Positions 1 through 64,000 of a stretch of DNA of 64,000 nucleotides are shown here, one piece after another; position 1 is the stretch's first letter; each line of letters begins with the position of its first letter. Below the pieces are notes generated by a model, which did not search any database, was not told where the DNA came from, and saw only the letters and a list, made by a program, of their open reading frames with translations. Source of the DNA: an uncultured Pseudomonadota bacterium (lineage in GTDB: Bacteria > Babelota > Babeliae > Babelales > CAIQNR01). Location: the NCBI GenBank assembly GCA_964606885.1, contig CAZSHB010000001.1, positions 61,569-125,568 on the forward strand. Reading direction: 5' to 3'. The position numbers and the translations under genes are program-made.

Positions 1-435
1 CTTGTGTTCTTGAGGGGTCGTAAAACGTTGGCCATTTAGAAACGCACCATGGCCACTTATAGCCACAAACATTTCGTCTATAAGTGGATTAAAAACTACA
101 CCAATTAGACGTTGATCATGATGAGTAAGCGCTACAGAAACACAAAAATAGGGGAGTTTACGAGAAAAATTGGTTGTACCATCAAGCGGATCAATAACCC
201 AGCAATAGTCGTTACCCTGCTGTCTACCCGACTCTTCAGCATAGACTGCGGCGCCTGGGATAAGTTTGCTCAGATGTTCGAGCAGGAATTTTTCAGAGGC
301 TAGATCTGCCTGAGTGGCAAAACTGCCGTCTTGTTTAGTGAAGTGAGTGAGATCTTGATGATAGTAACTCAGCAGTAACTGTCCTGCTTGTCTGACTATG
401 CTTTCTGCCTGTTGTGCTACTATCTTTAGATCCAC
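1..435 (-). CDS. Inositol monophosphatase family protein (SuhB/CysQ-like); 3' end cut by window edge
   Basis: Absent from the ORF track (GTG start at 435, runs off coordinate 1). My translation is VDLKIVAQQAESIVRQAGQLL...ATQADLASEKFL...YAEESG...DYCWVIDPLDGTTNFSRKLPYFCVSVAL. It contains the IMPase signature W-x-IDPLDGT-x-NF. Confidence 0.75.
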   Translation of the reverse strand, partial: MDLKIVAQQAESIVRQAGQLLLSYYHQDLTHFTKQDGSFATQADLASEKFLLEHLSKLIPGAAVYAEESGRQQGNDYCWVIDPLDGTTNFSRKLPYFCVSVALTHHDQRLIGVVFNPLIDEMFVAISGHGAFLNGQRFTTPQEHK

Positions 436-463
436 ACTCACTCACTTTTTTATTTGATTAGTT

Positions 464-2290
464 TTAAATCAGCTTATGGTCTTCGCGAGAAGCGATACCA
501 AGAAGCGCATAAATTTCGCTTGCGTACATTGTTTCTTTTTCAAGTAATGTCGCAGACAAGAGATCCAACTTTTCACGGTTCTCTGCAAGCAACACAATCA
601 CTTGTTGATAACACTCATCGATAATACGACGCACTTCATCATCAATTTTTTGTGCTGTTACTTGTGAATAGACAAAATCACCTTGTTGTTGAGAATACAC
701 AATTGGCCCAAGCGCATCAGACATACCGTAATGCGTTACCATGGTACGGGCAATTTCTGTTGCTCGTAAAAAGTCGCTATACGCGCCCGTTGCCAACTTG
801 TTAAAGACCATCTGCTCTGCAACACGTCCACCAAGACAGATCTTGATAGATGCGATCATTTCATCTTTATTGCGTGAATACTTTTCCCGTTCTGGCATTG
901 AGTGCGTTACACCAAGTGCACGACCCCGAGGAATAATCGTTACTTTATGAAGCGGATCAGTCACTTCTGGAAGTAAAAGCGTTACCAATGTATGACCAGC
1001 TTCGTGCACTGCAGTCATATGCCGTTCTTCATCAGAAAGTGCGATTGTTTTAAGTTCTTTACCGATTAAGACTTTATCGCGCGCTTCTTCTATATCAGCA
1101 AGACTTACGTCTGCTTGATTGTTTTTAGAAGCGATAATTGCAGCTTCGTTGATCAAGTTTGCTAAATCAGCACCAGAAAAACCTGGCGTACCGCGAGCAA
1201 CCTTTTTTAGATCAACGTCAGGATTCATGTGTACACCTTTAGTATGTACTTCAAGAATTTTTTCTCGACTAATCAAATCTGGATACGGCACTTCAACACG
1301 TCGATCAAATCGACCAGGACGCATTAACGCTTTATCAAGAACATCAGGACGATTGGTTGCTGCAAGAACAATAACCGGTTCACCGCCCGTTTCAAAACCA
1401 TCCATCTCTGTTAAAAGTTGGTTTAATGTTTGTTCACGTTCATCGTTACCACCACCAAGGCCACTGCCACGGTGACGACCGACAGCATCAATTTCATCAA
1501 TAAAGATAATGCTTGGAGCATGCTTACGCGCTTGTGCAAAAAGATCACGCACACGAGAAGCACCAACACCCACAAACACTTCAATAAAATCTGAACCACT
1601 GATGCTAAAAAACGGACAGTTAGCTTCACCAGCCACTGCACGTGCTAATAACGTTTTACCATTACCAGGCTCACCTACTAATAATGCACCACGAGTAATG
1701 CGTGCACCAAGGCGCTTATATTTTTCAGGATTCTTTAAGAAATCAACCACGTCTTGCAGTTCTTCTTTTGCTTCTACAGCACCTGCCACAGAAGAAAACT
1801 TTTCTTTAATAGTTGATGGCATAAACATCTTTGCACGGCTTTTACCGAGTGTAAAAATGTTACCACTACCAGAACTGTTCGATCCATTTTTTTGTCTAAA
1901 GAAGTACCAAACGCCTAGTAACCCTGCTGCAAACACCATGAGTAATAACAACTGCCATACACCGGCTAATGCTGCACTTGTTTCTACAAAAGAAACTGGC
2001 ACACCCGATTTACCCAGTTGTTCCATGATGGTAGGAGCATACGGCATAATTGCTTCGTATTCTTTATCCTGAGCGCCCATCCATTTAACGGCAGCGCCAT
2101 CTATTTCTACAGAGCGAACTTGTTTTTTCTCTACTTGCACCAAGAAGTCTGTGTAAGTTGCACGCTCTTTTTGTCTGATGTTTCCATAAAAGGATGAAAG
2201 AACGGCTAAACAACCAAGCATAACCACTACGATGATAAGCAAGTTGCGTGGGCCGCCGCCTGATCCAAACTTTTTGTTTTTGTTCTTCAT
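464..2290 (-). CDS. ftsH: ATP-dependent zinc metalloprotease FtsH
   Basis: 608 aa with an N-terminal TM pair, AAA+ Walker A GEPGNGKT, Walker B IIFIDEID, the SRH region and the zinc motif HEAGH. Confidence 0.95.
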
Positions 2291-2374
2291 ATAGTCCTTA
2301 TGAATATATGTTATATGGCTATTTGAGCACTGTAGCCAGTATAATAAAACAGCCAGACAGTGTCGACTTTTGCA

Positions 2375-3679
2375 CTAAATAACTACCGGAAACTCGTTGT
2401 AGGCAAGCGACCAGTGAGGATAACTGCATACAACATTAGATGGAGTGATATACGTAAGCTTATTAGTCAATAGATTATGCATCGCAATACGCTTTGAAGG
2501 ACCATCATGCACCGCAAAGACTATGTAGTTGCCACATGCAGACCATGAACACTCTTGTTTATGAGCCTTATCAAACGTAACCTGTTTCTCTTTTCTTGTT
2601 GCAAGATCAAACACCATAACTTGAGCAACGCCTTCGTGCATTTTGATATACGCAATCTGATGCGTAGCTGGACAATAACTTGGTGATGTACAGCCGCTTG
2701 CTTGCGTTAAACGCTCAATAGTCTCTTTTTTACGATGCATATAATAGATAGCAGGTCGACCATCTTGATAATCAGAACAGAAAATCACATCACCATTATC
2801 AAGCAAAATTGGAGCTATATTATTTCCATCATTAAACGTTAAACGGGTATACATATCCTGCTTATCTTTTTTTGAATATCCATAATGGTACAACTGACTA
2901 CTGCCCTCGTGCGACAAACATAAGACCAGCTCTTTACCGTTAGAAGAAAACGAAGGTTGCATATTAAGACCATCAAAATTTGACGCTCTATATTTACGAC
3001 CATGCATATCACATGCAACTAAACGAATATTATTAGCCGTATATTCTGAAACCATTACCATAGGATTTTCAGCATCTCTATTCCAACGAGGAGCTAGCAT
3101 AGATGTTTGTATCGGCACCAACACTTGCTCATGGCTTCCGTCGTAATCTGCTATACACAAAGCCTTTTTAGTTTCGTTAACATAGACTAATTTACCCGAA
3201 AAGTATCCCGCATTACCAGTTAACACAGGCAAAATTGCATCGGCTATAGCATGCGCCCAACCACGTGGGACCACGCCCTGCTTTGGTACACGTAACCCTT
3301 TAACCATAGATGCTTTTTCTGTCTTATACACACGACACTCAAACCCTTTATCAGGATTATCTTGAATACACACCGCAAGTGCTTTTTTATCTTTATACCA
3401 ACTGTGCATTTGAGCTTTTGATTTTAAATCTAGTACGTACTCTGTGCTTACTTCAAATTGATCGGTAAATCCAAGATCTTTTGCTACGGTAATACAAACC
3501 GAGAGAAGTTCGTCAGTTTGCTGTCCAACACCTACTACCACTAATGGTACTTTTTTTGTCTGTGCACCCGCAAATTCAACATGTAGGTTTGTTTTTTGCG
3601 CGTCAGCTTGCATGCTGTTTGCTACACTTGTTACAAGAAATAAAAGAGAAAGTCTTAAAAAGTTCATGATTCTGCCCAT
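2375..3679 (-). CDS. tolB: TolB-like periplasmic beta-propeller protein
   Basis: Signal peptide, TolB-like N-domain and a repetitive beta-propeller region; sits downstream of tolQ/tolR/tolA-like. An alternative ATG at 3667 gives an ATGA overlap with the upstream stop. Confidence 0.7.
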   Translation of the reverse strand: MGRIMNFLRLSLLFLVTSVANSMQADAQKTNLHVEFAGAQTKKVPLVVVGVGQQTDELLSVCITVAKDLGFTDQFEVSTEYVLDLKSKAQMHSWYKDKKALAVCIQDNPDKGFECRVYKTEKASMVKGLRVPKQGVVPRGWAHAIADAILPVLTGNAGYFSGKLVYVNETKKALCIADYDGSHEQVLVPIQTSMLAPRWNRDAENPMVMVSEYTANNIRLVACDMHGRKYRASNFDGLNMQPSFSSNGKELVLCLSHEGSSQLYHYGYSKKDKQDMYTRLTFNDGNNIAPILLDNGDVIFCSDYQDGRPAIYYMHRKKETIERLTQASGCTSPSYCPATHQIAYIKMHEGVAQVMVFDLATRKEKQVTFDKAHKQECSWSACGNYIVFAVHDGPSKRIAMHNLLTNKLTYITPSNVVCSYPHWSLAYNEFPVVI

Positions 3680-4575
3680 GGTTTAAATATAAGTTCGATA
3701 GTTTTGCCCCACACGGCACGTGGAAATGTTAATGCCTTAATACCCTCTTCTACAGAGACGTCATAAATCATAATCCCCGATGTTTGTGTAAGTGTGTACG
3801 ATGCGAGATTGCCCTGCCAATCAACAGTAAGCAATGCCTGACATTCGATATGTGCGGGCACACCCACTGGAGGATGCCATGCTTGTGTTAATGCCTCAGT
3901 TAATAAACGATGCACCTCAATATCTGCTACTTCATCTTGCGTTACGTACATAATTTCTTGTCCTGAAGCCGTTACCGGCTGACCGCTTGCACCTGCATCT
4001 ACTACAGCAGAAGCTTCTTGTTGGACTGCTGCTGGTATTTCTGCCGCTTTTACTTCTGGCACTGTTTGTTGTTGTACCGGTTGTTCTGCTACAGGAGCCA
4101 CCGGAGCTTGTTCTGGTTTTACTGCAGCAGCTTGTTGAGCAGCTTTTACAGGTAACTCTTTTTTACTTTGTTTTGTCTGTTTTTTTGCAGCTTCTTTCTT
4201 TGTTGCAAGTGCCGTTTTTTTTGACACTTGTTTAGCGCTCTTTTTTTTTGTATCTACAGGTTTTGCTTTCTGTTGTTTTACTACCGATGTTTTAAGACCT
4301 TTTTTCTTACCCGTTTTGCCTACAACCGCACCGCTTTTACCTGAACCGCCCGCTGCAACCGTAGCTGCTACAGGCTTTTTTTGACCAAACGGAAGCACTT
4401 TTACTATAACGTCGCTTCTGGCTATATGCTTAGTATTAAAACTTATTTTGCCGCCGTTTGCTTGATAGAAAAAGAGAAGTAAACATGCAGTTACATGGAG
4501 CGCAACACTAACACCCACAATTTTTGATAGAAACTGAGTGCGCTCAGGTAGTCTTTGTGGTTGCCAACGCAACAT
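3664..4575 (-). CDS. TolA/TonB-like energy-transducer protein
   Basis: N-terminal TM anchor (VGVSVALHVTACLLLFF), a long Lys/Ala/Pro/Gln-rich linker and a small C-terminal globular domain. Position in the tol cluster fits. ATG at 4575 is preceded by AAAGGAG; the ORF-track TTG start at 4608 is less likely. Confidence 0.55.
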   Translation of the reverse strand: MLRWQPQRLPERTQFLSKIVGVSVALHVTACLLLFFYQANGGKISFNTKHIARSDVIVKVLPFGQKKPVAATVAAGGSGKSGAVVGKTGKKKGLKTSVVKQQKAKPVDTKKKSAKQVSKKTALATKKEAAKKQTKQSKKELPVKAAQQAAAVKPEQAPVAPVAEQPVQQQTVPEVKAAEIPAAVQQEASAVVDAGASGQPVTASGQEIMYVTQDEVADIEVHRLLTEALTQAWHPPVGVPAHIECQALLTVDWQGNLASYTLTQTSGIMIYDVSVEEGIKALTFPRAVWGKTIELIFKPWAES

Positions 4576-4975
4576 ACCGGACTCCTTTAACTTGCTTAAT
4601 ATCATCAACCAGTTTAATTACCGTGCCATAATGTACTGATGTATCAGCCTTTACAAACACTGTCTGGTCGCCCTTTTTGCCCACCGTAAACGTAATACGC
4701 TCTACAATATCTTTTTCTAATACTGGCACACTGTTTAAGTAAAATTTACCAGACTTATCAAGCGCAATAACAATATCCTGCTTTTGTGTGTCATCAACCT
4801 CTTTGACATCTCCACGAGGCAGTTCAACTTGCAATGCGTTTTCTTGTTTAAGCATTGGTGTTGCAACCATGAAAATAATCAATAATGTCAGTGCCACGTC
4901 AATAAGCGGCGTAAGATTAACTTCAGGAAGCGTGCGGTGAGTAAGACGTCTGAGACGACGGATTTGATACTTCAT
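4544..4975 (-). CDS. tolR: Biopolymer transport protein TolR/ExbD
   Basis: Single TM (LTPLIDVALTLLIIFMV) plus an ExbD/TolR periplasmic domain. ATG at 4975 has an AAGGAAG SD; the ORF-track start is 4990. Confidence 0.8.
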   Translation of the reverse strand: MKYQIRRLRRLTHRTLPEVNLTPLIDVALTLLIIFMVATPMLKQENALQVELPRGDVKEVDDTQKQDIVIALDKSGKFYLNSVPVLEKDIVERITFTVGKKGDQTVFVKADTSVHYGTVIKLVDDIKQVKGVRYVALATTKTT

Positions 4976-5660
4976 GTTCTTCCTTTTCATAACCTAAAAA
5001 TATCTGTAACAACAACGACACTCTGTCTGAAACACGGCACAGTTGATGCTCAATTTCCGCTACGCGCATTTGCAAATGATTAAACATAATCAACATAGGA
5101 ATCGCCACCATCAACCCTGCAAGGGTAGTAATCAATGCTTCTGCAATACCAGGTGCTGTTGTCACAATATCAGCACTTTGTAATTCACTAATACTCATAA
5201 ATGCATGCATCAATCCCCACACGGTACCAAAAAGACCAATCAACGGAGATACTGCAGCATTAACCGAAATAATATGAAGATGCGCATTTTCTTGGTACAC
5301 CATATGATCAATAGTTAAAAAGCGTTGTTCATCAAGTAATGCTTTTTCTTTTTCTGAAAGTATTGATGCGCGACGAGCAACTTTTTTTGCTTCTTGTACT
5401 TGTTCTAAAACAAGATGGCCTGCATACCCTTGTGCCGATTCTTGTGCAATAAACGTAAGTTGTTCAAGCGAGTTAACTGTACGCAAACGTACGCGCAGCT
5501 CAGTAAGTTGACGCATTTTCGTCCTAAACATCACTATTTTATAAAAAATAATGGTCCAACAAATAACTGATGCTGCTAACAACGACAAGAGCACAAGCTT
5601 GGTCATAAGATCAGATTGAGCGACTAAAAACCAGAGTGAATTGCCCGAAAAAAAATTCAT
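4923..5660 (-). CDS. tolQ: MotA/TolQ/ExbB proton-channel protein
   Basis: Three TM segments and the conserved C-terminal half (GLFGTVWGLMHAF...APGIAEALITTLAGL). Confidence 0.85.
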   Translation of the reverse strand: MNFFSGNSLWFLVAQSDLMTKLVLLSLLAASVICWTIIFYKIVMFRTKMRQLTELRVRLRTVNSLEQLTFIAQESAQGYAGHLVLEQVQEAKKVARRASILSEKEKALLDEQRFLTIDHMVYQENAHLHIISVNAAVSPLIGLFGTVWGLMHAFMSISELQSADIVTTAPGIAEALITTLAGLMVAIPMLIMFNHLQMRVAEIEHQLCRVSDRVSLLLQIFLGYEKEEHEVSNPSSQTSYSPHAS

Positions 5661-5699
5661 ATATTTTTCCTTCTTTTAAGCCTAATAGTGCCGCCTAGT

Positions 5700-7118
5700 C
5701 TACGTTAGTTTATTATTTTTTAACACCATTTCTTTTACTTTTTTCTTATCGTGTAACGACTGCTCAATTTGTAGTTCATACGCAGCTTGTACTAACTTAC
5801 CAAGCGCAGGCCCAGGCGCACACACATCCAAGAAATCTGCACCTGTTAACAACGGCTTTTCCGGTCCGTACGCAACACCATACTGTTGTGCACGTGTAAA
5901 AAATTCTTCAACTAATGGTTCTGGGCATACTGCTAATGGCCTGTGCTTTTCTGGATTACGTGCCGACTTATCCGCTTTACAAAGCATATACAAATCGTAC
6001 ATCGTACATTCTGGCGCAAGTTTTGATGCAAGTCGTTTATACGCAGCAGCACTACTGTTATTTTTTACTAATGCTATAGGTGTCATATGGTGGCGCACTA
6101 ATTTAAGCACCGCATCTTGTATATGTTGCGTGGGACATAAACGCTTAAGAAGACTACTTGCCGGTTTTACCCCTGCAACATCATGCCCTAACGAACGAAT
6201 GCGCCCATCAACAAATTGTGTAGTTGCCGGCTTGCCAAGATCATGCGCAAGTGCTGCAAACACTAATGTTAATTTTTTCTCTACAGTCTCATACGTATAC
6301 GAAGCTGCTGCATCAACTGCCTGCATAGTATGCTCAAACACATCCCCTTCCGGGTGGTATTCGAGCCACTGACTAACATGTTGTAAGGCCGCAACTTCAG
6401 GCGCTATCTCTTTAAGACGACCAATCGTGGCAAGCCAACGGATACCAAGCGATGGTTGTTCCGATTTTAAGAATAACTTTTCAAACTCTTTACTAATACG
6501 TTCTTGTGCCACACCTGCTAGATCCATATTTGTACACAAGGCTGATAGTTCTGCATCAGGATGCATGTTAAACCGACCTATAAACTGCATTACTCTATAA
6601 AAGCGCAACGGATCTTGTACAAAAAAATGAGCATCCGGCGTCCGCAACAGATTCTTCTGTAAATCGTGCACGCCATTAAAGGGGTCAATCAGTTCTCCAG
6701 TTGCAAGATCAATACCCATAGCATTTATGGTAAGATCGCGCCGCCTAAACGCATCGGCCATGTTCATATGCGGGTCTAACGTGACGGTTGGTTTTCTACC
6801 GGCAGTATCGGCACGAGGTAGCGACCAATCGGCAGGTATACCATCAATCTTTAAAACGCCGTACACCTTACCCACCAAACGCACATGCCCAAACTTTTTG
6901 AGTACCTTTTCTAGCGCTGCTAGTCCAAGACCATGCACTTCAATATCTATGTCTTCAAGAGGTTTTTGCAACAATGCATCGCGCACTGCACCTCCTACTA
7001 AAAGAACACGTGCATTCTGAACGTGTAAAGCATCAACTATAGGTGCAATGGCGGGATGTTTACTAAAAATAGTTTCACGTGTTTTTTGTACTAACTGAGC
7101 AACTTTTGTAGACTGCAT
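5700..7118 (-). CDS. cca: CCA-adding tRNA nucleotidyltransferase with HD domain
   Basis: PolyA-polymerase/CCA head domain (LLVGGAVRDALL...DIDIEV; RRDLTINA) followed by an HD domain (ALAHDLGK). Confidence 0.85.
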   Translation of the reverse strand: MQSTKVAQLVQKTRETIFSKHPAIAPIVDALHVQNARVLLVGGAVRDALLQKPLEDIDIEVHGLGLAALEKVLKKFGHVRLVGKVYGVLKIDGIPADWSLPRADTAGRKPTVTLDPHMNMADAFRRRDLTINAMGIDLATGELIDPFNGVHDLQKNLLRTPDAHFFVQDPLRFYRVMQFIGRFNMHPDAELSALCTNMDLAGVAQERISKEFEKLFLKSEQPSLGIRWLATIGRLKEIAPEVAALQHVSQWLEYHPEGDVFEHTMQAVDAAASYTYETVEKKLTLVFAALAHDLGKPATTQFVDGRIRSLGHDVAGVKPASSLLKRLCPTQHIQDAVLKLVRHHMTPIALVKNNSSAAAYKRLASKLAPECTMYDLYMLCKADKSARNPEKHRPLAVCPEPLVEEFFTRAQQYGVAYGPEKPLLTGADFLDVCAPGPALGKLVQAAYELQIEQSLHDKKKVKEMVLKNNKLT

Positions 7119-7233
7119 AGAATCATCACTTTTACATTAAAGATACTGTATGAATACCAAACAATTTTTATCTATCGATTTTTTATCAACTCTTTTTAAC
7201 TCTACGTTGCCAGCACTTTTTTTAAAAGATATT
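6955..7233. repeat. Segmental duplication copy A (cca 5' end + divergent promoter + 5' end of LRR gene)
   Basis: Aligns by eye over about 280 bp, roughly four-fifths identical, with 9081-9356. Shared blocks include gcaacaatgcatc, acacgtgcatt, gtgtaaagcatcaactata, gtactaactgagcaacttttgta and atactgtatgaataccaaaca. Confidence 0.85.
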
Positions 7234-8076
7234 CCATTCTTGAGCTATACAACATTAAAATGTGTGCCTCTTATACTTCTCTTTGTGTCTCATTCTTATC
7301 TGTATAGCTCAGATAAAAAACATATAAGCAAACAAGCAAGAAAATCTTTACGTACACTTCAGTTAAGTAAACTTCAAGCAATTCAATCGCAACAAAAAAA
7401 AGGTGAATCAACTCTTGAATGCATCCAGAAAGAACCAGAACATCCAGTCCATCATAAAAATGATACAGCCCAACTCACAGATAAACTGGCTACTGATGAC
7501 ATATTTACACGCAAGAATAAACGGGATTTTTTTGTAGTTCAGAACAAAGATGGAAGCTTTTCTACTATTAGCGCATTAACAGTGCTTATTCTATCGCATA
7601 ACAAATTAACATCATTCCCCAAAGAAAGTTTTTCTCATCTTTCATATTTAAAAGAGCTTGATTTATCAGACAACCAGCTCACTACACTGCCTGATATGTG
7701 TAAAGCAGATTTACCCAATCTAAAAACCCTACATTTATCCAGAAATAATTTAACATCTGAAACAGTAAATCAATTTCCTGTACTTCCACGTTTAAAAAAC
7801 CTTTACTTAGACAATAATCAAATAACAGAATTTCCTAATGTATCAGCTGAACCACTAATGCACATTCGTTATATTGATTTAAGTGATAATCAAATTACCA
7901 AGATAGATTACACTAAGATACTAGCGTATAAAAGACCTCTAGAAACTACGATATTAAATATGGAAAACAATCCTGTACAGGACACGAATAATCCTACTCG
8001 TTTAGGTATTATTTTTAAAGATGAAGATCGTTATCGATATAGAGGTAAAATACCCAATGAATGCACTTTACTTTAA
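7150..8076 (+). CDS. Leucine-rich-repeat protein with C-terminal CaaX box (CTLL)
   Basis: LRR units LxxLxLxxNxL (LKELDLSDNQLTTLPD, LKTLHLSRNNLTS, LKNLYLDNNQITEFPN, IRYIDLSDNQITKI). The last four residues are C-T-L-L then stop (TGC at 8062-8064). Confidence 0.8.
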   Translation: MNTKQFLSIDFLSTLFNSTLPALFLKDIPFLSYTTLKCVPLILLFVSHSYLYSSDKKHISKQARKSLRTLQLSKLQAIQSQQKKGESTLECIQKEPEHPVHHKNDTAQLTDKLATDDIFTRKNKRDFFVVQNKDGSFSTISALTVLILSHNKLTSFPKESFSHLSYLKELDLSDNQLTTLPDMCKADLPNLKTLHLSRNNLTSETVNQFPVLPRLKNLYLDNNQITEFPNVSAEPLMHIRYIDLSDNQITKIDYTKILAYKRPLETTILNMENNPVQDTNNPTRLGIIFKDEDRYRYRGKIPNECTLL

Positions 8077-8083
8077 GGACAGT

Positions 8084-9022
8084 ATGTATAATACATTTAT
8101 TTTTATTTTCATTATAGCGACAATGCAATCTTTTTTTTCACATGCATCAGATACAACTGCAGATCGTTATCATACCATCAAGTTTGCTGATGGTTCACAA
8201 AAAGAATATTCCAACGAATCCATTACCGATCTACCTATAATGCAAGCAGCACAAGACGCTTCTGACACTACAAATCACACACTAAATTTGTCCCATTTAC
8301 GCAATCTTAACAAACACTATTTCACTACTCTCTTGTTAGTATTAGAAGCTAAAAAACGAAGCCCTAATCATGCACAGGGTTACTATCTGCATAATGATGG
8401 TCGACGCGTTAGTGATCAAGAAAGCATTGATGCCCTCTATGCTGCGCAATCCATATATAAAAAAGATGATCCTATTCATCAAGAAATAGGAGGTAAATTT
8501 CACATGTTTTTACGACAAATTCACATATCTAATGCCTTTCTACGCGCCCTTCCACCCACTCTTCCTTTTAAAGATGAAGCAAATAATACAATATACACGC
8601 TTAATCTAGAAGGTAATCTGCTCACAACGCTTCCTGATAATGTTTTTAACCATCTAAAAAACTTGAGCACCCTCAATCTATCACGTAATTCTTTAACATC
8701 CGTAACTGCTGCAACTCTGTCTGGTCTTACTGCTTTAAAAGAACTTAATCTCTCATACAACAACCTCTCTCAAGTGCCTGAAGTTGCTCTAACATCATTA
8801 GAAAAGCTTGATGTACGCGGAAATAAAATAAAAAAAGTACGTTATGCTACATTAGCTCTTAAACAATTAGGGCCACAATTAAAACTCTTAGATTTACGAT
8901 CTAATCCCTTAAGTCCCGCTACTCACCTAGCTATGGATGCTATCCCAAAAGATACGTTAGACGTTTATCTAGAAGATGCTGATGTACCACCTAAAAAAGA
9001 TGGCGACTGTGCATTACTTTAA
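8084..9022 (+). CDS. Leucine-rich-repeat protein with C-terminal CaaX box (CALL)
   Basis: ATG at 8084 has an AAGGA SD 4 nt upstream and gives the signal peptide MYNTFIFIFIIATMQSFFSHA. LRRs: LNLEGNLLTTLPDNVFNHLKNLSTLNLSRNSLTS...LKELNLSYNNLSQVP. Ends C-A-L-L then stop (TGT at 9008-9010). The ORF-track start 8021 overlaps the upstream gene. Confidence 0.8.
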   Translation: MYNTFIFIFIIATMQSFFSHASDTTADRYHTIKFADGSQKEYSNESITDLPIMQAAQDASDTTNHTLNLSHLRNLNKHYFTTLLLVLEAKKRSPNHAQGYYLHNDGRRVSDQESIDALYAAQSIYKKDDPIHQEIGGKFHMFLRQIHISNAFLRALPPTLPFKDEANNTIYTLNLEGNLLTTLPDNVFNHLKNLSTLNLSRNSLTSVTAATLSGLTALKELNLSYNNLSQVPEVALTSLEKLDVRGNKIKKVRYATLALKQLGPQLKLLDLRSNPLSPATHLAMDAIPKDTLDVYLEDADVPPKKDGDCALL

Positions 9023-9064
9023 CAACAGATTATGTTAAGAACATTATGCATCGTATCACTTAGC

Positions 9065-9243
9065 TCACTATCCCTGCTTTCAAGATGCTTTTGCAACAAT
9101 GCATCTTGCACTACACCTCGTACAAAGAAAACACGTGCATTTTGAATGTGTAAAGCATCAACTATAGACTTAATAGCAGGATGTTTGCTAAAAATAATTT
9201 CTTGAGTTCTTTGTACTAACTGAGCAACTTTTGTACACTGCAT
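9065..9243 (-). pseudogene. Truncated duplicate of the cca 5' end (relic)
   Basis: The ORF-track peptide MQCTKVAQLVQRTQEIIFSKHPAIKSIVDALHIQNARVFFVRGVVQDALLQKHLE matches cca residues 1-55 (MQSTKVAQLVQKTRETIFSKHPAIAPIVDALHVQNARVLLVGGAVRDALLQKPLE). The GG motif is degraded and the rest of the gene is missing. Confidence 0.8.
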
Positions 9244-9356
9244 AAGATCATCACTTTTTAAAAAGGATACTGTATGAATACCAAACAGTTTTTAGCCATC
9301 GGTTTTTTACTAACTGCAGTTAACTGTACGTTGTCAGCACATATTTTTGAAGATAT
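9081..9356. repeat. Segmental duplication copy B
   Basis: Direct repeat of 6955-7233. It covers the cca relic, the intergenic promoter region and the first ~27 codons of the 9274 gene. Confidence 0.85.
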
Positions 9357-10080
9357 TTCGCTCTGGTGGAAAACAAAAGAAGAAGAAGTGGTAACACATG
9401 AACACAAATTATCCCCTGGCGCGCATATTTCTATAGAAAACAATAACGGTCCTATTACTATCAGCACTTGGAATAAAAACTCGATCATGTTAGAGGCTAC
9501 TAAATCAGGATCTGAACAATCGGTTAAAAATACCAAGATTGATCTCACCTACACCGCAAAAGGCTTATCTATAAAAACCGTTGGTCTTAAACCGGACAAA
9601 ACCTGTACTATTTCATTTGCAATTATCGTTCCTGTTGATGCTCACCTTGATTCCATTAAAACCGAACAAGGTAACATCACCGTAAAAAACAGTGCAACGC
9701 CACTCTCACTAAGCAGTAACTATGGCGATCTAACCGTGATTGACGCACAAAGCTCAATCAACGCACATACTAAATATGGACAAATCACCATATCAACGAC
9801 ATCTGAACTTAAAGATGATAATAAAGTACTTGCGTTTACCGAACGTGGCGCCATCACCATGCATGTACCAGAAAAAACAAATGCACACCTGTACGCAACT
9901 ACCTTACGTGGCAGTGTATCAACCGAACAACCTGTAACGCTTGATCCGCGCACAACTCCTATTAACACTAAAGCTATTGCGCAAATCAAACGGGACGTCC
10001 AAGGTTCTTTAGGTTCTGGACAAGGACCAACGTTTAAATTACACACCAACAAAGGCAATATTAAACTTGCTGTTAGCTAA
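9274..10080 (+). CDS. Secreted hypothetical protein, possibly DUF4097-like beta-helical (putative adhesin fold)
   Basis: Signal peptide MNTKQFLAIGFLLTAVNCTLSA. Repeated G-x-I-T-[VI] strands (GPITIST, GNITVKN, GDLTVID, GQITIST, GAITMHV, GNIKLAV). Confidence 0.45.
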   Translation: MNTKQFLAIGFLLTAVNCTLSAHIFEDISLWWKTKEEEVVTHEHKLSPGAHISIENNNGPITISTWNKNSIMLEATKSGSEQSVKNTKIDLTYTAKGLSIKTVGLKPDKTCTISFAIIVPVDAHLDSIKTEQGNITVKNSATPLSLSSNYGDLTVIDAQSSINAHTKYGQITISTTSELKDDNKVLAFTERGAITMHVPEKTNAHLYATTLRGSVSTEQPVTLDPRTTPINTKAIAQIKRDVQGSLGSGQGPTFKLHTNKGNIKLAVS

Positions 10081-10089
10081 TTAAGCAAA

Positions 10090-10620
10090 ATGCCCATGAT
10101 TACACTGTTTGCTAATGCACTTATTATTATAAGCTGCTTAATGCCTATAAGTCTTTCTAGTGCAATGCAACCTTCAATAAAAACCGGCTATCAATCTATC
10201 AATTATACGAGCACAACATATCCAGATGGTATGTACGATATTCATGTAATAAGCACCAGTAATAATGCATCTTGCCCTATTATTTATCTGCGTTTTGATA
10301 ACGCAGATGGAACAACACCTACCGTTGTAACAAGTAACATCACAGGTAAAGAAAATATCCTACAAGCACTTATCGATGCTTACGCCATTGACCGTAGTAG
10401 TTCAGATGCAGTATTCAACAACCTAAATTTTTTTGCATATCATGTTGTAAACAATCTACCAATGACGCCCAATCGCTATACAATTAGCTTGCATCTTGCT
10501 CTGACTATTATAGGAATAGAATCTTATCTAGAAAAACGTCAACCAGAATACCGCAGCTTATTGTTATCTTGGATAGATAATGAAGCACAATGTAATAATC
10601 TGCCAGCGCAACTACGTTGA
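10090..10620 (+). CDS. Hypothetical secreted protein
   Basis: 176-aa ORF with a hydrophobic leader (LFANALIIISCLMPISLSSA). I recognise no motif. Confidence 0.5.
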   Translation: MPMITLFANALIIISCLMPISLSSAMQPSIKTGYQSINYTSTTYPDGMYDIHVISTSNNASCPIIYLRFDNADGTTPTVVTSNITGKENILQALIDAYAIDRSSSDAVFNNLNFFAYHVVNNLPMTPNRYTISLHLALTIIGIESYLEKRQPEYRSLLLSWIDNEAQCNNLPAQLR

Positions 10621-10637
10621 TACTAAAACCACTTTGA

Positions 10638-11309
10638 TTATCTACGAGCAGCCATATAATCAAGATACGCTTGTCGATTATTTGCCAGCCGTTCTTCTAG
10701 TTTCCATTGACGTTGTTCACGCTTCCATGCAAGTCCTTCTATAAAAGTAAGCCATACATGCGACCAACTGCCAAGATACCCAGGTCTTGGACGTAACCCA
10801 TATTCATGCAAAAAAAGCGCAATACGATTTGTTAAAGAATGATAGCTTGGATCGCCAAATTCGGGACGCGTTGCAATAGTAGTTTGTAATTTACCAACAT
10901 CACCACGCATTTGCCTAAGCACTTCTGCATATTCCCATGAATACAAACTTTCTATAAACGCACGCACATCAGCTTGATATTGAAGGGCAACTATTTCACC
11001 TACATTTTCATAATGATCATAATAAGGCTGAAAATAATTATCTGAGATATTCACGCCATTAATAGTTTGTATTGTCGTTCTACATATAGGACATCTTGGC
11101 GCTGTCTGTGATAACTCATCCATCCATTCTTGAATGCACGGTTTACAAAAACTATGACCACAGTTTGCTTGTGCATTAAGTAATTTTTCATCAAGACAAA
11201 TGGGACATGTATCAGCGGCTGAAGCGTCATAAAAAATGTCTTCTGCGTCTGCTGCATAGATAGAACTACTCACTACTGTAGCAACTAACACTATTAGTTT
11301 TATGTTCAT
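10638..11309 (-). CDS. Secreted RING-HC (C3HC4) finger protein, putative E3 ubiquitin ligase mimic
   Basis: Signal peptide MNIKLIVLVATVVSSSIYA. Perfect RING spacing in CPIC-x11-CGH-x2-C-x2-C-x14-CPIC (DNA ~11076-11207). One copy of a ~60-aa C-terminal module is shared with the upstream gene. Confidence 0.8.
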   Translation of the reverse strand: MNIKLIVLVATVVSSSIYAADAEDIFYDASAADTCPICLDEKLLNAQANCGHSFCKPCIQEWMDELSQTAPRCPICRTTIQTINGVNISDNYFQPYYDHYENVGEIVALQYQADVRAFIESLYSWEYAEVLRQMRGDVGKLQTTIATRPEFGDPSYHSLTNRIALFLHEYGLRPRPGYLGSWSHVWLTFIEGLAWKREQRQWKLEERLANNRQAYLDYMAARR

Positions 11310-12376
11310 CGTACACCCCCTGCTTGGTAACGTGCCATTTTTCTTGCTTCCCTTGCATCTTCATCAAGATCAGGAACTTCTATAGCAAGATCTTGAGTTG
11401 ATATATTCAAATCTCGTCTAAAAATTTCCATACGAATTTCTGGAGTTAGCCATGTCTGATCAATCCATTCTGGATGCGTAAAAATATTTTCTTCTATCTT
11501 ACCTTCATAATAACTCCATAGAACCGTATAGTCACGTGGCGTCAAACTGTCGATAAAATCTCTTATTTCTTGGTAATAAGCATCTGGAATAACAAACTGA
11601 TCCATACCTTCTATAACAGGTCGGGTAAAATCAAACACATGATCTGCTGGATCAAAAAGATCTTCATCTTCAATAAATTGATCCGCAAAATATAAACGGT
11701 CAAACTCTGCAGCATTATTCATTGCACGATGATTAGTTTTATCTTGACGATCATAATCTTCTGCCTCAGTCAAATCCAAGCGCTCATCTATTTCTTGTAA
11801 ACCAACATAATTTCTAAAAAAAGCCATACGTCGCTCTAATGGTAACCACGTATCATCAACCCATTCTGGTGTTAAAGAAAGAATAATTTCTAAACTACTA
11901 TCTTCATCATCACTATATTCATCAAGTAATGCCTGATATTCCTGAACATTTAACTGATGAACAAAATCTTGAATTTGTTGACGATACATTGGTGCAACTA
12001 TAATGCGACGGTTAATATCGGGAGCAAAATTAAAATTGTGGCTGAGCGCAGGAGAGGGCTTAAATGGCACCCTAACAGGTTGCTGATTAATAGTTGTTAC
12101 ATCTGCTCTACATGCAGGGCATGTATCATGTTCATGCAACCATCCATCAATATACTCCTCCTGGCCATCTGGATAACCATCTTTAATACAAGGCATACAA
12201 AACTGATGACCACAATTTAATTGTGCATCAAGTACTATGTCTTCTTCTATACAAATCGGGCATTTTCCTGTTACTTGTTTTATAGCTTGAGGTTCTTCTG
12301 CCGGCTGTTCTGCTGCTTGTAAACCCACATTTGCTGTTAATAACAGCAAACTTGCCAACCATACTATCCGCTTCAT
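11306..12376 (-). CDS. Secreted RING-HC (C3HC4) finger protein with duplicated C-terminal module
   Basis: ATG at 12376 is preceded by AAAGGGGG; the ORF-track TTG start is 12409. Signal peptide MKRIVWLASLLLLTANVGLQA. RING: CPIC-x12-CGH-x2-C-x2-C-x23-CPAC (DNA ~12110-12262). The stop overlaps the downstream start as ATGA (11306-11309). Confidence 0.8.
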   Translation of the reverse strand: MKRIVWLASLLLLTANVGLQAAEQPAEEPQAIKQVTGKCPICIEEDIVLDAQLNCGHQFCMPCIKDGYPDGQEEYIDGWLHEHDTCPACRADVTTINQQPVRVPFKPSPALSHNFNFAPDINRRIIVAPMYRQQIQDFVHQLNVQEYQALLDEYSDDEDSSLEIILSLTPEWVDDTWLPLERRMAFFRNYVGLQEIDERLDLTEAEDYDRQDKTNHRAMNNAAEFDRLYFADQFIEDEDLFDPADHVFDFTRPVIEGMDQFVIPDAYYQEIRDFIDSLTPRDYTVLWSYYEGKIEENIFTHPEWIDQTWLTPEIRMEIFRRDLNISTQDLAIEVPDLDEDAREARKMARYQAGGVR

Positions 12377-12569
12377 TATAACCCCCTTTTTTATGCTCTC
12401 TACTTCCAATAAGCCAATGTTTTACGTATTAAGCTTATCGCAATGTTTCAATTTGAATTATATCAACTTGCCAGCCTTTTAGACAAGAAAAAAATTGATC
12501 CGGCTTACTATTGCTTTAAACTACGTACTATTATTTTAAACTTTATGCGCGATAAAAAGGACCATCCCT

Positions 12570-13130
12570 ATGCGTACTATCCTGTATCTTTGTGTAAGTG
12601 TGTATTGTATAAGTGCAAGCTTTTTATATAGCGGGCAACGCATGGCCCTCACTACTTATCTAAAAATTGCGGCAACTAAAAATACTCCTGCAAGCAACCA
12701 TCCTCTTTATACACTCTCTTTTGGTGATAATCAGGAAGTTTCTTGCACGCTTGTGCCTACCGGTAAACATACACCTGTCATTAACGCTTCTGCTTTAGAA
12801 AACGCTAAAGCACTTTTTACAGAATTAACGACTGAGTTGCGTAATTGCCCATCAAAAGAACAATGTATTGCTTTACATACAACTGCAAGCAACCACCATC
12901 TAGGTATTCTCCAATATCAACATCTTGTCTACGCCTATTTATCTTTATCTGAAGATAAAACTGCAGGTGCAGCTCTTGATGCTATTGATAGAGAAATAAA
13001 AGATCTCGATACATGGCTCAACCCCTTTTTAGCACGTCTTTGTTTTGAAAAAGCATGCCATGTAAAAAACCCTCAAGCAAAAACACCGTTTCTTACTTTT
13101 TTAAACCAACATACTACTCAAAAAGATTAG
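12570..13130 (+). CDS. Hypothetical secreted protein
   Basis: 186-aa ORF with a hydrophobic N-terminus. Weak similarity to the next ORF (C-terminal KTPFLTFL vs KTPLLNMI). Confidence 0.5.
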   Translation: MRTILYLCVSVYCISASFLYSGQRMALTTYLKIAATKNTPASNHPLYTLSFGDNQEVSCTLVPTGKHTPVINASALENAKALFTELTTELRNCPSKEQCIALHTTASNHHLGILQYQHLVYAYLSLSEDKTAGAALDAIDREIKDLDTWLNPFLARLCFEKACHVKNPQAKTPFLTFLNQHTTQKD

Positions 13131-13139
13131 ACGACACCC

Positions 13140-13754
13140 ATGAGACAAAAAAAAGCTCTTTATACACTCATACTTGCAGCGTTTATCTCCACACAGCAAG
13201 CACATACCAGCCAGCACGCATTACCATCTACGCAAACATTCCCTAAAAATAGCTTTCGACTACTCTCCCATTCTGTAGGCCCAAAAATCTGCAAAATTTC
13301 TTCCGGTGAACCAATTTTTGATCTTTATACAGGACCATGGGGAATATCCCCTGTACTGTTTCCAGAAAATACTGACGAACGCGCTACGCCTACTGAACTT
13401 ACGTGCTCACGTATTTATCGTACATCAGAAGCACTATGGTTAGAAACAAGGCATATCTATCATGATTGTATGAATATAGGAAAAAGCAACTATGGAAAAA
13501 TAGTTCATGATGCGCATGCTGCTTATTGCGCACCCATACTTACTTTTAAAGAAAATATGCAACAACTTTTTGACCGCAAAGAAGCTGGTCATACAGATGC
13601 TGATGTTCGCCCTTTACAACTCTTGATACTACAGCAAGCACATGCCATAAACCCTGTAGCCGTTGCTATGTTACGAGAGCTCATGCAACGACAAAAGTAT
13701 CCTCATGATAAAGATGTTAAGACGCCTCTTTTGAACATGATTGAATTGGGATAA
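13140..13754 (+). CDS. Hypothetical secreted protein (possible distant paralog of 12570-13130)
   Basis: 204-aa ORF with signal peptide MRQKKALYTLILAAFISTQQAHT. Confidence 0.5.
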   Translation: MRQKKALYTLILAAFISTQQAHTSQHALPSTQTFPKNSFRLLSHSVGPKICKISSGEPIFDLYTGPWGISPVLFPENTDERATPTELTCSRIYRTSEALWLETRHIYHDCMNIGKSNYGKIVHDAHAAYCAPILTFKENMQQLFDRKEAGHTDADVRPLQLLILQQAHAINPVAVAMLRELMQRQKYPHDKDVKTPLLNMIELG

Positions 13755-13988
13755 TAATAGCCCGTCTTCCGTCTACGCCTAATGGCTTCGAACGGACAAG
13801 ACGCTTTAAAAAAAAGTATAATTACCTATTAAAAAACTTGCTTGCATCTTGTAAGAGTCCAGCCTTCGCTTGTACTTAGAGATAATAATCTTCTACGGTT
13901 TACACGCTACGGCGGACACCAGTCTTCAGTTAATTTTTAGTTCAAGCCTATAAGGCGCAGCCAGACGAAGTTGCTAAGCAACGAAGAC

Positions 13989-14064
13989 TGGTGGAGCCGA
14001 CCGGGGTCGAACCGGTGACCTCATGAATGCCATCCATGCGCTCTGCCAGCTGAGCTACGGCCCC
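13989..14064 (-). tRNA. tRNA-Ala (anticodon GGC), CCA encoded
   Basis: The reverse complement GGGGCCGTAGCTCAGCTGGCAGAGCGCATGGATGGCATTCATGAGGTCACCGGTTCGACCCCGGTCGGCTCCACCA folds as a cloverleaf. It has the G3:U70 Ala identity pair and anticodon loop AUGGCAU. Confidence 0.9.
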
Positions 14065-14260
14065 AAAATAAGATTTTTTAAAGAACAGAAAAAGATTTTT
14101 TTATTGTAAATCAACACCGACAAAATGCAACTATTTCTCTGTGTTTTACAGCATAGTAACGCTCTGCTAACAATTATCTATAAAAGAACAATAAGTGTGG
14201 TAGAGTAACCTACATAATAATTATTGATACACTTTTCAAACCTGTACACAGGAGACTTTT

Positions 14261-16015
14261 ATGAAACGTTTTTCCGCACTTATGCCGTTTCTTTTTTCTT
14301 GTTCGTTGTTATCCATTTCTGTAGAACTCAAAGAAAAAAAAATATCTCCCACGCAAACAGATATCGCTTGTACCTTTGTGCTCCAACCGCATGAAGTTCT
14401 GTACGAAAAAAATATGCTTTTTTCTATAGATAACCCTGATGTGACCCTTTCTAAAGCAACCCCTAACAAAGAACTTTCATCATCATACGATCCGCATTTT
14501 AAAGAACACCGTATGGTATTTGATGAAAACGTAACCTTCTCTCTACAAGCAACACGTACAACACCAAACGACACCCCAACAAATCTTACTATTCTTTATG
14601 CAACCAGCACCCACAAAGAAGGCCAAAACGCAACGTTTGCTATTAACTTTGCTCATGCACAAGATGGCGCTATAAGTGCATCTCCTGCAAATCAGGATAT
14701 TCAAGAATGCCAAGTATTAGTCAAACAAGAAGAAGCGAGCAGTTGGCGAGGCACTATCCAAAAAATAAAGGACACCGTCAGCTCTACCGATTCGTGGTTA
14801 CTGCGTCTTACCTTTGTCTTCTTACTTGGGTTATTACTCAGCCTTACTCCGTGCATTTACCCAATGATTCCTATAACTGTTGGTATTTTACAAGCACAAG
14901 GCAGCAAATCTCTCAGTAGAAATTTTTTCTTATCCTGCTGTTACACCATGGGTCTTTCAACCACCTTTGCATTGATGGGGTTACTAGCAGCGTCATCAGG
15001 TTCAGTCTTTGGACACTTACTTGCTAACCCTCTGTTTGTACTCTGTATTGTCGCCTTACTCTGCTACTTTGCATTTTCACTTTTTGGTTTTTACAACATG
15101 TACATTCCAAAAGTTATGCGTGGTAAAGGATCACTTTCTAGCACCGGTTCAGCATTATCAATTTTTACCTTTGGCCTTGCAAGCGGCACCTTTGCATCAC
15201 CATGCGTATCACCAGGCTTAGCACTGGTTCTTGCAATTGTTGCAGCACTTGGCAGCAAACTCTTAGGATTCTTACTTCTGTTTGTATTTGGTATTGGTAT
15301 GAGCACGCCACTTTTAGTTATTGGCACCTTCTCAAGCTCTATTAATATGCTTCCACGTGCAGGTATGTGGATGATAGAAATTCAACGCCTGTTTGGATTC
15401 TTATTGCTTGGTATGTGCTTCTATTACCTCAACGCACTTATCCCTGATGCATTAACCGCAGCTGGCGTCTGCGTACTTCTTGTTGTTGCTGGCGTCTATT
15501 ACATACGTACCAAACACAGCAGTTCAGGCGTTTGGAAGTTCCTCAAAAACATTATTGGTATCGGCTGTTTAGCAATATCAGCATTCTTAGCAGTAGTTAC
15601 TATTCAAGATATGTACTACCCAGAACTGCATAAAACAACACAAGACAACTGGTTTACCGATCTTGATAAAGCACAAGAAGTAGCACTGGCTCAAAACAAA
15701 AAAGTATTTATCGATTTTTGGACACCATATTGCTCAATTTGCAAAGCAATCACCAACACAGTACTAAAAGATGCAAGTGTAGGTTGTGTACTCAATCAGT
15801 ACTACACCGTACTGACAGTTGACGCTTCTGATAACAATACTGAACCATACAAAACATTACGCTCACGCTATGATATTCAAGGCGTACCAACACTTATTAT
15901 TGTTGACCCAACAAACAATAAGGCATTAAAGCGTTGGTCAAGCGAATTGTATGACATGGAAAAATCTGCAATTATTGAAGAGCTGACTGCATACGGACAA
16001 GCAAAAAGTCTGTAA
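14261..16015 (+). CDS. dsbD: Thiol:disulfide interchange protein DsbD-like (CcdA-type membrane domain + C-terminal thioredoxin)
   Basis: Signal peptide and N-terminal domain. Polytopic core with LTPCIYPMIP and SPCVSPG motifs. C-terminal Trx fold with WTPYCSICK. Confidence 0.75.
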   Translation: MKRFSALMPFLFSCSLLSISVELKEKKISPTQTDIACTFVLQPHEVLYEKNMLFSIDNPDVTLSKATPNKELSSSYDPHFKEHRMVFDENVTFSLQATRTTPNDTPTNLTILYATSTHKEGQNATFAINFAHAQDGAISASPANQDIQECQVLVKQEEASSWRGTIQKIKDTVSSTDSWLLRLTFVFLLGLLLSLTPCIYPMIPITVGILQAQGSKSLSRNFFLSCCYTMGLSTTFALMGLLAASSGSVFGHLLANPLFVLCIVALLCYFAFSLFGFYNMYIPKVMRGKGSLSSTGSALSIFTFGLASGTFASPCVSPGLALVLAIVAALGSKLLGFLLLFVFGIGMSTPLLVIGTFSSSINMLPRAGMWMIEIQRLFGFLLLGMCFYYLNALIPDALTAAGVCVLLVVAGVYYIRTKHSSSGVWKFLKNIIGIGCLAISAFLAVVTIQDMYYPELHKTTQDNWFTDLDKAQEVALAQNKKVFIDFWTPYCSICKAITNTVLKDASVGCVLNQYYTVLTVDASDNNTEPYKTLRSRYDIQGVPTLIIVDPTNNKALKRWSSELYDMEKSAIIEELTAYGQAKSL

Positions 16016-16035
16016 CACACGTATACATAGCTAAC

Positions 16036-16073
16036 AAAAAGAGGCCGGTTTTTACTGGCCTCTTTTATTTTTT
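16036..16073. terminator. Bidirectional rho-independent terminator
   Basis: aaaaAGAGGCCggtttttactGGCCTCTtttatttttt lies between convergent genes. Confidence 0.75.
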
Positions 16074-16109
16074 AGATTATAAAAAACTACGCTGAGTTTT
16101 TATCCCATC

Positions 16110-16727
16110 TTAATCTCTGTCATCGTTATTATCTTGATCATCACCATTTTTGTTATCTTGTTCTTCGTTAGGATGCTTAAGCGAAGAATCTAACTTACAC
16201 CATGCATTAGGTACTGGGTTACCATTTTTGTCATATGCAGTACACTGAAAGAATGTTTGATTTCCAACCTTTTTTTTCGGCGGGTTTTGATCAAGAATTT
16301 CACTAAAATACGCAGGATTTACACTATAGTAATTATTAGTAACTTGATCTCCACCACCATTACCTCTACCGCCAGCAGAACTTGCAACCATTGCAGTTGT
16401 CATAACTAACGCAGTACACATAAATGCTCCACCCCATGCCCAACCGCCACCATAGTAACCACCGCTGCCATTAAAGTTATTGGTATGTGAGCTGTTATTA
16501 TTATGACTGTTATTATGACTATGATTACCACTATTTTTCCCACTGTGGCTACCACGCCCACCTTGTCCGCCAGAACGACCTGCAGAAGAATGCCCTCCAC
16601 GGCTACCACTGCCCCCACCATGATATCCTCCTCCATGACCACCGCCTCCGCCACCACGTGCTTCTATAACAGTTCCTACTCCCATACACGCTACTAATAA
16701 GAATCCTCTAAACTTTTTCATACGCAT
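16110..16727 (-). CDS. Gly/His/Asn/Ser-rich low-complexity secreted/membrane protein
   Basis: Leader MRMKKFRGFLLVACMGVGTVIEA, then GGGGGGHGGGYHGGGSGSRGGH...NHSHNNSHNNNSSH, a central hydrophobic segment (AFMCTALVMTTAMVASSA) and an acidic tail NGDDQDNNDDRD. The ORF-track GTG start at 16754 is unlikely; ATGs are at 16727 and 16721. Confidence 0.55.
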   Translation of the reverse strand: MRMKKFRGFLLVACMGVGTVIEARGGGGGGHGGGYHGGGSGSRGGHSSAGRSGGQGGRGSHSGKNSGNHSHNNSHNNNSSHTNNFNGSGGYYGGGWAWGGAFMCTALVMTTAMVASSAGGRGNGGGDQVTNNYYSVNPAYFSEILDQNPPKKKVGNQTFFQCTAYDKNGNPVPNAWCKLDSSLKHPNEEQDNKNGDDQDNNDDRD

Positions 16728-16970
16728 CCCTTTTTTTATCGCTTTACAGAACACACACTGCGCTCTTTCTTATTGCCAGCCTACGTTTAGCAGGACAAAA
16801 AAATCAAGAGCTGCCAGCAAAACTGCCTGCCATACACAATATTGGCATACTTTTTACCTGCCATGCCGCAAAAAGCGCAGTCGTAGAAAAAAAAGTAAAA
16901 AGCAGTAAACTAAGAAACATTGTTAAAAATGTTAAAAATTGCCCAGTCTTTCTAAAAGCAGGTGTAGCCC

Positions 16971-18470
16971 ATGAGCCACAAAGTTAATGATGAACTACCT
17001 ACGCTAACCCCCGATGCATCGCAAGAACATCATGTCCGTGTACAAAAAGTAAAAAAATTACGCGAAATGGGCATAGAACCATGGCCTGCTGCTAAAAGCG
17101 TTTCTGCAACAGCACAAGAAATTGTTGATGGTTTTGTTGATGGCACAGAGCAATCGTATACCGCTGCTGGTCGCCTTATGGCTATGCGTGGACATGGTAA
17201 AACCGCTTTTGGTGTTATTCAAGACAGATCTGGCAGAATGCAAGTCTACTTTAAAGAAGATCTGTTAGGCGCAGAACAGTTTGAACTACTCAAAAATTAT
17301 ATCGACCTTGGGGATAGTATCTGGGTTTCTGGTACTACTTTCCGCACCAAGACAGGTGAAGTTACATTGCAAGTAAAAGAGTTTACCCTCTTAAGCAAAT
17401 GCCTGCATCCACTACCAGAAAAGTTCCATGGTATTGCAGATATCGAAATTAAATATCGTCAGCGTTATTTAGATTTAATGAGCGATGCTCACAGCCGTCA
17501 TACCTTTATGACACGCTCACTCATGATCCGTGAAATTCGTCGCTATTTAGAAAGCCACGGATTTATGGAAGTGGAAACACCTATGCTCCACCCTATTCCT
17601 GGTGGCGCAGCAGCAAAACCATTTATTACGCACCACAATGCATTAAGCAGTGAGCTGTTCTTGCGTATTGCACCTGAACTTTATTTAAAACGACTGGTTA
17701 TTGGCGGGTTTGAACGCGTCTATGAAATTAATAGAAACTTCCGTAACGAAGGTATTTCAACACGTCATAATCCTGAATTTACCATGCTTGAATTTTACAT
17801 TGCACATCATGATTACCATTTCATGATGGACTTTGTAGAAGGCTTATTCAGACATGTTATTAGCAAAGCACATAACACGCTGACTATTCCTTTTGGCACA
17901 CATACACTAGATTTTTCAAAACCATTTAGCCGCATGAGTGTTGAACAAGCAGTACTTCATTATGGTAAGTATCAAAAAAGCGATATCAGCCCAACAAAAA
18001 TTGATGGTGAACTCAAAAAACATGGTTCAAAAATGGCCGGCATGCAAATCTCTTACGCGCAAAAAATGTTTGCATTGTTTGAAGAAGTTGCAGAACCACA
18101 TTTGATTCAACCAACCTTTATCATCGATTTCCCGCTTGAAGTTTCTCCTCTTGCTAAAAAAGATGATAAGAACCCAGAAGTGGTAGCTCGTTTTGAACTG
18201 TTCATGGCTGGCATGGAATTGGCAAATGCATTTAACGAGTTGAACGATCCGTTTGACCAAGAAGACCGCTTTAAACAACAAGTTGCCACACACGAAGCTG
18301 GCGATGACGAAGCACACCGTTTTGATGCTGACTTTATTAAAGCGTTGGAGCATGGCCTACCACCAACAGTCGGTTGCGGTATTGGTATCGATCGTCTTGC
18401 TATGTTGTTAACCAACAGCACTTCTATCAAAGACGTAATTCTGTTCCCTACGCTCAAAAGAAAAGACTAA
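16971..18470 (+). CDS. lysS: Lysine--tRNA ligase, class II
   Basis: OB-fold N-domain plus class II motifs (YLDL..., FRNEGIS, GCGIGIDRLAMLL). Confidence 0.95.
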   Translation: MSHKVNDELPTLTPDASQEHHVRVQKVKKLREMGIEPWPAAKSVSATAQEIVDGFVDGTEQSYTAAGRLMAMRGHGKTAFGVIQDRSGRMQVYFKEDLLGAEQFELLKNYIDLGDSIWVSGTTFRTKTGEVTLQVKEFTLLSKCLHPLPEKFHGIADIEIKYRQRYLDLMSDAHSRHTFMTRSLMIREIRRYLESHGFMEVETPMLHPIPGGAAAKPFITHHNALSSELFLRIAPELYLKRLVIGGFERVYEINRNFRNEGISTRHNPEFTMLEFYIAHHDYHFMMDFVEGLFRHVISKAHNTLTIPFGTHTLDFSKPFSRMSVEQAVLHYGKYQKSDISPTKIDGELKKHGSKMAGMQISYAQKMFALFEEVAEPHLIQPTFIIDFPLEVSPLAKKDDKNPEVVARFELFMAGMELANAFNELNDPFDQEDRFKQQVATHEAGDDEAHRFDADFIKALEHGLPPTVGCGIGIDRLAMLLTNSTSIKDVILFPTLKRKD

Positions 18471-18549
18471 GTAAAAAAACCCTAGACGTGTAAACCATTT
18501 TTTCGGTACAGCTTCTTATATAAAAACCAACATTATAAGAAAGTTAATT

Positions 18550-27627: not shown

Positions 27628-29223
27628 ATGGCAAAATATATCGTAGTCACCGGTGGCGTACTCAGTTCTGTAGGCAAAGGCATCGTAGCAGCATCAGTTG
27701 GTAAGATGTTACAAGAGCGAGGCGTTAACGTCGCAATTCAAAAACTTGATCCTTATATCAACGTTGACCCAGGTACCATGTCCCCCTATCAACATGGTGA
27801 AGTGTTTGTTACCGAAGATGGTGCAGAAACTGATCTTGATCTTGGACATTACGAGAGATTTCTTAACAGAAACTTACGTAAATCATGCAGCGTCACATCA
27901 GGCCAGATGTACGCACAAGTTATAGATAAAGAACGCAAAGGCGATTATCTCGGTGGCACCATTCAAGTTATTCCACACATTACTAATCAAATCAAAAGTG
28001 CCGTACAACACGCAGCAACAGATACCGGTTGTGAAGTACTCATTATTGAAGTTGGTGGCACAGTGGGCGATCTTGAAGGCGGACCTTTTTTAGAAGCATT
28101 ACGCCAACTCCAACACGATCTACCAAAAGAAGATCTTATTTTTATTCATGTTGCATGGCTCCCGTATGTGCAAGCAACACAAGAACTAAAAACAAAACCT
28201 GCGCAACACTCACTTAAAGAACTCCGCTCAATTGGTATTATTCCCAACATTGTTGTGGCACGTGCAGATCAACATATAGATAAAAGCTTGTGCACCAAGA
28301 TAGCGCTGTTTGGTAACATTAAACCTGAACATGTTATTCCACTGCACACAGAAAAAGCCACGTATAAAGTTCCATTAATTTTAGAAGAACAAGGCGTTGG
28401 TAACGCTATTGTACAGCTGCTTAATCTACACCCACGTATTACCTATCCATCATGGAACGTGTGGAAAGAGCTGATTGCTCAGATGGAAAAAACGCCAACT
28501 AAAACAGTCACTATTGGTTTAGTTGGTAAATATGTGTCACTTCATGATGCGTATATTAGTGTAACTGAAGCACTCTATCACGCAGGACGCGCTGTTGATG
28601 TAGGCATTCATATAAAGTGGATTGATGCACAAGATGTAACTGCAGAAACTGCGGGTCAGTTACTTGGTGATTGTGATGGTATTGTAGTTCCAGGTGGCTT
28701 TGGTGATCGTGCTGTTGAAGGCAAAATTGTTGCAGCACACTACGCTCGCACCCATAAAAAACCGTACTTAGGTTTATGCCTTGGTATGCAAGTTATGTGC
28801 ATAGAACTTGCACGCGCAGTTATTGCAAAGGACGCACACACCACGGAAATTAATCCAAAAAGTTCTACCCCTATTGTACATCTGATGGAATCGCAAAAGG
28901 ATGTCACACAAAAAGGTGGCTCAATGCGTCTTGGTGTGTACCCCTGCAAACTACTACCAGGGACTAAAGCTGCTGCTGCGTACAAACAAGACCTAATCCA
29001 AGAACGGCACAGGCATAGATTCGAATTTAATAACATTTATAGAAAACAGTTAGAAGATGCTGGTCTTATACTCAGCGGATTATCACCTGATGGATTATTA
29101 GTAGAAATTGTGGAACTTAAAGACCATCCATTTATGGTGGCAAGTCAGTTCCATCCAGAATTTTTATCCCGTCCTGGTAAACCTCACCCACTCTTTAAGG
29201 CATTTATAGAAAACTGTGTATAA
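27628..29223 (+). CDS. pyrG: CTP synthase
   Basis: N-terminal synthase domain (VTGGVLSSVGKG) and a GATase domain (LGLCLGMQ, HRHRFEFN). Confidence 0.95.
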   Translation: MAKYIVVTGGVLSSVGKGIVAASVGKMLQERGVNVAIQKLDPYINVDPGTMSPYQHGEVFVTEDGAETDLDLGHYERFLNRNLRKSCSVTSGQMYAQVIDKERKGDYLGGTIQVIPHITNQIKSAVQHAATDTGCEVLIIEVGGTVGDLEGGPFLEALRQLQHDLPKEDLIFIHVAWLPYVQATQELKTKPAQHSLKELRSIGIIPNIVVARADQHIDKSLCTKIALFGNIKPEHVIPLHTEKATYKVPLILEEQGVGNAIVQLLNLHPRITYPSWNVWKELIAQMEKTPTKTVTIGLVGKYVSLHDAYISVTEALYHAGRAVDVGIHIKWIDAQDVTAETAGQLLGDCDGIVVPGGFGDRAVEGKIVAAHYARTHKKPYLGLCLGMQVMCIELARAVIAKDAHTTEINPKSSTPIVHLMESQKDVTQKGGSMRLGVYPCKLLPGTKAAAAYKQDLIQERHRHRFEFNNIYRKQLEDAGLILSGLSPDGLLVEIVELKDHPFMVASQFHPEFLSRPGKPHPLFKAFIENCV

Positions 29224-29244
29224 CACAGTAAAAAATAGATAATG

Positions 29245-29276
29245 AAAAAAGCGCACCGTAAAAAGTGCGCTTTTTT
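29245..29276. terminator. Bidirectional rho-independent terminator
   Basis: aaaaaaGCGCACcgtaaaaaGTGCGCtttttt between convergent genes. Resembles the element at 31282-31313. Confidence 0.75.
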
Positions 29277-29298
29277 GTTGTATCACGTCATCAAACTA

Positions 29299-30276
29299 CT
29301 ATTTACCAATAACCCCTACAGCATGGGAAATTAATTCTGGAGCTTGTATAAGAATTGATAGATGTTTACCATGCGGAACAATTTCTGCCCTAACCATTCC
29401 CTTCTTATTACAAGAAGCAAAAGCAGTTACTTTTTCTGCATCAAATTGTTCATCTTGATCACCAATACACATAAAAGCGGGTTTATCTAACTGCTCAAAA
29501 AGCATAGCCGGTTTATAAGGCGTTGTGACCAAAGACATAGTATAAGAATAACTTGTAACTATACGTGGGTCACTCTTACGTACACTTTCTGGATAATCAA
29601 AAAAAACTGCTGGAATATGTTGAAATAATGGAACTTTAAATAATTGATTAAGAATATAAATCCATACTCGTACACTCTTAACAAAAGAATGAGCACCAAC
29701 ACGTTCAACACCTACATTAGGTCCAAGATAAGGAGATAACAAAACATACCCGGTATAAAGATCATCTCTTCGCTTTTCATACCCACTGTAATTAAGAAGC
29801 AAACCAGCCCCTGATGAATGACCAACTAGATAAATAGATGTTGTAGGATATTTTTCTCTAACTGCTTGAATAACTGTTGTGACATCTTGCAACACTTGTT
29901 CTACCGTAGGCGCATCACCACGTGCTCCTCCAGAACAACCATGACCACGAATATCAATAAAGTAACTACCAATATTAAAATCTTTCTCTAATCGCATACC
30001 AATAGACTGATAGCTTTTATTACTATAAAGACCTGCACCATGATAAAAAATTATTAAAGATGATGGATTCTTTGGAAGAAAAGAATAATAAGCTAACGGT
30101 ATACCATCTGTTGCTTGGGAAAAAGATGGCTTTTTCATAACAAATTCCGGAATTTCCGAAAGCTCTTTAAAAGAAAATGGCTCATTTTTCATAGTACACC
30201 CAACACTAAAGCTACTTATAGTTAAAAGAGTTACCAATAAGATACGATAATACTTATTCATCATGTTTACTTTCAT
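29299..30276 (-). CDS. Alpha/beta hydrolase (lysophospholipase/monoacylglycerol-lipase-like), probable lipoprotein
   Basis: Leader with SVGC lipobox, HGAG oxyanion motif, nucleophile elbow GHSSGA and a C-terminal His (PHGKHL). Confidence 0.7.
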   Translation of the reverse strand: MKVNMMNKYYRILLVTLLTISSFSVGCTMKNEPFSFKELSEIPEFVMKKPSFSQATDGIPLAYYSFLPKNPSSLIIFYHGAGLYSNKSYQSIGMRLEKDFNIGSYFIDIRGHGCSGGARGDAPTVEQVLQDVTTVIQAVREKYPTTSIYLVGHSSGAGLLLNYSGYEKRRDDLYTGYVLLSPYLGPNVGVERVGAHSFVKSVRVWIYILNQLFKVPLFQHIPAVFFDYPESVRKSDPRIVTSYSYTMSLVTTPYKPAMLFEQLDKPAFMCIGDQDEQFDAEKVTAFASCNKKGMVRAEIVPHGKHLSILIQAPELISHAVGVIGK

Positions 30277-30327
30277 CTATTACAAGCATTATAATCTGCA
30301 CTTTTATATGTGTAATCAACCATACAT

Positions 30328-31158
30328 TTAGTTCAATATAAGCGGTATATTAATCATAATGTCTTGCTCAGAAAACCCATCTGGAACTCCATCAAAGATT
30401 AAAAATGGAGCACGCTTATCATCGATTGGATATTCTAAATTATTTGTTCTCCATGCACCATAAATATAATGGTACGCTGATCCCAAATTATGCGGTTTAC
30501 CAGAAAAACGAAATCGAGCATATGAGCCAGCAGGCACTGTTAATTTCTCAAGTCCAGCTATAGGGTTAGCTAAAGCTATACCAGCACTAAACCTTACCTG
30601 ATCATCTACAACTGCACCATCATGAGGATTATCATGCGAGATACCCACCAACATACTGATCGCATCATCTTCAAACAATGATGGATGTACAATCTTCTTA
30701 AAGGCAGCCCACGCTTGTGGAGCACATTCAAAATATAAACCTTTTTTAGTAACCCCTTGAACGATCATTTCATCCAATTCAATAATTTCAGGTTCTTCCA
30801 AAATAGCTGCTTCAAGTTCATGTACCAGATGAAGCTTTTTCTTTCCTTCTAAGGGAGAATAACCAAACATCTGTTTAAAAGAACGAGAAAATGCTGAGTG
30901 ATCTTCAAACCCACTATTTAAGGCAACTTCAATAATAGTACTTTTTTGTCTGACCAATTCACTGAACGCATATTCCATACGCATTTTTCTCACAAAAGAT
31001 CCAACAGATTGGCCAACAGCTTCTTTAAAAAGTCGTTTAAGCGAAGACTCTGATATGTTTACCTCTTTAGCAATATCAGCTATCTCAAACGAACGATCAA
31101 TATTATCATGTATAAACTTTACCGCTTTGATAAAGTTATTTTTATTCATATAGCTCAT
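30328..31158 (-). CDS. AraC-family transcriptional regulator with GyrI-like effector-binding domain
   Basis: HTH_AraC (IADIAKEVNISESSLKRLFKE...FEDHSAFSRSFKQMFGYSP) plus a C-terminal GyrI-like/SOUL-type domain. ATG at 31158 is preceded by AAGAAGGA; the ORF-track TTG at 31245 is unlikely. Confidence 0.75.
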   Translation of the reverse strand: MSYMNKNNFIKAVKFIHDNIDRSFEIADIAKEVNISESSLKRLFKEAVGQSVGSFVRKMRMEYAFSELVRQKSTIIEVALNSGFEDHSAFSRSFKQMFGYSPLEGKKKLHLVHELEAAILEEPEIIELDEMIVQGVTKKGLYFECAPQAWAAFKKIVHPSLFEDDAISMLVGISHDNPHDGAVVDDQVRFSAGIALANPIAGLEKLTVPAGSYARFRFSGKPHNLGSAYHYIYGAWRTNNLEYPIDDKRAPFLIFDGVPDGFSEQDIMINIPLILN

Positions 31159-31281
31159 ATAACAATCCTTCTTATAAACTATGATTATACTTCTATAAGA
31201 CAGGATAACTTTAATAAAAAAAACTTTCTGTGCATTAAAGGTCAAATTATTGGATAAGCTGAACTAATAGGACTATTCAAT

Positions 31282-31313
31282 AAAAAAGCGCACTTTTTAC
31301 AGCGCGCTTTTTT
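31282..31313. terminator. Rho-independent terminator downstream of lon
   Basis: aaaaaaGCGCactttttacaGCGCGCtttttt. Confidence 0.7.
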
Positions 31314-31372
31314 GTTACTTTAGTAACAACCCGCCATAGCTACAAGCGACGGCTGGGTCGACTTATATTCAA

Positions 31373-33844
31373 CTACTTTTTAGCAGGCTTTTTCTTAACC
31401 GCTTTTTTCGTAGTTTTCTTAGCCGTCTTTTTAACAGTTGTTGTTTCTTTTCTACCAACAGGAGCAACTTTAAACGGATCATACTTAAGAACCGTTTTTA
31501 AAACTTCGTCCATATGTTTTGCATAGACCAACTCAAGACCTAAAGGCTTATCAAGCTCTTTCATAATTTCTTGAATATCATCTTTGTTATCAAACGGAAC
31601 AACTGCCAGCGTGTTACCATGTTGTTTTGCTGCAAGTAACTTTTCTTTTAATCCACCAACACCAATCACACGGCCACGCAGCGTAATTTCACCCGTCATA
31701 GCAACATGTGGTTTGATAGGATTTTTAGTTAACGCAGAAACAACAGCTGCACACATCGTAATACCTGCTGATGGACCATCTTTTGGTGTAGCACCTTCTG
31801 GCAAGTGAATATGAATATCTTTAGTGCTGTTAAAATTCTTAGGTAAATGGAGTTCTTGTGCACGTGAGCGAATATAACTGAGCGCAGCTTGTGCAGACTC
31901 TTGCATCACATCCCCAAGTTGACCAGTAAGCGTTACGCCACCTTTACCAGGAATAACAGACACTTCCGTTTCTAACACATCGCCACCAAACTCGGTCCAT
32001 GCTAAACCTGTTGCAAGACCCACTTGTTCTTCTTTTTCTAATTCTTGTTTCTTATAAACTGCATTACCAAGCCATTCACGCAACAACTCAAGCGTAACTG
32101 TGACGCTCTTAAGCTTTTTATCTTTCAGTAAACGCTGAATTGATTTACGCATAACTTTAGTAATTAAACGTTCTAGATTACGTACGCCCGCTTCTTTAGT
32201 GTATTCTTCAACCATAATATGAAGCACGTCATCAGAAATCTTAAATTGAGATGCATCTAAACCGTACTGTTCACGATTCTTAGGAATCAAGAACGATTTA
32301 GCAATCTCAAGCTTTTCACCCGTGGTATACCCAGACAAATGAATTACTTCCATACGGTCATATAATGGATACGGAATGCCTTCAACATGGTTTGCTGTTG
32401 CAATAAACATAACCTTAGAAAGATCGTATTCAATATCTAGAAAGTGATCGACAAATGTTTTGTTTTGTTCTGGATCAAGCACTTCAAGTAATGCTGATGC
32501 AGGATCACCATGCATATCCATCGCCATTTTATCAATTTCATCAAGCAAGATAACCGGGTTAATCGTGCTCGCTTTTTTCATAGCTTGGATAATTTTACCT
32601 GGCAATGCACCGATATACGTACGGCGATGACCACGAATTTCAGCTTCGTCTTTAATGCCACCAAGCGCAATACGCACAAATTCACGATCTAAACTTTGAG
32701 CAATAGCACTTGCTAATGATGTTTTACCCACACCAGGAGCACCAGCTAAACAGATAATTGGCGAACGTTTTAAATTCTTAGAAAACTTCTTTGCTGCTAA
32801 GAATTCGATAATACGTTCTTTAGCCTTTTTCAAACCCGCATGATCTTTGTTTAAAATCTTTTCTGCTTGAACAATACTCACTCTATCTTTGCTTTCTTTT
32901 GACCAAGGAAGTGATGCAATCCAATCAACATAGTTGCGACTGACTACTGCTTCAGAAGAAAGTGGTGGCATCTGTTCTAAGCGTTTTAATTCTTTATCAA
33001 CTTTTTCAAGCGCCTCTTTAGACGGTTTAAGGGCTTCTATTTTTTTACGTAGTTCTGCAAATTCACCCTGCTGATCTTCACGACCAAGCTCTTTGTGAAT
33101 CGCTTTAATTTGTTCGTTTAAATAATATTCGCGTTGATTTTTTTCTACTTGCGTTTGGATATGACCACGAATGCGCACTTCTACTTCAAGAATTTCCATC
33201 TCTTTTTTAAGATAGGTACTTACTTTAACTAAACGTTTTTTAAGATCTGCCATTTCAAGGAGCTCTTGGCGTTCATCAAACGTAAGATTCAAATGAACTG
33301 CAATAGTATCAACCGCATAATCGATATCAGTAATTTCTTTACCAAGCGCTAACAAATCTTGCGGAGCCTTTTCATTCAACTTTGCGTACGCAGTATATAA
33401 TGATTGAAAGGTCCTCCATGAAGCTTCAAACGATGCGTCGCGCTTGCTATCATCGTAGACAATGTCTTCACAATGAGCTCGTAAAAAACCTTCTGTATCA
33501 TCGCTTTCAACCATATGGCTACGACACAACCCCTCAACTAAAATCTTGAGTGATCCATTAGGCATACGCATCACTTGCAAGATGGTCGCTTTTGTACCAT
33601 ACGCATATACGTCGTCTGCCGTTGGATGTTCAAGATCCGGGTCTTTTTGTGCAGTAACAAAAACTAATTTCCCATCTTTTAAAGACGCTTCAACCGCCTT
33701 AATAGACGTTGGGCGCCCCACAATCACAGGAAGGATACTTTTGGGAAGCAGAACAACATTTTTAAGGGGCAATAAAGGATGTATTTCCTTTTCTTCTCTT
33801 AAAAATGCTCCTCGAGCTTGTTCCATTTCGTTAGGTATTGTCAT
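31373..33844 (-). CDS. lon: ATP-dependent Lon protease (LonA) with Lys-rich C-terminal tail
   Basis: LON N-domain, AAA+ (GAPGVGKTS, LLDEIDK) and a protease domain with PKDGPSAG. The extra tail is KKTAKKTTKKAVKKKPAKK. Confidence 0.95.
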   Translation of the reverse strand: MTIPNEMEQARGAFLREEKEIHPLLPLKNVVLLPKSILPVIVGRPTSIKAVEASLKDGKLVFVTAQKDPDLEHPTADDVYAYGTKATILQVMRMPNGSLKILVEGLCRSHMVESDDTEGFLRAHCEDIVYDDSKRDASFEASWRTFQSLYTAYAKLNEKAPQDLLALGKEITDIDYAVDTIAVHLNLTFDERQELLEMADLKKRLVKVSTYLKKEMEILEVEVRIRGHIQTQVEKNQREYYLNEQIKAIHKELGREDQQGEFAELRKKIEALKPSKEALEKVDKELKRLEQMPPLSSEAVVSRNYVDWIASLPWSKESKDRVSIVQAEKILNKDHAGLKKAKERIIEFLAAKKFSKNLKRSPIICLAGAPGVGKTSLASAIAQSLDREFVRIALGGIKDEAEIRGHRRTYIGALPGKIIQAMKKASTINPVILLDEIDKMAMDMHGDPASALLEVLDPEQNKTFVDHFLDIEYDLSKVMFIATANHVEGIPYPLYDRMEVIHLSGYTTGEKLEIAKSFLIPKNREQYGLDASQFKISDDVLHIMVEEYTKEAGVRNLERLITKVMRKSIQRLLKDKKLKSVTVTLELLREWLGNAVYKKQELEKEEQVGLATGLAWTEFGGDVLETEVSVIPGKGGVTLTGQLGDVMQESAQAALSYIRSRAQELHLPKNFNSTKDIHIHLPEGATPKDGPSAGITMCAAVVSALTKNPIKPHVAMTGEITLRGRVIGVGGLKEKLLAAKQHGNTLAVVPFDNKDDIQEIMKELDKPLGLELVYAKHMDEVLKTVLKYDPFKVAPVGRKETTTVKKTAKKTTKKAVKKKPAKK

Positions 33845-34203
33845 AATGAATTCCTGAGCTTATGAAGTTTTTAGAGTTTTACCATGTGGTCAGATTAGAT
33901 AAAGTTAAGCTTATTATACCAGAAAATATCTTGATATAGGGCGCTCATTAGCCTACCAGAGGCTATGCAATTAGTAAATGCGACCAAAGCCCGTCCTAGA
34001 AGTGGCTTTTTTAAAAAAAATCCGTAAAATGATTTGTTCTTCTTATTTTGATTATTCTCCCTTTAAGTAAAGCTTAACTTAAAGATGAAATGCAAAACAC
34101 GAAGAATCGTAATTTCAGGGCTAGTGTAAGTAGGTTGGGCATTGGTACTTGAACAGTAATTTATTAATCAGATTTTTCCACCTACAAAGAAAGGTATCAG
34201 CGT

Positions 34204-35532
34204 ATGATAAGCTTTTTAAGCGGATTTGAAAGCAAGCAAGAAAGACGCAAATTTAGTCTTTTAGCGGTTGTTTTCAGTTTAACTATTGGTGTTTACTGGC
34301 TATTTCGTCCAGTAAAAGACGGTGTGTTTTTAACCATGGTTGGAACTGACTGGCAGCCTCTAGTTAAGATTCTGTCTTTCTTTGTGGTTGTTCCTATTGT
34401 TTTCATCTACAGCAAGCTTGTTGATAGATTCCCTCGTCACAAATTGCTGTACGGTTTGTCTGTATTCTATGCAATCGCAACCGTTATTTTCGCATTTTTA
34501 ATTTTAAACCCTGTTATTGGTATTGCCAATACTGAAGCTTCTCCATGGCGTTTACTAGGTTGGACCTGGTACTTGTTTGTAGAAAGCTTTGGATCAGTTA
34601 TGGTTGCACTTTTCTGGTCTTTTGTTGCTGATACAACAACTCCAGATTCAGCTAAACGTGGTTATTCATTAATCGCGCTTGGTGGTCAACTTGGTGGTCT
34701 TATGGGGCCATTCGCTGGTGGTTACATTGCTGACCATTACGGCACAGGTTCAGCACTTTTATTTGGTGCAGCTGGCCTTATCGCATTAACAGTATCAGTA
34801 TGGTACTACATGCGTTCTATGCCAAAAACTGAAATGCAAGGTTTTGCAGCTCATGGTAAACCATTAGAAAGCAAAGCTGGCGAAACTAAATCTAAGCCTG
34901 GTTTTGGTGAAGGACTACGTCTTTTACTTACTAAGCCATACTTGCTTGGTATTTTCGCAGTTGTTTCATTCTACGAAATTATCGTTACTATCCTTGACTA
35001 TCAATTCAAAGTTCTTGCAGCAACAGAATATACTGGTGATGCATTGACTTCTTACTTGTCACAATTTGCTATGTGGACTAACGGTGTTGCATTAGCTTCA
35101 TTGTTACTTGGTGCAGGCGCAGTTGGTCGTAAGCTTGGCCTAACTCGCACCTTGTTACTCTTGCCTATTTTAATTGCAGTAGCAGTACTTGTTATGAGCT
35201 TTAACCCTGTGTTGAATATTGCATTCATGATCATGGTTATCAGCAAAGGTATTAACTACGCACTTAACCAACCAGCAAAAGAACAATTGTACATTCCAAC
35301 AAGCAAAGACTCGAAGTATAAAGCTAAAGCATGGATCGACATGTTCGGTTCTCGTTCATCAAAAGGCCTTGGTTCTATTGTAAATGGATTCAAAGGTATT
35401 GCTGGCGCAGAAATGTTCATGATCATCAGCGCAGCTGCTTCTCTTGGTATGATTGGTGTTTGGATTTTTGCAGCTCTCTTCTTGGGCCGCACTCATGCAA
35501 AAGCAGTCAAAGAAGACCGTCTTGTTTGCTAA
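34204..35532 (+). CDS. Nucleotide transporter, Tlc/NTT (ATP:ADP antiporter) family
   Basis: Polytopic, ~12 TM. The N-terminal RKF...W.FRPVKD block and the family block NYALNQPAKEQLYIPTSKDSKYKAKAWIDMFGSRSSKGLGS are typical of PF03219-type carriers as I recall them from Rickettsia and Chlamydia. Confidence 0.75.
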   Translation: MISFLSGFESKQERRKFSLLAVVFSLTIGVYWLFRPVKDGVFLTMVGTDWQPLVKILSFFVVVPIVFIYSKLVDRFPRHKLLYGLSVFYAIATVIFAFLILNPVIGIANTEASPWRLLGWTWYLFVESFGSVMVALFWSFVADTTTPDSAKRGYSLIALGGQLGGLMGPFAGGYIADHYGTGSALLFGAAGLIALTVSVWYYMRSMPKTEMQGFAAHGKPLESKAGETKSKPGFGEGLRLLLTKPYLLGIFAVVSFYEIIVTILDYQFKVLAATEYTGDALTSYLSQFAMWTNGVALASLLLGAGAVGRKLGLTRTLLLLPILIAVAVLVMSFNPVLNIAFMIMVISKGINYALNQPAKEQLYIPTSKDSKYKAKAWIDMFGSRSSKGLGSIVNGFKGIAGAEMFMIISAAASLGMIGVWIFAALFLGRTHAKAVKEDRLVC

Positions 35533-35559
35533 GCTTTTAGTTTAAGCATTTTTAGATAT

Positions 35560-35598
35560 AAAAAAATAAGGCAGGAAAAAATCCTGCCTTATTTTTTT
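35560..35598. terminator. Bidirectional rho-independent terminator
   Basis: aaaaaaATAAGGCAGGAaaaaaaTCCTGCCTTATttttttt. Confidence 0.8.
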
Positions 35599-35618
35599 AT
35601 CTAATTTTAAAAAGCATA

Positions 35619-35894
35619 TTAAAGAATTATACATCCTTTTTCATCATTTATCTTCATGCGTACATATGCTTCTTGATCCAAACCCATCACTTCATACATA
35701 TTTCTGTCTACCCACTCTCTTCTATACTCATCCTCTCGGCACTGCCGATCATGACTTGCTTGCAACTGTTCTAAGGCTTTTGTTTGTGCTTCCACTTGAG
35801 CCTTCAAAGCTTCTAATTGCTGAAAATTATCATTTGAGCTTGCACAAACCTGCATTGTCAAAACCAGTGCCGTTATAATAAGCATTTTTTTCAT
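35619..35894 (-). CDS. Small secreted coiled-coil protein with C-terminal CaaX box (CIIL)
   Basis: Signal peptide MKKMLIITALVLTMQVCASS and a helical heptad-like middle (QQLEALKAQVEAQTKALEQLQA). The last four residues are C-I-I-L then stop (Cys codon 35631-35633). Confidence 0.6.
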   Translation of the reverse strand: MKKMLIITALVLTMQVCASSNDNFQQLEALKAQVEAQTKALEQLQASHDRQCREDEYRREWVDRNMYEVMGLDQEAYVRMKINDEKGCIIL

Positions 35895-36184
35895 ATTTTT
35901 CCTTTCAGGAATGTTATCTTACTGTTACGTTTACCGACAGTCGATTATACAACATCAAACAACATTAACAATAATTATATTCATAATAAATCCTATTTGG
36001 ATCAATAATAGAGTGCCCTTTGCCCTGCCTTATTTGTTTTAATTTTCGCTATGGCAATTTATTCCTTTATGCTACACTGCTTTCTATACTAAAAAGTGTA
36101 AAAAATCGCCAAGGAATAACGATGTTTGAGTTGCCACATCATATCTTCTGTCAACATGTCCTGAGAGTAGTAGAGATAAAAAAT

Positions 36185-36229
36185 TAATAAGCTTTTCGTG
36201 CTTAAACGCGGAAAGCTTATTTTGTTGTT
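36185..36229 (+). promoter_or_regulatory. Orphan terminator-like hairpin in the 5' leader of the second NTT gene (possible attenuator)
   Basis: aATAAGCTTTTCGtgcttaaaCGCGGAAAGCTTATtttgttgtt: a ~12-bp stem with one mismatch plus a T-rich tail, 30 nt upstream of the ATG. No upstream same-strand gene exists for it to terminate. Confidence 0.3.
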
Positions 36230-36259
36230 AATAGTGTCGTTATAACAAAAAGGTCCTCT

Positions 36260-45177: not shown

Positions 45178-45924
45178 TTACTTATTTAAAGCATGTTGAT
45201 AATTCATCTGCACAAAATGCCAGTTAACCACGTACCACCAAGCAGTGGTATAATCCATACGTCTATTTTTATATTGTAAGTAATACGCGTGTTCCCACAC
45301 ATCAAGACCAAGCAACGGCACCAATCCTTGGGATAATGGCGTATCTTGATTAGCGGTAGAAACGACAGAAAGTTTTGCAGTGTGAGGATCTACGACAAGC
45401 CATGCCCAACCACTACCAAAACGTGTTTTTGCTGCATTATTAAATTGCTCTTTAAAATGAGCAAACGATCCAAAATCTTTTGCAATAGCAGCTGCTAATG
45501 AACCTGTAGGCTCTGGCAACGTGTTACTCGTATTGGCCTGCATACAGTTCCAGAAAAACGTATGGTTCTCTACACCACCACCATGATTTTGCACTGCTGT
45601 TCTGATATCAGCTGGTACAGCATCAAGGTCTTTTAATAATGCCACTAATGGTTTTGCAAACAATGCAGGATGCTTTTCTAGCGCAGCATTAAGACCATCG
45701 ACATAGGCTTGCTGATGTTTTTTATGATGCAGTTCCATAATCTCTTGTTCAATATACGGTTCAAGCGCATTATACGCATACGGTAAGGGGGGTAATACAT
45801 GCATACTAATATCTTTCTTAGGATTAGTTGTTGTTATATTTTGCTGCCACGCTTTAGTAATTGCTACAGCAGCTCCTACACCTACTAAGATACTGCTGAT
45901 ACCAAGCAAAACAAATTTTTTCAT
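45178..45924 (-). CDS. Fe/Mn superoxide dismutase with N-terminal signal/anchor sequence
   Basis: LPYAYNALEPYI, HHKKHH and the signature DVWEHAYYL. ATG at 45924 gives the leader MKKFVLLGISSILVGVGAAVAITKA. The longer ORF-track start (46041) would overlap ftsB. Confidence 0.85.
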   Translation of the reverse strand: MKKFVLLGISSILVGVGAAVAITKAWQQNITTTNPKKDISMHVLPPLPYAYNALEPYIEQEIMELHHKKHQQAYVDGLNAALEKHPALFAKPLVALLKDLDAVPADIRTAVQNHGGGVENHTFFWNCMQANTSNTLPEPTGSLAAAIAKDFGSFAHFKEQFNNAAKTRFGSGWAWLVVDPHTAKLSVVSTANQDTPLSQGLVPLLGLDVWEHAYYLQYKNRRMDYTTAWWYVVNWHFVQMNYQHALNK

Positions 45925-45940
45925 AGTTACACTTTCTTTT

Positions 45941-46252
45941 TTAAGATTGCACGACATTTTCAGGAGGCGTTTCTGTAATAACATACAACTGTTCTGATGG
46001 ACGCGCCATTTGCAACTGCTCACGAGCAAATTTTTCTGCATAAAAATCGGTCGTTTGCCATTGATGAATACGCTCTTCTAAAGCTTTACTTTCTTTTACA
46101 ACATCTGCAATTGCAATATGAATATCGGCTATTTCTTTTTTAAGACCACGCGCAACATACATGCTTGATGGTCCAAAAAAATATAAGCCTATAAAAAGCA
46201 CAATCTCGAGAACAAAAAAAAATCGTAAAAAAGAACGCTTTGTTAGCAGCAT
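45941..46252 (-). CDS. ftsB: Septum formation initiator FtsB/DivIC family
   Basis: 103 aa with one TM followed by a coiled coil and the conserved EKFAREQLQM...P.E motif. Confidence 0.7.
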   Translation of the reverse strand: MLLTKRSFLRFFFVLEIVLFIGLYFFGPSSMYVARGLKKEIADIHIAIADVVKESKALEERIHQWQTTDFYAEKFAREQLQMARPSEQLYVITETPPENVVQS

Positions 46253-46358
46253 ATGGCTCCTTATTTTTAAAAGTCTATCTTAAAGTACTTCACTTTAGCT
46301 TATTAATCAGTGTACGGTACTGCTTTAAACAAGTACCATGGTTTACTAGAGGATAGCT

Positions 46359-47834
46359 ATGAAAAAAGTCTTATTATGCGCTCTGACTCTTACAACCAGC
46401 ACCACTCAATTTGCAGCGACGGGCGTCACCGTTAAAACAGATCTAACCGATGCAGAAAAAGAAATCGTAGCCATGTCCCAAACGCTCACTGAAGCAATCA
46501 ACTGCATTCACAACCGTTATTACCACAGCCTCAATTCAGAGGAGGTTAAAAAAGCCTTCTCAAATGCTATCCGTGGTTTTACCAAACTTGATCCACACAC
46601 AGGATTTCTTGATGATAAAGAATGTCGCTTTCTACAAGAGCAAATGGCTGGTGAATTTTATGGCATAGGCATCGTGCTTCCGGGTGATAAAGATGTAGAA
46701 GAAGAATATGTTCCTGCTATTGAAATTATCCCTAACGGCCCTGCTGATAAAGCTGGTTTAAAACAAGGTGATAAAATTATAGAAATTAAAGACATCATCG
46801 TTAAAGGCATGAGCATGTCAGAAGTGCTTGCAGCTATTAAGGGCGAAAAGAACAGCCAAGTTACTATCAAAGTTATGCGCGAAAAATATCCTGAACCAAT
46901 CACCTTTGATGTTAAACGGGATGTAATCAAGTCTGATGATATGTTCTTAATGTTCCATTTACCTGAACAAAACATCTATTACCTCATGCTCTCGGTATTT
47001 AGCGAAAAATCGGTTATTCATGTACGCAAACTGCTTGAAGTTGCAAACAAGAATAAAGCTGAAGGTTTAATTATCGATCTACGCAACAACACCGGCGGTC
47101 TGCTTGATGCAGCGGTTGATATCGCAAGTTTATTCTTACCAAAAGACTCACTGGTCGTAGTAACCAAAAACAGAGAAAACAAAGTAACTGAAAGCTGGAA
47201 AACCAAAAAGAAACCGCTTGATCGTCCACAAGGCATGCCAATCTTTTTCATAACCAACAACTACACCGCTTCAGCAGCAGAAATTCTAGCCGGTACACTA
47301 TCACTCTACTCGCAAAATAATGGAGAAAAACTGAACCTGTTTGTCTTCACCGTAGGTATTGATACGTTCGGTAAAGGGTCAGTCCAAGAAGTAATTTCCC
47401 TCTCTAACCATTGCGCTCTGCGTATGACCACCGCGCTCTACTTTTTACCATTTGATACGCTCATACAAGGCAAAGGCATCACCCCCGATTTCCATATTGA
47501 GCCACGCACCCCGCCAAGTGAAACGGTTAAATGGATGACCTCCCGTTATGGCCGCGAAGCATCACTTAAAGGTTCTATTAAGCCTCATGGCCACAAAGAA
47601 GAACCTAAAAAAGATGCTAAGAAAAAAGAAGCCAAAAAGAGCTGGGAAGAACAACGTAAAGAACTAATCGCAAAAGACTATATGGTACAAAACACGGTCG
47701 ACTTAATCCGGCTGCGCCATATTGGTATAAAAGCGTATCCAGATCTAACAAAAAGCAGAAAAAAACAGCTTGAATTCCTACAAAAAAACTTTGTGTTGGA
47801 TAACGAACTTAAGCTCGAAAAAGTACCTAACTAA
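46359..47834 (+). CDS. Carboxy-terminal processing (tail-specific) protease, S41 family with PDZ domain
   Basis: Signal peptide, PDZ (GIGIVL...PNGPADKAGLKQGDKIIEI) and an S41 core (LIIDLRNNTGGLL, ASAAEILAG, GKGS). Confidence 0.9.
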   Translation: MKKVLLCALTLTTSTTQFAATGVTVKTDLTDAEKEIVAMSQTLTEAINCIHNRYYHSLNSEEVKKAFSNAIRGFTKLDPHTGFLDDKECRFLQEQMAGEFYGIGIVLPGDKDVEEEYVPAIEIIPNGPADKAGLKQGDKIIEIKDIIVKGMSMSEVLAAIKGEKNSQVTIKVMREKYPEPITFDVKRDVIKSDDMFLMFHLPEQNIYYLMLSVFSEKSVIHVRKLLEVANKNKAEGLIIDLRNNTGGLLDAAVDIASLFLPKDSLVVVTKNRENKVTESWKTKKKPLDRPQGMPIFFITNNYTASAAEILAGTLSLYSQNNGEKLNLFVFTVGIDTFGKGSVQEVISLSNHCALRMTTALYFLPFDTLIQGKGITPDFHIEPRTPPSETVKWMTSRYGREASLKGSIKPHGHKEEPKKDAKKKEAKKSWEEQRKELIAKDYMVQNTVDLIRLRHIGIKAYPDLTKSRKKQLEFLQKNFVLDNELKLEKVPN

Positions 47835-47915
47835 GGCCACTTTTTGACTAATAAGGGCATTTTTGGCATACTAAGACTCATACGAATAATAAGTAATTTT
47901 GTAGAAAAGGATCGT

Positions 47916-48053
47916 ATGAGTCGCGGTTATAAAAATCGATTAACATCGATTAGCATGTGTGGCTTGTTCTTTGTTTTTGTTGCAGTTCTTACGCATCAAA
48001 ATCCCCCACAAAAGAAATCAAACTGTTCCAAGCAGTATCTCGTTAAATTCTAA
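47916..48053 (+). CDS. Possible 45-aa small membrane protein
   Basis: ATG preceded by AAAGGA. One TM (MCGLFFVFVAVLT), followed by a terminator at 48092. The SD and start are buried in an 11-bp inverted repeat (47875-47885 / 47912-47922). Speculative. Confidence 0.25.
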   Translation: MSRGYKNRLTSISMCGLFFVFVAVLTHQNPPQKKSNCSKQYLVKF

Positions 48054-48091
48054 AGTTTCTTAGAATTCTCACTCTAACAGTGTATGCAATT

Positions 48092-48121
48092 AAAAAAGGG
48101 CCTCGCAAAAGGCCCTTTTTC
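48092..48121. terminator. Bidirectional rho-independent terminator
   Basis: aaaaaaGGGCCtcgcaaaaGGCCCttttt. A related copy lies at 48612-48640. Confidence 0.75.
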
Positions 48122-48148
48122 TTTATCTTTATATGATCAACTCATGTA

Positions 48149-48598
48149 CTAGCGTGGACAACTGTGTATACATTTTTCATTACGCTTACACGACCTTACA
48201 CACTCATAATACTGATCTTGCTGCTGCATTGGATCTTGCATCTGCTCTTGCACTGTCATTAATGTACCTTTAACGGTTACTAAATCTGGCAATGATATGT
48301 TGTTATTTCTTGCATTTTGAACGAGCGTTGCTGCATACCAATATTCTCGAGCTTCATAGTATCCACTCGGTTTAGATAAACACATACCTTGAACAAGCAC
48401 TTCACCACTGGTTTGCAATCTTGCCGTTACCGTTTTGCAGGTATTAAAAAATGAACCGCCCACGTGCAAAGGCTGTCTATTCTTCATCATGACTAACTGA
48501 TTATTACTATCTAAAACCGCTATAGCCCTGTAGGTTTTTTTAGCTTGAACTTCTACACTCGCCCCTAACACAACAAGAGCTACTAATAACTTTTTCAT
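48149..48598 (-). CDS. Small secreted Cys-containing protein (family A, long form)
   Basis: Signal peptide MKKLLVALVVLGASVEVQA. Shares the core LHVGGSFFNTCKTVTARLQTSGEVLVQGMCL with the next gene and has an extra Cys-rich tail (CVRSCKRNEKCIHSC). Confidence 0.6.
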   Translation of the reverse strand: MKKLLVALVVLGASVEVQAKKTYRAIAVLDSNNQLVMMKNRQPLHVGGSFFNTCKTVTARLQTSGEVLVQGMCLSKPSGYYEAREYWYAATLVQNARNNNISLPDLVTVKGTLMTVQEQMQDPMQQQDQYYECVRSCKRNEKCIHSCPR

Positions 48599-48611
48599 CT
48601 TAACCTCCTTT

Positions 48612-48640
48612 AAAAAAGGGCCTTTTTCGAGGCCCTTTCT
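48612..48640 (-). terminator. Rho-independent terminator
   Basis: aaaaaaGGGCCtttttcgaGGCCCttt. Confidence 0.7.
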
Positions 48641-48681
48641 CTTTATAACTAAATACGAACTACGCGTAGGATAGTATTTAC

Positions 48682-49035
48682 CTACTTTTTATTAGTCATC
48701 TGATTTACAGTTAATTGGGTAAGCACTGAATTACCATAATCTAATGCATGTTGAACTACCGTGCTTGGATAAGTATATGTCGCACCATAAAACATACATT
48801 TTTCATTTTTATTACGCGAACACGTATTTAGACAATTACCCGTAACAATAATAGTATTTCCTGCACGACCTATTTTTGCTGTTACTTTTTTACATGAATC
48901 TAAAAACGGACCTCCTACCTGCAAAGTACCATATTTTGTTGATATCGATTTACCCTTTGCATCTACAACATTAATAGTTTTTGCTTGCACACATGCGCTA
49001 ACTGCTAGCACGATAAACATTAATATTTTTTTCAT
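48682..49035 (-). CDS. Small secreted Cys-containing protein (family A, short form)
   Basis: Signal peptide MKKILMFIVLAVSACVQA. Core LQVGGPFLDSCKKVTAKIGRAGNTIIVTGNCL is paralogous to 48149-48598. Confidence 0.6.
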   Translation of the reverse strand: MKKILMFIVLAVSACVQAKTINVVDAKGKSISTKYGTLQVGGPFLDSCKKVTAKIGRAGNTIIVTGNCLNTCSRNKNEKCMFYGATYTYPSTVVQHALDYGNSVLTQLTVNQMTNKK

Positions 49036-49231
49036 TTTGACCTCTTTTTAGATTAAAAACCTCACTTACCCCCAGTATAAAAAATTACCAAAACGTCCTT
49101 CAAGGAATTGTTTTAGATAAGCGCAAAAATAATTCCTTTAAGCGCAAGTCGACCCAATGGACATATTGTTAGTTTTTAATAGAAAAAATAAGCTGCATTA
49201 AGCTTCTGAGAGGTCAAGAGTGAAGAGTATG

Positions 49232-51076
49232 TTATTCAACCGTAACAGATTTTGCCAAGTTGCGTGGTCTATCAATCGCACAGCCACGAACACGCGCACA
49301 ATGGTACATCAACAACTGCATCACACCCGTCATTGCCAAGAACGACAAATGATTACCACACGATAAAAATTCCAACGCATCATCAGCCAACGCTTTCAGT
49401 TCATGCTGACCGGTAAAAACAAAGGCGAGCACTCGGCCGCCACGCGCTTTTACTTCTTGCACATTTGATAACGTTTTTTGATACAGCACAGGATCCGGAT
49501 GTGAAAAGACTATCACTGGTGTTTTACTATCAATAAGTGCAAGTGCACCATGTTTAAGTTCCCCAGCTGGATAGGCCTGACAAAACACGTACGCAATTTC
49601 TTTTAATTTAAGGGCTGCTTCTAAAGCAAACGGATAGGCGATTGATCGACCCAAGAAAATCATGGTATCAAACTCCGCATAGAACGGAGCATACGTATCA
49701 ATCAACGTAGATTCATAACGACTCAAACCAGTATCCAACAAGTGTGCCGCTACCAGTATGTCGTCCTGTTTTTTTTCAAACTCTTGCTGAGTTATAAGGC
49801 CACGCTCGTGCGCCATAGCTGCAGCCAACCAGTACAACGCTGCTAACTGAGTAGAGAATGCTTTTGTTGAGGCAACGGCCATTTCTGGACCCGCATGCGT
49901 CAATAAAACACCATCAGTTTCTCGTGCTAAACTGCTTGATGCCACATTAGTAACGACCAATGTTTGTTGACCATGTTGTTTGACCAACTTGATTGCTTCA
50001 AGCGTGTCGGCAGTCTCACCAGATTGTGAGATTGCAATATAGAGCGTATTTTTTTTAGGAATAAAAGTTCGGTAGCGAAATTCTGATGCAAGCTGTGCAT
50101 GTGCAGATATGCCCACAAGATCTTCAAAAAAGAACTCTGCCATGCTGCCTGCGTGCCACGAAGTACCGCATCCAAGAAACACAATCTGTTCTACATTTTT
50201 AATAACTTCAGCACTGATACCAATGTTGGACCAGATCTGATCTTGCATTACACGATACGATTGCACTGAACGCATAATAGCTGCACGTTGTTCGTACATT
50301 TCTTTAAGCATAAAATGTTCATAGCCATCTTTGTGACTTAACACCCATTGCGCATCAATAACTTGTGCAGGAATAGACAGACGGTTGCTTTCAAAATCGT
50401 ACAACTGCACGCCATCTTTAGTAACCAGCGCAACACTATTTTCGGGCATAAAAATAACCCGATCAGTTTTACCTGCAAAGGCAAGTACGTCTGATGCTAC
50501 AAAACATTCTTGAACCCCAAGCCCAATACACAAAGGCGAACCTTTGCGTGCAAGCAATAATGTTTCTGGAAAATGGGATGATAAGGCAACAAAAGCGTAC
50601 GCACCTTCTAGTGATGCAATAGCCGTAGTTAATGCCGCAAGTGGAGTTGCTGTGGTCTTAACCGCATCTTCTAACAAATGGGCGATAACTTCAGTATCCG
50701 TTTGAGACAAAAAAACATGCCCTTCTTGCTCAAGTGTGGTGCGCAAAGAAGCATGATTTTCTATAATGCCGTTATGTACAACGGCGATTTCTTTTTTACA
50801 GTCAATATGAGGATGAGCGTTTTGCTCGGTAGAAAGACCGTGTGTTGACCATCTGGTATGACCAACACTGGTAAAGCCATCTATAGGAAATGCGGTCAGT
50901 TTTTCTTGTAGCTTTTCAAGTTGACCTGCTGCTTTAGCAATCTGAATATTCTGAGTTAAAGCATCGATACAGGCAAAACCGGCAGAGTCGTAACCCCGAT
51001 ACTCAAGTCTTGAAAGTCCTTCTAACACTACTTGCTTACTGGGATTGGTACCTACGTACCCAACAACGCTACACAT
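49232..51076 (-). CDS. glmS: Glutamine--fructose-6-phosphate aminotransferase (isomerizing)
   Basis: N-terminal nucleophile Cys (MCSVVGY), a GATase-2 domain, two SIS domains and the C-terminal ...AKSVTVE. Confidence 0.95.
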   Translation of the reverse strand: MCSVVGYVGTNPSKQVVLEGLSRLEYRGYDSAGFACIDALTQNIQIAKAAGQLEKLQEKLTAFPIDGFTSVGHTRWSTHGLSTEQNAHPHIDCKKEIAVVHNGIIENHASLRTTLEQEGHVFLSQTDTEVIAHLLEDAVKTTATPLAALTTAIASLEGAYAFVALSSHFPETLLLARKGSPLCIGLGVQECFVASDVLAFAGKTDRVIFMPENSVALVTKDGVQLYDFESNRLSIPAQVIDAQWVLSHKDGYEHFMLKEMYEQRAAIMRSVQSYRVMQDQIWSNIGISAEVIKNVEQIVFLGCGTSWHAGSMAEFFFEDLVGISAHAQLASEFRYRTFIPKKNTLYIAISQSGETADTLEAIKLVKQHGQQTLVVTNVASSSLARETDGVLLTHAGPEMAVASTKAFSTQLAALYWLAAAMAHERGLITQQEFEKKQDDILVAAHLLDTGLSRYESTLIDTYAPFYAEFDTMIFLGRSIAYPFALEAALKLKEIAYVFCQAYPAGELKHGALALIDSKTPVIVFSHPDPVLYQKTLSNVQEVKARGGRVLAFVFTGQHELKALADDALEFLSCGNHLSFLAMTGVMQLLMYHCARVRGCAIDRPRNLAKSVTVE

Positions 51077-51108
51077 ACCCTCATTTCCTACTAGCTTATA
51101 AAAACGAA

Positions 51109-51534
51109 TTAACGTTTTACGAACTGGAACTTACGACGAGCGCCTTTTTGACCTGGCTTTTTACGTTCTTTAAGACGTGCATCAACAGTTAATAAACCGT
51201 TTTCACGCAACGTACCACGAAGACCTTCGTCAATTGTGAGTAATGCACGAGCAACGCCTAAGCGAACTGCACCTGCTTGAGAATTTTTACCGCCGCCTTT
51301 AACGTTTACAACAACGTCGTAGCGAGAGACTGCGTCACACACTACAAGAGACTTGATAGCGTCAGAACGTGTTTCATCGGTGTTAAAATAATCAGCACAA
51401 CGTTGTCCATTGATTGCTACTCCGCCTGTACCAGCACGAACCCATACTCGAGCGACTGATGACTTACGACGGCCTACACCACCAATGACACGAGAAGATT
51501 TGGTTTGTTTTTTTTCTTCTTTAGCTTTTACCAT
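51109..51534 (-). CDS. rpsI: 30S ribosomal protein S9
   Basis: GRRKSSVARVWV...GGG.SGQAGA-type core and the C-terminal ARRKFQFVKR. No rplM lies upstream. Confidence 0.9.
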   Translation of the reverse strand: MVKAKEEKKQTKSSRVIGGVGRRKSSVARVWVRAGTGGVAINGQRCADYFNTDETRSDAIKSLVVCDAVSRYDVVVNVKGGGKNSQAGAVRLGVARALLTIDEGLRGTLRENGLLTVDARLKERKKPGQKGARRKFQFVKR

Positions 51535-51681
51535 AGTCTTCTACGATACCTTATTTATGACGTTTGATTACGAATTTTACGCTTGAGTAAGCATATCAGA
51601 TCAAGAACCCTTGTCAATCAAGCCTTCTCTTACCCAATAAGCTTACAGAGAGCTTAAATTTATTTTTTAAGCTTAAATAAG

Positions 51682-52572
51682 CTATGACAAGAGAACCTCA
51701 TTAATGGTAAATCGAGCGTTGGCTGCCATCACAGGGTTAGTATGTTCATAATATGGAAGCTGAATTAAAGCCATAGACAATGCCCAACCTCGACCCCGCT
51801 CCCACGTAGCATCATCTACCTGTAGTTCATTTCGAAATAGAGGCCGAGCCTGAGCAGGCAAAAGATTCCAAGCAGGAATCAAATCAATAGCTGGATCACC
51901 CATACCTAGATAATCAAAATCTATTATCGCACTTAGCCGATTATTCTTAAGCAAAATATTACCTGGCATTAAATCTCCATGCACCCAAACAGGCCGCTTA
52001 TCCCATGCAGGCACTAAAAGTGCCCTTTCCCATAGCGCCAGAACCGCTTGCACATCTATTTTATTGCTCAAAGCATTAAGCGCTACGCGAACTTCTTTAT
52101 CCTGAAAAAATAAGGGCACTCCACGTCTTGATAACGGACCATCAATAAGATTAATTGTATGAAGTGCTTTAATAAATCTTGCAAGATCAAGCGCCAACTT
52201 TTTTGGCTCTACAAGTTGACCCTCTACAGGGTTTTTACCATCCACCCATCGACAAATAGACCATGAGAAAGGATAGTCCTTGGTAGGCATCCCTTTTGCA
52301 ATAAGAGTAGGAACTTGGCATGGTAAATAATGAGCTATTTTTGAAAGCCACTCGCCGCCTGTCATCATACCATCAACAGCACTTGCAACACGCGGTAGAC
52401 GAAGAGACATATCATCACCAAGCCTATAAATCACATGAGAAGTACCTAAAGATTGAATCGGCTTGACTTCAAGCATTAACCACTCTGGAAACTGTTCAGC
52501 TATAAGTCGCTGAATAAGAGACTGTGTAATGTCTATTTCACCGGCGTGCATTTTTTTATTTGTTGTATTCAT
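51682..52572 (-). CDS. Aminoglycoside/macrolide phosphotransferase-family kinase (APH fold)
   Basis: VHGDLMPGNILL and IIDFDYLGMGDPAIDL catalytic motifs. Confidence 0.75.
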   Translation of the reverse strand: MNTTNKKMHAGEIDITQSLIQRLIAEQFPEWLMLEVKPIQSLGTSHVIYRLGDDMSLRLPRVASAVDGMMTGGEWLSKIAHYLPCQVPTLIAKGMPTKDYPFSWSICRWVDGKNPVEGQLVEPKKLALDLARFIKALHTINLIDGPLSRRGVPLFFQDKEVRVALNALSNKIDVQAVLALWERALLVPAWDKRPVWVHGDLMPGNILLKNNRLSAIIDFDYLGMGDPAIDLIPAWNLLPAQARPLFRNELQVDDATWERGRGWALSMALIQLPYYEHTNPVMAANARFTINEVLLS

Positions 52573-52630
52573 ATCTAGATTTCGACGCGTAACTTTTGAT
52601 GGCTTTATTAAAACTCATTTTTCTACTTTT

Positions 52631-52649
52631 AAAAAACTGGCCTGCCAGT
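52631..52649 (-). terminator. Probable terminator after tRNA-Thr
   Basis: The minus strand reads ACTGGCagGCCAGTtttttt. Confidence 0.45.
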
Positions 52650-52668
52650 CATTTCTAAAGGAAATGCC

Positions 52669-52744
<76 letters not shown>

Positions 52745-52849
52745 CTACAGAAAGTATTGATTGCTTAGATGATAACAGTAGGTTTTTCTGCGTCAAGACC
52801 AGAAGACCGACTAGCAAGCTCAAAGACTCTGCAGGCCAACAGTAAAAAA

Positions 52850-53218
52850 TTAGAAATTATTGCCGGCACCAGACTCATAAATTTCTTGGCAAGCCAGACA
52901 GCGCGTTGCATTAGGATACGACATTAAACGACGCTCTGAAATATCCTGTTGGCATTCTGCGCATTCGCCATAGGTGCCATTTTCAAGCATTTCAAGCGCT
53001 TTAATAATAATGCGATACTCTTCAAGCTCGTTATTTTGTAATGACGTTTTAAGCGTTTCTAAAACTGATGATGTTGCCAAATCGGCAGCATCTTGTGACT
53101 GTTCGTCAGAAGGACCTTCTTCTTGCAACATGTTCAGCTCTTCTTGCAGCTGTTGTTTACGATTAAGAAGTACTGTTTTTATCTTCTCCAGGTCCTTTGC
53201 CGTTCTTTTTCCACTCAC
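52850..53218 (-). CDS. dksA: DksA/TraR-family C4 zinc-finger RNA-polymerase-binding protein
   Basis: Coiled-coil N-part with an acidic tip and the C4 finger CAECQQDI...x17...CLACQ. Confidence 0.75.
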   Translation of the reverse strand: MSGKRTAKDLEKIKTVLLNRKQQLQEELNMLQEEGPSDEQSQDAADLATSSVLETLKTSLQNNELEEYRIIIKALEMLENGTYGECAECQQDISERRLMSYPNATRCLACQEIYESGAGNNF

Positions 53219-53687
53219 CTTTTTTCCTTTTTTGTTGGAAGAACTTTTTCAATACTGCACTACATGCTTCTTCTTCAATACCACCCTGTATTATCATTGA
53301 GTCTTTGTTGTATAGCCAAAGACCTAAATCATTGTCAAGTCGAAATCCAAAAAGCGGTGAGCTTGCGCCAAACACAATGCGGCTTATTCTACTCAGTCGG
53401 GCTGCTCCTACACACATAACACATGGCTCTAGTGTCACAAAAAGAGTACTCCCTTCAAGGCGCCAATCTTTTTGCGCTATTGCCGCTTGTGACAAGGCTT
53501 GCAATTCCGCATGGGCAGTTTGTGTATGATTATGTTCCACGGTATTAAAACCAACACCAAGAACAGCTCCATCTGATGCTACCACCAGCGCACCAATAGG
53601 CACTTCATCTTGAAGAAAAGCTTGTTCGGCCTGCAACAAGGCTTGCTGCATATACCATGAATCAGACTGTATTTTTATAATATCCAT
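53163..53687 (-). CDS. tadA: tRNA-specific adenosine deaminase
   Basis: CDA fold with HAELQAL and PCVMCVGA motifs. ATG at 53687 (MDIIKIQ...); the ORF-track start 53774 is probably too long. The 3' end overlaps the dksA start by 56 nt. Confidence 0.85.
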   Translation of the reverse strand: MDIIKIQSDSWYMQQALLQAEQAFLQDEVPIGALVVASDGAVLGVGFNTVEHNHTQTAHAELQALSQAAIAQKDWRLEGSTLFVTLEPCVMCVGAARLSRISRIVFGASSPLFGFRLDNDLGLWLYNKDSMIIQGGIEEEACSAVLKKFFQQKRKKGEWKKNGKGPGEDKNSTS

Positions 53688-53856
53688 AACTACTATTCTA
53701 CGTGTATTAAGGGTTTTTACCACTGGTAGTCTTTTGTGTTGCAAGCGGCGCTTTATTTTTGGCAGCATGCCCATTATCGGGTATACTTAAGCATGTATCA
53801 TTAAGTATCTAAAAAAACGTTGCATAAACAACAAATTTTGATCGATACGTTATTAA

Positions 53857-56331
<2,475 letters not shown>

Positions 56332-56358
56332 ATAACAAATAATAAAAACTAACAATTA

Positions 56359-56406
56359 TTGGCAAAAAGATGCTTTTAACGTATCTTTTTGCCAGTTTTG
56401 TTTTTT
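56359..56406 (+). terminator. Rho-independent terminator of gyrB
   Basis: tTGGCAAAAAGATgcttttaacgtATCTTTTTGCCAgttttgtttttt. Confidence 0.75.
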
Positions 56407-56434
56407 AGGTTGTCATAATAAAAAGAGGTAGTGC

Positions 56435-64000: not shown

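Follow-up and report, generated by a model that had tools for sequence, protein, structure and literature searches.

Results

A duplicated gene junction brackets two LRR genes

In this Babeliales genome, an LRR operon without a promoter of its own has probably entered the junction between the divergent genes cca and 9274 (the latter called here by its start position), and about 310 bp of that junction are duplicated on either side of it. The analysis establishes the repeat, its contents and the ancestral adjacency of the two genes, as well as which copy the changes arose on and where the fusion lies, and on each of three counts the locus is a segmental direct duplication bracketing a lineage-specific insertion.

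All coordinates refer to the window, the whole stretch of 64,000 nucleotides that was analysed. When positions 6900–7300 were compared with the entire window by BLASTN, 6940–7233 aligned to 9065–9357 with 82.3% identity over 294 nt (E = 1.1e-81), and the next-best match had an E-value of 0.25. The original prediction had described direct repeats about four-fifths identical, each holding the 5′ end of cca, a spacer of about 30 bp and a leader. Both the identity and the contents were as claimed, and formal alignment showed that the similarity is real, with low-complexity sequence ruled out. The predicted location was also right, but the repeats are slightly longer than the proposed 6955–7233 and 9081–9356, with a core starting at 6940 and 9065.

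The repeat search returned two direct blocks, 6940–7133 versus 9065–9258 (84% identical, offset 2125 nt) and 7139–7252 versus 9263–9376 (78% identical, offset 2124 nt), and the MAFFT alignment contained a single 1-nt indel, located inside the intergenic spacer. The similarity is clear up to ~7245, and a weaker homology, with a 4-nt indel, continues past the core to ~6927/9052. This pair represents the only direct repeats of at least 60 nt in the 64 kb. As delimited by repeat search, alignment and BLASTN, copy A (6940–7252) comprises cca codons 1 to ~60, a 31-bp spacer (7119–7149, with the Shine-Dalgarno core AAAGA) and ~31 leader codons, while copy B (9065–9376) comprises a cca stub, a 30-bp spacer (9244–9273, with the core AAGGA) and the native leader of gene 9274.

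Intact and relic copies of the flanking genes

The intact cca gene (5700–7118, minus strand) codes for a 472-aa protein predicted to belong to the CCA-adding enzyme (tRNA nucleotidyltransferase)/poly(A) polymerase family. It matches the Pfam domains PolyA_pol (2.9e-16) and HD (8.9e-08), displays the family signature (a PolyA_pol head domain with GGxVRD...DxD, accompanied by an HD domain in some bacterial members) and shares 71–77% amino acid identity with the full-length orthologs of its relatives.

The second cca 5′ end is an open 74-aa ORF with an ATG (9019–9243, minus strand), recognized by its similarity to the cca N-terminus (72% amino acid identity over 61 aa, E = 1e-20); it is annotated as a 74-aa gene on contig L001 and has no Pfam match. 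Translation confirmed the predicted change of VGGAVRD to VRGVVQD, and the DxD motif is lost. Because motif residues are changed, an indel is present at the distal end and 10 of 205 nt differ between two strains with 98% identity elsewhere, this stub is a relic, as had been proposed. Seven strictly polarised derived changes fall in the stub. The working cca 5′ end also has seven, of which five are clustered within 8 nt; such counts are too small to speak for long-term constraint or for neutrality of the stub.

Gene 9274 (9274–10080, plus strand) is a conserved, clade-specific gene with eight homologs (62–100% identity), coding for a 268-aa protein with a signal-peptide-like leader, from a family related to Toastrack/DUF4097. 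All eight family members share the leader MNTKQFLAIGFL..N.T.SA.IFEDISLWWK, which is therefore native to gene 9274, LRR1 having the copy. The earlier description of this gene as DUF4097-like was right only indirectly: PF13349 (Toastrack DUF4097) matches two of the eight family members (best E = 4.5e-10), but the window protein has no Pfam match at E ≤ 0.01 and none to PF13349 at E ≤ 1. A precomputed match recorded as 'faint' also exists for the window protein.

The insertion is specific to one lineage

The expectation that cca would directly abut the 9274 homolog in related genomes was borne out in six Babeliales lineages (L002, L003, L004, L006, L007/L008/L009 and L005), where the two genes lie head to head, 29–31 bp apart, with no LRR gene between them. 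The cca product is 470–472 aa long in all of these lineages except L005, in which the gene is split by a frameshift and the adjacency is kept. Since the junction is clean in six relatives, the LRR1–LRR2 pair is a lineage-specific insertion.

Copies A and B are each other's nearest relatives (82% identical, versus at most 78% to any outgroup). Their dS is 0.29 in the cca part and 0.27 in the leader part, whereas either copy differs from L002, the nearest relative, by a dS of 0.6–1.0; the ~0.28 between the copies therefore places the insertion after the split from L002. The similar values in the two coding halves are consistent with a single event. A duplication followed by an insertion would nevertheless leave the same footprint as a single-step event, and one event or two may have been involved.

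The window sequence is identical in an independent run (L001). A second strain, L010, 98% identical at the nucleotide level, has the same architecture, with copy A, both LRR genes and copy B following one another on a 2147-bp contig. FtsH is 59–72% identical to its counterparts in Babelota/Dependentiae/Babeliales MAGs and at most 48% identical to those of other phyla, in keeping with an origin of the window in a Babeliales (Dependentiae/TM6) genome.

LRR1 is a chimeric gene within a two-gene cassette

The insert contains two ORFs only, both on the plus strand. LRR1 (7150–8076, 308 aa, Pfam LRR_4 and LRR_8) is a chimeric ORF that joins the copied leader to a full-length LRR protein, and LRR2 (8084–9022), identified by Pfam and translation, starts 7 nt past the LRR1 stop codon and codes for 312 aa with a signal-like N-terminus, from an ATG preceded by AAGGA. 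The copied leader (7150–7242, MNTKQFLSIDFLSTLFNSTLPALFLKDIPFL), defined by alignment and family conservation, is fused in frame to LRR1; leader codons 1–31, together with 210 nt upstream of them, derive from the cca/9274 junction, and the rest is LRR protein. The similarity of copies A and B stops at ~7241–7245, exactly where the N-terminal collinearity of LRR1 and LRR2 begins, with LRR1 residue 45 onward collinear with LRR2 residue 17 onward. LRR1 also retains its own hydrophobic segment (residues ~37–52), which follows the junction directly. The evidence supports start-codon capture, and LRR1 would be expressed from the 7150 ATG, where the gene calls of the sister strain also place its start (P0009, 308 aa).

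The GC content of the cassette is 0.32–0.37, versus 0.39–0.46 for the flanks. Among 5.8 billion protein clusters, LRR1 and LRR2 have one full-length homolog each, in the sister strain only, and a search for the donor locus of the cassette did not find one. The two proteins end in CTLL (LRR1, ...RGKIPNECTLL) and CALL (LRR2, ...PPKKDGDCALL), ends that are kept in strain L010, and they are among only three window ORFs of at least 100 aa with a Cys at position −4. Both thus carry a C-terminal Cys-aliphatic-aliphatic-X end, as a sequence motif only.

The copied leader decays, and candidate promoters lie inside neighbouring genes

LRR1 had been predicted to take over the promoter, ribosome-binding site and export leader of its neighbour. 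Capture of the start codon is supported and that of the promoter is probable, but the copied Shine-Dalgarno core is weakened and capture of an export signal is not supported. In copy A the core changed from AAGGA to AAAGA by a derived G-to-A substitution at position 7141, AAGGA being present in copy B and all outgroups. Sixteen of the 19 polarised substitutions in the leader are derived on the LRR1 side (copy A) and three on copy B, the omega of the copied leader is 0.92, and its hydrophobic core has acquired G10D, with a peak hydropathy of 1.7 versus 2.6 in the parent. With near-neutral decay of the copied leader and a hydrophobic N-terminus of its own still present in LRR1, the data do not support a transfer of export function.

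Conserved synonymous sites suggest that the promoters of cca and 9274 lie inside each other's coding sequence. Invariant synonymous sites are unusually frequent in cca codons 1–13 (6/8 versus 6/40, p = 0.0016) and in codons 1–60 of gene 9274 (p = 0.0002), although a constraint on translation initiation is an alternative cause of such conservation near starts. On the plus strand, a candidate promoter TTGTAC-17-TAGACT (7086–7114) falls inside cca codons 2–11, and its counterpart TTGTAC-17-TACACT (9211–9239), the candidate native 9274 promoter, falls inside the stub; the site lies 33–35 nt from the ATG in copies A and B as well as in five outgroup lineages. The minus-strand candidate, TT[CT]AAA-16/17-TA.AGT, likewise occupies an equal position in both copies and five outgroups. 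In copy A it would be the cca promoter, TTTAAA-16-TAGAGT (7199–7226), inside the copied leader codons, and in copy B an orphaned cca promoter, TTCAAA-17-TACAGT (9323–9351), which would face the stub and the 3′ end of LRR2.

Both candidate hexamer pairs are fully within the duplicated segment. They were defined post hoc and match the consensus weakly, at 7–8 of 12 positions, and a promoter scan of the region returned nothing above threshold and fewer matches than shuffled sequence. Overlapping promoters inside the neighbouring genes would explain why the whole region had to be duplicated. Promoter capture by LRR1–LRR2 from copy A is plausible, because the operon has no other upstream DNA and the copy contains a positionally conserved promoter-like site.

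Discussion

History of the locus and competing explanations

In the history that we propose, cca and a conserved, secreted toastrack-like 9274 gene were transcribed in opposite directions in the ancestor, from start codons separated by only ~30 bp. A two-gene LRR operon of ~1.8 kb without a promoter would have entered this junction later than the divergence from the nearest relative sampled, and the same event would have duplicated ~310 bp, namely ~60 cca codons, the spacer and ~31 codons of gene 9274. Copy A would have stayed with the working cca and copy B with the working 9274 gene. The spare halves would have turned into a cca 5′ stub and a second, 31-codon leader, joined in frame to LRR1 directly ahead of its N-terminus. 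Because the spacer is so short, each promoter would lie inside the first codons of the other gene, and expression of the two neighbours would survive only an insertion that duplicates the whole overlapping control region. This would incidentally supply the LRR operon with the duplicated 9274-type promoter and start codon, and the orphaned cca promoter of copy B would be directed back into LRR2.

An unlikely alternative is a tandem duplication running from cca codon ~60 to the end of LRR2, with the LRR genes originally a few genes downstream of gene 9274, followed by random deletions: the first copy would have lost the 9274 body and its neighbour, creating the leader–LRR1 fusion, and the second its LRR genes. 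It would account for both junctions without foreign DNA, the region downstream of gene 9274 is highly variable among relatives, and L005 has an LRR gene (366 aa, with a CaaX-like CCIS end) on the same strand, two genes downstream of its 9274 homolog. That protein, however, is similar at the repeat level only (27% over 144 aa), the corresponding island of the nearest relative, L002, has no LRR gene, and no second LRR remnant is found downstream in the window, where the gap between orf176 and the RING gene is only 17 nt. Three events would also be needed. Still less probable is that cassette and repeat are ancestral, the relatives having lost the cassette by recombination between the direct repeats and gene conversion having kept the copies similar, so that their age is underestimated. 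Such recombination would remove precisely the 2125-bp unit, leaving a clean junction once more, and in L010 a tract of copy B (9202–9209, four sites in 8 nt) has the copy-A state, which suggests exchange. Against this, none of the six relative lineages sampled has the cassette, full-length homologs of LRR1 and LRR2 are confined to this species, the low dS between the copies holds in both halves, and the longest stretch identical between copies A and B, otherwise closer to each other than to any relative, is only 26 nt.

Direct repeats flanking an insert are a general signature of mobile-element insertion or integration, and the insert is flanked in this way. An origin as a transposon with a target-site duplication, or as a site-specific or integrative element, is nonetheless highly improbable: a repeat of ~310 bp greatly exceeds the target duplications left by transposons, the insert encodes neither a transposase nor an integrase and no integrase lies beside it, its ends have no terminal inverted repeats, and the nearest tRNA gene is at 13989, 4.6 kb away, with no Rfam match.

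Within the preferred history, the insertion of a promoter-less operon with duplication of the junction, a further reading is possible but doubtful: the duplication may have been the condition that made the insertion viable, instead of an incidental scar, with the copies splitting the overlapping regulatory and coding roles. Copy A would keep cca coding and the cca promoter while lending a 9274-type promoter and start codon to the LRR operon, itself fast-evolving and possibly host-prenylated. Copy B would hold the 9274 promoter in a dead cca stub, its orphan cca promoter driving antisense RNA across LRR2. If true, this would be a natural duplication that resolves a regulatory/coding overlap, with host-targeting genes recruited into a housekeeping control region.

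Comparison with known systems

CaaX-motif effectors prenylated by the host, such as AnkB and PelC/PelE, are found in Legionella (PMC2916131, PMC13081727). LRR1 and LRR2 resemble them as eukaryote-like repeat proteins of an intracellular bacterium of amoebae, with a Cys-x-x-x end preceded by basic residues. The phylum is different, and the likeness is one of sequence motif.

Terminal reassortment (Stavrinides, Ma and Guttman 2006, cited and defined in PMC5675462) concerns secreted type III/IV effectors that carry a functional translocation signal as their N- or C-terminal module. LRR1 has the chimeric 5′ end of such an event, having gained the upstream region, start codon and N-terminal codons of an unrelated resident gene by rearrangement. 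Unlike the modules so defined, the donor here is a Sec-type leader, taken from a conserved protein that is secreted or sits in the envelope, and the copy is decaying near-neutrally. The case illustrates start-codon capture and probable promoter capture, and warns that a copied leader should not be read as a working export signal.

Duplication-insertion rearrangements arise when replication switches template or when staggered breaks are repaired. As in such rearrangements, direct copies of host sequence bracket DNA absent from relatives, and each interrupted gene has one intact copy while the other decays to a stub. The ~18% divergence has erased the junction microhomologies that would point to the mechanism, and a donor for the insert was not found. 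The cca/9274 duplication adds a case to a known class of events and is not a new type of system, and it is well resolved by outgroups, a second strain and polarised substitutions. It brings to attention candidate bidirectional promoters within coding sequence, a candidate orphan promoter directed at the new genes and CaaX-like LRR proteins in Dependentiae, and offers a datable example of how an obligate intracellular bacterium with a very compact genome accommodates new genes for host interaction where essential genes are closely packed.

A duplicated cca junction brackets the LRR gene pair

Two adjoining stretches were found twice in the same orientation on either side of the LRR1-LRR2 pair by a repeat search: 6940-7133 and 9065-9258, which are 84% identical, and 7139-7252 and 9263-9376, which are 78% identical. 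The spacing between the copies is 2125 and 2124 nt for the two parts, and the pairwise alignment of the whole copies (copy A, 6940-7252; copy B, 9065-9376) contains a single 1-nt indel, located in the intergenic spacer. With positions 6900-7300 as a BLASTN query against the window, the second copy was recovered at 82.3% identity over 294 nt (E=1.1e-81), bearing out the pair of direct repeats claimed by the original prediction; the next match had an E value of 0.25, and no other direct repeat of at least 60 nt was found across the 64 kb. Rfam and tRNA scans of the region gave no matches.

Copy A holds the first ~60 codons of cca (5700-7118, minus strand), an intact gene of 472 aa with the Pfam domains PolyA_pol and HD, followed by a 31-bp spacer and the first ~31 codons of the ORF starting at 7150, which is LRR1 (7150-8076, plus strand). 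In copy B, cca is represented by an open stub of 74 aa on the minus strand (9019-9243) that matches the cca N-terminus at 72% identity (E=1e-20). A spacer of 30 bp separates it from the beginning of a 268-aa plus-strand gene at 9274-10080 (the 9274 gene). The predicted content of both copies, namely a cca start, a spacer, and a leader, fits what was found.

The cca/9274 junction without LRR genes in related lineages

The FtsH protein encoded in the window shares 59-72% identity with its counterparts in MAGs labeled Candidatus Babelota, Dependentiae, Babeliales, or TM6 and at most 48% with those of other bacteria; the genome was therefore taken to be that of a Babeliales member. Babeliales are obligate intracellular associates of protists, and the local gene content, including LRR and RING-finger proteins, fits such a lifestyle.

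Seven homologs of the 9274 protein were identified (62-73% identity), the comparative evidence consisting only of contigs obtained by exact protein look-up; pattern scans of GTDB genomes and JGI metagenome contigs returned no further relatives. Five lineages (L002, L003, L004, L006, and the group L007/L008/L009) encode a cca of 470-472 aa on the opposite strand, starting 29-31 bp from the ATG of the 9274 homolog, with no LRR genes between the two. These relatives also share the upstream order of TolQ/ExbB-like, ExbD, TonB-like, TolB-like, and FtsH genes. In a further contig, L005, the adjacency is present at the DNA level, and a frameshift divides its cca. The leader MNTKQFLAIGFL..N.T.SA.IFEDISLWWK is kept throughout the whole 9274 family, and by this comparison it is native to the 9274 gene, LRR1 carrying a copy. 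The proposed history, in which the cca/9274 junction was duplicated around the cassette formed by LRR1 and LRR2, is supported by these related genomes, where cca directly abuts the 9274 homolog.

The cca gene is split into two ORFs in the MAG assemblies GCA_964573045.1 (L005, 8402-9970) and GCA_964555415.1 (L008, 8541-9969). As the Logan contig L007 encodes the same 9274 homolog (P0007) as L008 and has an intact cca, these splits probably stem from assembly indels and not from pseudogene formation.

Age, spread, and origin of the insertion

The synonymous divergence between the copies (dS, Nei-Gojobori) is 0.29 for the cca part and 0.27 for the leader part, similar values that are consistent with one event. 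Either copy has a dS of ~0.6-1.0 to L002, the closest relative without the insertion, whose 9274 protein is 73% identical, and the copies are 82% identical to each other and at most 78% identical to any outgroup. Being mutually nearest and less diverged from each other than from L002, they place the event after this lineage parted from its closest sampled relative. The same divergence figures contradict an ancestral cassette, which would also have to have been lost from every relative, an unparsimonious history. An origin of one repeat copy in another lineage was suggested by the identity to L002 of 78% for copy B vs 70% for copy A, but was rejected as the main explanation because A and B are each other's nearest relatives; the asymmetry stems mostly from the decayed leader and a single cluster of 8 nt within copy A.

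Neither a transposase nor an integrase is encoded in the insert, inverted repeats are absent, and no tRNA gene is adjacent. The GC content of the insert (0.32-0.37 over 7001-9000) is lower than that of cca (0.44-0.46) and of the 9274 gene (~0.41). Among 5.8 billion protein clusters, the full-length homologs of LRR1 and LRR2 were sister-strain orthologs only, the other protein matches being confined to the LRR repeats, and no donor of the cassette was found by an LRR2 scan of metagenome contigs or by a scan of viral contigs with the LRR1 body. Tandem duplication followed by loss is a possible route to the arrangement, since L005 carries an LRR gene two genes downstream of its 9274 homolog; that gene is alike at the repeat level only, and no remnant of a second cassette was found in the window.

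A sister strain (contig L010, run SRR27639470) is 98% identical to window positions 7081-9227 and has the same order of copy A, LRR1, LRR2, and copy B; because a second strain shares the arrangement, the event is old. Positions 8961-10338 were also found identically in another run. The run of L002 (SRR27639469) and that of L010 are consecutively numbered, so two related Babeliales species, one without and one with the insertion, probably co-occur in the same study system.

Copy B of L010 (2122-2129) reads TTTCACGTGTTTTTTG, as in copy A; window copy B (9202-9209) reads TTTCTTGAGTTCTTTG, close to L002, a difference at four of the 8 nt. This tract points to gene conversion of one copy by the other in a single strain. 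It creates a 38-nt stretch identical between A and B, which explains the contig break there. We considered L010 (2147 bp, or 2125 + 22) as an excised circle and did not adopt this reading, since a k=31 graph with such a stretch gives exactly those ends.

Promoters that may overlap the neighboring genes

The geometry of the junction offers a reason for a duplication. The ATGs are 30 bp apart and both have a ribosome-binding region in front, which would leave too little of the spacer for either promoter. In cca codons 1-13, the third position is invariant in 6/8 amino acid-invariant codons vs 6/40 in codons 14-100 (p=0.0016), and in codons 1-60 of the 9274 gene in 15/29 vs 1/23 later, in codons 61-100 (p=0.0002). 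The synonymous conservation in the 9274 family (window 9274-9453; orthologs in L003, L004, and L007) reaches past the duplicated 31 codons, and this long stretch suggests a nucleotide-level element, on one of the two strands, larger than a simple promoter.

Two hexamer pairs were defined after the alignment was seen and match 7-8/12 consensus positions, below the scan threshold. The plus-strand candidate, TTG[TA]AC-17-TA.ACT (7086-7114 and 9211-9239), ends 33-35 nt before the plus-strand ATG; the minus-strand candidate, TT[CT]AAA-16/17-TA.AGT (7199-7226 and 9323-9351), ends 74-80 nt before the cca ATG. Both have fixed positions in the two copies and in all five outgroups, and both sit entirely within the duplicated segment. 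A consensus promoter and terminator scan of 6800-9500 gave fewer promoter-like matches than shuffled sequences and none at the expected places. The synonymous invariance and the hexamer pairs support candidate promoters embedded in the neighboring coding sequences.

If these candidates are real, an insertion at the junction would be tolerated only if the whole dual-use region were duplicated. The copy-A version of the 9274 promoter would then drive LRR1-LRR2 (LRR2, 8084-9022, plus strand), a compact operon in which 7 nt separate the two genes and no other upstream DNA is present, and the cca promoter of copy B would be orphaned, pointing into the stub and on toward the LRR2 3' end.

LRR1 carries a borrowed leader

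The similarity between A and B fades at ~7241-7245. The two LRR proteins are paralogs that align collinearly, with 25% identity over 303 aa (E=1e-16) and LRR1 residue 45 opposite LRR2 residue 17; hence the own N-terminus of LRR1 starts around residue 29-32, where the copied segment ends. Judged from these alignments, LRR1 is a 31-residue borrowed leader ahead of a complete LRR protein. No better start codon was found near the junction, where a TTG at 7240 has no Shine-Dalgarno sequence, and gene callers take the 7150 ATG as the LRR1 start in the sister strain. The Shine-Dalgarno core is AAGGA in copy B and all outgroups and AAAGA in copy A, a weakening that is not decisive, since such a core is missing from around half of the window's long ORFs.

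Differences between the copies were polarized with five outgroup lineages. Within the leader part, copy A, which heads LRR1, has the derived state at 16 of them and copy B at 3 (binomial p=0.004); omega between the two leaders is 0.92. The borrowed leader has a peak hydropathy of 1.7 vs 2.6 in its parent, with an Asp in the hydrophobic core. LRR1 keeps its own hydrophobic segment at residues ~37-52 (peak 2.5), the counterpart of the signal-like N-terminus in LRR2 (2.6). The claim that LRR1 captured expression and export signals from its neighbor therefore holds for the start codon and upstream DNA; the export part is left unsupported by the skewed derived changes, the omega value, the lowered hydropathy, and the segment that LRR1 retained.

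Decay of the cca stub

The stub shows derived changes in the GGAVRD motif region (equivalents of 6982, 6988, and 6995), an indel at its distal end, and loss of the DxD motif, and it differs at 10/205 nt between the window strain and L010, all in agreement with the decaying cca relic originally described. Across the 69 nt of copy A that L010 spans, the two strains do not differ. Strictly polarized derived changes number 7 in the functional cca 5' end and 7 in the stub, too sparse for a rate comparison; slower-than-neutral evolution of the stub was not established, given such small counts and their dependence on the scoring of a multi-nucleotide cluster.

Of the seven derived substitutions in cca, five are clustered within 8 nt (7043-7050), where the plus strand changed from GACTTAATA to GGTGCAATG and the protein from K-S to A-P. 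The ancestral state is retained in the stub and all five outgroups, and the cluster looks like a single multi-nucleotide event.

LRR protein ends and the downstream island

Both LRR proteins have CaaX-like ends after basic residues (LRR1, ..RGKIPNECTLL, 8062-8076; LRR2, ..PPKKDGDCALL, 9008-9022) and are two of only three window ORFs of at least 100 aa with a Cys at position -4. In their final 24 nt the two genes are 75% identical, the proteins being otherwise 25% identical, and the LRR protein of L005 (12414-12428) ends in ..GCCIS. Effectors with CaaX ends prenylated by the host are documented in Legionella (PMC2916131, PMC13081727), and by analogy LRR1 and LRR2 may be host-prenylated.

Between the window (7150-9022) and L010 (70-1942), strains that are 98% identical at the nucleotide level, nonsynonymous and synonymous differences number 28 and 4 in LRR1 (pN/pS 1.9) and 26 and 5 in LRR2 (pN/pS 1.5), concentrated in the repeat domain of LRR1 and the N-terminal half of LRR2. 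These counts indicate diversifying or relaxed selection, with both ORFs nonetheless intact in both strains.

Between the 9274 gene and dsbD lies a variable island with paralogous RING-finger (C3HC4) proteins encoded in tandem (10638-11309 and 11306-12409, minus strand), eukaryote-like and of E3-ligase type, with signal-peptide-like N-termini; the window has two and L002 has three (5998-8156). Just downstream of the 9274 gene is a 176-aa ORF with a signal-like N-terminus (10090-10620); similarity to the ORFs occupying this place in L002-L005 was not detectable, forced alignments giving 16-22% identity. Its position is conserved, and its sequence either turns over rapidly or was replaced.

Comparison with known rearrangements

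The closest concept is terminal reassortment, described in the part of PMC5675462 that cites Stavrinides et al. 2006 as the random fusion of the 5' region of a resident gene to another coding sequence, giving new effectors. A working borrowed secretion signal, the functional side of that concept, is unsupported for LRR1; the structural side, a resident 5' region fused to another coding sequence, is present there. Otherwise, the locus is a standard duplication-insertion rearrangement.

Follow-up and report, generated by a model that had tools for sequence, protein, structure and literature searches.

Three genes in a 64,000-nucleotide stretch of bacterial DNA, which we call the window, encode proteins that end in CTLL, CALL and CIIL. 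Two of these proteins, LRR1 and LRR2, are neighbouring LRR proteins, and the third is a small helical protein of 91 aa. We lean, with somewhat better than even confidence, towards the reading that all three are secreted effectors geranylgeranylated by the GGTase-I of a protist host, and delivered through Sec and type II secretion (T2SS) or in vesicles. They are best explained as accessory, fast-evolving secreted proteins, and their bodies would be able to bind other proteins, by way of either an LRR solenoid of the 24-residue type or a helical hairpin.

The best named matches of GyrB are 66-68% identical and come from Dependentiae/Babeliales and, on this sequence evidence, the window belongs to the Dependentiae (TM6, order Babeliales). 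Characterised Dependentiae are intracellular parasites of protists (PMC4776705, PMC6561590); the intracellular lifestyle of the present bacterium is taken from this literature on the phylum. Since a eukaryotic lipidation tag here occurs in a phylum of intracellular protist parasites, the host probably lipidates these proteins.

Frequency of CaaX termini

The three genes and their features are as follows.

7150..8076, + strand: LRR1 gene; product of 308 aa with some five LRRs of 24 residues, end CTLL
7255..7305, + strand: hydrophobic segment of LRR1, LKCVPLILLFVSHSYLY, which aligns with the LRR2 signal peptide
7573..8004, + strand: LRR solenoid of LRR1, residues 142-285 (Pfam stretches and 24-residue register)
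8062..8076, + strand: CaaX box CTLL and stop codon of LRR1, the same in locus L001 of a second strain
8084..9022, + strand: LRR2 gene; product of 312 aa (ATG at 8084) or of 321 aa (start at 8057); end CALL
8084..8146, + strand: Sec signal peptide predicted for LRR2, MYNTFIFIFIIATMQSFFSHA, followed by SD (hydrophobicity and cleavage-site pattern)
8504..8971, + strand: LRR solenoid of LRR2 (AlphaFold2 model)
8978..9022, + strand: flexible tail of LRR2, EDADVPPKKDGD, with CaaX box CALL and stop codon (AlphaFold2 pLDDT)
35619..35894, - strand: ORF of the small, putatively secreted helical protein; 91 aa, end CIIL
35619-35633, - strand: CaaX codons and stop codon of the 91-aa protein
35841-35894, - strand: predicted signal peptide of the 91-aa protein, MKKMLIITALVLTMQVCA, followed by SS

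The C-terminus of LRR1 reads ...IPNECTLL-TAA, with a TGC cysteine codon at 8062-8064; that of LRR2 reads ...KKDGDCALL-TAA, with a TGT codon at 9008-9010 and its end at 9022; and that of the 91-aa protein reads ...EKGCIIL. These ends and codon positions, including the third ORF, are exactly those given in a preliminary description of the window. The stops are not assembly artefacts, a possibility which that description had raised, for the two LRR ORFs recur with identical ends in an assembly made independently (Logan SRR27639470, L001). In CTLL, CALL and CIIL, as well as in the CRIL of an ortholog discussed below, the cysteine stands at position -4 in a form compatible with FTase or GGTase-I. 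The final residue is leucine in every box, and the modification predicted is therefore geranylgeranylation.

In order to assess how often such ends arise by chance, we took a census of the 55 non-overlapping window ORFs of at least 80 aa. A cysteine occupies position -4 in 3/55, and all three of these ends are of the form C-[AVILT]-[AVILT]-L. The number of CaaX-type ends expected among 55 ORFs is 0.011 from the amino-acid composition, or 0.012 from internal 4-mer frequencies, which yields a Poisson P(>=3) of 2.7e-7. The preliminary description had counted three CaaX proteins as far above random expectation. The excess stands, but not the count of three independent events: LRR1 and LRR2 are paralogs (25% identity, BLASTP E 1e-16), and so the occurrences number two. 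When the paralogs are treated as a single event, the Poisson P(>=2) is 6.9e-5.

Our empirical control comprised 925 ORFs, taken from 82 further bacterial loci (1.1 Mb), 80 of which are metagenome Lon-gene neighbourhoods; the Lon search had returned mostly other phyla, and its loci were reused as a null. A cysteine at -4 was found in 11/925 control ORFs and C-a-a-[LFM] in 0/925, so that the hypergeometric probability for the window against these controls is ~1.7e-4. CaaX ends were likewise absent from ~56 ORFs in the gyrB-syntenic loci of three relatives, and from the 7 called ORFs of the Lon loci that come closest (two loci, 65-67%); a lineage-wide strategy is thus not established by these loci. 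Among 66 other LRR homologs, two carry a cysteine at -4, with the ends CSVQ, which fits a farnesyl-type box, and CSCV, which is less typical.

Architecture and divergence of the three proteins

Pfam finds LRR_8 and LRR_4 matches in both LRR ORFs (E 1e-22 to 3e-15; individually, LRR_4 at 7e-24 and LRR_8 at 1e-22 in LRR1, and LRR_8 at 3e-15 in LRR2). Tandem LxxLxLxxNxL repeats, five 24-residue units in register, place the proteins among the LRR solenoids. In the AlphaFold2 model of LRR2 the mean pLDDT of ten-residue blocks is 79-97 over residues 121-230, and 69, 89, 91 and 84 over residues 231-270; Foldseek matches this model to generic LRR structures (Nogo receptor, LRRTM2, Leptospira LRR proteins). 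Both proteins terminate some 20-30 residues past the last repeat. In LRR2 this tail has a block mean of 72 at residues 271-280 and pLDDT below 50 at residues 283-285 and 287-291. The N-terminal domain of LRR2 is modelled with low confidence, and Pfam finds no family match for the N-terminal domain of either paralog.

The N-terminus of LRR2 has a hydrophobic maximum of 2.94 over 10 residues and a small-x-small site, SHA. Its start has three candidates (8021, 8057 and 8084); an AAGGA Shine-Dalgarno sequence lies 6 nt 5' of the ATG at 8084, and the copy recorded at NCBI starts at 8057. BLASTP aligns the paralogs from the hydrophobic segment of LRR1 onwards (FVSHS.. versus FFSHA..), and this segment is probably an ancestral signal peptide or membrane anchor. 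All three CaaX proteins, then, have hydrophobic N-terminal segments predicted to be of Sec type. A lipobox of the form [LVI][ASTVI][GAS]C is absent from the N-termini of LRR1 and LRR2, and the MQVC at the end of the 91-aa protein's signal peptide does not fit it; the ortholog of that protein has D in place of the cysteine.

The 91-aa protein is modelled by AF2 as a long helix (residues 20-64), a second helix (74-85) and a low-confidence tail (mean pLDDT 44 in the last block). Thus, both modelled tails, in LRR2 and in the 91-aa protein, are predicted to be disordered or of low confidence, as expected of flexible ends. For the 91-aa protein we found no Pfam match even at E <= 10, no fold match in the PDB and no eukaryotic homolog; mimicry of G-gamma/GGL or SNARE proteins was considered, and has neither Pfam nor fold support. 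An identical product is recorded at NCBI (P0189), as is the case for the 308 aa of LRR1. Searches of the contig index for the exact sequences of LRR1, LRR2 (from 8084), the 91-aa protein (from either start) and CTP synthase gave no match. Searches for more distant relatives returned little: a scan of genome contigs with LRR1 gave only spurious matches, in Bacillus and Bacteroidales; viral contigs gave none; and a chimeric query, composed of the 91-aa protein, the N-domain of LRR1 and the ORF at 9274, recovered only the known LRR1 ortholog. This last result indicates that the ORF at 9274 and the LRR N-domains are without relatives detectable by word-indexed search.

The boxes have been retained through considerable divergence. 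Despite their 25% identity, both LRR paralogs end in C-x-L-L; if identity were uniform at 25%, the C and the two L would all be kept with a probability of ~0.016. The second strain, at locus L001, retains both LRR boxes and both stop codons: the LRR1 ortholog there is 92% identical, with the same C-terminal end, and the LRR2 ortholog (P0001) is also 92% identical, with its final 18 residues unchanged. For the 91-aa protein, an ortholog of 48-49% identity (P0190) ends in CRIL. Its gene is syntenic, lying in locus L087 between the two NTT genes, among flanking genes of 84-90% identity. The two best-conserved stretches between these orthologs are the signal peptide and VRMKxNDExGCxIL, and the two other cysteines of the 91-aa protein are lost in the ortholog while the CaaX cysteine is kept. 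The motif therefore appears, from this conservation in orthologs and paralogs above chance, to be maintained by selection.

The proteins themselves are changing rapidly. Between the two strains LRR1 has 28 non-synonymous changes against 4 synonymous ones, a dN/dS of ~2.0, and the ratio for LRR2 is ~1.5; with only ~30 changes per gene, neither value differs significantly from 1, and so relaxed constraint is compatible with them. Almost all the differences in LRR1 fall at non-consensus positions, sparing the positions of the LRR scaffold. As a counterpoint to the maintenance of the box, the small gene is absent from one strain. The segment involved is

35583..36035: 441-bp presence/absence segment containing the entire small gene (strain comparison)

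Its two margins carry a 12-bp direct repeat, CCTGCCTTATTT (35583-35594 and 36024-36035). In the near-identical strain SRR27639470 (locus L088) the segment is missing and a single copy of the repeat is left; since so close a strain has lost it by a clean deletion, the 91-aa gene is dispensable.

The LRR pair, too, lies between direct repeats.

6940..7233: repeat copy A; 5' end of the CCA-enzyme gene, intergenic DNA and the first 28 codons of LRR1
9065..9357: repeat copy B; 5' pseudo-fragment of the CCA gene, intergenic DNA and the start of the ORF at 9274-10080

These copies (294 bp, 82% identity by blastn) contain, in copy B, the CCA-gene pseudo-fragment (ORF 9019-9243, - strand) and the start of ORF 9274-10080, whose product begins MNTKQFLAIGF.... 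The ribosome-binding site and the first 28 codons of LRR1 are duplicates of those of the neighbouring gene and so, by inference, is its promoter. The position of the pair between the repeats, together with this borrowed 5' end, points to an insertion or duplication at the site. The same CCA pseudo-fragment adjoins the LRR pair in L001, and no tRNA or other Rfam feature was found near the insertion. We also considered composition as evidence for a foreign origin of LRR1, and dropped it: a GC3 of 0.21, against a window mean of 0.30, lies within 1.6 SD and is no outlier.

Probable host prenylation and the alternatives to it

If the host does lipidate these proteins, Sec would first export them; release would follow, through the type II system or in outer-membrane vesicles, and they would thereby reach the host cytosol. 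Geranylgeranyltransferase I of the host would there recognise CaaL and add a C20 isoprenoid to the cysteine, after which host Rce1 would cut off the last three residues and Icmt would methylate the new C-terminus. The lipid tail would anchor the protein to a host membrane on its cytosolic side, and there the concave face of the LRR could bind a host target. Neither a polybasic stretch nor a second cysteine stands beside the box, which makes an endomembrane or the membrane enclosing the bacterium a likelier destination than the plasma membrane.

The gene context is consistent with such a route. TM6 bacteria have a core type II secretion system, and an action on the host has been suggested for their LRR, ankyrin, F-box and WD40 proteins (PMC4776705). 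In Chromulinavorax, which lives in the host cytoplasm, 44% of CDS carry signal peptides and putative effectors are secreted (PMC6561590). Outer-membrane vesicles have been reported for the phylum, and no T3SS or T4SS is described in the Dependentiae literature we examined; nor did we find secretion-system genes among the window ORFs scanned. Within the window, signal-peptide-like N-termini occur in about half of all ORFs. They are found in two RING-finger proteins encoded 1.6 kb downstream of the LRR pair, and in ankyrin and cPLA2-like (phospholipase-like) proteins encoded nearby. RING domains are known partners of the ubiquitin machinery of eukaryotes, and this is in keeping with Sec-signal proteins of this organism acting in the host cytosol; by analogy, the RING neighbours suggest that proteins of this kind may reach that compartment.

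The preliminary description had proposed effectors lipidated by the host, as in Legionella and Salmonella. What could be computed from this proposal (taxonomy, excess, retention, tails and context) agrees with it. Given the Sec-type N-termini, the delivery route probably differs from the T4SS or T3SS described for the CaaX effectors of those genera.

It is important to ask whether the same ends could serve the bacterium itself. The proteins might be exported by Sec, lipidated at the cysteine at -4, trimmed by a CPBP (Rce1-family) protease and displayed on the bacterial surface via the type II system, an account that we consider unlikely. All three proteins do have both an N-terminus that resembles a signal peptide and a C-terminal cysteine that is conserved, a type II core is present in the phylum (PMC4776705), and comparable signals exist in bacteria: MYXO-CTERM and JDVT-CTERM proteins pair a signal peptide with an invariant-Cys C-terminal motif that is processed by a myxosortase (CPBP) and routed through type II secretion (PMC11980579). 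In a MYXO-CTERM-type tail, however, a transmembrane helix comes after the cysteine motif, and then an Arg-rich cluster (PMC11980579), whereas the window proteins end three residues after the cysteine and lack this tripartite structure. CPBP, Lgt-like and prenyltransferase domains, moreover, were not found among the window ORFs scanned. The geometry of a cysteine at -4 with a final leucine is what the eukaryotic enzyme requires, and we know of no bacterial system that requires it.

Another account, which we likewise find unlikely, places the proteins in the periplasm or on the surface; their apolar, cysteine-containing tails would have no part in lipidation and would resemble a CaaX box by coincidence. 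Such a tail could serve as a recognition tail for a C-terminal protease, as a PDZ ligand or as a disulfide partner. Two window genes are relevant in this respect.

46359-47834: S41 C-terminal processing peptidase that carries PDZ domains
14261-16015: DsbD

The signal-peptide-like N-termini, shared as they are with so many window ORFs, are as this account would have them, and the structurally similar LRR proteins found by Foldseek include those of Leptospira and the Listeria internalins. Coincidence, on the other hand, is strongly disfavoured by the census and the controls. The cysteine stands at exactly -4 in two unrelated families, and divergence to 25% and 48% identity has left it in place where other cysteines have disappeared; to our knowledge, tail-specific proteases do not require a cysteine at that position.

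It is quite improbable that the genes are relics captured from a eukaryotic host, with a CaaX box inherited from the donor and no longer used. Some features do suggest capture: the repeats belong to the 24-residue type, animal LRR proteins occur among the weak matches, the LRR pair sits between direct repeats as though inserted, and LRR1 has a low GC3. But the eukaryotic matches are only ~30-40% identical over at most a third of the protein, the GC3 is within the range of the window, the box survived the divergence of the paralogs, and the 91-aa protein is unrelated and has no eukaryotic homolog that we could find. Decay of non-functional LRR genes, in which the motif persists merely for lack of time, is very improbable: the dN/dS at or above 1 and the deletion of the small gene in one strain would fit it, but both LRR ORFs are unbroken in two strains although each has ~30 substitutions, these substitutions spare the Leu/Asn scaffold, and the paralogs are ancient and still full-length with their boxes.

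Relation to known systems and implications

Host prenylation of the three window proteins, as preferred here, may be set beside several known systems. Salmonella SifA is an effector with a C-terminal CaaX-type motif that is prenylated by the host, which promotes its membrane association. The same is reported of GtgE (PMC13423502). Both are type III substrates, and differ from LRR1, LRR2 and the 91-aa protein in fold and phylum. In Legionella, AnkB and the Pel proteins carry CaaX boxes lipidated by host prenyltransferases; they leave the bacterium through the Dot/Icm type IV system and are anchored on host or vacuolar membranes (PMC2916131, PMC13081727). Like AnkB and the Pel proteins (including PelE/LegG1), the LRR proteins unite a eukaryotic interaction domain with a C-terminal CaaX box, in a phylum known for parasites of protists. 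The 91-aa protein, for its part, resembles LseA, a SNARE-like coiled-coil protein of Legionella with a CaaX end (PMC7542358). The differences are that the Legionella effectors belong to Gammaproteobacteria and use type IV delivery, while the present proteins come from another phylum and have signal-peptide-like N-termini, and that AnkB is farnesylated, while boxes ending in leucine predict geranylgeranylation. We found no sequence homology to the Legionella prenylated effectors, and the combination of LRR and CaaX is not described in the prenylated-effector literature examined.

Eukaryotic substrates of GGTase-I, such as Rho/Rac/Rap GTPases and G-protein gamma, bear the same Cys-a-a-Leu end on a flexible tail. 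CALL and CIIL are in fact the ends of some human G-gamma subunits, which serves as a lead only. Unlike those substrates, the window proteins contain no GTPase or G-gamma domain, and Pfam shows nothing beyond LRR. In their solenoid fold, and in the host-protein-binding role it implies, LRR1 and LRR2 resemble Leptospira LRR proteins, Listeria internalins and LRRs of the YopM/IpaH type. They differ from internalins and IpaH types in having no NEL ubiquitin-ligase domain, cell-wall anchor or Ig-like domain (Pfam shows LRR families only). The repeats of YopM/IpaH are also shorter than the 24-residue "typical" LRR, and we know of no report of CaaX tails in the Leptospira, Listeria or YopM/IpaH-type proteins. 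Closest in phylogenetic terms are the ankyrin, LRR, F-box and WD40 proteins of Dependentiae/TM6 itself, which are presumed to manipulate the host and often have signal peptides (PMC4776705, PMC6561590). Prenylation is not mentioned in the TM6 genome literature examined, the terms "CaaX" and "Dependentiae" were not found together in the literature searched, and the genome literature examined contains no validated Dependentiae effector.

The phylum is mostly uncultured, and its published genomes are rich in ankyrin, LRR, F-box, WD40 and signal-peptide proteins. A lipidation tag that is peculiar to eukaryotes, and is retained through strong divergence, offers a compact marker of action in the host cytosol. 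The LRR and helical proteins described here probably extend the class of CaaX effectors known from Legionella and Salmonella to a new phylum, and their export is apparently of Sec type. If so, host-prenylation mimicry would reach from Proteobacteria to a distant candidate phylum, and an LRR scaffold would be added to the prenylated-effector repertoire. Sec-exported proteins would then reach the host cytosol from a phylum with no described T3SS or T4SS, which raises the question of the delivery route. If instead a bacterial enzyme reads the tag, it would constitute a new, minimal sorting signal of four residues, a bacterial counterpart of eukaryotic CaaX processing. If the host reads it, the CaaX tag could guide the search for effectors of intracellular bacteria in their metagenome-assembled genomes.

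CaaX ends and their expected frequency

A CaaX box is a C-terminal Cys-a-a-X tag that eukaryotic prenyltransferases lipidate. The preliminary description had reported such boxes on two tandem leucine-rich-repeat (LRR) proteins, taken to be adjacent paralogs, and on a third ORF, and had placed their number far above random expectation. The two LRR ends are exactly as it gave them, and the third ORF is present as well:

CaaX-ended proteins of the window
7150-8076, +: LRR1, 308 aa, ends CTLL (...RGKIPNECTLL, then TAA; Cys codon 8062-8064)
8084-9022, + (start 8084 likeliest, stop 9020-9022): LRR2, ends CALL (...PPKKDGDCALL, then TAA; Cys codon 9008-9010)
35619-35894, -: small protein, 91 aa, ends ...NDEKGCIIL

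To assess the excess, non-overlapping ORFs no shorter than 80 aa were picked greedily from the window, 55 in all. Exactly three of these carry Cys at position -4, and all three fit C-[AVILT]-[AVILT]-L. By comparison, the expected number of CaaX-Leu ends is 0.011 given the window's amino-acid composition, or 0.012 given how often this 4-mer occurs within the proteins (4 in 18,698 positions). The Poisson probability of at least three such ends is 2.7e-7; that of at least two, with the paralogs taken as one event, is 6.9e-5. As an empirical null we used 82 other bacterial loci (80 fetched with Lon protease, 2 from a genome scan; 1.1 Mb), in which Cys stands at -4 in 11 of 925 ORFs and a C-a-a-[LFM] end in none of the 925.

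The idea that the ORFs might run on past their apparent stops is refuted, since the locus L001 of a second, near-identical strain (Logan SRR27639470), assembled independently from a different sequencing run, shows both LRR ORFs with the same ends and identical stop codons. In relatives, no further CaaX protein was found among about 56 ORFs around gyrB, nor in the two closest Lon loci, where 7 ORFs were called. Two signal-peptide ORFs in locus L086, from a relative whose GyrB is 75% identical, end ...GKTCCV (5234-5683, +) and ...RKVCGC (5696-6235, -), CGC being formally a Rab-type CXC end; these ends may be due to chance.

Anatomy, probable insertion or duplication, and divergence of the LRR pair

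LRR1 and LRR2 are indeed paralogs, alignable from the signal-peptide region through the last residue (25% identity, E 1e-16). Pfam recognises LRR_8 and LRR_4 in both (E 1e-22 to 3e-15), with about five 24-residue repeats in register. An AAGGA that overlaps the stop codon of LRR1 precedes the ATG at 8084 by 6 bases; on the NCBI record LRR2 starts at 8057. Signal peptides were called by hydrophobicity and cleavage-site rules rather than by a dedicated predictor, and by these rules the N-terminus of LRR2 is a clean predicted signal peptide (MYNTFIFIFIIATMQSFFSHA, followed at the cleavage site by SD). Its N-terminal region of about 100 residues belongs to no family and is modelled with modest confidence (block mean pLDDT 41-79), the solenoid is modelled confidently (mostly 79-97), and the last residues fall below 50. 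Foldseek returned only generic LRR structures for LRR2 (Nogo receptor, LRRTM2, variable lymphocyte receptors, Leptospira LRR proteins). Residues 36-52 of LRR1 form a hydrophobic segment homologous to that of LRR2, and the LRR1 start (MNTKQFLSIDF...), 30 codons further upstream, is a diverged copy of the start of ORF 9274-10080 (MNTKQFLAIGF...).

Features around the LRR pair
6940-7233 and 9065-9357: direct repeats bracketing the LRR pair, 294 bp, 82% identity
9019-9243, -: pseudo-fragment (truncated 5' end) of the CCA-adding-enzyme gene, from the downstream repeat copy

Within each repeat lie the 5' end of the CCA-adding-enzyme gene, the intergenic stretch, and 28 codons from the start of ORF 9274-10080. 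Because the repeats bracket the pair and a pseudo-fragment was left behind, the LRR cassette appears to have been inserted or duplicated at this site, in a pattern that resembles a single-crossover (Campbell-type) insertion or a tandem duplication. The ribosome-binding site and start codons that LRR1 now uses are duplicates of its neighbour's, and its promoter presumably is too. L001 shows this arrangement as well. The pair does not stand out as foreign in base composition: GC3 is 0.21 in LRR1, and the window mean is 0.30 (SD 0.056).

Between the two strains (window 7150-9022 versus L001 70-1942; dS about 0.02) LRR1 shows 28 non-synonymous and 4 synonymous changes (omega 2.0, and 2.5 in the LRR part), and LRR2 shows 26 and 5 (omega 1.5). 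Because the changes are so few, these dN/dS values are indistinguishable from neutrality. The replacements sit on variable repeat positions and spare the Leu/Asn scaffold; those of LRR1 are concentrated on non-scaffold LRR positions, and those of LRR2 in the N-terminal domain (14 non-synonymous, 1 synonymous; omega 3.8). The last 12-18 residues of the LRR proteins are unchanged between strains. At their level of divergence, both paralogs still end C-x-L-L, an outcome with a chance of about 0.016 under uniform 25% identity; the depth of this divergence is a stronger argument for retention of the box than is the strain comparison.

The small protein, neighbouring genes and the organism

The 91-aa protein is evidence independent of the LRR pair. 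A search of 1.84 billion representatives returned only an identical copy and one homolog, P0190 (49% identity), which sits at the same place, between two transporter genes, in locus L087 of a relative (GyrB 89% identical; same sample as P0070). Between the window and L087 the flanking proteins are 84-90% identical and the small protein 48%. In P0190 the signal peptide persists, as does the tail VRMKxNDExGCxIL, which ends CRIL; the other two cysteines are lost. A 441-bp segment with the whole gene, bounded in the window by 12-bp direct repeats (CCTGCCTTATTT) at 35583 and 36024, is absent from the near-identical strain (window 35583-36035 versus its locus L088 2263-2543), which counts against the gene being essential. 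Accessory effector genes usually vary in presence and absence and evolve fast, but this behaviour also fits dispensable genes.

Genes near the CaaX-ended proteins
10638-11309 and 11306-12409, both -: tandem RING-finger proteins (zf-C3HC4, E 3e-9 and 2e-8)
18550-20751, +: cPLA2/lysophospholipase-like protein with signal peptide, 733 aa (weak match to PLA2_B, E 3e-9)
34204-35532 and 36260-37642, both +: divergent NTP/NDP-exchange (TLC/NTT-like) transporters flanking the 91-aa gene
38974-39579 and 39629-40441, both -: adjacent ankyrin-repeat proteins with hydrophobic N-termini
40469-41395: phosphotransferase (APH/choline-kinase-like) with hydrophobic N-terminus, adjoining the ankyrin genes

Both transporters score far under the TIGR00769 cut-off (93 and 38 bits versus 387). 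The RING pair begins 1.6 kb downstream of the LRR pair, and both its N-termini are signal-peptide-like, so that a eukaryotic E3-ligase domain is joined to Sec-type export in a bacterium. Since RING domains work with eukaryotic ubiquitin machinery, this pairing supports, indirectly, the view that the organism's proteins of this type reach the host cytosol, a location that a CaaX box also requires.

The best named relatives of GyrB (53896-56331) are 'Candidatus Dependentiae bacterium' and 'Candidatus Babeliales bacterium' (66-68% identity); closer ones (75-98%) are metagenomic sequences. Downstream of the gyrB region, two relatives carry a giant ORF with no Pfam match (L084 15654-21695, -, and L085 12179-16907, -; 2013 and 2136 aa as called), and the window's genome may carry the same gene past the window end. 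The window also encodes Tol-Pal genes and very many ORFs of no family. By a hydrophobicity heuristic, 27 of its 55 ORFs have a signal-peptide-like start and no further transmembrane helix, a share of about half, in agreement with the published 44% in Chromulinavorax destructans (PMC6561590); many of the 27 have no Pfam or NCBIfam family. Characterised Dependentiae are described as protist parasites, and for the phylum Sec, a core type II secretion system, outer-membrane vesicles and numerous ankyrin, LRR, F-box and WD40 proteins with a proposed action on the host are reported (PMC4776705, PMC6561590); Chromulinavorax sits directly in the host cytoplasm (PMC6561590).

Readings of the boxes

The best-supported reading, which we consider reasonably probable, is that these proteins are exported by Sec, modified at the Cys by host geranylgeranyltransferase I (GGTase-I) and held at a membrane in the host. 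A bacterial C-terminal cysteine-sorting pathway might read the tails instead: bacteria do have pathways of this sort, in which CPBP-family myxosortases process MYXO-CTERM and related signals and type II secretion routes the substrates, which likewise have N-terminal signal peptides (PMC11980579). However, the tails here lack the transmembrane helix and Arg cluster that define those signals downstream of the Cys, and no CPBP-like gene occurs among the window ORFs scanned. If these were envelope proteins whose apolar tails serve an S41 tail-specific protease or PDZ domains, the fixation of Cys at -4 in two unrelated families would be left unexplained. Against relics of eukaryotic genes, no close eukaryotic homolog was found; against decaying genes, both LRR ORFs have stayed intact in the two strains and also as paralogs of old divergence.

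Host prenylation here would follow the same logic as in the prenylated effectors of Legionella (AnkB, the Pel/CMP proteins, LegG1, LseA) and in Salmonella SifA and GtgE (PMC13423502). Price et al. had already predicted that 20 pathogens and one endosymbiont, all effector-injecting, encode CaaX proteins (PMC2916131). Unlike the Legionella and Salmonella effectors, which are T3SS or T4SS substrates, the proteins here come from another phylum, have Sec-type N-termini and, in the LRR pair, an LRR scaffold, and have boxes that are all (3/3) geranylgeranyl-type. Since no sequence or fold homology to known CaaX effectors was found, their putative membership among these is by motif and logic only. In a searchable library we found no paper joining 'Dependentiae' and 'CaaX', and the word 'prenylation' was not found in any of three TM6 genome papers. 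A bacterial LRR protein unrelated to these, Ser-rich at its N-terminus (P0034; locus L089 8001-9338, on a JGI contig of 925,696 bp, GC 42%), ends CSVQ, a farnesyl-type box, and its neighbours include a further LRR protein, a Sel1-repeat protein and an SNF transporter; its source may be another intracellular bacterium with the same trick.

Under host prenylation, Sec would export LRR1, LRR2 and the 91-aa protein, a type II system or outer-membrane vesicles would probably release them, and they would then reach the host cytosol. GGTase-I would modify the Cys, because X is Leu, and Rce1 and then Icmt would process the prenylated end, following established rules (summarised in PMC2916131). The lipid would keep an LRR scaffold or a helical hairpin at the cytosolic face of a host membrane. 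Because the boxes have neither a polybasic stretch nor a second Cys beside them, that membrane is more likely an endomembrane, or the one adjoining the bacterium, than the plasma membrane.

Follow-up and report, generated by a model that had tools for sequence, protein, structure and literature searches.

A small protein with a Sec-type leader and a C-terminal CaaL box, encoded between two TLC transporter genes of an uncultured bacterium, is a candidate for geranylgeranylation by the host

Why should a bacterial protein that begins with a Sec-type leader end in a tetrapeptide of the eukaryotic geranylgeranylation class? This question is raised by an ORF of 91 residues in the window, the 64,000-nucleotide stretch of DNA from an uncultured bacterium that was analysed here (G+C content 40%). 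Effectors with a CaaX tail that hijack host prenylation are established for Legionella and Salmonella, in which type IV or type III systems inject them. The reading that we develop, and to which we give roughly an even chance of being right, is that the small protein would be a mini-effector that is exported by the Sec and type II secretion (T2SS) route and then geranylgeranylated by the geranylgeranyltransferase I (GGTase-I) of the host.

The ORF lies exactly where the preliminary description of this DNA had placed it, in a slot between two putative nucleotide-transporter genes. It is a complete CDS on the minus strand (35619..35894), running from ATG to TAA with the stop codon at 35619..35621. 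Its full product of 91 aa is MKKMLIITALVLTMQVCASSNDNFQQLEALKAQVEAQTKALEQLQASHDRQCREDEYRREWVDRNMYEVMGLDQEAYVRMKINDEKGCIIL, and the three elements described for it are all present, the leader (MKKMLIITALVLTMQVCASS), the helical stretch (FQQLEALKAQVEAQTKALEQLQASH) and the end, GCIIL. Both flanking genes, 34204..35532 and 36260..37642, each on the plus strand, match the TLC ATP/ADP-transporter family of Pfam (PF03219), with scores of 88.4 and 41.3 bits against a gathering threshold of 21; relative to the small ORF, the first of these genes is convergent and the second divergent. In GTDB species genomes, the upstream TLC gene has relatives that are 53-65% identical, and the MAGs in which they occur are labelled Babeliales, candidate division TM6, Babelota, or fall into evidently loose ‘uncultured’ bins. 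From TLC genes at this level of identity in such MAGs, not all of which bear these labels, we infer that the organism is a Dependentiae (TM6)/Babeliales-like obligate intracellular parasite of protists. The Dependentiae, a phylum that parasitises protists, are widespread and have scarcely been cultured.

When 1.84 billion representative proteins were searched exhaustively with HMMER, one true homologue (P0002) emerged, a protein of 90 aa with 49% identity to the window protein (E 2e-15), which is encoded in the same slot and orientation on a 4-kb metagenomic contig (L024). One further match, to a 568-aa repetitive protein (residues 40-85, E 3.5e-5, 8 stretches), was taken as a spurious repeat match. 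When the protein or the two-member alignment served as the query of a word-indexed protein search, only the protein itself and P0002 were recovered. A metagenome scan with back-translated peptides gave 212 pattern matches, none of which was confirmed, and a scan with the degenerate pattern NDExGCxIL-stop gave 24, none of which ends a comparable ORF: 23 are interrupted by stops, and one lies in a GC-rich contig and bears no resemblance. We found no paralogue of the small protein elsewhere in the window. The Pfam and NCBIfam collections yielded only sub-threshold coiled-coil or leader matches, and a PDB sequence search and Foldseek yielded no match. By these searches, the family is an orphan that has two members and is limited to a narrow clade.

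The slot itself is shared by the two members. In both the window and the contig of the homologue, the gene order is rpsB, TLC, the small ORF on the opposite strand, and TLC; identity between the two genomes is 83-90% for the flanking proteins but only 49% for the small protein. More distant relatives also have tandem TLC genes followed by rpsB, in the same TLC-TLC-rpsB layout, and at 23 loci with this TLC cluster in related genomes no similar small ORF occupies the slot; the small gene is absent from relatives at a TLC identity of 65% or less. We also examined the possibility that the ORF is antisense to a decayed TLC paralogue, which is not so, and the spacer gave no alignment with the spacers of L001 and L003. 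The suggestion that the position of the ORF places it among host-exploitation genes is thus upheld only weakly, since the slot is kept in one close relative but the ORF is missing from distant ones.

Signals for expression are found on both sides of the ORF. A Shine-Dalgarno-like AAAGGA (35900..35905, minus strand), read from the sequence, lies 5 nt 5' of the ATG, and the string GAAAGG(A/G)AAAAT-ATG is common to the window and L024. An identical protein is present in NCBI, annotated from Met4 and hence with a length of 88 aa; we favour Met1 as the probable start, because the MKKM start is conserved and because of the spacing of the ribosome-binding site. A consensus scan located a sigma-70-like promoter, TTGTTA-16 nt-TATAAT (35944..35971, minus strand; 10 of 12 matches), about 50 nt 5' of the ORF, and L024 has TTGTTG-16 nt-TATAAT at the aligned position. 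The number of such sites in the region is not above that in shuffled sequences, and the weight of the putative promoter is in its conservation in L024, not in its scan score. On the 3' side, a bidirectional intrinsic-terminator hairpin (35558..35600, both strands), composed of an A-tract, a GGCAGG stem and a T-tract, is common to the small ORF and the convergent TLC gene; its stem has 19 pairs, and the terminator scan expected 0.4 sites in shuffled sequences. L024 has a hairpin of other sequence and the same layout between its ORF and the convergent TLC gene. An Rfam search of the spacer gave only sub-threshold matches, at the terminator hairpin.

Neither genome has a stop within the reading frame of the small ORF, whereas 2-14 stops fall in each of the other five frames. 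The length of the ORF is nearly unchanged (91 codons in the window, 90 for P0002), and synonymous sites between the two genomes are near saturation (dS about 1.1). As judged from this two-genome comparison, the ORF is a genuine, lineage-restricted gene, because its frame has been kept open, the ribosome-binding site and the -35 and -10 hexamers are conserved, terminator hairpins follow it, and it occupies a syntenic slot.

Conservation of the small protein is markedly uneven along its length. The leader (residues 1-20) is identical to P0002 at 14 of 20 positions (pN/pS 0.37) and the tail (residues 78-91) at 11 of 14 (pN/pS 0.25), which makes the tail the best-conserved part of the mature protein, while the helical core (residues 21-77) is identical at only 19 of 57 positions (pN/pS 0.81); Fisher p = 0.003 for the identity of the tail versus that of the core. 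The overall dN/dS of the gene is 0.44, compared to 0.04-0.15 for the flanking genes at similar dS. The conserved tail (35622..35663, minus strand) reads VRMK-I-NDE-K-GCIIL in the window and VRMK-R-NDE-G-GCRIL in P0002, and six of its codons differ synonymously, at Arg79 (CGC/AGG), Lys81 (AAG/AAA), Glu85 (GAA/GAG), Gly87 (GGA/GGT), Ile90 (ATT/ATC) and Leu91 (CTT/TTG). By these measures, both ends of the protein are under purifying selection. The core appears to evolve nearly neutrally, and a combination of constant ends with a fast core would fit a host-interaction surface; the core pN/pS of 0.81 would also be compatible with weak constraint instead of adaptive change.

The build of the protein agrees with the Sec-type leader and the heptad-like helical core that had been described for it. 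By inspection of the sequence, a signal peptide occupies residues 1-18 (35841..35894, minus strand), with an n-region MKK (basic residues K2 and K3), an h-region MLIITALVLTM of 11 residues, within the 7-15 expected for Sec leaders, and a c-region Q-V-C-A. The predicted cut by signal peptidase I falls after A18 (V16-C17-A18/S19), with V at -3 and A at -1, as expected for small or neutral residues at these positions, and P0002 has VDA/SD at the same place. The AlphaFold2 model, for which the input was the two-sequence alignment and the mean pLDDT 76, contains a long alpha-helix at residues 20-64 (35703..35837, minus strand) with a pLDDT of about 90 (blocks 75-93). Residues 3-13 form a separate leader helix, short helices follow at 66-69 and 74-85, and residues 86-91 are non-helical and unstructured, with low pLDDT. 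A regular heptad pattern is confined to residues 27-44, with L27, L30, V34, Q37, L41 and L44 at the a and d positions, which amounts to about 3-4 heptads or about six a/d layers; both homologues have hydrophobic residues at the heptad positions, with an invariant Q37. The mature protein of 73 residues is acidic (15 D+E versus 10 K+R), and its C-terminal half has conserved aromatic residues.

From the coiled coil and the lipid-anchor signal together, the preliminary description had drawn a likeness to SNARE-like or tethering mimics. This likeness fails, since the roughly 3-4 regular heptads fall far short of the much longer heptad motif, with its central Q/R zero layer, of SNAREs and SNARE-like proteins (LseA, the chlamydial IncA type) and no SNARE profile matches: the SNARE and synaptobrevin families of Pfam gave nothing at E≤1 for the full-length protein or at E≤10 for the mature protein. 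The closest functional analogy to that proposal is LseA, a Qc-SNARE-like protein that, like the small protein, combines a coiled coil with a C-terminal CaaX box, by which the helix would be positioned at membranes of the host (PMC7542358). However, LseA has clear syntaxin-6-type SNARE homology, whereas the small protein has 3-4 heptads and no match to a SNARE profile.

The likeness to G-gamma does not go beyond the tail, the helicity and the size. Human G-gamma-12 has the same CIIL tail, and G-gamma subunits (PF00631), with 68-75 aa, a helical fold and an N-terminal coiled-coil helix, are similar to the mature small protein of 73 aa, but G-gamma has no signal peptide whereas the small protein has a leader. 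A G-gamma-12 control sequence, which ends in CIIL, scored 76.9 bits against PF00631 (1.3e-21); neither mature homologue of the small protein matched this family at E≤10, and hhalign aligned only the last 8 residues with G-gamma, at a probability of 1.6%. Homology to G-gamma is excluded by the lack of a PF00631 match and the 8-residue hhalign alignment. A convergent mimic, which after insertion into the membranes of the host would either associate with host G-beta (or some other partner with a coiled coil) or compete for it, strikes us as a very slim prospect; it would likewise include export by Sec and the type II system, a route of no known prenylated effector.

The element on which our reading turns is the CaaX box itself, C88-I89-I90-L91 (35622..35633, minus strand), which is read directly from the sequence, is of the CaaL type (GGTase-I class) and is followed by the stop codon. 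The earlier label of a canonical geranylgeranylation box is well founded: CIIL, tested as a G-gamma-derived box, is prenylated in a humanised-yeast reporter even in cells without FTase (PMC11152559). A test set beforehand was whether homologues keep the C-terminal Cys. P0002 does so at 49% overall identity, and with it the a2 Ile and the terminal Leu (GCRIL), so that only the permissive a1 differs (Arg); this conservation rests on one comparison in a family of two, and three matching box positions would by themselves not be significant at 49% identity. The result for CKVL, in which a basic a1 was tolerated (PMC11152559), bears on the CRIL of P0002. The CaaX Cys is the sole cysteine of P0002, in which C17 is replaced by Asp and C52 by Ser, and this argues against a role in an intramolecular disulfide or a lipoprotein; a C52-C88 disulfide was rejected as a family constraint because C52 is Ser in P0002. 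The residue before the CaaX Cys is Gly, and the stretch upstream of it is hydrophilic and not polybasic.

The small ORF is not alone in this respect. It had been described as the third CaaX-Leu protein of the window, and indeed the other two carriers are found at 7150..8076 (CTLL) and 8021..9022 (CALL), both of them LRR proteins. Three of the 61 window ORFs thus have CaaL ends, compared to 0.03 expected from the amino-acid composition of the window, an enrichment of about 100-fold that goes beyond chance (P(≥3) = 4e-6, or P(≥2) = 4e-4 if the LRR paralogues are counted as one event). The two LRR proteins share only 25% identity overall, and yet their alignment runs through to the last residue, with (E/D)C(T/A)LL as the common end. 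An orthologue of the LRR protein 7150..8076 keeps CTLL and is 92% identical, an identity at which this is uninformative. In the comparison loci (163 kb of related genomes together with L024), none of 136 ORFs ended in CaaL, a count that missed the CRIL of P0002 in L024 itself, which was apparently dropped by the greedy ORF filter.

Host prenylation of a C-terminal CaaX box anchors the Pel/CMP proteins, AnkB and LseA of Legionella and GtgE of Salmonella (PMC13081727, PMC7542358), and in the known prenylated effectors the Cys that host prenyltransferases lipidate is required for localisation to the membrane (vacuole) (PMC13081727). The small protein resembles these proteins of intracellular parasites of amoebae or protists in ending in a eukaryotic CaaX box, with a Cys four residues from the C-terminus, an aliphatic a2, an accepted X, and conservation of the Cys in its only homologue (one comparison). 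Similarly, several unrelated proteins of one genome share the box, as the small protein and the LRR pair do here. Salmonella SifA belongs to the same class, and with 73 mature residues the small protein appears to be smaller than the known members. It has no relationship to the Legionella and Salmonella effectors in sequence or fold, and differs from them in phylum (Dependentiae-like versus Gammaproteobacteria) and in delivery: type IV or type III machines inject those effectors, which lack a Sec leader, while the small protein has a cleavable Sec-type leader and would need a type II system or vesicles to be exported.

This leader complicates a simple account of prenylation, since it would deliver the protein to the periplasm and the protein must first leave the bacterium; crossing of the outer membrane, and of any vacuole membrane, is assumed. 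In Chromulinavorax, a cultured member of the Dependentiae, signal peptides are found on 44% of CDS and on 78% of ankyrin proteins, export is proposed to run through Sec, vesicles of the outer membrane have been seen, and the cells live in the host cytoplasm (PMC6561590); the core genomes of TM6 encode a type II system with two copies of gspD (PMC4776705). Given these features of Chromulinavorax and of the TM6 core genomes, a Sec leader is a weaker objection here than it would be in Legionella. According to the mechanism that we propose, the 18-residue leader would direct the protein to Sec and would be cut after Ala18, as sequence rules and conservation suggest. The acidic, helical product of 73 residues would then pass through the type II system or in vesicles to the host cytosol, a step that we infer from the published data on Dependentiae. 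There, Cys88 in the exposed CIIL tail would receive a C20 lipid from host geranylgeranyltransferase I; -IIL would then be cleaved off and the end carboxymethylated, as is usual, and the lipid would pin the short coiled-coil domain on a host or replication-compartment membrane, where it might oligomerise or bind a host partner. The CaaL motif itself is observed, and lipidation of Cys88 is the predicted consequence. The Arg at a1 of P0002 counts against host lipidation, as does the fact that conservation reaches upstream of the box (VRMKxNDExG), which a prenyltransferase does not require; the tail may serve otherwise.

The main alternative, conceivable if rather doubtful in our estimation, is that the protein stays in the bacterium as a periplasmic or envelope coiled-coil protein, with the likeness to CaaL coincidental and with a bacterial role for the tail and its Cys, such as locking a coiled-coil dimer through an intermolecular disulfide or binding to a partner in the envelope. 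A conserved Sec leader, conservation beyond the four CaaX residues (VRMKxNDExG) and a coiled coil with one conserved Cys at the end of the protein, as fits a disulfide-linked dimer, would all be at home there, and many other ORFs of the window have leaders, most of which presumably mark envelope proteins; there is, in addition, the weak, sub-threshold similarity of the Lpp/OprI type (15.3 bits versus a cut-off of 43). However, residence in the envelope leaves the local excess of CaaL ends and the shared end of the 25%-identical LRR paralogues unexplained. A disulfide needs neither the a2 Ile nor the Leu, both of which were kept through synonymous changes; a near-neutral core is unusual for a structural component of the envelope, and none of the more distant relatives has the gene. 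If the protein is instead secreted towards the host but carries no lipid, its tail would be a peptide that binds a partner, either of the host or of the bacterium, and not a prenylation signal. A leader with a fast core fits an effector of this kind, the tail is conserved over 14 residues and not just four, and no polybasic region precedes the Cys. We nevertheless consider it unlikely, because the box has the exact sequence of a validated GGTase-I substrate, because an exposed C-terminal CaaL in the eukaryotic cytosol would by default be expected to be modified, and because the enrichment of CaaL ends would go unexplained.

The protein could also be an Lpp/OprI-like lipoprotein with its lipid at Cys17 (VC/ASSN...) and an alanine-zipper-type coiled coil in the envelope. 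Like Lpp and OprI, it is small, Sec-exported and dominated by one coiled-coil helix, it has a weak match to NCBIfam Ala_zip_lipo (E 0.021), and its ...QVC-ASSNDNFQQL... is superficially like the ...AGC-SSNAKIDQL... of Lpp. Yet M-Q-V-C is no lipobox, in which the invariant Cys at +1 of the mature protein is preceded by a small residue; the score against NF040598 is 15.3 bits where the cut-off is 43; and the small protein has neither a conserved lipobox Cys nor the C-terminal Lys, while Lpp has neither the conserved aromatics in the C-terminal half nor the CaaL end. The replacement of Cys17 by Asp in P0002 effectively refutes this assignment, and we regard it as scarcely credible. It is also highly improbable that the ORF is no functional gene and merely arose by chance in a long intergenic spacer. 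An orphan without a family match, with a core pN/pS of 0.81 and without a counterpart in more distant relatives, might give that impression, but a chance frame would hardly have stayed open at 91 and 90 codons at a dS of about 1.1, with the other frames closed, and it would account neither for conserved ribosome-binding and promoter hexamers, with a terminator hairpin in both genomes, nor for purifying selection at both ends.

Returning to geranylgeranylation by the host, lipid-anchor mimicry through a CaaX box is already known; what sets the present case apart is the Sec leader, which implies another route of export, together with a different phylum and a very small protein. A search of the literature found nothing that joins CaaX with Dependentiae and nothing relevant that joins prenylation with Babeliales. 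Effectors of Dependentiae are thought to exit by Sec and a type II system, and we know of none for which a mechanism has been demonstrated. If the small protein and the LRR pair are indeed geranylgeranylated, they would be the first sign of lipid-anchor mimicry in the phylum, and a Sec leader and a CaaX box could coexist in one effector. A leader combined with a C-terminal CaaL would then provide a simple rule for finding membrane-targeted effector candidates in MAGs of Dependentiae. A crude pattern rule assigns leader-like N-termini to 21 of the 61 window ORFs, with at least one false positive among them (the cytoplasmic-looking product of 27628..29223). Ankyrin-repeat and LRR proteins are likewise encoded in the window, and an ankyrin protein is among the 21.

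Related genomes differ in how many TLC genes (ATP/ADP-transporter family, PF03219) lie in tandem 5′ of rpsB, the number ranging from two to four (L002 and L004-L011 versus the window, L001, L003 and L024, the last being the metagenomic contig that carries the only homologue found of the 91-aa CIIL ORF). The window's lineage has two TLC genes 5′ of rpsB, with the small ORF (35619..35894, minus strand) in their spacer, and this TLC-TLC spacer contains no detectable remnant of a lost TLC paralogue. The first TLC paralogue (34204..35532) has a C-terminus that is conserved in its orthologue in every related genome (loci L001-L012): these proteins end in ...K(E/A)(D/N/E)(R/K)x(V/I)C, with Cys as the final residue. 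The other TLC paralogues end in ...GEVIGS.. or ...GEI(V/I)E.

Conservation between the window and L024 is far greater in a block of the spacer (about 36024..36084) than in the small ORF itself. This block, which lies between the promoter of the small ORF and the second, downstream TLC gene, is near-identical in the two sequences, reading on the minus strand AAATTGCCATAG(C/T)GAAAATTAAAACAAAT, followed by CAGTGTA(G/C)CATAAA; no Rfam family matches it. The block may be the promoter or operator of the TLC gene, or it may be a leader element. A segment of ∼94 bp (about 36155..36248) immediately 5′ of the start of the second TLC gene is missing in L024, and within this segment we find a terminator-like hairpin of 15 pairs (36186..36221) with T-rich sequence after it, on the same strand as the second TLC gene. 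The segment could be an attenuator-like insertion in the leader, or it could be a small mobile hairpin element.

Leader-like N-termini are found on other proteins encoded in the window. Runs of small ORFs (79-149 aa) with such N-termini occur at 57866..58769 (plus strand), where three tandem ORFs have similar leaders (…LCAAIATPSMHAS / …LCAVAASTSVHAG / …AALCATDAHAT, followed in each by KK), and at 48149..49035 (minus strand), where there are two more. These ORFs are probably small secreted-protein families, and we found no relationship of either run to the 91-aa ORF. Two adjoining minus-strand genes encode ankyrin-repeat proteins (38974..39579 and 39629..40441), neither of which has a CaaX end. 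The former has a clear leader-like N-terminus (MKLLYGFLVMVSVVEGA...) and fits the leader-plus-ankyrin pattern reported in Chromulinavorax, a cultured member of the Dependentiae (PMC6561590). A tRNA-Ser (GGA) gene (38811..38902, plus strand) is located 3′ of rpsB; a 62-aa ORF at 38784..38972 (minus strand) was rejected as a gene, being an antisense artefact of this tRNA.

CaaX ends are found on two LRR proteins encoded by adjacent plus-strand genes, CTLL at 7150..8076 and CALL at 8021..9022. Although the two proteins are just 25% identical, their C-termini align as (E/D)C(T/A)LL, and both have a hydrophobic leader-like segment close to the N-terminus. The CTLL end is kept in P0004, a 92%-identical orthologue from a Logan assembly. 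The gene at 9274..10080 (plus strand) shares its MNTKQFL... N-terminus with the first LRR gene (18/34 identical), while its product has neither an LRR domain nor a CaaX end. It is divergent from an adjoining 74-aa ORF (9019..9243, minus strand), a partial copy that is 72% identical to residues 1-61 of the CCA-adding/poly(A)-polymerase-family product encoded at 5700..7118 (minus strand). Compared with 5700..7118/7150..8076, the pair 9019..9243/9274..10080 looks like a segmental duplication of the divergent promoter region and both gene starts. The apparent duplicated segments flank the LRR pair.
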